DNA from: an uncultured bacterium
GTDB taxonomy: Bacteria; Electryoneota; AABM5-125-24; Hatepunaeales; Hatepunaeaceae
Direction: 5' to 3'
NCBI GenBank assembly: GCA_964484805.1
Contig: CAZAGU010000004.1
Location: 1 to 44,291 of the forward strand
Length of the DNA stretch: 44,291 bases
The notes beneath the pieces are model-generated. The model was not told where the DNA came from. It saw nothing but the letters and a program-made list of their open reading frames with translations, and searched no databases. The translations under genes and the position numbers were made by a program. This document shows positions 1 through 44,291 of this stretch, piece after piece (position 1 is the stretch's first letter; the number at the start of each line of letters is the position of its first letter).

Positions 1-191
1 ATAAGGGGGTTTCTCAGTGTATTGCTCACTTCGTCAAACACATCCAGACCAGCTTCCTTTTTGAATCCATTCCATGACTGCTGAAACTTCGCCGAATAAC
101 GCCCAACAGTGCGGATAATTTCGGGCAGACGCTTCCCACCGAAGAGGAGAAATGCGACAAACACGATGACCAGGATTTCCGAACTGCCCAT
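1..191 (-). CDS. Twin-arginine translocase TatA/TatB family subunit (3' end runs off the window)
   Basis: Hand translation from ATG at 191 gives MGSSEILVIVFVAFLLFGGKRLPEIIRTVG..., the TM helix + FG hinge + KRLPE amphipathic helix of TatA/B. It lies directly downstream of tatC. Confidence 0.85.
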   Translation of the reverse strand, partial: MGSSEILVIVFVAFLLFGGKRLPEIIRTVGRYSAKFQQSWNGFKKEAGLDVFDEVSNTLRNPL

Positions 192-209
192 GTTAAACTC
201 TAGTGAATT

Positions 210-1007
210 TCATTTGTTTGCCTTTTTGGGCTTGCCGGCGACAACCGCCATCAGAATGCCCACTTCATACAGAATCACCAGCGGCACGGCAAGAATCACT
301 TGAGTGAACAGATCAGGCGGTGTGATGATGGCAGCAGTGACCAGCACTCCAACATACGCCTGGCGCCGGTATTTCCGCAGATGATGGGGCTGAACTATTC
401 CAAGTTTCGCCAGAGCGAAAATAATCAGCGGAAGTTCAAAAACAACACCAAAGGCTATTAAAATCCTCAACGCGAAATCTACATATTTCGCCAGCGACCA
501 GTAAACAGCCACATCCGCCGGAGCTAGAGATTTAAAATAATTTGCGGCTATCGGCAGAATATAGTATCCGAATGCCGCACCTAAGATAAAAACTCCCGAC
601 GAGGCGAAAATTATCGGAATTACGACCCTTTTCTCGTTGGCGTAAAGCCCGGGTTTGATGAAGCCCCAAATTTGCCCAAACCAAAGCGGCGACATCACAA
701 ACAACGCCGCCACAAACCCAAGTTTCATCCTGACGACGAAGCCTTCGGTTGGGTAAAGGAGCGCTAGTGATGGCTGTTCGGATCCGCTGAATCGCTCAGA
801 GATAAACGCCAGAATGTAATCCGAAAAAAACAGACCGACCGCCGTTCCGATCACCATTATTAAGGCAATCCTGAACAACCGTCGGCGCAGCTCATCCAGA
901 TGTGTGAGAAATTCCCGGAAGTACGCTGAAATCTCAGACGCTACCGAATCTGGCTGTTCCTTGGGAGCGCTCGTCCCTGTTTGTTTACCGTCTTCTGGCA
1001 AAGTCAA
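210..1007 (-). CDS. tatC: Twin-arginine translocase subunit TatC
   Basis: [28 protein letters not shown] and AIITPPD motifs, multiple TM helices. The TTG start is uncertain. Confidence 0.95.
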
Positions 1008-1707
1008 TCATGGACTGGAACAACGGCAAGCCATCGGGTTGACCAAGCAAAGGATCACAGCGGCGTTCGGGGTGCGGCATCATGCCCAGCACATTGCCAC
1101 GATGACTGACGATTCCGGCGATGTTGTTCAGCGATCCGTTCGGATTGGCATTGGACGTAACCCGACCCTGCCGGTCGCAATAACGAAAAACAACCTGATG
1201 GTTCGCTTCCAGCAGTTCCAGATCATCCTCACTCAGGAAATAATTCCCTTCGTTGTGAGCGATGGGAATGGTCAGCACATCGCCGACATTATACTGAGAA
1301 GTGAACGGAGTGTTGTTGCGCTCGACCCGGATATTTATATCACGACAAATGAAACGCAGGTTGGAATTTCGCATCAACGCGCCGGGCAACAAACCTGCTT
1401 CAGTCAACACCTGAAAACCATTGCAGACACCCAGCACTATGCCGCCAGATTCCGCAAATTTGATGAAGCTCTCCATGATCGGAGCAAACCTGGCAATAGC
1501 GCCTGAGCGAAGATAATCGCCGTAGGAAAAGCCGCCGGGAAGCATCACGCCATCCAAGCCATCTAGCGATGTCTCACGATGCCAGACTTCACGAACGTTC
1601 TGGCCTGAGTTTTTCCCGAAGGCATCCACGGCATCATGGTCGCAGTTTGAACCTGGGAAAACAACCACGCCCCAGTTGGTAAGGCGATTTTCACCGTTTG
1701 ATTCCAT
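985..1707 (-). CDS. purQ: Phosphoribosylformylglycinamidine synthase subunit PurQ
   Basis: [26 protein letters not shown] and MMPHPER motifs. Start placed at ATG 1707, which overlaps the purS stop (TGATG). Confidence 0.96.
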
Positions 1708-1949
1708 CAGTCCAGCCATTCTATTTCGTAAGTTTCAAGCTGTGGGTTGGTTAAGAGCTTCCGGCACAGGTCTTCGATTCGTGCCTTGGATTCCTCAGAT
1801 GAGTCTGAGTTCACCTCAAGCTCGATCAATTTGCCAATTCTCACAGACTCAACCTCATCATAGCCCATCTGCTGAGAAGCTTTCTGCACAGTCTTCCCTT
1901 GTGGATCAAGAATTGAGGCTTTCAGCCTAACTGAAACACGGACTTTCAT
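1707..1949 (-). CDS. purS: FGAM synthase subunit PurS
   Basis: 80 aa with [15 protein letters not shown] and LLTNP motifs, adjacent to purQ. Confidence 0.95.
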
Positions 1950-1987
1950 TTATTCCTCGGTAAAAAAAACTCGTTGCGTAAGAGTAT

Positions 1988-2722
1988 TCACTCAAGATTC
2001 TCTTTCTCATCCTCGATCTGTGCCTGGCGCGAATGGATAAGACCCCACTCGATTGGACCCGTGAAAATGTACAACGCCATGATCGGAAACAGAGTCAACC
2101 CCGGCTTCCAGAACATCACACCGAAAACCAACACCAGAAATCCAATTGACAGAGCAGGATATTTGCAGTTCCTGATCGGCACTACTGGCATACGTCGATA
2201 TTGAATCGGGCTGACCATCAGGAAAGACAGGATCAATATCAGTGAAATTAATATTGCCGGATCAACGGTGATGTTGCCATTGTGCCGCGCAAACAGATAG
2301 TAGGCTGTCAGAGTCAAAGCTGTCGATGGTATGGGCAAGCCAATGTAGCGCCCTTTTGGTTTCAGATCATCTGTCAACAGGTTGAATTTGGCAAGGCGGA
2401 CAGCGCCGAAGCACAAGAGCGTAAAGCTGAGTAACAACCCGAAAATTCCAAGCTGTTTCAACATAATGTGATACATTAAAAAACTGGGCGCTAAGCCAAA
2501 AGAAACAATGTCAGATAAACTGTCAACCTCGCCGCCGAAATCGGACGTTTCTCGCATCAATCTCGCCACAAGCCCGTCTAATCCATCAAAAACTGAAGCT
2601 ATAAGAATCAACCAGCTTGCAGCAATCAATTTTCCTTGCGAAGCTAAGATAATCGAATAAAATCCAAGAAACAAATTTCCGAATGTTACCATATTCGGCA
2701 CCATCGCGCGAGGCTTTACCAT
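1988..2722 (-). CDS. pssA: CDP-diacylglycerol--serine O-phosphatidyltransferase
   Basis: PNMVTFGN, DGLDGLVAR...FGGEVDSLSDIVSFG and GLPIP motifs, next to psd. Confidence 0.93.
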   Translation of the reverse strand: MVKPRAMVPNMVTFGNLFLGFYSIILASQGKLIAASWLILIASVFDGLDGLVARLMRETSDFGGEVDSLSDIVSFGLAPSFLMYHIMLKQLGIFGLLLSFTLLCFGAVRLAKFNLLTDDLKPKGRYIGLPIPSTALTLTAYYLFARHNGNITVDPAILISLILILSFLMVSPIQYRRMPVVPIRNCKYPALSIGFLVLVFGVMFWKPGLTLFPIMALYIFTGPIEWGLIHSRQAQIEDEKENLE

Positions 2723-3384
2723 TGGTGGAACTCCCCGATAATCGTTTCACCGGCGGTTACTTTTTCACCGATGGAACAGAGAACATCAACATTGGGTGGC
2801 AGATAGACATCCATCCTTGATCCAAACTTGATCATGCCGATTTTATCACCGGCTTGAACTTCGTCTCCAACCAAGGCGTTAAACACTATCCTGCGCGCAA
2901 CAAAACCCGCCACCTGAGAAAACGTCACTACACCGTAAGCAGTTTTCACCTGCACCACGGTTCTTTCGTTCTCACGTTCAGCTTCAGGCTTGAATGCTGA
3001 TTTATATTCACCGGGATAATGCACAACGTCTGTGATTACACCACTGACGGGCGAGCGATTGACATGAACATTGAAAATATTCATAAATATCGAAATACGC
3101 TGCCCAGACTCGTTGGTTCGCTTGTTCTTCCAGTTCTCAACCGAAATAATTCGTCCATCTGCTGGAGCCAGAATTTTTTCGTCACCCTCCGGAGATTCGC
3201 GATCTGGATCGCGGAAAAACCGAAATACAAAAGCCAGAAAAACTCCCGTGGCAATCATGATCCAGCGTGTCGCTTTATTCCTGAACAGAAGATTTAGAAC
3301 TGCTGTAGCAGTAAAAGCAACGATGCTGGTGAAAATGACATCTTTGCCATCAGGGGCAAGCCCCAGACGAGTCAGAATACTTAT
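2716..3384 (-). CDS. psd: Phosphatidylserine decarboxylase proenzyme (short type)
   Basis: FFRDPDR, APADG, IFMNIFNVHVNRSP and the FGSR self-cleavage motif. The frame is open 42 codons upstream of ATG 3258, reaching ATA at 3384, so the start is uncertain. Confidence 0.9.
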   Translation of the reverse strand: MSILTRLGLAPDGKDVIFTSIVAFTATAVLNLLFRNKATRWIMIATGVFLAFVFRFFRDPDRESPEGDEKILAPADGRIISVENWKNKRTNESGQRISIFMNIFNVHVNRSPVSGVITDVVHYPGEYKSAFKPEAERENERTVVQVKTAYGVVTFSQVAGFVARRIVFNALVGDEVQAGDKIGMIKFGSRMDVYLPPNVDVLCSIGEKVTAGETIIGEFHQW

Positions 3385-4088
3385 GTGTTGCTGATTCGTT
3401 CGAGCACCTCATTATAAGCTTTTTCGACACCGCCCATGTCAAAACGGAACCGGTCTTTGTCCAGTTTCTTGTGGGTTTTTTTATCCCAGATTCGGCAGGT
3501 GTCAGGAGAAATCTCATCCACTAACAGAAGTTCGTGTCCCAACAAACCGTATTCAAGCTTGAAATCAACCAGTATCATACCACGCCGATCCAGGAAAGAC
3601 TTCAGAAGCGCGTTGATCTTGGCTGTGTTGCGGAACATGGTGCGAATATCTTCAGGGCGCGCCAGTTCAAGCGCGTAGGCGTGATATTCGTTAATCAATG
3701 GATCTCCAAGGTCATCGTCTTTCAGATAGAGTTCAAAGATCGGATAATCAAGCACTTTGCCGTCTTCAAACGGCAGTCTCTTCACCAGCGAACCGGTGGC
3801 GATGTTTCGCATTACCACTTCAACCTTGATAAGGTCAACCAGCTTTACAAGCTGCTCTGTGGGTGAAAGCCTCTTCACAAAGTGAGTAGGAACATGATAA
3901 CTCTCAAGATATTCAAAGAACACCGTCGAGATACTGCAATTCATCTCACCCTTACCCGTGATGGTGCCCTTCTTGGAGCCATCAAAAGCTGTGGCTGAAT
4001 CTTTGTACTCAATGATTGCAAGTCCGGGTTCCTCGGTGGTGTAAACCCGTTTGGCTTTGCCTTCATTCAGAAGTTCTACTTTTTTCAA
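3381..4088 (-). CDS. purC: SAICAR synthetase
   Basis: EGKAKRVY, EVVMRN, LVDFKLEYG, DEISPDTCRIWD and DKDRFR motifs. Confidence 0.97.
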   Translation of the reverse strand: MKKVELLNEGKAKRVYTTEEPGLAIIEYKDSATAFDGSKKGTITGKGEMNCSISTVFFEYLESYHVPTHFVKRLSPTEQLVKLVDLIKVEVVMRNIATGSLVKRLPFEDGKVLDYPIFELYLKDDDLGDPLINEYHAYALELARPEDIRTMFRNTAKINALLKSFLDRRGMILVDFKLEYGLLGHELLLVDEISPDTCRIWDKKTHKKLDKDRFRFDMGGVEKAYNEVLERISNT

Positions 4089-4148
4089 CTTAACTCACCA
4101 AATTTATTGATTTTACAAATTTTCCAGATTAAATCTGAACTAAACGAG

Positions 4149-5441
4149 CTAATGTTTCTTCACTCGAGCATACGGAATATTTGCCCGTTTTAGAACCGCT
4201 TCATCATCGAACAGTTCATCAAGCTTCTTTCCAAGAGCCGCGACAATAGATTCGTCGCCTTTCATCCGCTCGCGAATATCCGCTCCGCCTTGCCGTGATG
4301 CCAACGCATGAGCCTGCACCCGGCGGTAAATGTCATCGTCTTCAATGCCAACGATCTTCAGCGCCGTTAAAACCTGCCCCGATGCCATCAAGCCATGATC
4401 TTCAACCACATGCCGGCGCATATTTTCAACGTCAACATGCCAGTTTTCCACAACCCACTCGCACTTGTCCAGCATGTAGTACGTAAGTGAAGTCGCATCC
4501 GGGAAAATTACCCGCTCGACTGATGAATGGCTGATGTCGCGCTCGTGCCAGAGCGGAATGTTTTCAAGCGATGCGCTGACGGTCGAGCGAACGAGTCTCG
4601 CCAGACCACACAAATTTTCGGTAACAACCGGATTTTTCTTATGCGGCATTGCTGAAGAGCCACGCTGTCCCTTATTAAAGGGCTCGGCAAGTTCTTCGAC
4701 TTCGCTGTGTTGTAACAGTCGCACTTCCAATGCAATCCGTTCCACCAGACCAGCCACCAGCGCCATGGTCGAAACATACTCGCCATGACGATCTCGCGAA
4801 ATCACCTGTGTCGAAATAGGATCTGTGTCCAGTCCCAGTTTCGCACAAACACGTCGCTCTTGCTCAGGAGTGATAGTCGGGTACGTGCCCACTGCACCGG
4901 AAAGTTTGCCGACCCGGACAGTCTCAATCGCCCGTTCGATTCTCTCAAGATCACGGTCAGCTTCGGCAATCCAGCCACAGATTTTCCAACCGAGCGTTGT
5001 CGGCTCAGCGTGAACTCCGTGCGTCCTGCCCGGCATGAGCGTGTTCCTGTGGAGCTTCGCCTGAACGTCCAGAGCATCGCGAAGCTGTGCGAGCTTATCC
5101 GCAATCAATCGCCCAGCCCGAACCAATGCCATCGACAACCCCGTGTCAACGACATCATAAGAAGTAAGCCCAAGATGCAAATACCGCTTGTAATCTCCAA
5201 GCGAATCGCCCACCGATTGCAGAAAAGCGATGACATCATGGCGAACAATTTTCTCATATTCGTTCATGGTGTCAACGTCAAAGTCCGCCAGTTTGCGCAT
5301 TTCCAGCGCCGCTTCGGTGGGAATGATGCCATCTTCGGCTAAAATGTCGGCAACGGCAAGCTCAACTTCAAGAACCCGCTCCCATTTCGAGCGGTCATTC
5401 CACAGCTTGCCCATCACCTCTGGTGTATATCTGTTAATCAT
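4149..5441 (-). CDS. purB: Adenylosuccinate lyase
   Basis: RHDVIAF, GRTHG, GSSAMPHKKNP and ERDISHSSVER motifs. Confidence 0.97.
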   Translation of the reverse strand: MINRYTPEVMGKLWNDRSKWERVLEVELAVADILAEDGIIPTEAALEMRKLADFDVDTMNEYEKIVRHDVIAFLQSVGDSLGDYKRYLHLGLTSYDVVDTGLSMALVRAGRLIADKLAQLRDALDVQAKLHRNTLMPGRTHGVHAEPTTLGWKICGWIAEADRDLERIERAIETVRVGKLSGAVGTYPTITPEQERRVCAKLGLDTDPISTQVISRDRHGEYVSTMALVAGLVERIALEVRLLQHSEVEELAEPFNKGQRGSSAMPHKKNPVVTENLCGLARLVRSTVSASLENIPLWHERDISHSSVERVIFPDATSLTYYMLDKCEWVVENWHVDVENMRRHVVEDHGLMASGQVLTALKIVGIEDDDIYRRVQAHALASRQGGADIRERMKGDESIVAALGKKLDELFDDEAVLKRANIPYARVKKH

Positions 5442-5456
5442 GCTTTTCTTTTAGTA

Positions 5457-6644
5457 TCAATTACTGCTCACCTGCTTTTCGAGCTTGATGCCAATTTGCT
5501 TCTGTTTCCCATCGCGGAAAATCACGAAGTCAACTTCATCGCCAACTCGAAGGTCAGTGTTGCGAAGCGTCGCCTCAATGTCGATTGCGGTGCCAATGAT
5601 TTTGTTGTTCACACCTATGATGACATCGGTTGCCATGATGCCTGCTTTCTCGGATGGGCTGCCTTGGTCAACACCTGTGACCACCACTCCGCGAATCTCA
5701 GGCAAACCGAGCTGAACGGCAATGTTGCGGTTCACATCCTGAACGTGCAATCCAATCCAGAAATCCCGGTCTATTGATCCGCGCTGGCGCAGGGTCTCGT
5801 ATATTCCCACCAGTTTGTTAGCGGGTATGGCAAATCCAAGCCCGATACTGCCACCGCCTTCGGTGAAGATCATGGTGTTCATTCCAATGAGTTCACCTGC
5901 GGAATTCACCAGTGGCCCACCAGAATTGCCGCGGTTAATCGCCGCATCGGTCTGAACCATGTCCTGATAAATCCGCCCTTCATCATTGCGTTCGAAATCA
6001 CGGTCAATTGCTGACACGACCCCAACGGTAACGGTCGGCTGGCTGTGTATCGAAAAAAGTCCGAAAGGATTACCAATGGCAATTGACCATTCACCGATAA
6101 TCACTTCATCTGAATTGCCAAATATTATAAAAGGCAATCCTGCGCCATTGATTTTCAGCAATGCAACATCGCTATCATAGTCAAAGCCGATAATCTGCGC
6201 GTCGTACTTCTGCCCGTCTGTCATTGTCACCACCACCTGAGTAGCTTCAACAACAACATGCTGATTTGTCAGCACATAGCCGTCATCAGTTATCAAAAAT
6301 CCACTGCCAAGGTTTTCCACTTTTTTCCGATACACTTGATCGGGAAAAACCTGTCGGAAGAATGGATCCAGATAAAACGGACTGCGATAGAGATACTCAC
6401 GCACTGAGATAACATTGATTCCAACAACTGCCGGAGCGACCTGTTCGACCGCCCGGGTGATGGAATTATGCCGACTCTGAAATATTTCGTCATCATTCTG
6501 ACGCGCATCGCTCTGCAAATTGGCAAACTGAATCGTCGATTCAGGCTTTTCTGCATTAACACCAACAGGCCTGAAATAGAAAAATACAGCCACCAGCAAA
6601 ACGCCACATGCCGCGCCAATTACATAGCAAATGATGTTACGCAA
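5457..6644 (-). CDS. HtrA/DegP-family serine protease with one PDZ domain
   Basis: N-terminal TM/signal segment; GSGF, TNQHVV, DVALLK and QTDAAINRGNSGG motifs; C-terminal PDZ. Confidence 0.93.
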   Translation of the reverse strand: MRNIICYVIGAACGVLLVAVFFYFRPVGVNAEKPESTIQFANLQSDARQNDDEIFQSRHNSITRAVEQVAPAVVGINVISVREYLYRSPFYLDPFFRQVFPDQVYRKKVENLGSGFLITDDGYVLTNQHVVVEATQVVVTMTDGQKYDAQIIGFDYDSDVALLKINGAGLPFIIFGNSDEVIIGEWSIAIGNPFGLFSIHSQPTVTVGVVSAIDRDFERNDEGRIYQDMVQTDAAINRGNSGGPLVNSAGELIGMNTMIFTEGGGSIGLGFAIPANKLVGIYETLRQRGSIDRDFWIGLHVQDVNRNIAVQLGLPEIRGVVVTGVDQGSPSEKAGIMATDVIIGVNNKIIGTAIDIEATLRNTDLRVGDEVDFVIFRDGKQKQIGIKLEKQVSSN

Positions 6645-6656
6645 GAAAAAACACCC

Positions 6657-7307
6657 TTAAATGGTCTGCCCGGTTTTCTGCCAATCCGAGAGGAATTTTT
6701 CCAAGCCAATGTCCGTCAATGGGTGCTTGATGAGCATGTCAATCACCGAGTGAGGAATGGTCGCCACATCAGCGCCAGCCATCGCCGCTTGGAAAACATG
6801 AATCGGATTGCGGATGGAAGCCACCAGCACTTCAGTTTCAAATCCATAGTTGTTATAGATTTGCACAATGTCGCTGATAAGCTTCATGCCGTCATGGCTG
6901 ATATCGTCGAGCCGTCCAACGAACGGGCTGATAAACACCGCGCCAGCTTTGGCGGCAAGCAATGCCTGCATCGGCGAAAAACACAGCGTCATATTGACAG
7001 GAATATCTTGATCGGAAAGCTCAACACACGCCTTCAGACCATCGCGAGTCAAAGGAAGTTTGATCGTGATGTTGTTGTGAATGGCGGCGAGCTTTAAGCC
7101 TTCTTCGACCATCAGCTTGGTGTCAACGGCGGTGACTTCAGCCGAAACGGGGCCATCAACGATACTGCAGATTTCTGTCAACAGTTCGATGAACGGTTTG
7201 CCCTCTTTGGCTATTAAAGATGGATTGGTGGTTACACCGTCCAATACGCCCAAGTCCGCCGCATCGCGAATTTCGTCTATGTTGGCAGTGTCAATGAAAA
7301 ATTTCAT
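6657..7307 (-). CDS. tal: Transaldolase (short TalC/Fsa-type family)
   Basis: FIDTAN and GVTTNPSL motifs. VSAEV (Glu) and SPFVGR (Phe) favour transaldolase over fructose-6-phosphate aldolase. Confidence 0.88.
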
Positions 7308-7359
7308 TTGTTACCTCTAAAAAATCTATTAAAAAAAATTCTTACGAAAATTGCCTACT

Positions 7360-8151
7360 TCAATATACAACTTTTTCCAGCGTTAAACCTTGTGGTTGTG
7401 CAAAAGTTACCACTGCATGTTCAACTGGATGATCCAAAAGCTCCTGGTAATCCTCTTCAGACAGATACCCTCTGCCCAAATCAAATAACGAGCCTACTAG
7501 CCCTCGAACCAACTGATGGAAAAATCGATTGGCAGCAATCTCAAACCTCGCTCCCCAATCTGTCTGCGTCCATTGAATTTTCTGTATCTCGCATCTGTAT
7601 CGCTCTTCTCCCGGACACTCGCGACAGAATGACTTGAAGCAGTGCTCTCCTAAAAGATACGGGATAAACAATTTAATCTTTTCATTATCCCAATCCAATT
7701 TAGGACACCATCCAAATCTCCTGAGAGTCGGATAAGGTGCATTAAGTAAATTATAATAATAAAATCTACTCTTTGCATCATATCGAGCGTGAAATTCGGC
7801 ATCAACTTCTTCAGCCGATAAGACAAATAAATCTCGACCTGTTCTTGAATTCAACGCCCCGATGATCTGCCTTGGCGTTAAACGACTGTCAACCAGATTA
7901 ATGTGGGCAACCTGCCCGCGAGCATGAACTCCGGCATCCGTCCGCCCTGCTCCATAAACCTTGCAAGCGTCGCCGACTGTCCTTTCTAGCGCTGACTCCA
8001 GATCGCCCTGAACCGTCCGGCGCTGAGGCTGAAATTGCCAACCGCTGAAGTTTGTGCCTTCGTACTCGATCACAAGCTTCATCCGCCGAACATTCGGGCT
8101 TACAACTTGCTCGCTGGTTGTTAAACCATTTTCTTCAGGCTGTAGATTCAT
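7360..8151 (-). CDS. truA: tRNA pseudouridine(38-40) synthase
   Basis: YEGTNFSGWQ, GAGRTDAGVHARGQ and FHARYDA motifs. Start placed at ATG 8151, overlapping the ecfT stop (ATGA). Confidence 0.95.
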   Translation of the reverse strand: MNLQPEENGLTTSEQVVSPNVRRMKLVIEYEGTNFSGWQFQPQRRTVQGDLESALERTVGDACKVYGAGRTDAGVHARGQVAHINLVDSRLTPRQIIGALNSRTGRDLFVLSAEEVDAEFHARYDAKSRFYYYNLLNAPYPTLRRFGWCPKLDWDNEKIKLFIPYLLGEHCFKSFCRECPGEERYRCEIQKIQWTQTDWGARFEIAANRFFHQLVRGLVGSLFDLGRGYLSEEDYQELLDHPVEHAVVTFAQPQGLTLEKVVY

Positions 8152-8954
8152 TTTAAAATCACAATGTATCCCGCACAACTGATTATCATGAGAATTATCA
8201 GAGCAAAGTAATCCAGCCGACGGAATCCCTTCTGCAAACAGGGCGTTCTGAATCCATTGATCGAAAAAGCCCGTGATTGCATGGCAAAGGTGATTTGATC
8301 CGCGCGGCGGAAAATGGAATTTACCAGCGGCACAAGTAATTGCGGCACATTCTTCAAAACTGCAATTCGGCTGTTTTGTTCCTGACCGCTTCTGCTGATT
8401 TGTGCCTGCCTGATTCTTTGAGCCTCTTCAAAGATAATCGGAATGAAGCGAACTGCCAAACCAAAAGTCAAACTTCCTCGATTCCAAAAACGTTTTAAAC
8501 GAGTAAGGAAAATTGCATCATCAGGGCTGATGTTCGCCTCGAATATTTTCATCAGATCGCCTGGATGCGTTGCGGTGAGAATCGGTCTGAAGCTCATCAC
8601 CAGCAAAGCAATCTTTCCACAGAAAAAAATCCCTGATTTCATTCCGGCATTGGTCACTGAAAACAATCTTGTCAGCCTGAAAATTTCTTCACCTTCAGTC
8701 GTGAAAGCATGGATCAGGAAAACAATGCCAAAAAACAGCCAAAACGACGATAGCACACGCAACAAGTCCTTCCAACCCGACCAAGCGCTCACCTGAAGAA
8801 TAATCACCAAAACCAGCGCCGGGAGCAACTGAAACCAGTTGGCGGCAAGAAAAACCAACGCCATGCCGATCAGCAACCCTATCATGCGGAGCCGGGCATC
8901 AATTGATTCAAGCAGGAATCCGCGATGGGAATTGGCAGAAAACGGACTGATCAT
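8148..8954 (-). CDS. ecfT: ECF transporter transmembrane component T
   Basis: DARLR, LAVRFIPII.EEA.RI..AQ.SR, LLVPL and RRAD...AMQSR motifs of the CbiQ/EcfT family. Confidence 0.85.
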   Translation of the reverse strand: MISPFSANSHRGFLLESIDARLRMIGLLIGMALVFLAANWFQLLPALVLVIILQVSAWSGWKDLLRVLSSFWLFFGIVFLIHAFTTEGEEIFRLTRLFSVTNAGMKSGIFFCGKIALLVMSFRPILTATHPGDLMKIFEANISPDDAIFLTRLKRFWNRGSLTFGLAVRFIPIIFEEAQRIRQAQISRSGQEQNSRIAVLKNVPQLLVPLVNSIFRRADQITFAMQSRAFSINGFRTPCLQKGFRRLDYFALIILMIISCAGYIVILK

Positions 8955-9214
8955 CGTTATTTGCTACCGTTTCTTTTATCAGTGTTCACGTTCAGTTCTT
9001 AACTCTTTAAATTCAAGCACAATGCCAGACAACTTACTATTATAAAAAATATATGCTCCAGTGTCAACTGGTATCATATTGAACGTTAACCGTTTCTTAG
9101 ATTATGACATTGTTTGAGAATTGTCCCTTTATTGGGAGTATTTTTATCAGAAATTTTAAAATTTTCCATCTAATTAGCGAAGTTTCGGTCTCAAATAGTT
9201 CTCCTCATCAAATC

Positions 9215-9242
9215 TTAATAATTTTTTAATACTCTGTTAATC
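9215..9242 (+). promoter_or_regulatory. Putative Pho box upstream of phoB
   Basis: TTAATA/TTAATA/TTAATC at 9215, 9226 and 9237, an exact 11-bp period typical of PhoB/PhoP sites. Confidence 0.6.
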
Positions 9243-9318
9243 TGCTGAAAACAACTATTAGTTCTTGACTAAAGGTTATTTACGGTTAAATTACGAGACA
9301 GAGGTTAAAGGAGAATTG

Positions 9319-10023
9319 ATGAAAGATTTTTGTCAGACAAAGATATTGGTCGTTGATGATGAAGAAAACATCGTTGAGGTCGTAAAGTTTAACCTTCAGA
9401 AGGTCGGCTATAGTGTTCTGACTGCATACAGCGGCGAGGATGCGCTGTCATTTGCGCAATCGAACCTGCCTGACCTGATCGTCCTCGATCTTATGTTACC
9501 GGGGATTGACGGCTTGGAAGTCTGCCGAATTCTGAAAGCTGACCCTAAAACCCGAAAAATCCGCATCCTGATGCTCTCGGCTCGCGGTGAAGAGACGGAC
9601 ATTGTGGTTGGCTTGGAAATCGGCGCTGATGACTATCTTCCCAAGCCGTTCAGCCCGCGAGTGTTATTAGCTCGTGTTAAAGCGGTACTCAGACGCAATA
9701 TTGAGGATGATGAAACAACACCCTATGGCGCTCAGACTTATGGAAAAATTAAAATCCATCCCGGTCGTCACGAAGTGACGGTTGCGGATGAAGCAATTGG
9801 TTTGACCGCCACAGAATTTCAATTGCTGGAATTTTTAATCCGCCGCCCTGGTTGGGTGTTCACACGCGCTCAAATTGTTGATGCTGTTCGCGGTGTCGAT
9901 TATCCTGTCACTGACCGATCCGTAGATGTTCATATTGCATCCCTGCGCAAGAAACTAGGCGACCAGGGACATTATATTGAAACCGTTCGAGGCATCGGCT
10001 ACAGAATGAGGGAACTAGCTTGA
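9319..10023 (+). CDS. phoB: OmpR-family response regulator PhoB/PhoP
   Basis: Receiver (VVDD, VLDLMLPG, KPF) plus winged helix (RSVDVHI..LRKKL, TVRGIGY). RBS GGAG precedes ATG 9319. It heads the pst locus. Confidence 0.9.
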   Translation: MKDFCQTKILVVDDEENIVEVVKFNLQKVGYSVLTAYSGEDALSFAQSNLPDLIVLDLMLPGIDGLEVCRILKADPKTRKIRILMLSARGEETDIVVGLEIGADDYLPKPFSPRVLLARVKAVLRRNIEDDETTPYGAQTYGKIKIHPGRHEVTVADEAIGLTATEFQLLEFLIRRPGWVFTRAQIVDAVRGVDYPVTDRSVDVHIASLRKKLGDQGHYIETVRGIGYRMRELA

Positions 10024-11816
10024 AACAACGGAAATTGGTTTGGCATTTACTTCCAACATACATCGCCATCACGGCTGTGTCAGTCATCATTTTAGGATGG
10101 GTTGCCACTAACCTCACCCGAAGTCTGCATATAGATCAGATTGAAAACGATATGCGCAATCAAGCCTATCTTGTTCGGGAGATCGCCAAACCATATTTCA
10201 ATGCTTCACACCAAGTCAGCCTCGATTCCATTGCCAAGGATTTAGGAAACATTTCGCATTGCCGCATCACCTTTATTCATCCTGATGGTACTATCTTAGG
10301 AGACACTAAAGAAAACCCAGCGGCGATGGAAAACCATAGCGACCGGCTCGAATACAAAGCTGCTATTGAAAATCATGAGAAAACCGTCATCCGCTTCAGC
10401 ACAACGCTAAACGCTGAGCTGATGTACCTCGCCATCCCGGTTCAATTTGACAACTCAGAAAATCTGGGAGTCATCCGCCTCGCATTGCCCTTGACGAATA
10501 TCAGCCGAGGCGTTCATGATGTGCGCCGTCAGATTTTCTTAAGCGTTTTAATAGTTACCATATTAGCCGCGATACTAAGCTACATCGTCTCTCGTCAGAT
10601 CACAAAACCACTCACAGAAATCAAAGGTGGAGCCGCGAAATTTGCCGCTGGAGAGCTAAACCATCGCCTTGCCGCCTGCAAAGTGGATGAATTCAACAGC
10701 CTGGCAAACGCCGCCAACAACATGGCGCAGGAATTGGGTGACCGCTTCGACATAATAAATAAACAGCATGGCGAATTGATCGCCGTTCTTTCCAGCATGG
10801 TTGAAGGCGTTATTGCCGTGGACTATAAAGAACGCCTACTCAACATCAATCAGGCAGCTTTGAACCTGCTGAACATCCGCCCGGAAGATTGGCGCGACAG
10901 ATTGTTAAGCGAGATCGTTCGCAACACGGAACTGACCCGCTTTGTCCAATCCATTCTAAATACTAAGGAAAATCAGGAGACCGAGATCGTCCTCGCTCCA
11001 CGTGGCAGAGATATTCAGGTCAAAGGCACTTTGCTACTTGACGAAAAGAACCGCGAGATGGGCGCTCTGCTGATTTTGAATGATGTCACACGGTTAAGAC
11101 ACCTTGAAACTGTAAGGCGCGATTTTGCATCCAACGTATCTCATGAACTGCGCACGCCAATCACCATCATCAAAGGTTATGTTGAAACCATCTGCGACAG
11201 TGATTTTGACGACCAAGAGACCAGCAAGCACTTCCTCGAGAAAGCTCTGGTTCAGATTGACCGCTTAAATGCCATCATCGAAGACCTGCTCTATCTCGCA
11301 CGACTGGAAGAAGACAACGCCCACATCAAATTGAGTTCAAACGCCATCGACCTGACAGAAGTAATAGCTAAGTCAATCCAAATTTGCAAAAATAAAGCGG
11401 ACATCAAGAAAATCAAACTAAAGCTGGATAACGCCGAAAAATTGAACTGTGGCTGCAATCCATTCTTAATGGAACGTGCTTTCATCAATCTGATTGACAA
11501 TGCTATCAACTACAGCCCTGAAGGATCCGAAATTCACGTCGGATGGACAAATGACAGAAACGGCATCACGGCTTATGTAAAAGACAATGGCGTTGGCATT
11601 CAACCTAAACACCTAACCAGATTATTCGAACGATTCTACCGCGCAAATGAAAACCGCGACCGCAAATCGGGCGGAACAGGGCTGGGGCTGGCGATTGTCA
11701 AGCATATCGCGCTGGTGCATGGCGGTGATGTGGCAGTTGATAGCCAGTTCGGTGAAGGATCCGTTTTCACCATCACCATTCCTGACAAGCATTCAACCCG
11801 AGAAACAACAGTGTGA
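10020..11816 (+). CDS. phoR: Sensor histidine kinase PhoR (TM-sensor-TM-HAMP-PAS-HisKA-HATPase)
   Basis: NVSHELRTP H-box; NLIDNA, DNGVGI, FERFYR and GGTGLGLAIVKH boxes. Confidence 0.92.
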   Translation: MKQRKLVWHLLPTYIAITAVSVIILGWVATNLTRSLHIDQIENDMRNQAYLVREIAKPYFNASHQVSLDSIAKDLGNISHCRITFIHPDGTILGDTKENPAAMENHSDRLEYKAAIENHEKTVIRFSTTLNAELMYLAIPVQFDNSENLGVIRLALPLTNISRGVHDVRRQIFLSVLIVTILAAILSYIVSRQITKPLTEIKGGAAKFAAGELNHRLAACKVDEFNSLANAANNMAQELGDRFDIINKQHGELIAVLSSMVEGVIAVDYKERLLNINQAALNLLNIRPEDWRDRLLSEIVRNTELTRFVQSILNTKENQETEIVLAPRGRDIQVKGTLLLDEKNREMGALLILNDVTRLRHLETVRRDFASNVSHELRTPITIIKGYVETICDSDFDDQETSKHFLEKALVQIDRLNAIIEDLLYLARLEEDNAHIKLSSNAIDLTEVIAKSIQICKNKADIKKIKLKLDNAEKLNCGCNPFLMERAFINLIDNAINYSPEGSEIHVGWTNDRNGITAYVKDNGVGIQPKHLTRLFERFYRANENRDRKSGGTGLGLAIVKHIALVHGGDVAVDSQFGEGSVFTITIPDKHSTRETTV

Positions 11817-11871
11817 GTCAATTTGATGAAATGCGAAGAATCTGTTGTTTCTTTTTCATTGCAATGACTTC

Positions 11872-11888
11872 CTAACAAACTCTTAACA
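11872..11888 (+). promoter_or_regulatory. Putative Pho box upstream of porin-pstSCAB
   Basis: CTAACA (11872) and TTAACA (11883) are 11 bp apart and resemble TT(A/T/C)ACA PhoP boxes. Confidence 0.55.
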
Positions 11889-11985
11889 ATTCGATTCTAA
11901 CTTCAACGCCAAAGATATGGGAGATTGACATTTAATTCGTCAATTTCAATGTTGAACAGACAACTATTTCAACAAGGAGAAAGAA

Positions 11986-13095
11986 ATGGCTCGCAAATCA
12001 ATCATTTTATGCCTGCTTGCCTTATTATTATTTCCACTGTCACAAGCTCAGGCGTTGGATAGCGCTAACATCGCAAGTTTTTTCACCGGGTTTAAGGTTC
12101 AGGGCTTGCATTATCTCAGCTACGAAGCTAAAGATGCCGCCGGCATTACCACCAATAAATTTGCGGTGAACCGTAGCTACCTCACCGCCCAAAAAACTAT
12201 CAACGACCTGATTTCGTCCCGCATCACTCTTGATGCTCATCAGGACAGCACCGGTGATGTTAAAGTACGCGTGAAATACGCTTACGCTAAATTCAACCTT
12301 GAAGACTGGGGTGACGTTTTCACAGATACTTCCTTTGAGTTCGGCATCGCTCATACACCTTGGCTCGATTTCGAACAGCACATTAACCTATACAGAATGC
12401 AGGGCAAAATGGCAGTAGAACGCGCCAAATTGTTCAACTCTGCCGATTTTGGTCTGACCTTTAACGCTTTGCTTGGTGGTGAAATCAACGAGGATTACCA
12501 AAAAAGCGTCAGCAAAGCTTACCCCGGCAAATATGGCAGCTTCGCCATGGGTGTCTATAACGGCGGTGGCTACCATGCCGAAGAAGTTAATGAAAATAAA
12601 GTGATTCAAGGTAGATTAACCATCCGGCCTCTTCCCTACTCCCTGCCCGGAATGCAGGCATCTTACTTTGGGCTATTCGGCGATTGCAATCTCCCCGCTG
12701 AAGCCAATGGCACCACTCCTGACTGGCAGGTTCAAACCGGAATGCTTTCCTATGAGGCGGCTCAATTCGTTGTTACAGGGCAATATTTTCAAGCAATGGG
12801 CAACCAGTCTGGAAGCTACACTGGAATCGGTTACTCCACGCGAACCAGTGGCTTCTCCGGCTTCTGCGAACTTCGCCCCGGTGATCACTGGCGAGTCATA
12901 GGTCGCGTGGATCAGTTTGACCCAAACAGCAACAGCAATTTCGAAAATGACACGCAACTCACGTACATCGTCGGCGCAGGTTACGATTTCGGCAAGCAAA
13001 ACACACTGCTACTTGACTACGAACGTCTGACTTTCGAGAACGATGATCTTGATCCAAATAATGCTATAAAGATTACTATGCAGATTAAATACTAA
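11986..13095 (+). CDS. Putative outer-membrane beta-barrel porin (phosphate uptake by context)
   Basis: Signal peptide, alternating aromatic/Gly beta-strand pattern and a C-terminal aromatic residue (TMQIKY). It is the first gene before pstS. Confidence 0.75.
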   Translation: MARKSIILCLLALLLFPLSQAQALDSANIASFFTGFKVQGLHYLSYEAKDAAGITTNKFAVNRSYLTAQKTINDLISSRITLDAHQDSTGDVKVRVKYAYAKFNLEDWGDVFTDTSFEFGIAHTPWLDFEQHINLYRMQGKMAVERAKLFNSADFGLTFNALLGGEINEDYQKSVSKAYPGKYGSFAMGVYNGGGYHAEEVNENKVIQGRLTIRPLPYSLPGMQASYFGLFGDCNLPAEANGTTPDWQVQTGMLSYEAAQFVVTGQYFQAMGNQSGSYTGIGYSTRTSGFSGFCELRPGDHWRVIGRVDQFDPNSNSNFENDTQLTYIVGAGYDFGKQNTLLLDYERLTFENDDLDPNNAIKITMQIKY

Positions 13096-13130
13096 CTAAG
13101 TCTAATCTCCAAGTTACAAGGATAAAGACA

Positions 13131-14219
13131 ATGAAGAAATTCTCATTCCTGTTATTCATACTGGTGCTTGCGCTGGCATTTGTTTCCTGCACAAAGAAAA
13201 ATTCCGACCAAGATCAGAAAACCGATCAGGTCACGGCAAAATCAGCTACTGTTCTGAACGGCGCTGGCGCGACATTCCCCTATCCCGTTTACTCACAATG
13301 GGCTTACAAATACAACAAGATCACCGGCGTTGAGCTGAACTACCAGTCCATCGGATCCGGCGGCGGCATTCGTCAGATTAAAGCTCGCACTGTCGATTTC
13401 GGCGCTTCAGATGCCCCTTTGGAAGCGGCAGAACTCAATGAAGCCGGGATGTTACAATTTCCAATGGTCATTGGCGGCGTGGTGCCGGTCATCAATGTTC
13501 CGGGCATCCTTCCCGGGCAGTTGAAACTTGATCCAGCTACATTAGCAGAAATTTTCATGGGCAAGATAAACAAATGGAATGATGCAAAAATCAAGAAACT
13601 GAATCCTGAGCTGTTCATCCCTGATCAAGCCATCACCGTCGTCCATCGAGCCGATGGATCTGGGACGACCTGGATTTTCACCAACTACCTTGCGGCAGTC
13701 TCCGAAGACTGGAAAACAAGTGTCGGCGCGGGTAAAGCTATCTCCTGGCCTGCTGGTGTCGGTGGCAAAGGCAACGAAGGCGTTGCATCTTATGTGCAGC
13801 GTATTCAGGGTGCAATCGGGTACGTCGAATTTGCCTACGCACTTCAGAACACCATGAACCATGTACTGCTGAAAAATCATGATGGCAGTTACGTTGCCCC
13901 CACAATCGAAACTTTCATGGCAGCGGCTGAGGGTGCCGACTGGCAACATTCAGAGGGATTCTATGTAGTGCTGGTCAATCAACCGGGCTCAAAAAGCTGG
14001 CCTATAACCGGTGCGTCATTTATCCTCGTGTACAAAGAGCAGGTCAACGGTGAGACTGCCAAAGCTATTCTTGACTTCTTCGACTGGTGCTACATTCATG
14101 GGCAGGACATTGCCAAAGGTCTGGACTATGTCCCCATTCCTGAAAAAGTCTATACTCTGGTTCAGCAGGTATGGAAAGACCAGATCAAACATAATGGCAA
14201 TCCTGTTTGGTCTAAGTAA
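13131..14219 (+). CDS. pstS: Phosphate ABC transporter substrate-binding lipoprotein
   Basis: Lipobox FVSC; GAGATFP, YQSIGSGGG and HRADGSGTT motifs. Confidence 0.97.
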   Translation: MKKFSFLLFILVLALAFVSCTKKNSDQDQKTDQVTAKSATVLNGAGATFPYPVYSQWAYKYNKITGVELNYQSIGSGGGIRQIKARTVDFGASDAPLEAAELNEAGMLQFPMVIGGVVPVINVPGILPGQLKLDPATLAEIFMGKINKWNDAKIKKLNPELFIPDQAITVVHRADGSGTTWIFTNYLAAVSEDWKTSVGAGKAISWPAGVGGKGNEGVASYVQRIQGAIGYVEFAYALQNTMNHVLLKNHDGSYVAPTIETFMAAAEGADWQHSEGFYVVLVNQPGSKSWPITGASFILVYKEQVNGETAKAILDFFDWCYIHGQDIAKGLDYVPIPEKVYTLVQQVWKDQIKHNGNPVWSK

Positions 14220-14235
14220 ACCGCTGTGAAGACTT

Positions 14236-15180
14236 GTGCATGATCTGACAAAACATACACACGAATCGAAATGGTCGCGCGAGATTGAAGTTGCCTTCCG
14301 TGCTGTCACCATGGGTGCCGCGGCGGTTGTTCCGATCATCGCCATCGGACTATTCACTGTGCTCCTCATGGATTCTCGTGAGGCATTCTCTGAGTTCGGG
14401 TTGAAATTCCTCATTTCAAAGGAATGGAACCCAGTTACTCAGCAATTTGGCGCGCTCAGTAGCATCTTCGGCACAGCGGTTTCCACTGGCATTGCAATGG
14501 TCATCGCCCTGCCGATGGGTCTGGTCATCGCCCTGTTTCTGGTCGAACTGGCTCCTCCGCGCATTGGCGCCGTCTTTGGCACTGCGATTGAACTATTGGC
14601 GGCAATCCCCAGCATTATTTACGGTATGTGGGGATTGTTCGTTTTTGCGCCGTTCATGGCGAATGTCGTTCAACCCTTTCTCGCTCAGTACTTTGGCTTC
14701 CTGCCGTTTTTCAAGGGTCCTCAAATGGGCATCGGAATGCTGACGGCAGGCATTATTCTGGCGTTAATGATCCTCCCCTACATCAGCTCAGTCGCCCGTG
14801 ATGTCTTTCAGATGGTTCCTGCTGTTGTCAAGGAATCTGCCTACGGCTTAGGTGCGACCAACTGGGAGGTCACCGAGGGTGTAACCCTCCCCTACTCCCT
14901 GCATGGCTTAATTGGCGCAAGCTTTCTGGGATTGGGGCGCGCGCTCGGCGAGACTATGGCAGTTACGTTTGTCATCGGCAACAATCATAAGCTTTCCACC
15001 TCGCTGTTCGCCGCGGGAAACTCTATTGCTTCGACACTCGCCAACGAGTTCACCGAAGCATCCGAACCGCTGTACCTGAGCTCGCTCGTGGCGCTGGGTG
15101 TGGTGCTATTCCTGATTACGGTTCTTTTTCAAACTTTCGCTCAACTCTGGCTGAATAAACTTAAGAAGAATTTCAGATGA
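14236..15180 (+). CDS. pstC: Phosphate ABC transporter permease
   Basis: ELLAAIPSIIYG, ESAYGLGAT and GRALGETMAV motifs. Confidence 0.96.
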   Translation: MHDLTKHTHESKWSREIEVAFRAVTMGAAAVVPIIAIGLFTVLLMDSREAFSEFGLKFLISKEWNPVTQQFGALSSIFGTAVSTGIAMVIALPMGLVIALFLVELAPPRIGAVFGTAIELLAAIPSIIYGMWGLFVFAPFMANVVQPFLAQYFGFLPFFKGPQMGIGMLTAGIILALMILPYISSVARDVFQMVPAVVKESAYGLGATNWEVTEGVTLPYSLHGLIGASFLGLGRALGETMAVTFVIGNNHKLSTSLFAAGNSIASTLANEFTEASEPLYLSSLVALGVVLFLITVLFQTFAQLWLNKLKKNFR

Positions 15181-16031
15181 TAAACTCCAACGATAAATCT
15201 CTGAAAATCAGAAAATTTAAGAACCGGATGGTCAACACTGTCGCAATCTTGAGCGGAATTATCGGTCTTGCGGCTCTGGCTTGGATACTGCTGACCGTTA
15301 TTCAGCATGGCTTGCGCTCTTTCAACTTCAGCTTTTTCACAGAACTGCCCACACCACCCGGAATCGCTGGTGGTGGTATGGCGAATGCGATACTGGGCAC
15401 GGTTCTGATGACATTCATGGCGGCAGTGATCTCGCTGCCGCTTGGATTGTTAGGCGGCATTTACCTATCTGAATTCGGTCGAGGCACCAAATTCGCCGAA
15501 TCCGTTCGCTTTATGACAAATGTTCTCATCGGTGTGCCGTCAATTATTGTAGGTGTGTTCGTTTACGTGTTGATTGTCGTTCCAACGAAACAATTTTCAG
15601 GTTTTGCTGGCGCGACATCACTGGCAATCATCATGTTGCCTATCGTCGTGCGCACCACTGAAGACATACTGCGGCTCGTTCCCGATTCGCTCCGCGAGTC
15701 CGGTCTGGCTCTCGGCGCTCAAAGATGGCGAGTGACAGTGGATCTGATCTTCAGGGAAGCCAAAAATGGCTTGATGACCGGTGTGCTTCTGGCTGTGGCG
15801 CGAGTCAGCGGTGAAACAGCACCATTGCTCTTTACAGCATTAAACAGCCCTTATTGGCTTAAAGGTTTCAACGAACCTGTGGCGAACCTGACGGTGAACA
15901 TCTTCAACTACGCCATGTCGCCCTATCGAGACTGGCAACAACAAGCTTGGGGCGCATCGCTTCTAATTACATTGGGAGTTTTAACATTGACCATCGTGGC
16001 TCGTGTTGTTCTTAAACAGGGTAAAAAATAG
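15177..16031 (+). CDS. pstA: Phosphate ABC transporter permease
   Basis: [17 protein letters not shown] and [13 protein letters not shown] motifs. Confidence 0.96.
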
Positions 16032-16915
16032 TGGGAAACAACATTCCAGAAAAATCTATTACAACAGCTACACACTCAACCTTCAAAACCGCTCCCACTG
16101 GCGCTGTCAACCTTGAGGTTTCACACGACCACAAGTCTATGACTTACGGCGGTGAAAACCTTCCCGTTGTGCTTGAGGTCAATGGATTGAATTTCTTTTA
16201 TGGTGCTCATCAGGCATTGTATAACAACAACATCAAAATTTACGACCGCCATATCACTGCCATCATTGGGCCATCGGGTTGTGGCAAATCAACGCACATC
16301 CGCACCTATAACCGCATCTTTGAGCTTTACCGAGACCAACGAGCGCAAGGTGAGATTCTCTTTGAAGGGCAAAATATCCTCGATCCGGCGGTTGATTCAA
16401 CGATGCTGAGAAGGCAGATTGGCATGATCTTTCAGAAGCCATCTCCCTTCCCAATGAGTATCTTCGACAATATCGCTTATGGCTTGAAAATAAACACAAC
16501 CATCAGAGGCTCTGAGCTTGCGGGACGAGTCGAAGAAACCCTGAAGCGAGTTGCCCTGTGGGATGAAGTAAAAGACAAACTCCACACATCCGGCACAGCC
16601 CTCTCCGGCGGTCAGCAACAAAGGCTCTGCATTGCACGCGCCATTGCCATCGAGCCTAAGATTCTTCTCATGGATGAACCTTGCTCGGCAATTGACCCCA
16701 TCGCAACGTCAAAAATCGAAGAGTTAATGCTAGAGTTGAAAGCAAATTACACCATCGTCATCGTAACGCATAGTATGCAGCAGGCAGCGCGAGTTTCAGA
16801 CTTCACCGCCTTTTTCTATCGTGGGGTACTAATTGAATTTGGCCCCACCAAGAAAGTGTTCACCAAACCACGCATCAAACAAACTGAAGATTACATTACC
16901 GGCAGATTCGGTTAA
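16031..16915 (+). CDS. pstB: Phosphate ABC transporter ATPase
   Basis: [23 protein letters not shown] and [10 protein letters not shown] motifs; C-terminal YITGRFG. Confidence 0.97.
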
Positions 16916-16926
16916 AGGATATTTAC

Positions 16927-17589
16927 ATGAAAATTCATCTTCAAAGAGAAATAGAAGTCGCCAAAAAAATGCTACTCAATTTGAGCGCTGAGGTTGAGGA
17001 ATCGCTTAACAAGACACTCATCGCCATTAAAGAGGCTGATGTCGATCTTGCTCAATCGGTTGTTGACTATGATGATGAGATAGACCGGCTTGAAGTCGAG
17101 ACGGAAGAGGAATGTCTAAAAATCCTAGCCTTGCATCAGCCTGTCGCTGTTGATCTCCGCTTCATCGTGGCAGTTATTAAGATTACCAACAGCCTGGAGC
17201 GCATAGCAGACAACATCGCCAATATCGCCAAGCGGAGCATTCACCTCGCGGCGAGCAATATCATAGTGCCAAATCGGTTTCAAACCACCGCTGAGATTGC
17301 ACAGGGTATGTTGCGCAACAGCCTCGATGCTCTGATCAACCTTGACACTGCTCTCGCACGGTCGATCATCGCGGCGGACGATCAGATAGACAATTTGCAC
17401 AAGAAAAATTATGTGGAGGCTGTTGAAGCAATTCAGAAAAATCCCGCCGATGCGGACAATCAGATAAACTTCCTCTCAATTTCACGCCAGATAGAAAGAA
17501 TCTGTGATCTTGTCACAAACATCGCTGAAGACACTATATACATGGTGGATGGCGAAATTGTCCGCCACAGGGAGTTCTACGAGGAGTAG
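16927..17589 (+). CDS. phoU: Phosphate signalling protein PhoU
   Basis: QPVAVDLR, LERIAD and IERICD..TNIAE repeats. Confidence 0.96.
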   Translation: MKIHLQREIEVAKKMLLNLSAEVEESLNKTLIAIKEADVDLAQSVVDYDDEIDRLEVETEEECLKILALHQPVAVDLRFIVAVIKITNSLERIADNIANIAKRSIHLAASNIIVPNRFQTTAEIAQGMLRNSLDALINLDTALARSIIAADDQIDNLHKKNYVEAVEAIQKNPADADNQINFLSISRQIERICDLVTNIAEDTIYMVDGEIVRHREFYEE

Positions 17590-17590
17590 A

Positions 17591-19150
17591 TCAAGCTTTC
17601 GTTTTAATAATTAAGCAGGTGAAATCATCGGTAAATTCGACTCCCGAAACCCAGCTCTGGATTGATTTTACTATTATGTTTAATATACCACGTGGCGGTT
17701 TATCACGATTTTGAACGATTAACTCTGCCAGCCTTTCCTCTCCGAATTGCTCGCGTTTAAAATTCATTGTCTCTGTGACTCCATCAGAATAGAAACAGAA
17801 AATATCACCCGCTTGGTAGCTCAGGTTGACTTGCTGGTATTTTTCGCCGGAACTGAAACCAAGCGGCATATTTTCGCCTTTGTGATATTGCAATTTACCA
17901 TCTTCTCCAGAAACATGAATAATTTTTGTGTGCCCGCAATCTATAAAATTTAACACTCGATTTGAAAGAAGAAACCTGCAGTATAGCAGCGTCACAAAAC
18001 TCCCAACCTCAATCAGTTTCGCCGATAATTCATCATTCGTCCAGGAAATTATCTGCTCCGGTTCCGGCAATCCACACTTGGTATCTTTCGCCATCAATAC
18101 ACCAATCGCCCTTTGCATTGCGGTCTTGGTTGCCGCGCCAATAAGCGCCGCAGGGATCCCTTTTCCCATTACATCGCCGATGATGACATCAATAACATCG
18201 GAGGAATAGCGGTAAAAATCGAAGAAGTCTCCGTCAATCCTCTGCGAAGCAATCGACATAACACCAATGTCATAGTCCTTCGTAGATTCCGGCGGTTCCC
18301 CTATCAATAATGTCTGCTGTATTTTCACACCGATGTCCACTTCCTGCTCGCGAGCACGCTCTAACTCTTGTTCTGAGTTAAACCTCTCGGTTACATCCCA
18401 GAACATCCAGAGATGCCCTTGAAACTCACCATCAAGGGAAACGGGAACATAATCCATCTCTATCGTCCGACCATCTGCGAAAATAACAATTTCGTTCTTG
18501 ACAATTTTCCTTTGCCTGGCGATTTCATCCAGCTTTAAAATTATACTTTCAATATCGTCCACAAGGTAACAGAATGAATCGAAAATCTCCCCAGATGTGA
18601 TAGTCTGACTTGAGCTCGACAGGTCGCTTTTCCCGATCAGAGACAATAATCGATGATTCACATGCAGTAATTTCCGAAAATCACCTTCAAACAGCACCCC
18701 TGCCTGAACATTTTCAATCAGTGAAGAGAGACGAAGATTGGTGGCAATAATTTCACCATCAACCCGTTTTTGCTCAATCAGATTATTCACTTGCCGTTCA
18801 GCAATTATCAGCCGGATTTTTAATAGTTCAATATCAGCAGTTTTTGGCAGATAATCATCCGCTCCAGCTTTCAACACTTCCTGTAAATCCTCTGGGGCGT
18901 TGCGTTGCGTGAACATTAAAATTATGCTCCGACTACCTTCAGGATGCTTTCGGATCTGACGGCACAATGACAGCCCATCCATGCCAGTAAGTTGCCAATC
19001 AAGGATAATCAGAGGAAAATAATCCTCGAGATATGCTTCCCAGGCTGTTTCTGCAGATTCGTAACAATGAGGTTCATGTCCTATTGATTGAACCAGCTTA
19101 TTCAGTAAAAGTCGTATTGTTGGCGAATCATCAACAATCAACACCTTCAT
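17591..19150 (-). CDS. Receiver-PAS-PP2C (SpoIIE/RsbU-type) serine phosphatase
   Basis: Receiver (IVDD, ILDW, YLPK) and a PAS-like middle, then GDFFD, DVMGKGIPAAL, YSDGVTE and DDFT motifs. Confidence 0.9.
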   Translation of the reverse strand: MKVLIVDDSPTIRLLLNKLVQSIGHEPHCYESAETAWEAYLEDYFPLIILDWQLTGMDGLSLCRQIRKHPEGSRSIILMFTQRNAPEDLQEVLKAGADDYLPKTADIELLKIRLIIAERQVNNLIEQKRVDGEIIATNLRLSSLIENVQAGVLFEGDFRKLLHVNHRLLSLIGKSDLSSSSQTITSGEIFDSFCYLVDDIESIILKLDEIARQRKIVKNEIVIFADGRTIEMDYVPVSLDGEFQGHLWMFWDVTERFNSEQELERAREQEVDIGVKIQQTLLIGEPPESTKDYDIGVMSIASQRIDGDFFDFYRYSSDVIDVIIGDVMGKGIPAALIGAATKTAMQRAIGVLMAKDTKCGLPEPEQIISWTNDELSAKLIEVGSFVTLLYCRFLLSNRVLNFIDCGHTKIIHVSGEDGKLQYHKGENMPLGFSSGEKYQQVNLSYQAGDIFCFYSDGVTETMNFKREQFGEERLAELIVQNRDKPPRGILNIIVKSIQSWVSGVEFTDDFTCLIIKTKA

Positions 19151-19344
19151 TCGTCTTCCCCAATATGTTTATGTGAGGACATTCCGGAAAATGACAGCAT
19201 AGTTTTATCCACTCATTTTGCGGGATAAATAAGCGTCAAATTGATAGAATATAATATAGGATAATCTCCAATACATTATCAATCATTGTCAATAATTTCT
19301 TCTTAGATACGCATTATCATAGATTTATCTATGATTACTCTAAT

Positions 19345-19360
19345 TGGCATTTGATTTGCG
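19345..19360 (+). promoter_or_regulatory. Possible sigma-54 (-24/-12) promoter
   Basis: TGGCATTTGATTTGCG fits GG-N10-GC (consensus TGGCAC-N5-TTGC). Confidence 0.35.
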
Positions 19361-19633
19361 TTTCTTAAATCAGTTTCTGTCACAATCAAAATTCACGCCT
19401 GAAATTATTCGACAATAATTTGCATTAATTTTGGTGATGATCAAAGAAAATCTCCGCCAACAAATCACTATCTCATTCCTTAACTTGCCTGAATATTTTT
19501 CTTCATTAAGAAGATTTATTCATTGTATTTCCCAGAATTTCACCAGCATAAGTTCACAAGATTACCACCATTGAAAAAGAGTTCGCAGTGGCATTTTGCC
19601 ATTTGTTACATCAACCATTTTGGGATTTCATAC

Positions 19634-20776
19634 ATGGATAACCTACACCTTTTGATCGTTGGAAATAACTCTGACGTTTTTGATTTTTACCCGCAGAATG
19701 AACTGCAGAAATGTCAGATAAAATCAATGACCTGTGAAGAGTTCTCGACTCTTTCAGAAGAAAAACTTGAGGTCTTTCAAATTATTTTTCTGGGCGATTG
19801 CTCAGCAACACATAATAAAATGAACCTGTTACAGTCGGTAAACAAAACGACCTTCACGGGCATACTGATTTTGCTTATAGATAGCAGTGAAATAGAGATT
19901 GGCGTTGAAGCTATCCGCAACGGCGCCGATGCTATAATTTTCAAGCATCAGCTTAATTCCGATCTACTTAAATCTCTGCTCAATTCTTCAGAAGGTAAAG
20001 AAGAAAACAATTTTACTTCAACAGCAGCGAGGAATCTGGAAGAAGATCGGGCATTAATCACCGCTAAAATGAACATGGCGACCGCTTATGCAGATAATCT
20101 ATCCTCGAACTTAATTAACCTACTCACGGTTGTGACCATGAATGCAGATATTACCCTGATGAAAATTGAAGCCGATCATTCTGTTCGCAAAGAACTTAGC
20201 GCAATTTTAACAATATCCGACAAAATCATGGCAATCAACAATCAGCTTATGTCCATTGGAACGACTCAGCGTTTCTTTTGGCAAATGATTGAGTTAAACT
20301 CGCTTCTTTCCGATACTGAATGTGAAATCAAAAAACTCTGTGGCAACACCGCCAAACTAGAATTCGATCTCGCGGATGATCTTGAACTCATCGCAGCAAA
20401 TGACTTGAAAATGCAGGCTCTGGTTTTCAATCTGGTAAAGAATGCGTTTGAATCTTTCGAGCAGGAAGGCAAAATCACCATCAGAAGTCGCAATGTCGCC
20501 TTGGAAAACAACACCGAGATGATTACTGATTCGAGCGTGTCAGGTCAATTTGTGATGCTGGAAATTGAAGACAATGGGTGCGGCATCTGCGGTGTAAATT
20601 TCATTCGAATTTTCGATCCATTTTACACCACGAAATTCAATGCCCACAATGCTGGCTTGGGGTTATCGGAAGTCTGGGGCATTGTGAAGCAAGCTGAAGG
20701 ACATCTGGCAATTGATTCCGCGCCCGGACTCGGCACGAGAGTGCGTATATATTTCCCCGCCATGAAACTGAAATAG
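19634..20776 (+). CDS. Degenerate-receiver + HATPase protein (histidine pseudokinase)
   Basis: N, G1, F and G2 boxes are intact (NLVKNA, DNGCGI, FDPFYTTK, GLGLS), but the H-box region reads LSSNLINLLT with no His. Start placed at ATG 19634; the ORF track extends to 19523. Confidence 0.8.
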   Translation: MDNLHLLIVGNNSDVFDFYPQNELQKCQIKSMTCEEFSTLSEEKLEVFQIIFLGDCSATHNKMNLLQSVNKTTFTGILILLIDSSEIEIGVEAIRNGADAIIFKHQLNSDLLKSLLNSSEGKEENNFTSTAARNLEEDRALITAKMNMATAYADNLSSNLINLLTVVTMNADITLMKIEADHSVRKELSAILTISDKIMAINNQLMSIGTTQRFFWQMIELNSLLSDTECEIKKLCGNTAKLEFDLADDLELIAANDLKMQALVFNLVKNAFESFEQEGKITIRSRNVALENNTEMITDSSVSGQFVMLEIEDNGCGICGVNFIRIFDPFYTTKFNAHNAGLGLSEVWGIVKQAEGHLAIDSAPGLGTRVRIYFPAMKLK

Positions 20777-20812
20777 AACATCTATATTTATCGGCTATCA
20801 AAAGATCAGAAA

Positions 20813-20850
20813 CAACAATCCCCTCAAAACGGAAATTGAGGGGATTGTTG
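20813..20850. terminator. Intrinsic terminator hairpin between convergent genes
   Basis: Perfect 15-bp stem CAACAATCCCCTCAA / TTGAGGGGATTGTTG with T runs nearby on both strands. Confidence 0.8.
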
Positions 20851-20875
20851 CGAATTTTTTACAATGACAAACAGC

Positions 20876-23800
20876 CTACTTCAGCATCACGACTTTCATC
20901 CTGTCGGAAACCGAATTACACTGAACTTCCACGAAGTAAATGCCACTGGTGAAGCTCTCGCCGTCAACATTTGCTGAAGCGACACCTGCTTCAAGTACAC
21001 CCAGCGATCTGGCTGTAATCTGCCGTCCGTTTACATCAAACACTGCCAGCTTAACTTCTCCGCGAAGCGGTAGGTTGAACGTCAGCTTTGTTTGATGGTT
21101 AAATGGGTTCGGGTAGGCGGATTGAATGCCAAACTTGGTCGGGATAGCATTGGCTTCATCCAGTGAAATGACCCAGAAGGAATCTTCAACCCATTCTGCT
21201 TTGCCTTGCAGACTTTCATACATTGCAGGCACGATTTCTTTCCCATCGTGAAGCACAATCCGCAATTCATCGCCAGAACGAGCGCCTTCAATCGCACTAG
21301 TCGTCGGGTCATCACCCCAGATTGCCACACCGGATTTGCTATCTGACAACACGCCGGAACCAACCAGCATATCGCCACTATACACACCGATTTCACCGGT
21401 CAAGCCTCTATCGTTGACCACAAGCAGGCTCATGTTTGAGCCAGTCGCAATGACTTGCGGAAGATAATGTGTGGATTGTTCAACAGTGCTCGCAACTTGG
21501 GCGCGCCTTTCTTCCATTGGTCTGAGCTGATAGCGAAGCTCCATATCGCCATCCATTTTAACCAGATAGCCTTGTCCTTCAGCCAGATCACCCATATTGC
21601 TGAAATCCCATTCCGGGTTGTAAAAATAGCCTCCGCCATCTTTGGCTAATATCAACTGGTCGCTGATGGCGGAAAATGCAATCATAGCATCCACAGATAT
21701 ACGGGGATAGTAGGAAATCAACTGCCAGCCATCAAGCAATGCGATCGGATCATCTGACATCACTGTTATCCCCTGAAGGAGCAATTCATCGGCGGATTCC
21801 AGCTTAAACATGTAGCCCATGGAAACCAACCATGGGTCCAAATTGCTAAAATCGTGCTCGGGTGAATAGAAATGACCTTCACCATCTTTCACCAGAAGCA
21901 GTGAACCATTGCCAACCATACTCTGCGTGATCTCGACAATATCGTCCGGGTCTGGTTGCAGATTGATCGACACCATATTCCAGCCGCGCTCCATTTCCAG
22001 AGTCCGTTCTGTCCAGACAGGACCCTCAACAACGTCAAACACAACAGGCATCACAAACTCGCCACCACTGGCATTATGATCGAAGATAAACATGCCTTCA
22101 AATGTGTCAAACGAGAGACCTTCTGCGTTCAGATTTACACTGAATTCCTGACTTCCGCCAGCTTCAATTTCGCCCGCTTCCGGCTCAATAGTAAACCAGC
22201 TCCGCTTGGAATCTAGATTCCAAATGTCAATGCGATCACCGCCAGCTTCATCAGACGTGCTCACTACACTTAGCAAAACCACGCTGTACTGGTCATATTG
22301 CTCCGTGATGGCGATGCTTTCTGGAGAACCACCAAGTTCATGATTTAGCACTCTGACTTCCTGAATCTGACCATTTCCCGGGTTGCATTTACTGATGGCT
22401 GGAATCAGTTCATCACCGTTGCGATGTTGAATGTAAAGGGGGAAGCCATCGGGGTCATCAGCCCAGTAAGCCAAGCCATAAAGGCGCAAGCCTTGCCGAT
22501 CGATTTGCATCTGTTCCTCGCCTTGGCGATCTACCGCCATGATGTCGCGAACAGTCATGGCTATCCAGAACCATTGCCGGTCGGGATCCCAGGCAATGCT
22601 GCTAATGGAATTCAACGGGCTTTCAAAGCTGGGTCCTGCCTCACCATCAAGTTCGATAGCATACACATGATCCTGCGCTGCACCCCAGATGTACTCACCA
22701 TCCCAAGTAAGATCGCGCATCTTTTCCCCCTCAGCAACTGGCTGTGGGAAAGTCTCAACCAGATCGCCACCCTCATTGAGCACGTAAATTACCGGATCGC
22801 GATCGTTTTCACCGGCTACATAGTAGAAGTCATTCACCCTCACAACACCCCGGACGCGGGAATCTTCAACTGTAGCGCCTGCCATGATAGACTCGCGCCA
22901 AGCCCCAGGTTCAACTTCCGCCTCTTCGATCAGTCGTTTGGAGATCGAGTACTCTAAAGTCCCATTGCCTTGGTTGGCGACGGTAAAGCTGGTCTCAACA
23001 TTGCCATCCAGACCTGTTTCACCTAAAATTTGCTGAGCGGATGGTTCAAATTCCGGATGATTCAAACTGAATTCGACCCAAAGGGAATCATTTTCTTCTA
23101 GCTCTAAGCCATCAATGGTAGAGGTATTATAACCAAGAAGCGAAGCACTCACAGAAAACTCACCACGAGGTCCATAAAGGAGGTAGAAGACACCTTCCTC
23201 GTCAGTGTCTATCCGGTGCCCCTGTGAGGTTTCAACTCTAACGCCTTCTAGTGGTGAATCATCATCAGCATTAGTGACAATGCCAGCCAACACGCCACCA
23301 TGATCTGGGCCTGTCATTTTTATTTCCAAGCCATAGTCACCGGCATTCTGATGAGAGAATCCTTCACCGTAACCATTGGATGACATCATCGACATAGGCA
23401 TACTAGAGTTAGTGCCGGCAATCGGCGGTGTTTCATCGCTACCAAATGTCCCGCCCTCAACCCAGTAATAAACGACAACTAAGCCTTCGCCGTCGTGAAT
23501 GGTGATTTGATCCTCTTCAGGAAGTTCAAATTCAACGTATTGGTTGGCATCGGTCTGAACAGTTCCTTCCCATTCTGGTTCAATCTCAATATCTTCTAAA
23601 TCCTGCCCTATCTCGAAGATATAAATCTTAAACAGAGCTTCCAGATTCTCCGCGGCAATTGCTGCCCGGAAATGCGTAATCCAAAGTGGAATAGGTCCAC
23701 CAGGGTGATCGAAGCGTATCGCCCAACCGTTGCCGGGCTGATAATTGGTCGCTCCTTCCAGATTGCCATCTGTGAAGCTTAGCCATTCGTCACGGCTTGT

Positions 23801-24877
23801 TTCCTGATCGAAAACAATTTGATCGAGCCCGTATGTGTCATTCTCATCATTGGCATCATCATCGGCATCAATGGTGACCCAGACAGTGTAAAGCCCAACA
23901 TCATCGCCGATTTCCCAGACATCTTCGCAGGCTACTTCAATCAGCCCGTCTTCATCAATGCCATCAACGTCAACGACACTTTCAAAAACGACATCATTAT
24001 CCATATCCCGGACGACAAATTCCACTTGGAATTCTTCAACTGCCGCTCCTTCGTTGGCGATTTCAGCGAAGAGATTCCGCTCGGAACCTGCACAGACAAC
24101 CCAGCGTCTGTCTTCCATCTCTTCGGCGTTATAAACTGAAGTTACAGCCAAATCGACGAATTCACCAGTGTATTCACCGTTAGCGCGAATAAACAGATCT
24201 CCACCAATCTGTGTCCAACCACCATGATCCTCCGCAACTTCAACTCTATAACAGCTGCGGTTAACATCCGAACCGCCATCCCAAACAATCCACCAGCCGG
24301 AACCTTCACCGTTGCCGGGATAGTCACCGCCAGGTGCAGGGCCGAAAATAATAGAAAAGCGCTCCCCGCCTTCAAATGACACTCGGTCATCCTCGTCAAA
24401 TTCAATCCAATGCCAATTGTTTTCCACGTTATCACCATCCCAGTCTCTCACCTCGTCTATGCGGCCTTCCCAGACAAGCTCGTCGAGATTGTGGTTGTCC
24501 TGATTTTCGCGGTAAACTAAAATATCACAGGGCGCATTAGGGTTTGGCCCTGTGTTGAGAGGCATGACACTTACGCCCCAAAGGTCAAATTCGGCATTGG
24601 GAGTGAAACTTACCCTTGCCCAGTAATTTACCCCAGTTGTAAGGGTGGCTGGATCAGAATTGTCGTAAAATATCCAGTCTTCGCCCGGATCATCACGAAC
24701 TGGGCCTCGTTGTGGGTTTTCGATGTCCGCGTTTTGGTTAAAATTCGCGGGATGAAATTCTCCCTCTCCATTACTATTAGTATAATCGAGAGTGACTAAG
24801 TTGCTTGCGTTAGCATCAGAAATGAATACAAATGCTAAGCTTAGTAGCAGAGTGAAAATAGAAAGTACTTTTCGCAT
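20876..24877 (-). CDS. Large acidic secreted protein with carboxypeptidase-regulatory-like/Ig domains, a beta-propeller-like region and a C-terminal T9SS type A sorting domain
   Basis: GGAGG RBS before ATG 24877 and a signal peptide; G.LAGIVT...PLEGVRV and GWNMVSINL repeats; C-terminal AYPNPFN...VFDVNGR...SGIYFV...KVVMLK. Confidence 0.88.
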   Translation of the reverse strand: MRKVLSIFTLLLSLAFVFISDANASNLVTLDYTNSNGEGEFHPANFNQNADIENPQRGPVRDDPGEDWIFYDNSDPATLTTGVNYWARVSFTPNAEFDLWGVSVMPLNTGPNPNAPCDILVYRENQDNHNLDELVWEGRIDEVRDWDGDNVENNWHWIEFDEDDRVSFEGGERFSIIFGPAPGGDYPGNGEGSGWWIVWDGGSDVNRSCYRVEVAEDHGGWTQIGGDLFIRANGEYTGEFVDLAVTSVYNAEEMEDRRWVVCAGSERNLFAEIANEGAAVEEFQVEFVVRDMDNDVVFESVVDVDGIDEDGLIEVACEDVWEIGDDVGLYTVWVTIDADDDANDENDTYGLDQIVFDQETSRDEWLSFTDGNLEGATNYQPGNGWAIRFDHPGGPIPLWITHFRAAIAAENLEALFKIYIFEIGQDLEDIEIEPEWEGTVQTDANQYVEFELPEEDQITIHDGEGLVVVYYWVEGGTFGSDETPPIAGTNSSMPMSMMSSNGYGEGFSHQNAGDYGLEIKMTGPDHGGVLAGIVTNADDDSPLEGVRVETSQGHRIDTDEEGVFYLLYGPRGEFSVSASLLGYNTSTIDGLELEENDSLWVEFSLNHPEFEPSAQQILGETGLDGNVETSFTVANQGNGTLEYSISKRLIEEAEVEPGAWRESIMAGATVEDSRVRGVVRVNDFYYVAGENDRDPVIYVLNEGGDLVETFPQPVAEGEKMRDLTWDGEYIWGAAQDHVYAIELDGEAGPSFESPLNSISSIAWDPDRQWFWIAMTVRDIMAVDRQGEEQMQIDRQGLRLYGLAYWADDPDGFPLYIQHRNGDELIPAISKCNPGNGQIQEVRVLNHELGGSPESIAITEQYDQYSVVLLSVVSTSDEAGGDRIDIWNLDSKRSWFTIEPEAGEIEAGGSQEFSVNLNAEGLSFDTFEGMFIFDHNASGGEFVMPVVFDVVEGPVWTERTLEMERGWNMVSINLQPDPDDIVEITQSMVGNGSLLLVKDGEGHFYSPEHDFSNLDPWLVSMGYMFKLESADELLLQGITVMSDDPIALLDGWQLISYYPRISVDAMIAFSAISDQLILAKDGGGYFYNPEWDFSNMGDLAEGQGYLVKMDGDMELRYQLRPMEERRAQVASTVEQSTHYLPQVIATGSNMSLLVVNDRGLTGEIGVYSGDMLVGSGVLSDSKSGVAIWGDDPTTSAIEGARSGDELRIVLHDGKEIVPAMYESLQGKAEWVEDSFWVISLDEANAIPTKFGIQSAYPNPFNHQTKLTFNLPLRGEVKLAVFDVNGRQITARSLGVLEAGVASANVDGESFTSGIYFVEVQCNSVSDRMKVVMLK

Positions 24878-24993
24878 GATTACCTCCAAATGTCTAGTGC
24901 GTTCATCAAAGTTGCGGACTCTATGCAAATAAGAAAAATCACATTTACAGGAAGGTCTGGCAATTACACAAGTAGAGTCAAAACTTTGTCTAA

Positions 24994-25851
24994 TCAGGAG
25001 ACACTGACCAACTCCTCAGCATATCTGATACTCTCCTGAACCTCTTCAAGCAACTGTTCAACCTGCTCGAGAGGGACTCCAATCGATAGCCAGACACTTT
25101 CTGTGAAAGTGTTCGAATAAATATCAAGACCGTTGTCAAAATCGAGGTAGTTACATATTGAATTTGCCACATTTACAAGGTCGGAAATTTCCCTTTCCGT
25201 ACGACGGGGATCAATCGGTAAATGATGATCGCGAACCGCTTGCGAGACCGAATCATCGACGGGCCACCATTTTTTCATGAACCGGAAACCCAATTCAGCA
25301 TGATCTATATCAAAGTATTCGCGTTCGCGCATCGGAAGTGAAACCCGCTGTGATCCAACTTTCCCAAGGAAAAAACCATATTCTTTTGGCGCTAACTGCA
25401 GAAACACCAGCACACCAACATCGTGCATTAAACCTGCAAGATAGGCATTTTCAATCTCAGAAATTCCAAATCCCAGTCGCCGACACAGCGATTGGGCAAA
25501 CACACCCACAGCAATGGAATGTCGCCAGAATCGCTTGTGGTCTATTACTGTAAATTTACTAAAAAGTTTTGTAAATTCAAGGGAGTAAACAAGTTCTTTT
25601 ATTGTTTTGTGACCCAATCGTGTAATCGCCATTGTCAAGGTTGAAACTTCACGCCTACCGCTACTGTAAAAAGCACTGTTGGCAACCTGAAGAATTCGTC
25701 CCACCAATGACGCATCAGATTTTATTAAATCCGCCACAGACCGATCGCTCACCGTTGGCTTGCGCAATTCTTCTTCAAGTCTTGAAACCACATCTGGAAA
25801 TGACGGAAGGTTTTGGTTCTCTTCAATCAGATCAACTAAAAGCTGTCGCAT
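24994..25851 (-). CDS. HDOD domain protein
   Basis: LPSFP, D..L..RIL.VANS.FY, AITRLG, FWRHS, AGLMHDVG, DHAELG and HH motifs. Confidence 0.92.
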   Translation of the reverse strand: MRQLLVDLIEENQNLPSFPDVVSRLEEELRKPTVSDRSVADLIKSDASLVGRILQVANSAFYSSGRREVSTLTMAITRLGHKTIKELVYSLEFTKLFSKFTVIDHKRFWRHSIAVGVFAQSLCRRLGFGISEIENAYLAGLMHDVGVLVFLQLAPKEYGFFLGKVGSQRVSLPMREREYFDIDHAELGFRFMKKWWPVDDSVSQAVRDHHLPIDPRRTEREISDLVNVANSICNYLDFDNGLDIYSNTFTESVWLSIGVPLEQVEQLLEEVQESIRYAEELVSVS

Positions 25852-26094
25852 TTTTACCCTGAAGGTTTGTTAAACTGAAACCGTTGCAACTCAAATCGTA
25901 ATTTGCTTTTTGGTCATGAAACATGATTTCAACCAAATCTTCATTACATCTGTTAATCGTATGAACCTTATAATGTAGTTCTTCAATTCGTTAAAGCTGG
26001 ATAGAAATTGGCAACCAAACGTTTTCAAAGAAATCATTGGAGTAATCCAACCCCTCAATAAAGCCGTGGGAGTTAGATATTTTGTTTACGCCTT

Positions 26095-26100
26095 TATAAT
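26095..26100 (+). promoter_or_regulatory. Sigma-70 -10 box for the candidate ncRNA
   Basis: Perfect TATAAT 12 nt before the first paired base of the structured region. No good -35 is visible. Confidence 0.45.
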
Positions 26101-26106
26101 TCTGGA

Positions 26107-26579
26107 ATCTTCCCGTTTAATTCTAGCGAGGAGCAACCGGCAAATGGTGGTTGTAAACTGCAATATGTACGGATCTGAATTGGCTGAATAAGAGAAGCCC
26201 GGAATGAGGTGACCGACAGGTAGCCAATCTGTAGGGCTTATTCTATTATCGTCGAACCTTGGAGTTTATTAGGCTTCAATTTTCAGACGAATTGCCTCCG
26301 TTCAAGTTAGGTTTGTCGTTGTCCGATGGTCTGGTTGGCTAATCCAGACACACGTTCAAGCCATTGTACGTGATAAACGACAATGGATGGTTGAGACGTG
26401 AGAAAGTCTCATCGGTGAATAGAACTCACAATTAAGGCTTACACATCATTTTGCGATTCCTCCGATAGCTACCCAGCGATTTTTCATGCTTTTCCCGGGG
26501 CTAATCGTTTTAAGTGAATTAGAACGGGCTTACCCTCTTAGGTTGCAAACGTGGCAACTCAATTTAGAGAGTGTTTTTT
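26107..26579 (+). ncRNA. Candidate large structured non-coding RNA (family not recognised)
   Basis: No ORF. Nested long-range stems 26112-26123/26516-26528, 26146-26154/26465-26473, 26169-26173/26297-26301 and 26323-26328/26410-26415, several local hairpins, complementary loops TAGCCAA/TTGGCTA, and G-U pairs that imply the + strand. Confidence 0.7.
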
Positions 26580-26847
26580 ATCCTCTTACTCAGCACGGCA
26601 CAACAAAAATAATACCCTCAAAGATATGCAGCATCGCTCCTTTATGCCTTTAGCACAGCAGACCAGCGCAACAAAAGAAGACCATTTGATAATGTTTAAT
26701 TTGACATCTAACCCACATGGTCGTGGAAAAGCATCAGTATTTTCTATATGACTCTGAGGTTTTCAATCTAGTTCATAACTGTTGGCAACAATTCTCAAAC
26801 TGGATCTCGTTCACATTAACAAATTGCCTTGCGGCGCCAAAAATACA

Positions 26848-27243
26848 TCAGATAGAATTACCACCCTTGCGCCAGCGTTGAACTCGCTCCAGTGCCTGCT
26901 CTGCCGCTAACACAATTGCATTCAGATCGAAAGGCTTCAGAAAGTAATCATCAAAACCAGCCTCTCGGCAAGCGACGAGATCAAAAACTGAAGAGTAGGA
27001 TGTAATCGCGAAAAATACTGACAACGGGTTATCGTTCTTCAGGATTTTACACAATTCTATCCCATCCATTTCTGGAAGCTTAATATCCAGAAAAAACAGA
27101 TCAAACCTGTTACGTCGGGCAATGTCAATCGCTTCCTCGCCACTTGACGCAAGGAATGTGTTTAAATTCTGCCGTTGAAGCCCTTTTTGCAACATCGTCT
27201 GAATCATGACAACATCGTCCACCACTAGAACCTTCGGTTCCAT
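26848..27243 (-). CDS. Single-domain response regulator
   Basis: VVDD, FLDIKLPEMDG, AITS and LKPF motifs; GGAGG RBS. Confidence 0.92.
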   Translation of the reverse strand: MEPKVLVVDDVVMIQTMLQKGLQRQNLNTFLASSGEEAIDIARRNRFDLFFLDIKLPEMDGIELCKILKNDNPLSVFFAITSYSSVFDLVACREAGFDDYFLKPFDLNAIVLAAEQALERVQRWRKGGNSI

Positions 27244-27363
27244 TAATTCCTCCTTATGGAATGAAAGGATAGTACCTTCGGCGCTGGCAAATCAATTAGT
27301 ATAAATGTTGAATATAACTTTAATGTATCAAAAATTGCGAATATAGCAAGCAACAAATTCACT

Positions 27364-30300
27364 TCAAATTGTGTTCCGCCTGAACTTAGCTGAAATCTGA
27401 GTGAAAATTATCAACAAAATCGCAATTCCGATAAGCATCCAGCCGTTGATCTGATAAGACAAATCCTTGATAATGAGATATGGCTGGGCATAATCCAGCA
27501 GATGAAACACCATCGCGGCGATAATCAAATGCCAGGTCTTGCCTGTCATCAGCCACTTCGCGCCATAAGTGTAGATCAAGACCTTGAACAACGCACCCAC
27601 CATTGACCAAAGATATTCACCGTTCGAAGGATTGATGCCTTGCCTGAAATCATTGCCCGCGAACACAGCCACCGTGATAATAATTATCAGCCAGCGAAAC
27701 CAGCTTTTCCGTATCACATGAAACAGAATCGCCTGCGTAATCATCAATCCTGAGCCAAGCACAATTGACAGAAAAATCAGCCTGGTGAAATCGTGAAACC
27801 AGGGCAAGTACGACGTAGCTGATTCCACGACACTCAGCGGGAACAGATGCTTGGGCATATCAGCGACCGCCGTAAACTCATTGAAAATCCACGCTGAAGC
27901 TAACAGCAATCCGGCAAACGGGAGCACTCGCCACAAGTTCAAACTATTCGCGCCCGATTCAGATTTACCGCCATCTATTCCCATCCCACGCGCCAGACTT
28001 TCTGCCAGCGCAACCAGCACAACAGCACTTAAGGACGTGAATATGGTCAACATTCCGAAACGCATTATTTCCACAGTGTAGTAGGTGGGCAGGGGATTAC
28101 TTGAGTTATAATTCCAGTAAAATGTCGGCAGATTGTTCACCCAGCTCAGGCAAGAAGCGATAAAAACCACAGCCCCGGCAATGATACCATTTCGCCAGCG
28201 CAAATCATGCTTGACAAGCCTTTTTCCAAGATTAAGCACGCAGTACACCGCCATGCCTAACAACAGCCCGATCATCAACGCGCCAAGAATCGTGCTCAAC
28301 AAAGTCGTCTCCTTCTCGCGCCGCGTCCATGTTTCAGGAACATAAATTCCCCCCAGCCGCCGAGCAATCACCTCATCACCCTTGATATTCACATATCGGA
28401 CTAACTTAGCTTCAGCCACCACAGGTTCTGTCGTCTTCCACATAAAATAATGATCGACACGGTTCGGCTGTTGTTTGTCAGAAGCTGAGACCAGCTCGTA
28501 TTTCTGCCAGTCTGGCTCAATGCTTTTGAACGCCTGTTCGGCAATAACCTGAGCGGAATCCAGCGTCAGTTGGGCCCCAGCAAGTGAATCGGGGATTTCA
28601 TGCAACACATCATATATTCCATGAACTTTGTCAATGCTGACCTTGAAAGACTCCAGCTCGTCGGGCTTCTGGAAATTGATTAGCCATCGGGACATTGGCG
28701 CGCCGTGCTCGCCAAACAGCAGATATCGCGCCATCTCAAGGTCGCCAAATTTCTTCAGATAAGGGAGATTCCGGTTCAAACCTTTCTCAACTCCCGCCTC
28801 AAACTGCATATTATATTCAATATCGGTGACCGTCATCAGGTAGTCGTCGGGGTTGATCGCATATTTTTCAACAACTTGTTCCTTCGCCAACGCAACGGCT
28901 TCCGAGCGGCTGACGGTGGGCTGATAGGAATCGCCAAGATAATTCGAGTACGGCAGGAAGATAAACGCCATCCCGACTATGCCCAAGATCAGCGCTACCT
29001 TTTTCTTGCCAGGAGTCCAGTAGGACGCTTTGTCTTTGGCGGGTTCAATTTCAACCTTTACCGGCTTCTCACGGCGGAAAACCTGCTCCCACTGTGGCAG
29101 TTCTGGGTTTGCCTGATTAATGATCTCACCTTCGTCAGCAAAGCCACGTTTGCGCAAATAGACAATTCCCGCCCAGATGCCGGGAATGGCAAGCGCGCCA
29201 CAGACTATCAAACCGGATACCATAAGATAGGTGTTCGAAGATTGGAACAGAAACAAACCGATGAACACCGCATCAATCACAAAATGCCAGACCAGCGTCG
29301 CCCAGATGCCAAATCTTAGCATGACAACGCCTGCAATGATGCCGATGATTCCCACCTCAACGCCGCGTACGTAGCCGGGAATTTGAGCATAACTCGAATG
29401 CAAAAAACCCCACATAAAAGCCGGAATGATGACTGCCAGAACCACTGATTTGGTCAACTTGCGGAAGAATGACACTCCGAATAATCTGAACCAGAGTTCC
29501 TCAGTCAATGAAGCCCCTAAGGAAGCCGCAAGCGGCAATAGCCAGGGTAGGTAGGATGAAATCGAATTGCTGTAAGGAATATCCGCCGGCGCCCAGAAGC
29601 CAAGTTTTTCCCCAAAAACATAGAAGAATACCAAAAATCCAAAATGAAACGCCGCCAGCAGATAACCCATGAGGGTGGCTTGAAAAAACTCACGACTACG
29701 GTATCCTGTTCGGGAGAGAAGATGCGAAAAAGAAACCTTGAAGGGATTTTCGCCGCGGTATAGATACTCACCACCAGCAACTAACAGCAGAACTAACGCA
29801 CCTTTGGAAAATCCGCTAAGTAAACCAATTAAAATTTGTTGAGTCAGAAAAACCGTGTAGGAACTCGTTGTGTCAAGCCTAAACTCCAGCAGCGGAAGCA
29901 TGTTAATGCTATTCAGGAAATCAGCCATTGCCAGAATAATCGCCAACATTCCAGCAGTCTTCCAAGGTATCTGTCGTGCTTTCAGATGTTTCAGGAGGTA
30001 AATAAACACGACAATCAGCATCAAAAATGCGAACAAGTTGGCTATGGTTTGGAACAGATCATTCTGTGAACGAATTTTCTTGTACTGATGAATCCATTCC
30101 TGCGGAATATCTAGATACTTATGAAAGCTACCAATTTCAGCGCCCTGAACCGTGATGGACATTCGGTAAGGTGCATCGGCAACCTTGAAGTTCCGCATCT
30201 GATAGGTTAAATAATGATCTCGCCGCTCAGGTTGCTCTTTGTTGGAAGATTCAACCAACTCCCATTGGTCAAGATCAAGTCCTAAAACATTTCTGATGAA

Positions 30301-30771
30301 CGCTTCAGCAAGGATGACGGCGGTCGCTGTTTCCAGCTTAGGACCCGGCGAGGCTTCATCAATGAAGCGGGTAAAGCCTATGACCTTGCCGCTGGGGTCC
30401 ACCTTTACATAGTAACTGAGTTTTTGCTTGGGAATGATGTACCGGTTTGCCCAGTAATATAAATCTAGGGAGTCTCTCGCCAGCTCCGTCATTCTTTCGA
30501 CACCAAGCTCGCGTTGCAGGAACAACGCCGCTGTGCTCGCGCTACTGAAAATCGCCTCAGATCGAAATCCTTCGGTGGGAAAGTTTCGGTTTTCCAGAAA
30601 TGCTTTGGAAATTTCGATGGACTCATTGCGGGATATTTTTATATCAATCCCAACCTCAGGGAAAGCTTTCTGATAATTGAATACTCCGTAAACCAAAGCG
30701 AGCAGTGCAATTAGCGCTGACACAATAATAATCGTCTGATTTGGAATATTTTTGTGTGTGCTTGTTGTCAT
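27364..30771 (-). CDS. Large CPBP (Abi/CAAX) family intramembrane metalloprotease with an internal duplication
   Basis: EELWFR, FMWGFLHS and LVWHF motifs in the first half; the second half repeats the extracytoplasmic and TM units without these motifs. Confidence 0.85.
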   Translation of the reverse strand: MTTSTHKNIPNQTIIIVSALIALLALVYGVFNYQKAFPEVGIDIKISRNESIEISKAFLENRNFPTEGFRSEAIFSSASTAALFLQRELGVERMTELARDSLDLYYWANRYIIPKQKLSYYVKVDPSGKVIGFTRFIDEASPGPKLETATAVILAEAFIRNVLGLDLDQWELVESSNKEQPERRDHYLTYQMRNFKVADAPYRMSITVQGAEIGSFHKYLDIPQEWIHQYKKIRSQNDLFQTIANLFAFLMLIVVFIYLLKHLKARQIPWKTAGMLAIILAMADFLNSINMLPLLEFRLDTTSSYTVFLTQQILIGLLSGFSKGALVLLLVAGGEYLYRGENPFKVSFSHLLSRTGYRSREFFQATLMGYLLAAFHFGFLVFFYVFGEKLGFWAPADIPYSNSISSYLPWLLPLAASLGASLTEELWFRLFGVSFFRKLTKSVVLAVIIPAFMWGFLHSSYAQIPGYVRGVEVGIIGIIAGVVMLRFGIWATLVWHFVIDAVFIGLFLFQSSNTYLMVSGLIVCGALAIPGIWAGIVYLRKRGFADEGEIINQANPELPQWEQVFRREKPVKVEIEPAKDKASYWTPGKKKVALILGIVGMAFIFLPYSNYLGDSYQPTVSRSEAVALAKEQVVEKYAINPDDYLMTVTDIEYNMQFEAGVEKGLNRNLPYLKKFGDLEMARYLLFGEHGAPMSRWLINFQKPDELESFKVSIDKVHGIYDVLHEIPDSLAGAQLTLDSAQVIAEQAFKSIEPDWQKYELVSASDKQQPNRVDHYFMWKTTEPVVAEAKLVRYVNIKGDEVIARRLGGIYVPETWTRREKETTLLSTILGALMIGLLLGMAVYCVLNLGKRLVKHDLRWRNGIIAGAVVFIASCLSWVNNLPTFYWNYNSSNPLPTYYTVEIMRFGMLTIFTSLSAVVLVALAESLARGMGIDGGKSESGANSLNLWRVLPFAGLLLASAWIFNEFTAVADMPKHLFPLSVVESATSYLPWFHDFTRLIFLSIVLGSGLMITQAILFHVIRKSWFRWLIIIITVAVFAGNDFRQGINPSNGEYLWSMVGALFKVLIYTYGAKWLMTGKTWHLIIAAMVFHLLDYAQPYLIIKDLSYQINGWMLIGIAILLIIFTQISAKFRRNTI

Positions 30772-30793
30772 TTACATATCCTTTAACTGAAAT

Positions 30794-31984
30794 CTATCTC
30801 GGCAAGCGTGCCTCACCTGCTTTGAACACCGCGATTTTTGTAAGTGTGGGGCCAATTATCTGAACCACAAAAGTCGTGGCAGTTATGATGTTGAGCACTC
30901 TTAAGCCAAATGCTGCGCCTTCTGGTCCGGCATTTGCGAAGTCATTTGATGCCGCAATGGCGAGCCCAATCGCAGCGCCAGCTTGTGAAAACAATGCCAG
31001 ACCGAGGTATTTCCGCACATTGGCGGTTGCATTGCCGATTTTTGCCCCGAGGTAAGCCCCGCCAAACTTACCAGCGGCACGAGCGACAATATAGATAATG
31101 CCAATCGCTCCCATTGCCGGGAGTAGCTTCAAATCCAGACGCGAGCCAACAAGCCCAAAAAATAACACATAAATCGGAGGAGCAAAGCCTGCAACTACAT
31201 CATTAAGTCGAGGCGCTTTCGTGGGCAGAAGATTACCCAGCACAAGCCCCATCACCATTGTCGTCAAAATGAGTGACAAATGCAACTGATTCGCTATCCC
31301 ACTGGCGATAAAAACAACAGCCAGCGTGCCAGACAGCTTTTCACCGGGCATGATCAGATATTTCAATCCCCAGGTGATGACCAACCCCAGCAAACCACCA
31401 ATAACGATGCTCCCGCCAAGTTCCTTCAGCGGCTCGACGACCAATTGCATGATGGAAATACCGGCTTCAGGGCTGAACAACGATTTGGCAAAAGGTTCGG
31501 CAAAGCTGTAGATCAAAAGTGCGATCCCATCATCAATTCCCACAACAGCAAGAATCGTCATTGTCAGCACACCCTTACAACGGTATTCTTGAAGTACATC
31601 CACTGTCGCCGCCGGAGCGGTCGCTGATGCCAAAGCCCCAAAGACCAAACCTTCGTAAATTTTTCCTGTCAGTGCCCAAACAGACAACCCAACCAAAACA
31701 AACGCGCCAAACGCTTCAAGGAAAGCAATCCAGAGAATGCTCTTGCCCATTTTGCGCAATTGTTTAAAGTTAAGCTGCGAGCCAATCGTAAAACCAATCA
31801 GCCCCAAAGCGACTCCAGTGACCGCAGCAAGACGAGTCGGATCAATGAGGTGAAATACACTTCGTCCGAGCAGTACGCCCACTAAAATATATCCAACAAC
31901 CTGCGGTACCTTGATCATTCTGAGGAGATTTGCCCCAGCCTGACCTACTAGCAGGATTAAACCAACGAGTAGTAAAATATCCAC
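30794..31984 (-). CDS. Cation:proton antiporter (CPA2 family)
   Basis: VPQVVGYILVG, SATAPAAT, GIDD, RAAGK and SQAGAAIGLA motifs; highly hydrophobic. Confidence 0.9.
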   Translation of the reverse strand: MDILLLVGLILLVGQAGANLLRMIKVPQVVGYILVGVLLGRSVFHLIDPTRLAAVTGVALGLIGFTIGSQLNFKQLRKMGKSILWIAFLEAFGAFVLVGLSVWALTGKIYEGLVFGALASATAPAATVDVLQEYRCKGVLTMTILAVVGIDDGIALLIYSFAEPFAKSLFSPEAGISIMQLVVEPLKELGGSIVIGGLLGLVITWGLKYLIMPGEKLSGTLAVVFIASGIANQLHLSLILTTMVMGLVLGNLLPTKAPRLNDVVAGFAPPIYVLFFGLVGSRLDLKLLPAMGAIGIIYIVARAAGKFGGAYLGAKIGNATANVRKYLGLALFSQAGAAIGLAIAASNDFANAGPEGAAFGLRVLNIITATTFVVQIIGPTLTKIAVFKAGEARLPR

Positions 31985-32082
31985 GATGTATCACAAACTA
32001 AATATTCTCCATTGCATCTTGCTCTCTCAGCGTTGGAGGATGTATTGATTGATTTGATTTTAACCTAATCTTTGCAAGTGAA

Positions 32083-32149
32083 TGCTGCAGGATGTCCTCA
32101 TCCTGCAACCACAGGGCGTTACACCGCATTGTGGAGACACCCTGCGACA
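32083..32149. repeat. REP/REPIN-like inverted doublet
   Basis: Hairpin TGCAGGATG-TCCT-CATCCTGCA (32086-32107) plus a degenerate inverted copy ending GTGGAGACACCCTGCGACA. Confidence 0.5.
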
Positions 32150-32232
32150 CACCTAAGAATTAGCTACCTCAGTATTTCCCAATCCACTTGCAGGATTTGG
32201 GTGTAAATGCTCTCAGGCTTAGTTTACAACGA

Positions 32233-33654
32233 TTACAGCTTAATATCAACTCCCATAATATTAAGCTTCTCTGTTTCCTGAATTTCCCTTGCAAGATTGC
32301 TATATCCATCTTTTCCCATCAGCGCGTAGGTTGCTAACTTCCCTGCTTCCACCCCGGGTTGATCCAGTGGATTTACATTATAGAAAGCTCCCGCGAATAA
32401 CACCGATGTTTCAAGAATGTACATCAGCGCGCCAAGATGCCGCTCGTCAATTCGGTCAAGTTCAATCGTGAAGTTTATCCGCGAGGCTTCATTTAAGGCG
32501 AACTCCGTGGCGCGTCGCTCAGCATTGAGCAATTCGCCGAACGTCCTGCCCATGAAGTAGTCGGTCTCAGGCGCGTCAGACTTCTGGCTGGTTATGGTCA
32601 GATCCGTCTCAAAATCTTTGGTTCCGATGAAGACGATGACCTTGTCATCAGGTCCCTCGATATAAAGCTGAGTCTGAGAATGCTGGTCGGTCGCTCCCAA
32701 AGCTCGCACCGGAGTTGGACCTGTATTTACAATTTTACCATTAAGATCATGCTTTTTCCCCAGTGATTCCGCCCAGAGTTGTCTGAACCAATCTGAGATA
32801 CGAAATAGTCGATTGGCATAACTCATGAAGACATGAATCGGCTTATGTAGCTTAAGATCAGCCTGCACAAGTATTGCCGCTAACATTGCCGCAGGATTTT
32901 CTTGAAAATTTACGGACAGACAGGAATCTGAAACGGTTCGCGCACCCTCGCACACCTTCTCAATATCAATCCCCGTCATCGCCGCCGGGAACAAACCAAC
33001 AGAGCTTAAAACCGAAAATCGTCCACCAACATTATCGTCAATGCCTAGCGTTATCAAGCCATTATCCAAGGCTAATTTCTGCAGAAATCCTGATCCTGTT
33101 CCCGTTGTAACGACGATATGTTCACGCCATTTATCGCCTAATTCGGCTTGGAACCATTCTTTGAAGTATAAAAATTCGGCGATGGTTTCCGCAGTTCCAC
33201 CAGATTTTGAAATCACATTAACAAGAGTGTCTTCTGGGCTAATTACATCAATAGTTGCCCGAATAAAATCTGGATCCACATTGTCAAGGCAAAAATACCG
33301 ACTACCCTTCCGCTTTTCACGCGGGAGTAGGTTGTGTTGTCCGTGATTCAGACCTTCATGAAGCGCCGTGGCACCGAGAGCTGATCCGCCGATACCAAGT
33401 AAAACAAAATTATCAAACCTCGCTCGGAGTTGTCTGGCGGTCGAGTTTATTAAATTTATCGAAGTCGTGTCAAAAGGAAGATCGAAAAAGGGGAGCAATC
33501 CTGAAGCACGTCCAGATTTCAGGTTATTCAATGTTGCTTTGAATTTGCTTTCCAGCAGATCCAAATGGCTTGATGTCAAATATTCAGCGCCTGATGCAAT
33601 ATTTAACTCTGAAACATTTTCAAACGCGGATGAGAAATCAAATCTGATCGACAC
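32233..33654 (-). CDS. pgi: Glucose-6-phosphate isomerase
   Basis: GIGGSALG, ISKSGGTAET, VGGRFSVLS, QLWAESLGK, DQHS and DQPGVEAGK motifs. Confidence 0.96.
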   Translation of the reverse strand: MSIRFDFSSAFENVSELNIASGAEYLTSSHLDLLESKFKATLNNLKSGRASGLLPFFDLPFDTTSINLINSTARQLRARFDNFVLLGIGGSALGATALHEGLNHGQHNLLPREKRKGSRYFCLDNVDPDFIRATIDVISPEDTLVNVISKSGGTAETIAEFLYFKEWFQAELGDKWREHIVVTTGTGSGFLQKLALDNGLITLGIDDNVGGRFSVLSSVGLFPAAMTGIDIEKVCEGARTVSDSCLSVNFQENPAAMLAAILVQADLKLHKPIHVFMSYANRLFRISDWFRQLWAESLGKKHDLNGKIVNTGPTPVRALGATDQHSQTQLYIEGPDDKVIVFIGTKDFETDLTITSQKSDAPETDYFMGRTFGELLNAERRATEFALNEASRINFTIELDRIDERHLGALMYILETSVLFAGAFYNVNPLDQPGVEAGKLATYALMGKDGYSNLAREIQETEKLNIMGVDIKL

Positions 33655-33656
33655 TG

Positions 33657-34700
33657 TTACTCTCCATCATGTTTTTCAAGATAAACTTTGAGTTGATCGC
33701 GAAATGGGAAAGTCCCGAAAACGCCGCCAGTATGCCAGAACAGCGTTGAGCCAGTCAACCTTCCCGCGGCGGCTTCAAACTTCAATCCCTGCGCTGCCTT
33801 ACCTGTATAGACAGGGTCAAGTAATATTCCTTCCGACCGAGCCATCTCGGTTATCACATCGAACACTTCATCATTGGCTTTGGCATAGCCTTCACCAAGA
33901 TAGCCACCAATGACCTTGATATCTTCAAGAGCAAAATCAGCAGCTTCACCATGATATTTCTTTGAAGCATCGACAATTTCCCAGACTCGCTGGGCAGTCT
34001 CTACAGGCGAATAGCAAACAGCCACTGATACAATCTCAACATCCCAGTCATATATCTTTGTGCCGATAATCAATCCAGCGTGAGTGCCGCCAGAACCCGT
34101 CGCACAGATTATCCGGTCGGGCTTATAATTTACCGCCTGACATTGTGCCTTCACTTCGCGAACGGCTTCAACAAATCCGGTTGCCCCGATAGGATCTGAG
34201 CCGCCCTCAAAGATCACATAAGGTAGCTTTCCTTGAGCTTTCAATTCAGAAGCGATTTTGTCTAGTTCCCCCGTCAAGTCAGCTTGATATAGCTCTTCAG
34301 AGATGAACTTGATATGAGTGCCTGCCAACTTATCAATCAGCAAGTTCCCCTCAAGTTCAGTCGGCTCTTCCCCACGCAATAGCAGAGTGCAACCAAAGCC
34401 AAACCGCGCCGCCGTTAAAGCTGTGGCACGACAATGGTTGGATTGAATCCCGCCGCAACTGACCAGAATATCAGCATTGTGTTTCTTGGCATCCGCGATC
34501 AGAAATTCCAGCTTCCTGACTTTATTTCCTGTCAAACCGGAACCGGTCAAATCATCCCTCTTCACCCAGACATCATGCTGCCATAGCTCTGACAACCTGT
34601 CCAGTCTGTACAGTGGCGTGGGAATTTGCGCTATATGTATGCGATCTAACGTGCTTTTATCCTCCGAAAATCCAGTGTATATTGAATATAGGCTTTCCAC
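33657..34700 (-). CDS. dcyD: D-cysteine desulfhydrase / ACC deaminase family PLP enzyme
   Basis: PTPL, KRDD..G...GNKVRKLEF, QSNHCR, GSGGTHAG, LDPVYTGK and HTGG motifs. The true start may be 34652. Confidence 0.85.
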   Translation of the reverse strand: MESLYSIYTGFSEDKSTLDRIHIAQIPTPLYRLDRLSELWQHDVWVKRDDLTGSGLTGNKVRKLEFLIADAKKHNADILVSCGGIQSNHCRATALTAARFGFGCTLLLRGEEPTELEGNLLIDKLAGTHIKFISEELYQADLTGELDKIASELKAQGKLPYVIFEGGSDPIGATGFVEAVREVKAQCQAVNYKPDRIICATGSGGTHAGLIIGTKIYDWDVEIVSVAVCYSPVETAQRVWEIVDASKKYHGEAADFALEDIKVIGGYLGEGYAKANDEVFDVITEMARSEGILLDPVYTGKAAQGLKFEAAAGRLTGSTLFWHTGGVFGTFPFRDQLKVYLEKHDGE

Positions 34701-34763
34701 ATCACAAAAATCAAGACGAAGTAACTCTGTCGTCTTGACTTAGGGATTAACTCAGCTTATATT
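34685..34763. promoter_or_regulatory. Back-to-back sigma-70-like promoters built around a 9-bp inverted repeat
   Basis: + strand TTGACT(34735)-17-TATATT(34758); - strand TTGATT(34714)-18-TATATT(34690); inverted repeat TCAAGACGA-N10-TCGTCTTGA at 34711-34738. Confidence 0.55.
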
Positions 34764-34800
34764 CCATAGATAGAAAGGGTGAATATTTTTACTCACCGGT

Positions 34801-34829
34801 TGCCGTCCAATGGACGGCAGTTTTCTCTT
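34801..34829 (+). terminator. Intrinsic terminator-like hairpin
   Basis: TGCCGTCC-AAT-GGACGGCA followed by GTTTTCTCTT. Confidence 0.55.
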
Positions 34830-35223
34830 GACAAGTTATGCAAGAAATGTTTTGGTTTGGCAAAATGTACTAAATAATGGGCGTAAATGCACTGGTCATA
34901 ATTAACTTAACCGATTGCATCCCCATTTTATCTGTTTTTCTCGTACCAAATAATAGGCAGGTGGTACAAGTATTCAGTAATTTGCTTCCAAACCTATAAG
35001 ATGCATAGCTTGACATTTAATTCAAGTTAATCTGGAAGAACGAAAAAAATGCCCGATTTTTTCAAATTCGGCATTCAAACACCATTGGAAAAGCGCTGCG
35101 GACGCTCTCTGGATCCGATTTTCACAGTTGAATAAAAGGCTTTTTTACTGTGAAAATTTGGCTATAAAAGAACTAGCGGGTACCGGGTGAATTTTTCAAA
35201 CACACAATTTTAGAGGAAATGAG

Positions 35224-36135
35224 ATGAAGGATACAATGTTGCCACTGCCCGAATCCGGAAAAGACGGATTTCTTTTGAAAGTAGGCTTGGCTGAGATGTT
35301 AAAGGGTGGCGTAATAATGGATGTCGTCAACGCCGAACAAGCTAAGATCGCTGAAGATGCCGGCGCTTGTGCAGTGATGGCGCTTGAACGCGTTCCTGCT
35401 GACATTCGTCGTGACGGTGGCGTTGCCAGAATGTCCGCTATATCCATTATTGAAGACATCATGAAAGTCGTTAGCATTCCTGTAATGGCTAAAGTTCGCA
35501 TAGGTCATTTTATGGAAGCTGAAATACTCCAAGAACTTGGCGTAGATTTTATTGACGAATCTGAAGTTTTAACCCCAGCAGATGAAGCCAATCACATTTG
35601 GAAGAGTGACTATCGCATTCCTTTTGTCTGTGGATGCCGCAACCTCGCCGAAGCTCTGCGTCGAATTGGTGAAGGCGCTGCAATGATTCGCACCAAGGGC
35701 GAGGCTGGAACAGGCGACGTTGTTCACGCCGTCAAGCACATGCGGCTCGTTATGTCCGAAATGCGGAAGCTTTCGACCATGAGCAAAGACGAGCTGATGG
35801 CTGAATCCAAGAGAATGGGCGCTCCCTTCGAATTAGTCGCTAAAATCGCCGAAACAGGTAAAATGCCCGTGCCAAACTTTGCCGCAGGTGGCATTGCCAC
35901 ACCAGCAGATGCCGCCTTAATGATGCGTTTAGGCGCTGAAGCTGTTTTCGTCGGATCAGGTATTTTCAAATCTGAAGATCCCACCAAACGCGCTCGTGCC
36001 ATTGTCCGTGCGACGACCCACTTCAAAGATGCTGCAGAAGTCCTCAACGCTTCACGCGGTTTGGGCGCGGCTATGGAAGGAATCGAAGCTGAGAAGATTC
36101 CTGAAAACGAGAGACTTCAGGAACGAGGCTGGTAA
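35224..36135 (+). CDS. pdxS: Pyridoxal 5'-phosphate synthase lyase subunit
   Basis: [32 protein letters not shown] and ERGW motifs. Confidence 0.98.
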
Positions 36136-36749
36136 TGCGAATAGGAGTCCTTGCGATACAGGGCAGTTTCATTCTCCATATTCAATCACTTCAACGATTA
36201 GGTGTCGAAACAATTGAAGTCAGAAACCGGGAACAGCTTGACGAGATTGATGGTCTCATAATGCCAGGCGGCGAATCAACCACCTTTGGCATATTGTTTG
36301 ATAAATACAATCTTGGCGATAGCATCAGTAAACTGGTCACTGATGGTTTACCTGTCTGGGGAACATGTGCTGGCGCAATAATGCTCGGGCGGGGAACCGA
36401 ACGCCCGCAACCGCGTTTAAACCTTATAGACATTGATGTCATCAGGAATGCTTACGGTCGGCAGGTTGATTCCTTTGTTACTCCAATCCAGATTAAGGGA
36501 ATGGATACTGGCTTTCAAGGCGTTTTTATTCGAGCACCGAAGTTTTTCAATCCTGGTCTCGACGTAGAAATTCTTTCTGATCTGAATGGCGAGCCAATTA
36601 TGGCGAGGCAGGCTAATGTATTAATTAGTAGCTTTCATCCAGAACTGACGCCAGATTCAAGAGTGCATCAATATTTTGTCAATGAATTATGTCGTCCGCA
36701 AGGTATCGGAAATGGTGATGCCAAACCACAATCCAGAGTTGCATCCTGA
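36135..36749 (+). CDS. pdxT: PLP synthase glutaminase subunit
   Basis: GVLAIQG, PGGESTT, GTCAG, RNAYGRQVDSF, FIRAP and FHPEL motifs. Confidence 0.97.
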   Translation: MRIGVLAIQGSFILHIQSLQRLGVETIEVRNREQLDEIDGLIMPGGESTTFGILFDKYNLGDSISKLVTDGLPVWGTCAGAIMLGRGTERPQPRLNLIDIDVIRNAYGRQVDSFVTPIQIKGMDTGFQGVFIRAPKFFNPGLDVEILSDLNGEPIMARQANVLISSFHPELTPDSRVHQYFVNELCRPQGIGNGDAKPQSRVAS

Positions 36750-36780
36750 TCCGGTGGTGCAAGGCATCAAATCAACATCA

Positions 36781-36818
36781 TGTTCAGGGGCGGGTCATTC
36801 CACGCCCGCCCCCGAACA
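36781..36818 (+). other. GC-rich intergenic hairpin without a U-tract
   Basis: TGTTC-A-GGGGCGGG ... CCCGCCCC-C-GAACA, just 5' of the GGAGG RBS of the baeRF gene. Confidence 0.55.
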
Positions 36819-36838
36819 CGTAAAACACAGGAGGTAGT

Positions 36839-37957
36839 ATGATAACACGTCATGAGCTAAAAGAACTGGCAACCTACATGAACGAAGATGCTTTTTTTGT
36901 CAGTTTATACCTGAATGTTGATCCAAAGGACAACCCCAAAGATTCATGGCTTCTTCACTACAAAAATCTTGCCCGTGATACCATTTCAAAAACTAATGCT
37001 CAAGATCGTCCGATTATCGAAAAAGAACTCAAGAGGATCGAGAAATTCCTTTCCGATCGTCCTGACGGGCTTAAACGAGGACTGGTTATCATCAGTTGTC
37101 CAGAAAAGAATTTCTGGCGTGTTCACAATACAGCAATGCCATTTATAAATCAACTTGTCATCGAGCACGATCCATTTATCAAGCCACTCGCTTCAATGCT
37201 CGATTTATTCCAGAGGTATCTCGTTGTGGTTGTTGGGAAAACCAAAGCTAGAATATTGATCACTCGCATGGGCGAAATTGAGGAAGTTACCAAAGTTCTT
37301 CACAACACTGATAGTCTCGACTTTGATCCGAATCGTAGCGGCAGTTTGACGGATTCAGCATCACACTCCGAAAAAATGGACGAAAAAGTCTTCAGAATTG
37401 TCCACAAGGATGCTCTTAAAGACATCGAGAAAGTGATGGCTGAAGAAGAAATGAAAAGAATTATTCTTGCTGGAACTGACCGAGGCAGAGCACAGTTCAA
37501 GGATGTGCTTCCAAACCAAATCAAAGAGCGTGTGGTTGCCGAGCTATCAGTTGATCGAAACGGCTCCGACCATGAAATTCTTGAGAAACTGATTCCTATT
37601 ATGAAGGATGTTGAATATCAGTTTGAGAGAAAAGCCCTTGATGAACTATTCGATCAAGAGAAGAAAATTGTCCTTGGACTCTCTGATGTTTTAACGGCTC
37701 TCCAACAGGGCAATGTCCATAAGATGTATGTGCTGACACATGTGAAAGAATCCGGCATGGTCTGCAATCAATGCGGCGCGCTGACTCCAGTGCGCGACAG
37801 TAAGTGTCCATATTGCAACAATGAAATGCACAGCGTGGAATTCATGCTTGATCTGGCAATTCAGAAAGCTATGGATCTTGGCGCTCGTGTAGATATGCTG
37901 GAACATGCTCCCCGTCTTGAGAAGGCGGGCGGTATCGGAGCATTGCTTAGATACTAA
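36839..37957 (+). CDS. Bacterial archaeo-eukaryotic release factor (baeRF, eRF1/pelota-like) family protein with a Zn ribbon
   Basis: N-terminal VSLYLNVDP, PFIKPL, IILAG, GL.DVL.ALQQG.V, CNQC...CPYC and a C-terminal GGIGALLRY. Confidence 0.85.
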   Translation: MITRHELKELATYMNEDAFFVSLYLNVDPKDNPKDSWLLHYKNLARDTISKTNAQDRPIIEKELKRIEKFLSDRPDGLKRGLVIISCPEKNFWRVHNTAMPFINQLVIEHDPFIKPLASMLDLFQRYLVVVVGKTKARILITRMGEIEEVTKVLHNTDSLDFDPNRSGSLTDSASHSEKMDEKVFRIVHKDALKDIEKVMAEEEMKRIILAGTDRGRAQFKDVLPNQIKERVVAELSVDRNGSDHEILEKLIPIMKDVEYQFERKALDELFDQEKKIVLGLSDVLTALQQGNVHKMYVLTHVKESGMVCNQCGALTPVRDSKCPYCNNEMHSVEFMLDLAIQKAMDLGARVDMLEHAPRLEKAGGIGALLRY

Positions 37958-37970
37958 ACCCAACCGGGTT

Positions 37971-38001
37971 AAAAGCTGCCCTTCGGGGCAGCTTTTATTT
38001 T
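37971..38001 (+). terminator. Intrinsic terminator
   Basis: AAAAGCTGCCCC-TTCG-GGGCAGCTTTT followed by ATTTT. Confidence 0.88.
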
Positions 38002-38124
38002 ACTCCATCATTACAAATAAGCTTATCAATTAATTTATCATCCTAACTCTAAATACACTATAATTTGTAAACTCGCTCTTTTCTCCAGAAACTTCTTTGC
38101 AATTTTCCTGAAGAGAATACATAT

Positions 38125-38162
38125 TGACCACATGGTCATTATGGTCATTGACCAGTTGGTCA
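38125..38162. promoter_or_regulatory. Two tandem TetR-type operators
   Basis: TGACC-ACAT-GGTCA (38125-38138) and TGACC-AGTT-GGTCA (38149-38162), plus an extra GGTCA half-site, just before the tetR start. Confidence 0.8.
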
Positions 38163-38175
38163 TTATGAGGTTTGC

Positions 38176-38844
38176 ATGAAAATTTCCAGCACCGACACAT
38201 TCCAGAAAATCAGTCAGGAAAAGCGCGATACCGTTTTTCAAGCGGCAGTACGCGAGTTTGCATCCAATGGATACAATAAAGCATCCATGAATGTTATCTC
38301 CAAAACCGCGGGTATTGCAAAGGGCAGTTTGTTCCAATATTTCGTGAACAAGAGCGGGCTTTTTCAGGCTGTTGTGGATTACACCGCCAATCAGGTTCGT
38401 GATTATCTGCGCGCCGCCCGTGTCGATACAATTGGTTGGGATTTTTACGCCCGGCTTGAGCATATAATGCGCCAAGGCTTTATGTTCATCGAAAACCACC
38501 CGCGTCTGGCAAAAATCTACTTCAACCTTTTACAATCCGACGACGTGCCCGACGGAGCGGAATGGATTTCCAGTCTTAATCTTCAGAGCCGCAAATTTCT
38601 TCAGAAGCTGATCGAAGAAGGCATCGGGCTTGAGGAAGTTTCGCCGGAAATTGACGTTGAACGCATAAGTTACTTGATAAACCTGTTGCTCGAAGATTTG
38701 CTTAGAGCATATTTCAGCAAGCACATCGCCCAAAATCTTGGGCTGTTTCAAGCTGACATTTCTGAGCGCGAAATATGGATTGCCACGCTTGTGAATCTGG
38801 TGAAATTTGGAATTTCAAACCCAGTTCATGCCGAAACGCCTTAG
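38176..38844 (+). CDS. TetR/AcrR family transcriptional regulator
   Basis: AVREFASNGYNKASMNVISKTAGIAKGSLFQYFVNKSGLF helix-turn-helix. Confidence 0.95.
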   Translation: MKISSTDTFQKISQEKRDTVFQAAVREFASNGYNKASMNVISKTAGIAKGSLFQYFVNKSGLFQAVVDYTANQVRDYLRAARVDTIGWDFYARLEHIMRQGFMFIENHPRLAKIYFNLLQSDDVPDGAEWISSLNLQSRKFLQKLIEEGIGLEEVSPEIDVERISYLINLLLEDLLRAYFSKHIAQNLGLFQADISEREIWIATLVNLVKFGISNPVHAETP

Positions 38845-38916
38845 CTTGAATGTTTACCTACGATTATACATGAACTTAGTCAAACATTATGGAAAAGTTT
38901 GCCTTGAAAGCATCAC

Positions 38917-38938
38917 ATTATGACCAGTCGGTCATAAT
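38917..38938. promoter_or_regulatory. TetR-type operator upstream of the ABC-menG-menA operon
   Basis: ATTATGACC-AGTC-GGTCATAAT, a palindrome with 9-bp arms and the same core as the tetR sites. Confidence 0.82.
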
Positions 38939-39039
38939 AATATTATTTCAGGAATCTACACACACTTTAAGGATAATTTTCACGGATATTTTAAACGATA
39001 TCCGAGGTGCTGACAACAGTTTATTTTGTTGGGAGAATA

Positions 39040-39990
39040 ATGAAGTTTTCTAAACTCGCCGTGTTTCTTCTTATTGTTGCGTTCGCTGCAGGGTGCGCCA
39101 AGAAAGGCAATCTGCCGAACACAGCTCAGGACATAGCCTTTGGCGTGCTGCCTGTTATGCAAGCTTTGCCGTTGTTCATCGCTCAGGAAAAGGGATATTA
39201 TGACCAGTCGGTCATCAATGTGAAGGTTGTTCCTTTCAACACTGCCGCTGAAAAAGACATCGCAATGTCCACCGGAAACATCGTCGGACAGTTTGCCGAC
39301 CTCTTCACTCCGGTTGTAATCGAGGGCAATGGTCGCAACATCACCATCGTTGCCACCAACTACAACACCACCTTCGACCGCCGCATGTTTGCGGTGTTAG
39401 CTTCACCCAAGAGCAGTTTTGTTGCTGTGTCCAATCTTGCCGGCATTCCCATTGGATTGTCGAGTAATACAGTGTTAGATTACGTTACTGAGACTTTACT
39501 TGTTCGGGGTGGTTTGCCTATAGATCAGGTTGAGCGTGTCGAAGTGAAAAACATTGGCATGAGATTCCAGATGCTAATGTCCGGACAGATCCAAGCCGCC
39601 ACATTGCCAGAACCGCTGGTCACTGCGGCTGTTGCTCAAGGCGCAACCGTCATTGTTGACGATGCAGGTTTCGCCGCCAGCCAGACAGTGCTGTTGTTTA
39701 CTGATGAATTTGCCCAGCAGCACCCGAAAGAGATCAAGGCATTCCTCGTTGCTGTTCAGAAGGCTCAGAATTTCATCAACGAGCACCCCGATTCTACCAG
39801 AACCTACATGGTGAAATATGTTCGGCTTCCAGATCCACTAAAGGACAAATACCCTGTGCCACGCTTCCCGCCATTAACCGTTCCCGGCGAAAAGGAAATG
39901 ACTGAAGCTGTGGATTGGCTACACCAGAAAGGCGCTATTCCTAAGATACTGACATACAAAGACTTAGTTGATGGCTCATTCCTCCCCTGA
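39040..39990 (+). CDS. NitT/TauT/SsuA-type ABC substrate-binding lipoprotein
   Basis: GGAG RBS before ATG 39040, lipobox AAGC, and LPLFIAQEKGY and GQIQAATLPEP motifs. Confidence 0.88.
   Translation: MKFSKLAVFLLIVAFAAGCAKKGNLPNTAQDIAFGVLPVMQALPLFIAQEKGYYDQSVINVKVVPFNTAAEKDIAMSTGNIVGQFADLFTPVVIEGNGRNITIVATNYNTTFDRRMFAVLASPKSSFVAVSNLAGIPIGLSSNTVLDYVTETLLVRGGLPIDQVERVEVKNIGMRFQMLMSGQIQAATLPEPLVTAAVAQGATVIVDDAGFAASQTVLLFTDEFAQQHPKEIKAFLVAVQKAQNFINEHPDSTRTYMVKYVRLPDPLKDKYPVPRFPPLTVPGEKEMTEAVDWLHQKGAIPKILTYKDLVDGSFLP
39197..39215. promoter_or_regulatory. Intragenic copy of the TetR-type operator
   Basis: ATTATGACCAGTCGGTCAT is identical over 19 bp to 38917-38935 and lies 280 bp downstream of it. 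Confidence 0.7.
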
Positions 39991-40732
39991 TCTGCTTACT
40001 GTAAGCAATGTCTGCAAAACCTACAGCAACGGCAATGAAACCGTTGAGGCTGTGAGCAATATCTCTCTTGCCTTGCCGACTGGTGATTCCATCGCCCTTG
40101 TCGGGCAATCCGGCTGTGGGAAATCTACCTTGCTGTTATTGTTGGCAGGGCTTGAAGCGGTCAACGAGGGGCGCATACTATTCGAAGACAAGCCCATTTT
40201 AGATCATCGCCGCGAGATTGCCCTTGTGTTGCAGGATTATGGGCTTTTCCCTTGGAAAAGTGTCCAGAAAAACGTCGAACTTGGGCTGAAAATCCGCAGT
40301 GTGGACAACGCCACCGCCAGAATCAGCGACATTTTAACCGAACTGGGCATAGGCGACAAAGCCAAAGTCTATCCCCAGCAGCTTTCCGGCGGTCAGAAAC
40401 AACGAGTCGCCTTGGCTCGCGCAATGGTGCTGAAACCGCGCCTGCTCTTGCTTGATGAGCCATTCGCGGCTCTCGACACTCTAACCCGCGAACGCCTGCA
40501 AGACCTGTTGCTTGAATCATGGGCGCGCTCAAAATTTGGAATGATACTCGCCACCCACAATGTTCAGGAAGCCGTCATGCTCGGTCGCAGAATAGTAGTG
40601 ATGACCAAATCGCCCGGACGCATCACCGACATCATCGACAATCCTCACTGCGGTGAGTTCGATTTCCGCGGTAGCGATCTGTTTTACCAGCAAACTCGCA
40701 CAGTCCGGCACAGCCTTGAGGCGGCAGAATGA
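39968..40732 (+). CDS. NitT/TauT-type ABC ATPase
   Basis: GQSGCGKST, LFPWKSV..NV, YPQQLSGGQKQR and LLDEPFAALD motifs. Confidence 0.93.
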   Translation: MMAHSSPDLLTVSNVCKTYSNGNETVEAVSNISLALPTGDSIALVGQSGCGKSTLLLLLAGLEAVNEGRILFEDKPILDHRREIALVLQDYGLFPWKSVQKNVELGLKIRSVDNATARISDILTELGIGDKAKVYPQQLSGGQKQRVALARAMVLKPRLLLLDEPFAALDTLTRERLQDLLLESWARSKFGMILATHNVQEAVMLGRRIVVMTKSPGRITDIIDNPHCGEFDFRGSDLFYQQTRTVRHSLEAAE

Positions 40733-41469
40733 AACAATGGCGCGAATACACTTTCGCTGTGGTTGCGACTCTGGTTGTCTGGCAGATGCTTGCCATGCTC
40801 ACAGGCAAGTTTGTCATTGCACCGCCGCTGGCAGTCGCCTCGCTACTATTCACCGAGCTTCAGACGGTAGTTTTCTGGCATCACCTCAGCATGTCACTCT
40901 TCAGAATCGTCTCGGCGCTTTCGCTGGCGTTCATAACTGCCGTGCCTTTCGGGCTATTTCTTGGCTTGAGCGCGCGCGCTGACCGACTGGCGAAGCCGTT
41001 CATCTACCTCTCCTATCCCCTGCCGAAAATTGTGCTGTTGCCTGTCGTCATGTTGATCTTCGGGCTTGGTGAAGTCAGCAAGATCGTGATGCTCTGGATG
41101 ATCTTGTTTTTTCAGTTGTTAATCACCACTCGCGATGCCGCCCGCTCAGTTTCAAAATCCGCCCGCTACTCCCTGCTCAGTCTTGGCGGTGGTAAACGGC
41201 ATCTTTTTGTGCATGTCATTTTTCCATCCTGCCTGCCTTCAATTCTTACCGCGCTTCGCATCACAACCGGAACCGTGGTCGCGGTGCTTTTCTTTGTGGA
41301 ATCCATCGGAACGAGCTGGGGCATGGGATTTTACATCATTGATGCCTGGGGACGCGGGAATATCACGCAAATTTTCGTCGGCATGGTTGTACTTGCGGGG
41401 ATTGGCATCATACTTTATGAGCTGTTCGACATTTTTGAACGCATTTTTTGCAAATGGACTAAACTTTGA
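40729..41469 (+). CDS. NitT/TauT-type ABC permease
   Basis: HL..SL.RI, YPLPKIVLLP, VIFPSCLPSILTALR and GMG..I motifs. Confidence 0.92.
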   Translation: MKQWREYTFAVVATLVVWQMLAMLTGKFVIAPPLAVASLLFTELQTVVFWHHLSMSLFRIVSALSLAFITAVPFGLFLGLSARADRLAKPFIYLSYPLPKIVLLPVVMLIFGLGEVSKIVMLWMILFFQLLITTRDAARSVSKSARYSLLSLGGGKRHLFVHVIFPSCLPSILTALRITTGTVVAVLFFVESIGTSWGMGFYIIDAWGRGNITQIFVGMVVLAGIGIILYELFDIFERIFCKWTKL

Positions 41470-42194
41470 ACGATAAACCCCTCGCTGAGTGGTCAGATTC
41501 CGAACGGATTGACACCGTTAAAAAGATTTTCAACGAGATCACGCCAGATTACGACCGCATGAACCGCATCATGTCCGCCCGGCAAGATGTTCTCTGGCGT
41601 AAATTCCTCGTCAAACGCATCGACAAGAACGCCCAGAATCTGCTCGATGTCGCCACCGGTACTGGAGATATCGCACTCGATCTGGCGAAAGCTTTCCCCA
41701 CGGCGCAAGTCATCGGTTCAGACTTCGTGCGGCGGATGATGGACGTGGCGCTGGTTAAAACGGGTGAACGCAAACTGTCAGACCGCGTGTTTTACGCCGC
41801 TGGCGATGCCATGCTCCTCCCTTTTGAAGACAACCTCTTCGACGCGGCGACCATCGCCTTCGGAATGCGGAACATCCCAAACCGGCTCGGCGCCCTGGTG
41901 GAAATGGCGCGTGTCGTCAAACCCGGCGGCAAAGTGCTCGTACTGGAAATGACCTTCCCGCGCAACCTGAGAATGCGGAAATTTTTCTTCTGGTATCTGA
42001 ATAATATCATCCCGCTGCTTGGGCGCATCATCGCCCGCAACAACGCCGCCTATAGCTACCTTCCTGAGTCAATCCAAGGCTTTCTCCATCCTGATGAACT
42101 GAGCGACCTGTTCACCCAAGCCGGCATGACTGAAGTCCGCGCCTTTCCGCTGACCTTCGGCATAACATACCTCCATGAAGGAGTTGTAGTGTGA
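41466..42194 (+). CDS. menG: Demethylmenaquinone methyltransferase (MenG/UbiE)
   Basis: F..I...YDRMN..MS..QD..WR, LDVATGTGDIA, FDAATIAFGMRN, RVVKPGG and AYSYLPESI motifs. Confidence 0.9.
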   Translation: MNDKPLAEWSDSERIDTVKKIFNEITPDYDRMNRIMSARQDVLWRKFLVKRIDKNAQNLLDVATGTGDIALDLAKAFPTAQVIGSDFVRRMMDVALVKTGERKLSDRVFYAAGDAMLLPFEDNLFDAATIAFGMRNIPNRLGALVEMARVVKPGGKVLVLEMTFPRNLRMRKFFFWYLNNIIPLLGRIIARNNAAYSYLPESIQGFLHPDELSDLFTQAGMTEVRAFPLTFGITYLHEGVVV

Positions 42195-43081
42195 CGCGGC
42201 TGAAGTATTGGGTTCAGGCGAGTCGCGCCAAGTTTTTCATCGCGACCATCATCCCGCTGGCGTTAGGCGGAACCATCGCCGCTAAAGCCGGCGCGTGGGA
42301 TGCAGGGCTATGGATGGTCATCTTTCTGGCATCGTTTCTGGTGCATCTCAACACCAATCTCGCCAACGATTTTTTCGAGCTTGACACAGGCGTTGACGGC
42401 GGCAATTCCATCGGCGGAAGCCGGGTCATTCAAGAGGGCAAGATTTCATCCTCCGAGATTCGCAATTTCATGCTCATCGCCTATTTTATCTCGCTGTTGT
42501 GCGGGTTGTATCTGCTCTGGGAGACGCGCCTGTGGTGGCTAATCGGGGTGATGCTGCTCTCGTTCTTCTCGAGCCTGTTTTACACCGCGCCGCCGATCAG
42601 ATATGGCTATCATGGCATGGGCGAGCTTATGGTTGGGCTGAACATGGGGCCCATCATGGTCGCGGGCACGGCTTCAACGCTGATCGGACGGTGGTATATG
42701 CCATCGCTGTGGATTTCGTTGCCGATTGGGATTTTAGTCGCCTTTATCCTGTATTATCAATCGCTTTCGGACATTGACGATGACCGCCGCGTGAACAAGC
42801 GCACGATTGCGGTTCGGCTGGGGCGTGAGAATATCCTCATCGTCTATTGGATGTTTGCCATTGGCACATCGCTGTCGATAGTAACGCTGTTTATTTTTGG
42901 ATATGTTCATCCGGTGGCTTTGCTGTCGGCGGTTACACCCTATATATTGAAAGACTTAGCCGGCGAAATCAAGACCACGCGCGACATCCGGTCGCTCCAC
43001 GACAAAGGCAAACCCATCCGCCAGTTCTACGTCATCAACGGCATGATCCTCATCTTTTCGGTGATGCTGAAGTTGGGATAA
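42191..43081 (+). CDS. menA: 1,4-dihydroxy-2-naphthoate prenyltransferase (MenA/UbiA family)
   Basis: W..ASR, NLANDFF....GVD, GGSRVI, YTAPP...GYHGMGE and DIDDD...NKRTIAVRLG motifs. Confidence 0.85.
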   Translation: MTRLKYWVQASRAKFFIATIIPLALGGTIAAKAGAWDAGLWMVIFLASFLVHLNTNLANDFFELDTGVDGGNSIGGSRVIQEGKISSSEIRNFMLIAYFISLLCGLYLLWETRLWWLIGVMLLSFFSSLFYTAPPIRYGYHGMGELMVGLNMGPIMVAGTASTLIGRWYMPSLWISLPIGILVAFILYYQSLSDIDDDRRVNKRTIAVRLGRENILIVYWMFAIGTSLSIVTLFIFGYVHPVALLSAVTPYILKDLAGEIKTTRDIRSLHDKGKPIRQFYVINGMILIFSVMLKLG

Positions 43082-43150
43082 TGGGGAATTTAAAGGGAAA
43101 ATAGTTCTCAAATTCTAAATACTTTTAAATTTTGTATCAGGAGCCCAACC

Positions 43151-43900
43151 ATGTTTAAAAACATTCTTCAAGTTTTAGGTAAAATAGCGTTGCTGTTTTG
43201 CATAGTATTAGTCATTAAGTTAATAAACACTGGACTGAAGACAATTTACCCGATTCAGTATATGTATGATTGGGTGAGAATGACTATAGGTTTATCGCTG
43301 GAGATGGTCTTCGGCGTTGCCGTGATTGCTATCCTCTCAAAGGGCAAATATTCTGACTGGGGTTTTAGAAAATGCAAGTTCAACGTCTGTCTGAAAGCCT
43401 TTGGCTGGGCACTGATTCTGTCTTTGATTGAGTGTGTAATTGTAATCACACTTGTTTTCTTTCTCTTTCACATTGGCAGTTTCAGTTACACCTACCGTTA
43501 CACACCCGAAGAATACCCGTCCTTCGCCTATTTTGTGATTTTAATAACAGTTATTGCGCCACCTGCTGAAGAAATTCTGTTCAGAGGCTTTTTTTAGACA
43601 TTTCTTCGCTCGGTTAATATTTTCACCGTCACCATTTTTCGCAAAACGCTGTCCTTCCCGGTAATTTTCACAGCGTTTTCCTTCGCCTTAGTGCATATCT
43701 CAAACTTCCGACATGCAGAAATTTTGCTATTCGTATTTTTCATCACAAACGTATTTATACATGCACTTTTCTTCGGTTACTTTCGGGAGAAATCCGGCAG
43801 TTTGCTTCCTTCAATAATTATGCACTCGACAACAAATCTGTTTTTATTCTTTCTGCTGTATCAAATGGTTTATGTGTTCGAGCATTTTTATCATGCTTAA
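43151..43900 (+). pseudogene. CPBP (Abi/CAAX) protease interrupted by an in-frame TAG at 43595-43597
   Basis: EEILFRGFF*TFLR... continues in the same frame through FALVH and SGSLLPSIIMH to TAA at 43900. Confidence 0.82.
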
Positions 43901-43910
43901 GGGAGAGCGT

Positions 43911-43965
43911 CAACCGCTCCCAACCACGTCGTACCGACGAAAGTCGGTACCCAGTTTTGATTTTC
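43911..43965. repeat. 55-bp direct repeat, copy 1 (contains a REP-like hairpin)
   Basis: Identical to 44237-44291; internal GTACCGAC-GAAA-GTCGGTAC hairpin. Confidence 0.9.
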
Positions 43966-43982
43966 AGTTATTCCTTCCTTCT

Positions 43983-44134
43983 GTCATTCCAGCGAAGGCT
44001 GGAATCCAGTGCTTTAAAAACGTCCAACCAGTTGTTATTCTTTAAAATTAGTATTCACAACAGATTTAACAGATTGAACAGATTGGGGAGAAAACAATTT
44101 AAATGCGATGGATACCTGCCTTCGCAGGTATGAC
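43983..44134. repeat. Inverted pair of GTCAT-type REP hairpins enclosing a 9-bp tandem repeat
   Basis: GTCATTCCAGCGAAGGCTGGAATCCAG (43983-44009), inverted TGGATACCTGCCTTCGCAGGTATGAC (44109-44134), and (AACAGATTK)3 at 44059-44085. Confidence 0.75.
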
Positions 44135-44179
44135 AGCGGACGTTGTCCGCTGTGGGTCAAGCCAGACATGTTTCGCCCA

Positions 44180-44208
44180 GCATTCCCACGCTGGAGCGTG
44201 GGAACGAG
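44180..44208. repeat. REP-like hairpin of another family
   Basis: GCATTCCCACGCTGGAGCGTGGGAACGAG, with stem TTCCCACGCT/AGCGTGGGAA. Confidence 0.72.
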
Positions 44209-44236
44209 TATAAACGCCATCAATCATGGATCTCGC

Positions 44237-44291
44237 CAACCGCTCCCAACCACGTCGTACCGACGAAAGTCGGTACCCAGTTTTGATTTTC
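44237..44291. repeat. 55-bp direct repeat, copy 2 (reaches the window end)
   Basis: Identical to 43911-43965, 326 bp downstream. Confidence 0.9.

What the first reader, a model, noticed from the sequence alone, without database searches (positions are those of the whole stretch)
38125..43081. TetR-controlled NitT/TauT-type ABC transporter coupled to menG-menA: putative menaquinone-precursor salvage system
Seen: the SBP, ATPase, permease, menG and menA genes overlap one another in a chain and sit behind a TetR gene with shared operators. No ring-synthesis genes (menFDHCEB, mqn) are in the window. Knowledge: MenA prenylates 1,4-dihydroxy-2-naphthoate and MenG methylates the product, which are the two steps needed if the ring is imported. 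This ABC family is usually annotated as nitrate/sulfonate transport. Inference: a dedicated importer of DHNA or a related naphthoquinone, with a TetR that senses it, supporting quinone cross-feeding.
Basis: partly seen in the sequence, partly recalled or inferred. Interest (0 to 1): 0.75.

Follow-up and report, generated by a model that had tools for sequence, protein, structure and literature searches.

The report
Menaquinone head-group salvage transporter cassette
A repressor-controlled uptake system is fused in one operon to the last two enzymes of vitamin K2 (menaquinone) synthesis in a bacterium that lacks the genes for making the quinone ring, so it most likely scavenges the ring from its neighbours.

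Summary
The operon is TetR, an exported NMT1/SsuA-type binding protein, an ABC ATPase, a permease, MenG/UbiE and a MenA-like prenyltransferase. The last five genes overlap, and four copies of the palindrome TGACCAnnYGGTCA lie around TetR and the binding-protein gene.

- **Linkage:** in 39 of 42 homologous loci with enough downstream DNA, a MenA of one distinct clade follows the transporter. These loci come from Desulfomonilaceae, Syntrophales, Desulfarculia, UBP7 and Zixibacteria.
- **Missing ring pathways:** the window's genome (94% complete) has no MenB or MenD, and no MqnA/D or MqnC. Its only MenA and MenG are the cassette's.

In 70 Desulfomonilaceae genomes the cassette and the futalosine pathway largely exclude each other (4 have both, 45 cassette only, 16 futalosine only, 5 neither). 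Cultured Desulfomonile is grown with added 1,4-naphthoquinone.

Best reading (about 0.65): a horizontally mobile salvage module that imports an unprenylated naphthoquinone head group, then prenylates and methylates it. The ligand is unproven, with DHNA favoured. I found no such importer in the literature I searched.

Main caveat: 47 genomes of the window's own phylum also lack ring genes yet have no cassette.

The parts
37970..37997 (+). Intrinsic-terminator-like hairpin plus T-run after the upstream baeRF/ribosome-hibernation-like gene. It marks the 5' boundary of the unit.
   Evidence: 12-bp stem, 6 GC pairs, T-tail, inverted repeat I6, 100% complementary
38035..38064 (+). Sigma-70-like promoter candidate for tetR (TTATCA-18-TATAAT)
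   Evidence: This is a consensus match only: 4 such sites in the region against 2.6 expected.
38123..38167 (+). Two tandem palindromic operators, O1 (TGACCACATGGTCA, 38125-38138) and O2 (TGACCAGTTGGTCA, 38149-38162), 24 nt apart and directly upstream of the TetR start codon
   Evidence: The same motif lies within 250 nt upstream of TetR in 30 of 31 related TetR-bearing loci.
38176..38844 (+). TetR-family repressor (222 aa)
   Evidence: TetR_N, 48.9 bits. No NCBIfam equivalog reaches its cut-off. Closest solved structure is 3nrg, of unknown function, E 2e-23. A TetR lies directly upstream of the SBP gene in 31 of 55 related loci.
38917..38938 (+). Operator O3 (ATTATGACCAGTCGGTCATAAT), overlapping a promoter-like site at 38912-38941 upstream of the SBP gene
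39040..39990 (+). Exported (lipoprotein-type) substrate-binding protein of the NMT1/SsuA/TauA/ThiY fold (316 aa). The ORF opens at GTG 39007.
   Evidence: NMT1 62.1 bits; SsuA_fam 103.2 bits, below its cut-off of 163.5. AlphaFold model with pLDDT 91.4; fold matches SsuA, TauA, ThiY, the thiamin SBP and PqqT at 15-19% identity; 358 homologues.
39201..39214 (+). Fourth operator-like site (TGACCAGTCGGTCA), inside the SBP coding region. Not conserved in relatives.
   Evidence: In 742 kb of related loci only 4 of 50 sites lie outside the promoter zones.
39968..40732 (+). ABC ATPase (SsuB/TauB-like)
   Evidence: ABC_tran 123.3 bits; best NCBIfam matches are the sulfonate and taurine ATPases, all below cut-off
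40729..41469 (+). ABC importer permease (BPD_transp_1, TauC/SsuC-like)
41466..42194 (+). Demethylmenaquinone methyltransferase MenG/UbiE. It is the only copy over cut-off in the genome.
   Evidence: TIGR01934 239.1 bits against 158.35; NF001244 226.1 against 216
42191..43081 (+). MenA-like UbiA prenyltransferase of a distinct, transporter-linked clade. It is the only quinone-type prenyltransferase in the genome.
   Evidence: best match NF004751, 148.8 bits against a cut-off of 264; the other three UbiA paralogues are of other kinds; a clade of 49 transporter-linked MenA, SH-aLRT 100. N56, D60, D69, D194 and D198 are invariant.

Best explanation
This is a self-contained menaquinone head-group salvage module.

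1. The exported binding protein captures a soluble, unprenylated naphthoquinone-type ring made by other organisms. The most likely ligand is 1,4-dihydroxy-2-naphthoate (DHNA). 1,4-naphthoquinone or its quinol, or a close analogue, is also possible.
2. The ATPase and permease import it.
3. The cassette's own MenA-clade enzyme prenylates it at the membrane.
4. MenG methylates the product to menaquinone.

TetR represses its own promoter through two tandem operators, and the transporter promoter through an operator that overlaps it. It is presumably released by the ring compound or a related quinone.

The module moves horizontally among anaerobes and stands in for de novo ring synthesis.

- **Shown:** gene content, gene overlaps, operators, conserved linkage, phyletic pattern, absence of known ring-pathway markers.
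- **Inferred:** ligand, direction of regulation, MenA substrate.
For: **(1) Operon architecture.** The genes are translationally coupled by overlaps.

**(2) Conserved linkage.** 58 SBP-homologue loci were fetched.
- MenA lies downstream on the same strand in 39 of the 42 loci with at least 3300 nt downstream.
- MenA starts 1500-2314 nt after the SBP stop in 41 of the 44 loci that have it.
- MenG is present in 15 of 40 loci, and TetR in 31 of 55.

**(3) Strict co-occurrence of the two parts.**
- In the window's phylum the same 6 of 79 genomes carry the SBP and the cassette-type MenA (53-69% identity).
- In Desulfomonilaceae all 44 genomes with cassette-type MenA are among the 49 with the SBP. 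None of the 21 SBP-negative genomes has it.

**(4) A separate MenA clade.** All 49 transporter-linked MenA form one clade (SH-aLRT 100, branch length 1.44). It is separate from the MenB-linked MenA and from the other MenA-like proteins of the same phylum (quick tree).

**(5) The window's genome depends on the cassette.**
- It lacks MqnA/D, MenB, MenD and MqnC.
- Its only MenG and only quinone-type prenyltransferase are in the cassette.
- It does have quinone-dependent machinery: 2 NrfD-family hits over cut-off and 2 NuoH-type hits.

**(6) Complementarity with the futalosine pathway in 70 Desulfomonilaceae genomes**.

| | Mqn present | Mqn absent |
|---|---|---|
| SBP present | 4 | 45 |
| SBP absent | 16 | 5 |

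- MenB is over cut-off in 0 of 70.
- Fisher p = 3e-8. This overstates the case because the genomes are related.

**(7) Other lineages.**
- 0 of 5 cassette genomes (G079-G083) have MqnA/D or MenB over cut-off.
- 0 of 5 SBP-positive genomes in a Syntrophales family of 18 have them.

**(8) Physiology in print.**
- Desulfomonile tiedjei DCB-1 and a Desulfomonile enrichment are grown with added 1,4-naphthoquinone (PMC7773648, passage read).
- Taurinivorans muris does not grow without it (PMC10507020, passage).

**(9) Precedent in the fold family.** The SBP fold family already includes cofactor and precursor scavengers: ThiY, a thiamin SBP, and the PQQ-binding PqqT.

**(10) A dedicated regulator.** The operator is conserved upstream of TetR in 30 of 31 loci. 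46 of 50 sites in 742 kb lie in the promoter zones.

**(11) Signs of acquisition.** Cassette GC is 52.3%, the 98.7th percentile of 4-kb windows in the genome. GC3 is 0.55-0.71 against 0.37-0.46 in the flanking genes.
Against: - **No ligand evidence.** The SBP is only 15-19% identical to any solved SBP, and none of those binds a naphthoate.
- **The MenA may not use DHNA.** It scores below every NCBIfam MenA cut-off and forms its own clade, so its aromatic substrate may differ.
- **Absence of ring genes is not specific to the cassette in the window's phylum.** 47 of 79 genomes there lack MenB, MqnA/D and the cassette. Yet across the phylum 73 of 79 have a MenA-like gene and 68 of 79 a MenG over cut-off. 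The SBP-versus-MenB association in this phylum gives p = 0.17. An unknown ring pathway or another uptake route must therefore exist in those genomes, and could also exist in the window's genome.
- **Some genomes carry both systems.** Four Desulfomonilaceae genomes have both the cassette and Mqn, or five if a 28-bit hit is counted.
- **The genome is a 355-contig draft** at 94% completeness. MenF, MenC, MenE, MenH, MqnB and MqnE were not searched.
- **1,4-naphthoquinone crosses membranes unaided** (established chemistry, not tested here), so an importer is not obviously needed for that compound.
- **Three loci lack MenA despite having room:** L060 (48% identity), L062 and L064 (36-37%).
Confidence: 0.65

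Rival explanations
1. The architecture is as described, but the imported head group is not a DHNA-type naphthoate. It could be 1,4-dihydroxy-6-naphthoate from futalosine-pathway neighbours, a benzoquinone precursor, or an environmental naphthoquinone. The divergent MenA clade would then be specialised for that compound and might yield a quinone other than standard menaquinone.
For: - The MenA is below all MenA equivalog cut-offs and sits on a long separate branch.
- The cassette always brings its own prenyltransferase, even into genomes that already have a MenA-like gene (G007, G020, G028, G034) or a futalosine pathway (G120, G139, G146, G147). This suggests a substrate the resident enzymes do not take.
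Against: - Every best family match of the prenyltransferase is a DHNA prenyltransferase model, and none is MqnP or UbiA.
- The only tailoring enzyme ever found in the cassette is MenG/UbiE. That suffices for menaquinone but not for ubiquinone or plastoquinone.
- No UbiD/UbiX-type decarboxylase was seen in the cassettes. It was not searched for genome-wide.
Confidence: 0.15
2. The quinone ring is made in the cell by a still unknown third pathway. The ABC system would then import something else the late steps need, or an unrelated nutrient such as a sulfonate or a thiamine precursor, and would merely be co-transcribed.
For: - 47 genomes of the window's phylum have no known ring pathway and no cassette, while MenA-like and MenG genes are near-universal in that phylum. 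This is compatible with an undiscovered ring route.
- The closest HMMs for the transporter are the sulfonate and taurine systems.
Against: - An unrelated nutrient transporter would not stay glued to one MenA clade through transfers across at least five lineages (39 of 42 loci).
- It would not be anticorrelated with the futalosine pathway.
- The SBP misses the SsuA family cut-off (103.2 against 163.5).
Confidence: 0.12
3. Chance or annotation artefact: an ordinary sulfonate or nitrate ABC operon that happens to lie next to menG and menA in this one genome.
For: Source databases name the homologues 'NitT/TauT family' or 'MetQ/NlpA family' proteins.
Against: Conserved synteny, overlapping genes, strict co-occurrence and a conserved dedicated operator.
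Confidence: 0.02

Closest known systems
ThiXYZ/ThiY-type and thiamin-binding ABC importers (PDB 3ix1, 4nmy)
   Same: Same SBP fold (Foldseek E about 3e-17, TM 0.67-0.71). Same logic: a TauT/NitT-type ABC importer that salvages a cofactor precursor instead of making it.
   Different: Only 15-16% identity. Their ligands are pyrimidines or thiamin. They are not fused to quinone enzymes and have no TetR.
PqqT, the PQQ-binding periplasmic protein (PDB 9b1u, 9ooz)
   Same: Same fold family (E about 1e-16 to 1e-15, 18% identity). It scavenges a quinone cofactor.
   Different: It takes up a finished cofactor, not a head group that is then prenylated. There is no linkage to MenA or MenG.
SsuABC and TauABC sulfonate and taurine importers
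   Same: Best HMM and fold matches for all three transporter parts.
   Different: All equivalog cut-offs are missed (SBP 103.2 against 163.5; ATPase 196 against 395; permease 92-94 against 295-342). No sulfur-assimilation genes are adjacent.
'menA + menG only' quinone-precursor auxotrophs (gut bacteria, PMC4746308; naphthoquinone-requiring Desulfomonile, PMC7773648; Taurinivorans, PMC10507020)
   Same: The same genotype and physiology: the late steps are present, the ring steps are absent, and growth depends on an external naphthoquinone or DHNA.
   Different: No transporter has been assigned in these cases. PMC4746308 (passages read) says the import genes 'remain to be annotated'. Here a candidate importer is physically coupled to the late enzymes.
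Canonical MenA (DHNA polyprenyltransferase) and animal UBIAD1 (PDB 8djk)
   Same: UbiA fold with conserved Asp-rich motifs (N56, D60, D69, D194, D198). UBIAD1 is the only solved relative (E 8.5e-12). From recall, UBIAD1 prenylates an imported, non-carboxylated naphthoquinol.
   Different: A separate clade, 26-37% identical to the other MenA-like proteins of the same phylum. Always linked to the transporter.

Membership tests
SBP-dependent ABC importer of the NitT/TauT (NMT1/SsuA-like) type | Extracytoplasmic binding protein with an NMT1/SsuA-type class II periplasmic-binding-protein fold | tested here: met
   NMT1 62.1 bits and NMT1_2 60.6 bits, both over cut-off. Model pLDDT 91.4. Top fold matches are SsuA, TauA and ThiY. 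N-terminal signal with AAGC lipobox. No signal-peptide predictor was run.
SBP-dependent ABC importer of the NitT/TauT (NMT1/SsuA-like) type | BPD_transp_1 permease plus ABC_tran ATPase encoded alongside the SBP | tested here: met
   (71.2 and 123.3 bits); adjacent overlapping genes
Aliphatic sulfonate, taurine or nitrate transporter (SsuABC/TauABC/NrtABC equivalogs) | Scores above the curated NCBIfam cut-offs | tested here: not met
   SBP: TIGR01728 103.2 against 163.5. ATPase: 196.2 against 395 and 188.1 against 357. Permease: 92.4 against 342 and 70.7 against 347.
MenA (1,4-dihydroxy-2-naphthoate polyprenyltransferase) | UbiA-superfamily membrane prenyltransferase with two Asp-rich motifs | tested here: met
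   PF01040 96.6 bits against 34.2. N56, D60, D69, D194, D198 and K203 are invariant in 20 cassette MenA sequences.
MenA (1,4-dihydroxy-2-naphthoate polyprenyltransferase) | Score above a curated MenA equivalog cut-off, or membership of the clade of MenB-linked MenA | tested here: not met
   Best scores are 148.8 against 264 and TIGR00751 92.1 against 102.15. It forms a separate clade from the MenB-linked MenA of the same phylum. Every top family match is nevertheless a MenA model.
MenA (1,4-dihydroxy-2-naphthoate polyprenyltransferase) | Uses DHNA as the aromatic acceptor | not testable with these tools
   Needs an enzyme assay.
MenG/UbiE C-methyltransferase | Score above the family cut-off | tested here: met
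   TIGR01934 239.1 against 158.35. NF001244 226.1 against 216. PF01209 198.7 bits.
TetR-family repressor with palindromic operators | N-terminal TetR helix-turn-helix domain, and inverted-repeat sites at its own and its target promoter | tested here: met
   TetR_N 48.9 bits. 4 sites against 0.48 expected. Conserved in 30 of 31 loci. DNA binding and ligand were not tested.
Classical (Men) or futalosine (Mqn) de novo menaquinone pathway in this genome | Presence of the ring-forming markers MenB and MenD, or MqnA/D and MqnC | tested here: not met
   The genome is 94% complete in 355 contigs. The other Men and Mqn genes were not searched.

The most novel reading that the evidence does not exclude
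This would be the first dedicated importer for a menaquinone head group, packaged with its own specialised prenyltransferase (sometimes also a methyltransferase) and a ligand-responsive TetR, as a mobile 'quinone salvage cassette'.

Its spread is wide. It is present in 49 of 70 Desulfomonilaceae species genomes, and also in Syntrophales, Desulfarculia, UBP7, Zixibacteria and the window's own small phylum. That would mean a large share of sediment anaerobes are naphthoquinone auxotrophs that respire on rings made by their neighbours. It would also explain the long-known 1,4-naphthoquinone requirement of cultured Desulfomonile.
Probability: 0.6. Interest if true: 0.8.

Novelty: new variant of a known kind. 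Interest (0 to 1): 0.72.

Why it matters
Exchange of quinone precursors between microbes has been proposed from 'menA/menG-only' genomes and from growth-factor requirements, but no uptake system has been identified. PMC4746308 says so explicitly (passages read). PMC13685792 calls menaquinone supply in Smithellaceae 'unresolved' (passages read).

- **A concrete gene set to test.** The cassette supplies a candidate SBP ligand, a TetR/operator pair that could serve as a biosensor, and a MenA clade that may accept imported rings.
- **A genomic marker.** It could flag quinone auxotrophy in uncultured anaerobes.
- **Help with cultivation.** Adding DHNA or naphthoquinone to media may bring such organisms into culture.
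- **Ecology.** It frames respiratory quinones as a shared good in sediments.

Tried and rejected
- **RNA evidence.** The look-up of sequencing runs listed one DNA holder (a marine metagenome, probably the source) and no RNA holder.
- **Earlier notes of this scan.** Nothing was found by place, sequence or words.
- **Ligand from structure.** The tools do not expose model coordinates, and DHNA is not an available ligand for complex prediction. No pocket analysis or docking was done, and complex prediction was not used.
- **PDB sequence search with the SBP profile.** It gave only distant hits, the best being 3qsl at E 1e-12. The closest solved TetR relative, 3nrg, has no known ligand.
- **Context of the other MenA-like genes.** I looked around four such genes in MenB-less genomes of the phylum (L069-L072) for a hidden ring pathway or another transporter. 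Nothing recurred. One locus has an EamA transporter and a CPBP protease beside the gene.
- **Careful maximum-likelihood tree.** It did not finish in 300 s, so the quick tree is reported. In that call I wrongly labelled L009 as belonging to the window's phylum. Its MenA groups with a Desulfomonilaceae row, so the 'ownphylum_cassette, 1 change' line of that output should be disregarded.
- **Literature searches.**
  - The phrases DHNA transporter/uptake/import/importer and naphthoquinone/menadione transporter gave one unrelated fungal paper.
  - Broader term sets showed no description of such an importer in the titles and abstract starts listed, or in the four papers I opened.
  - The library lacks most subscription journals. 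DeWeerd et al. 1990 was not read; it is cited only through PMC7773648.
- **Identity of the phylum.** I did not determine it. Its record titles say only 'uncultured bacterium'.

Full report
**What is there**

On the + strand, a terminator-like hairpin (37970-37997) closes the upstream baeRF/ribosome-hibernation-like gene. The window then encodes six genes:

| Gene | Coordinates | Evidence |
|---|---|---|
| TetR repressor | 38176-38844 | TetR_N domain |
| Substrate-binding protein (SBP) | 39040-39990 | NMT1/NMT1_2 domains; begins MKFSKLAVFLLIVAFAAGC |
| ABC ATPase | 39968-40732 | ABC_tran |
| Permease | 40729-41469 | BPD_transp_1 |
| MenG/UbiE methyltransferase | 41466-42194 | TIGR01934, 239.1 bits against 158.35 |
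| MenA-like UbiA prenyltransferase | 42191-43081 | all best family matches are DHNA prenyltransferase models, but all are below cut-off (148.8 against 264; 92.1 against 102.15) |

The last five genes overlap head to tail: 20-23 nt at the first junction, then ATGA, TTGA and GTGA overlaps.

The palindrome TGACCAnnYGGTCA occurs twice in tandem right before the TetR start (38125, 38149). It occurs once over a promoter-like site before the SBP gene (38921) and once inside that gene (39201). That is four sites against 0.48 expected, and none of 100 shuffles reached the observed count.

**The transporter**

The SBP model is confident (pLDDT 91.4). It superposes on SsuA, TauA, ThiY, a thiamin-binding SBP, PqqT and THI5 at 15-19% identity.

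No curated transporter family accepts any of the three parts. This is a TauT/NitT-type importer of unassigned specificity.

All 15 homologue N-termini I printed are hydrophobic leader-like sequences, and 30 of 120 match a lipobox pattern. No signal-peptide predictor was run. An exported SBP together with a BPD_transp_1 permease argues for import, and against a cytoplasmic PBP-fold enzyme such as MqnA or THI5.

**Linkage to quinone genes**

The SBP has 358 homologues. A profile scan of one genome per species returned 58 loci. Their record titles name Desulfomonilaceae/Desulfomonile, Syntrophaceae/Syntrophales, Desulfarculia, Desulfobacterales, UBP7/'Planctomycetales' and Zixibacteria. Two distant loci come from Anaerolineae and Methanosarcinales. 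tblastn with the window's proteins gave these counts:

- MenA lies downstream on the same strand in 39 of the 42 loci with at least 3300 nt of downstream DNA.
- The exceptions are L060 (48% identity) and the two distant loci L062 and L064 (36-37%).
- MenA starts 1500-2314 nt after the SBP stop in 41 of the 44 loci that have it.
- MenG is in the cassette in 15 of 40 loci. It lies between the permease and MenA, or after MenA in the Syntrophales type.
- A TetR lies directly upstream in 31 of 55 loci.
- 30 of those 31 carry the same operator within 250 nt upstream of TetR, and 46 of the 50 operator sites in 742 kb lie in such promoter zones.

The transporter-linked MenA proteins form one clade (49 rows, SH-aLRT 100, stem length 1.44). 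It is distinct from the MenB-linked MenA and from the other MenA-like proteins of the window's own phylum. This is a quick tree, because the careful search did not finish. I also mislabelled L009 in that call. The catalytic Asp-rich positions are invariant.

**Does the host need it?**

The window's genome is 3.75 Mb in 355 contigs, 94% complete and 1.3% contaminated.

- **Ring pathways:** no MqnA/D, no MenD, no MenB over cut-off (best 119.9 against 342.7) and no MqnC.
- **Other UbiA paralogues:** the three others resemble GGGP-type, decaprenyl-phosphate phosphoribosyl-type and an unassigned enzyme. None resembles MqnP, UbiA or MenA.
- **MenG:** the cassette copy is the only one over cut-off.
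- **Quinone users:** NrfD-family and NuoH-type membrane subunits are present.

All recognisable menaquinone biosynthesis in this organism therefore sits in this operon, and it begins at prenylation.

**Phyletic pattern in the window's phylum (79 species genomes)**

- The SBP occurs in 6 genomes, and the cassette-type MenA (53-69% identity) occurs in exactly the same 6.
- MqnA/D is absent from all 79.
- MenB is confined to two families: 26 of 79 genomes, none of them cassette genomes.

**Phyletic pattern in Desulfomonilaceae (70 genomes)**

- 49 have the SBP.
- 44 have the cassette-type MenA, and all 44 are among the 49.
- 20 have a clear MqnA+MqnD pair.
- None has MenB over cut-off.

| | Mqn present | Mqn absent |
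|---|---|---|
| SBP present | 4 | 45 |
| SBP absent | 16 | 5 |

If two single hits of 27-28 bits are counted, the table becomes 5/44/17/4. Fisher p is 3e-8, which overstates the case because the genomes are related.

**Phyletic pattern in other lineages**

- In a Syntrophales family of 18 genomes, 5 have the SBP and none of those has MenB or Mqn. Two SBP-negative genomes have MenB over cut-off, and four more score 314-322 bits.
- Cassette genomes from UBP7 (a complete chromosome) and Desulfarculia also lack both markers.

**Mobility**

- Cassette GC is 52.3%, the 98.7th percentile of 4-kb windows in a 47.1 ± 2.5% genome. GC3 is 0.55-0.71 against 0.37-0.46 in the flanking genes.
- In the tree, the window's MenA groups with G005, G007 and G020 of its phylum (support 99). 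G028 and G034 fall elsewhere, among Desulfomonilaceae rows on an unresolved backbone.
- A sporadic distribution (6 of 79) combined with a foreign composition indicates horizontal acquisition of the whole unit.

**Mechanism proposed**

The steps are capture of a soluble ring by the SBP, ATP-driven import, prenylation by the cassette MenA, and methylation by MenG (the cassette's copy, or the host's where the cassette lacks one).

TetR autoregulates and gates the transporter promoter, and release by the ring compound is the simplest model.

I favour DHNA over free 1,4-naphthoquinone for three reasons.
- ABC/SBP systems typically serve polar or charged solutes at low concentration.
- The frequent presence of MenG argues for an unmethylated ring.
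- The best family matches of the prenyltransferase are DHNA enzymes.

The separate MenA clade, and the fact that the cassette brings its own prenyltransferase into genomes that already have one, leave a different ring open. I put that at about 0.15.

**Caveats**

- Nothing here measures binding or transport.
- 47 genomes of the window's phylum lack MenB, Mqn and the cassette, although across the phylum 73 of 79 have a MenA-like gene and 68 of 79 a MenG over cut-off.
  - Within that phylum, 'no ring genes' therefore does not distinguish cassette carriers (p = 0.17).
  - Either another uptake route or an unknown ring pathway exists.
  - The neighbourhoods of four such MenA-like genes gave no clue.
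- The genome is a draft, and not every Men and Mqn gene was searched.

**Comparison with what is known**

- **Physiology.** Cultures of D. tiedjei DCB-1 and a Desulfomonile enrichment are supplemented with 1,4-naphthoquinone 'based on DeWeerd et al. 1990' (PMC7773648, passages). Taurinivorans muris does not grow without it (PMC10507020, passages).
- **Genomics.** 'menAG-only' gut genomes were proposed to use external DHNA, with importers that 'remain to be annotated' (PMC4746308, passages). Menaquinone supply in Smithellaceae is called 'unresolved' (PMC13685792, passages).
- **Searches.** Phrase and term searches found no description of a DHNA or naphthoquinone importer. The library omits most subscription journals.

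I therefore rate this as a new functional variant of a known transporter kind, coupled in a new way to a new MenA clade.

**Verdict**

- Observation: confirmed.
- Interpretation: supported by every computable test, with the ligand unproven.
- Confidence in the salvage-module reading: 0.65.
- Interest: 0.72.

Noticed in passing
window 43151-43900 (+): The CPBP/Rce1-like intramembrane protease gene directly downstream of menA is interrupted by one in-frame TAG (43595-43597), right after a run of seven T. The EExxxR motif lies before the stop and the C-terminal His-containing part follows in the same frame. It could be a nonsense mutation or a sequencing error. In G032 a MenA-like gene is also followed by a CPBP protease (L069), but CPBP is not conserved next to the cassette in the 58 loci.
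   Followed up: partly
own phylum, e.g. L069-L072, G-handles of families f1, f2, f3, f5, f6, f9: 47 of 79 genomes of the window's phylum have no MenB, no MqnA/D and no cassette. Yet a MenA-like gene (26-37% identical to the window's) is found in 73 of 79 genomes of the phylum, and a MenG over cut-off in 68 of 79. This points to an unrecognised ring pathway or another uptake route.
   Followed up: partly
window 36839-37957 (+): A bacterial eRF1-like protein (baeRF family 10). Its best NCBIfam match is the MSMEG_1130-family ribosome hibernation factor, far below cut-off (109 against 480 bits). It lies between pdxST and the cassette.
   Followed up: no
window 20876-24928 (-): A 1350-aa protein with a Por_Secre_tail (type IX secretion sorting) domain. 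This hints that the host belongs to the FCB group of phyla, whereas the cassette's closest relatives are in Desulfobacterota-type lineages.
   Followed up: no
window 27364-30771 (-): A 1135-aa protein whose only recognised domain is an Rce1-like CPBP protease module at residues 409-502.
   Followed up: no
G082:C21:641413-642180, G130:C1:1720696-1721463, and G159, G164, G165, G168: MenB-like crotonases scoring 311-322 bits, just under the MenB cut-off of 342.7, in Desulfomonilaceae and Syntrophales genomes. From recall, they may be BadI-type ring-cleaving hydrolases of benzoyl-CoA degradation rather than MenB. This was not tested.
   Followed up: no
window 39201-39214 (+): A fourth operator-like palindrome, identical in sequence to the one before the SBP gene, lies about 160 nt inside the SBP coding region. 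It is not conserved in related loci.
   Followed up: partly
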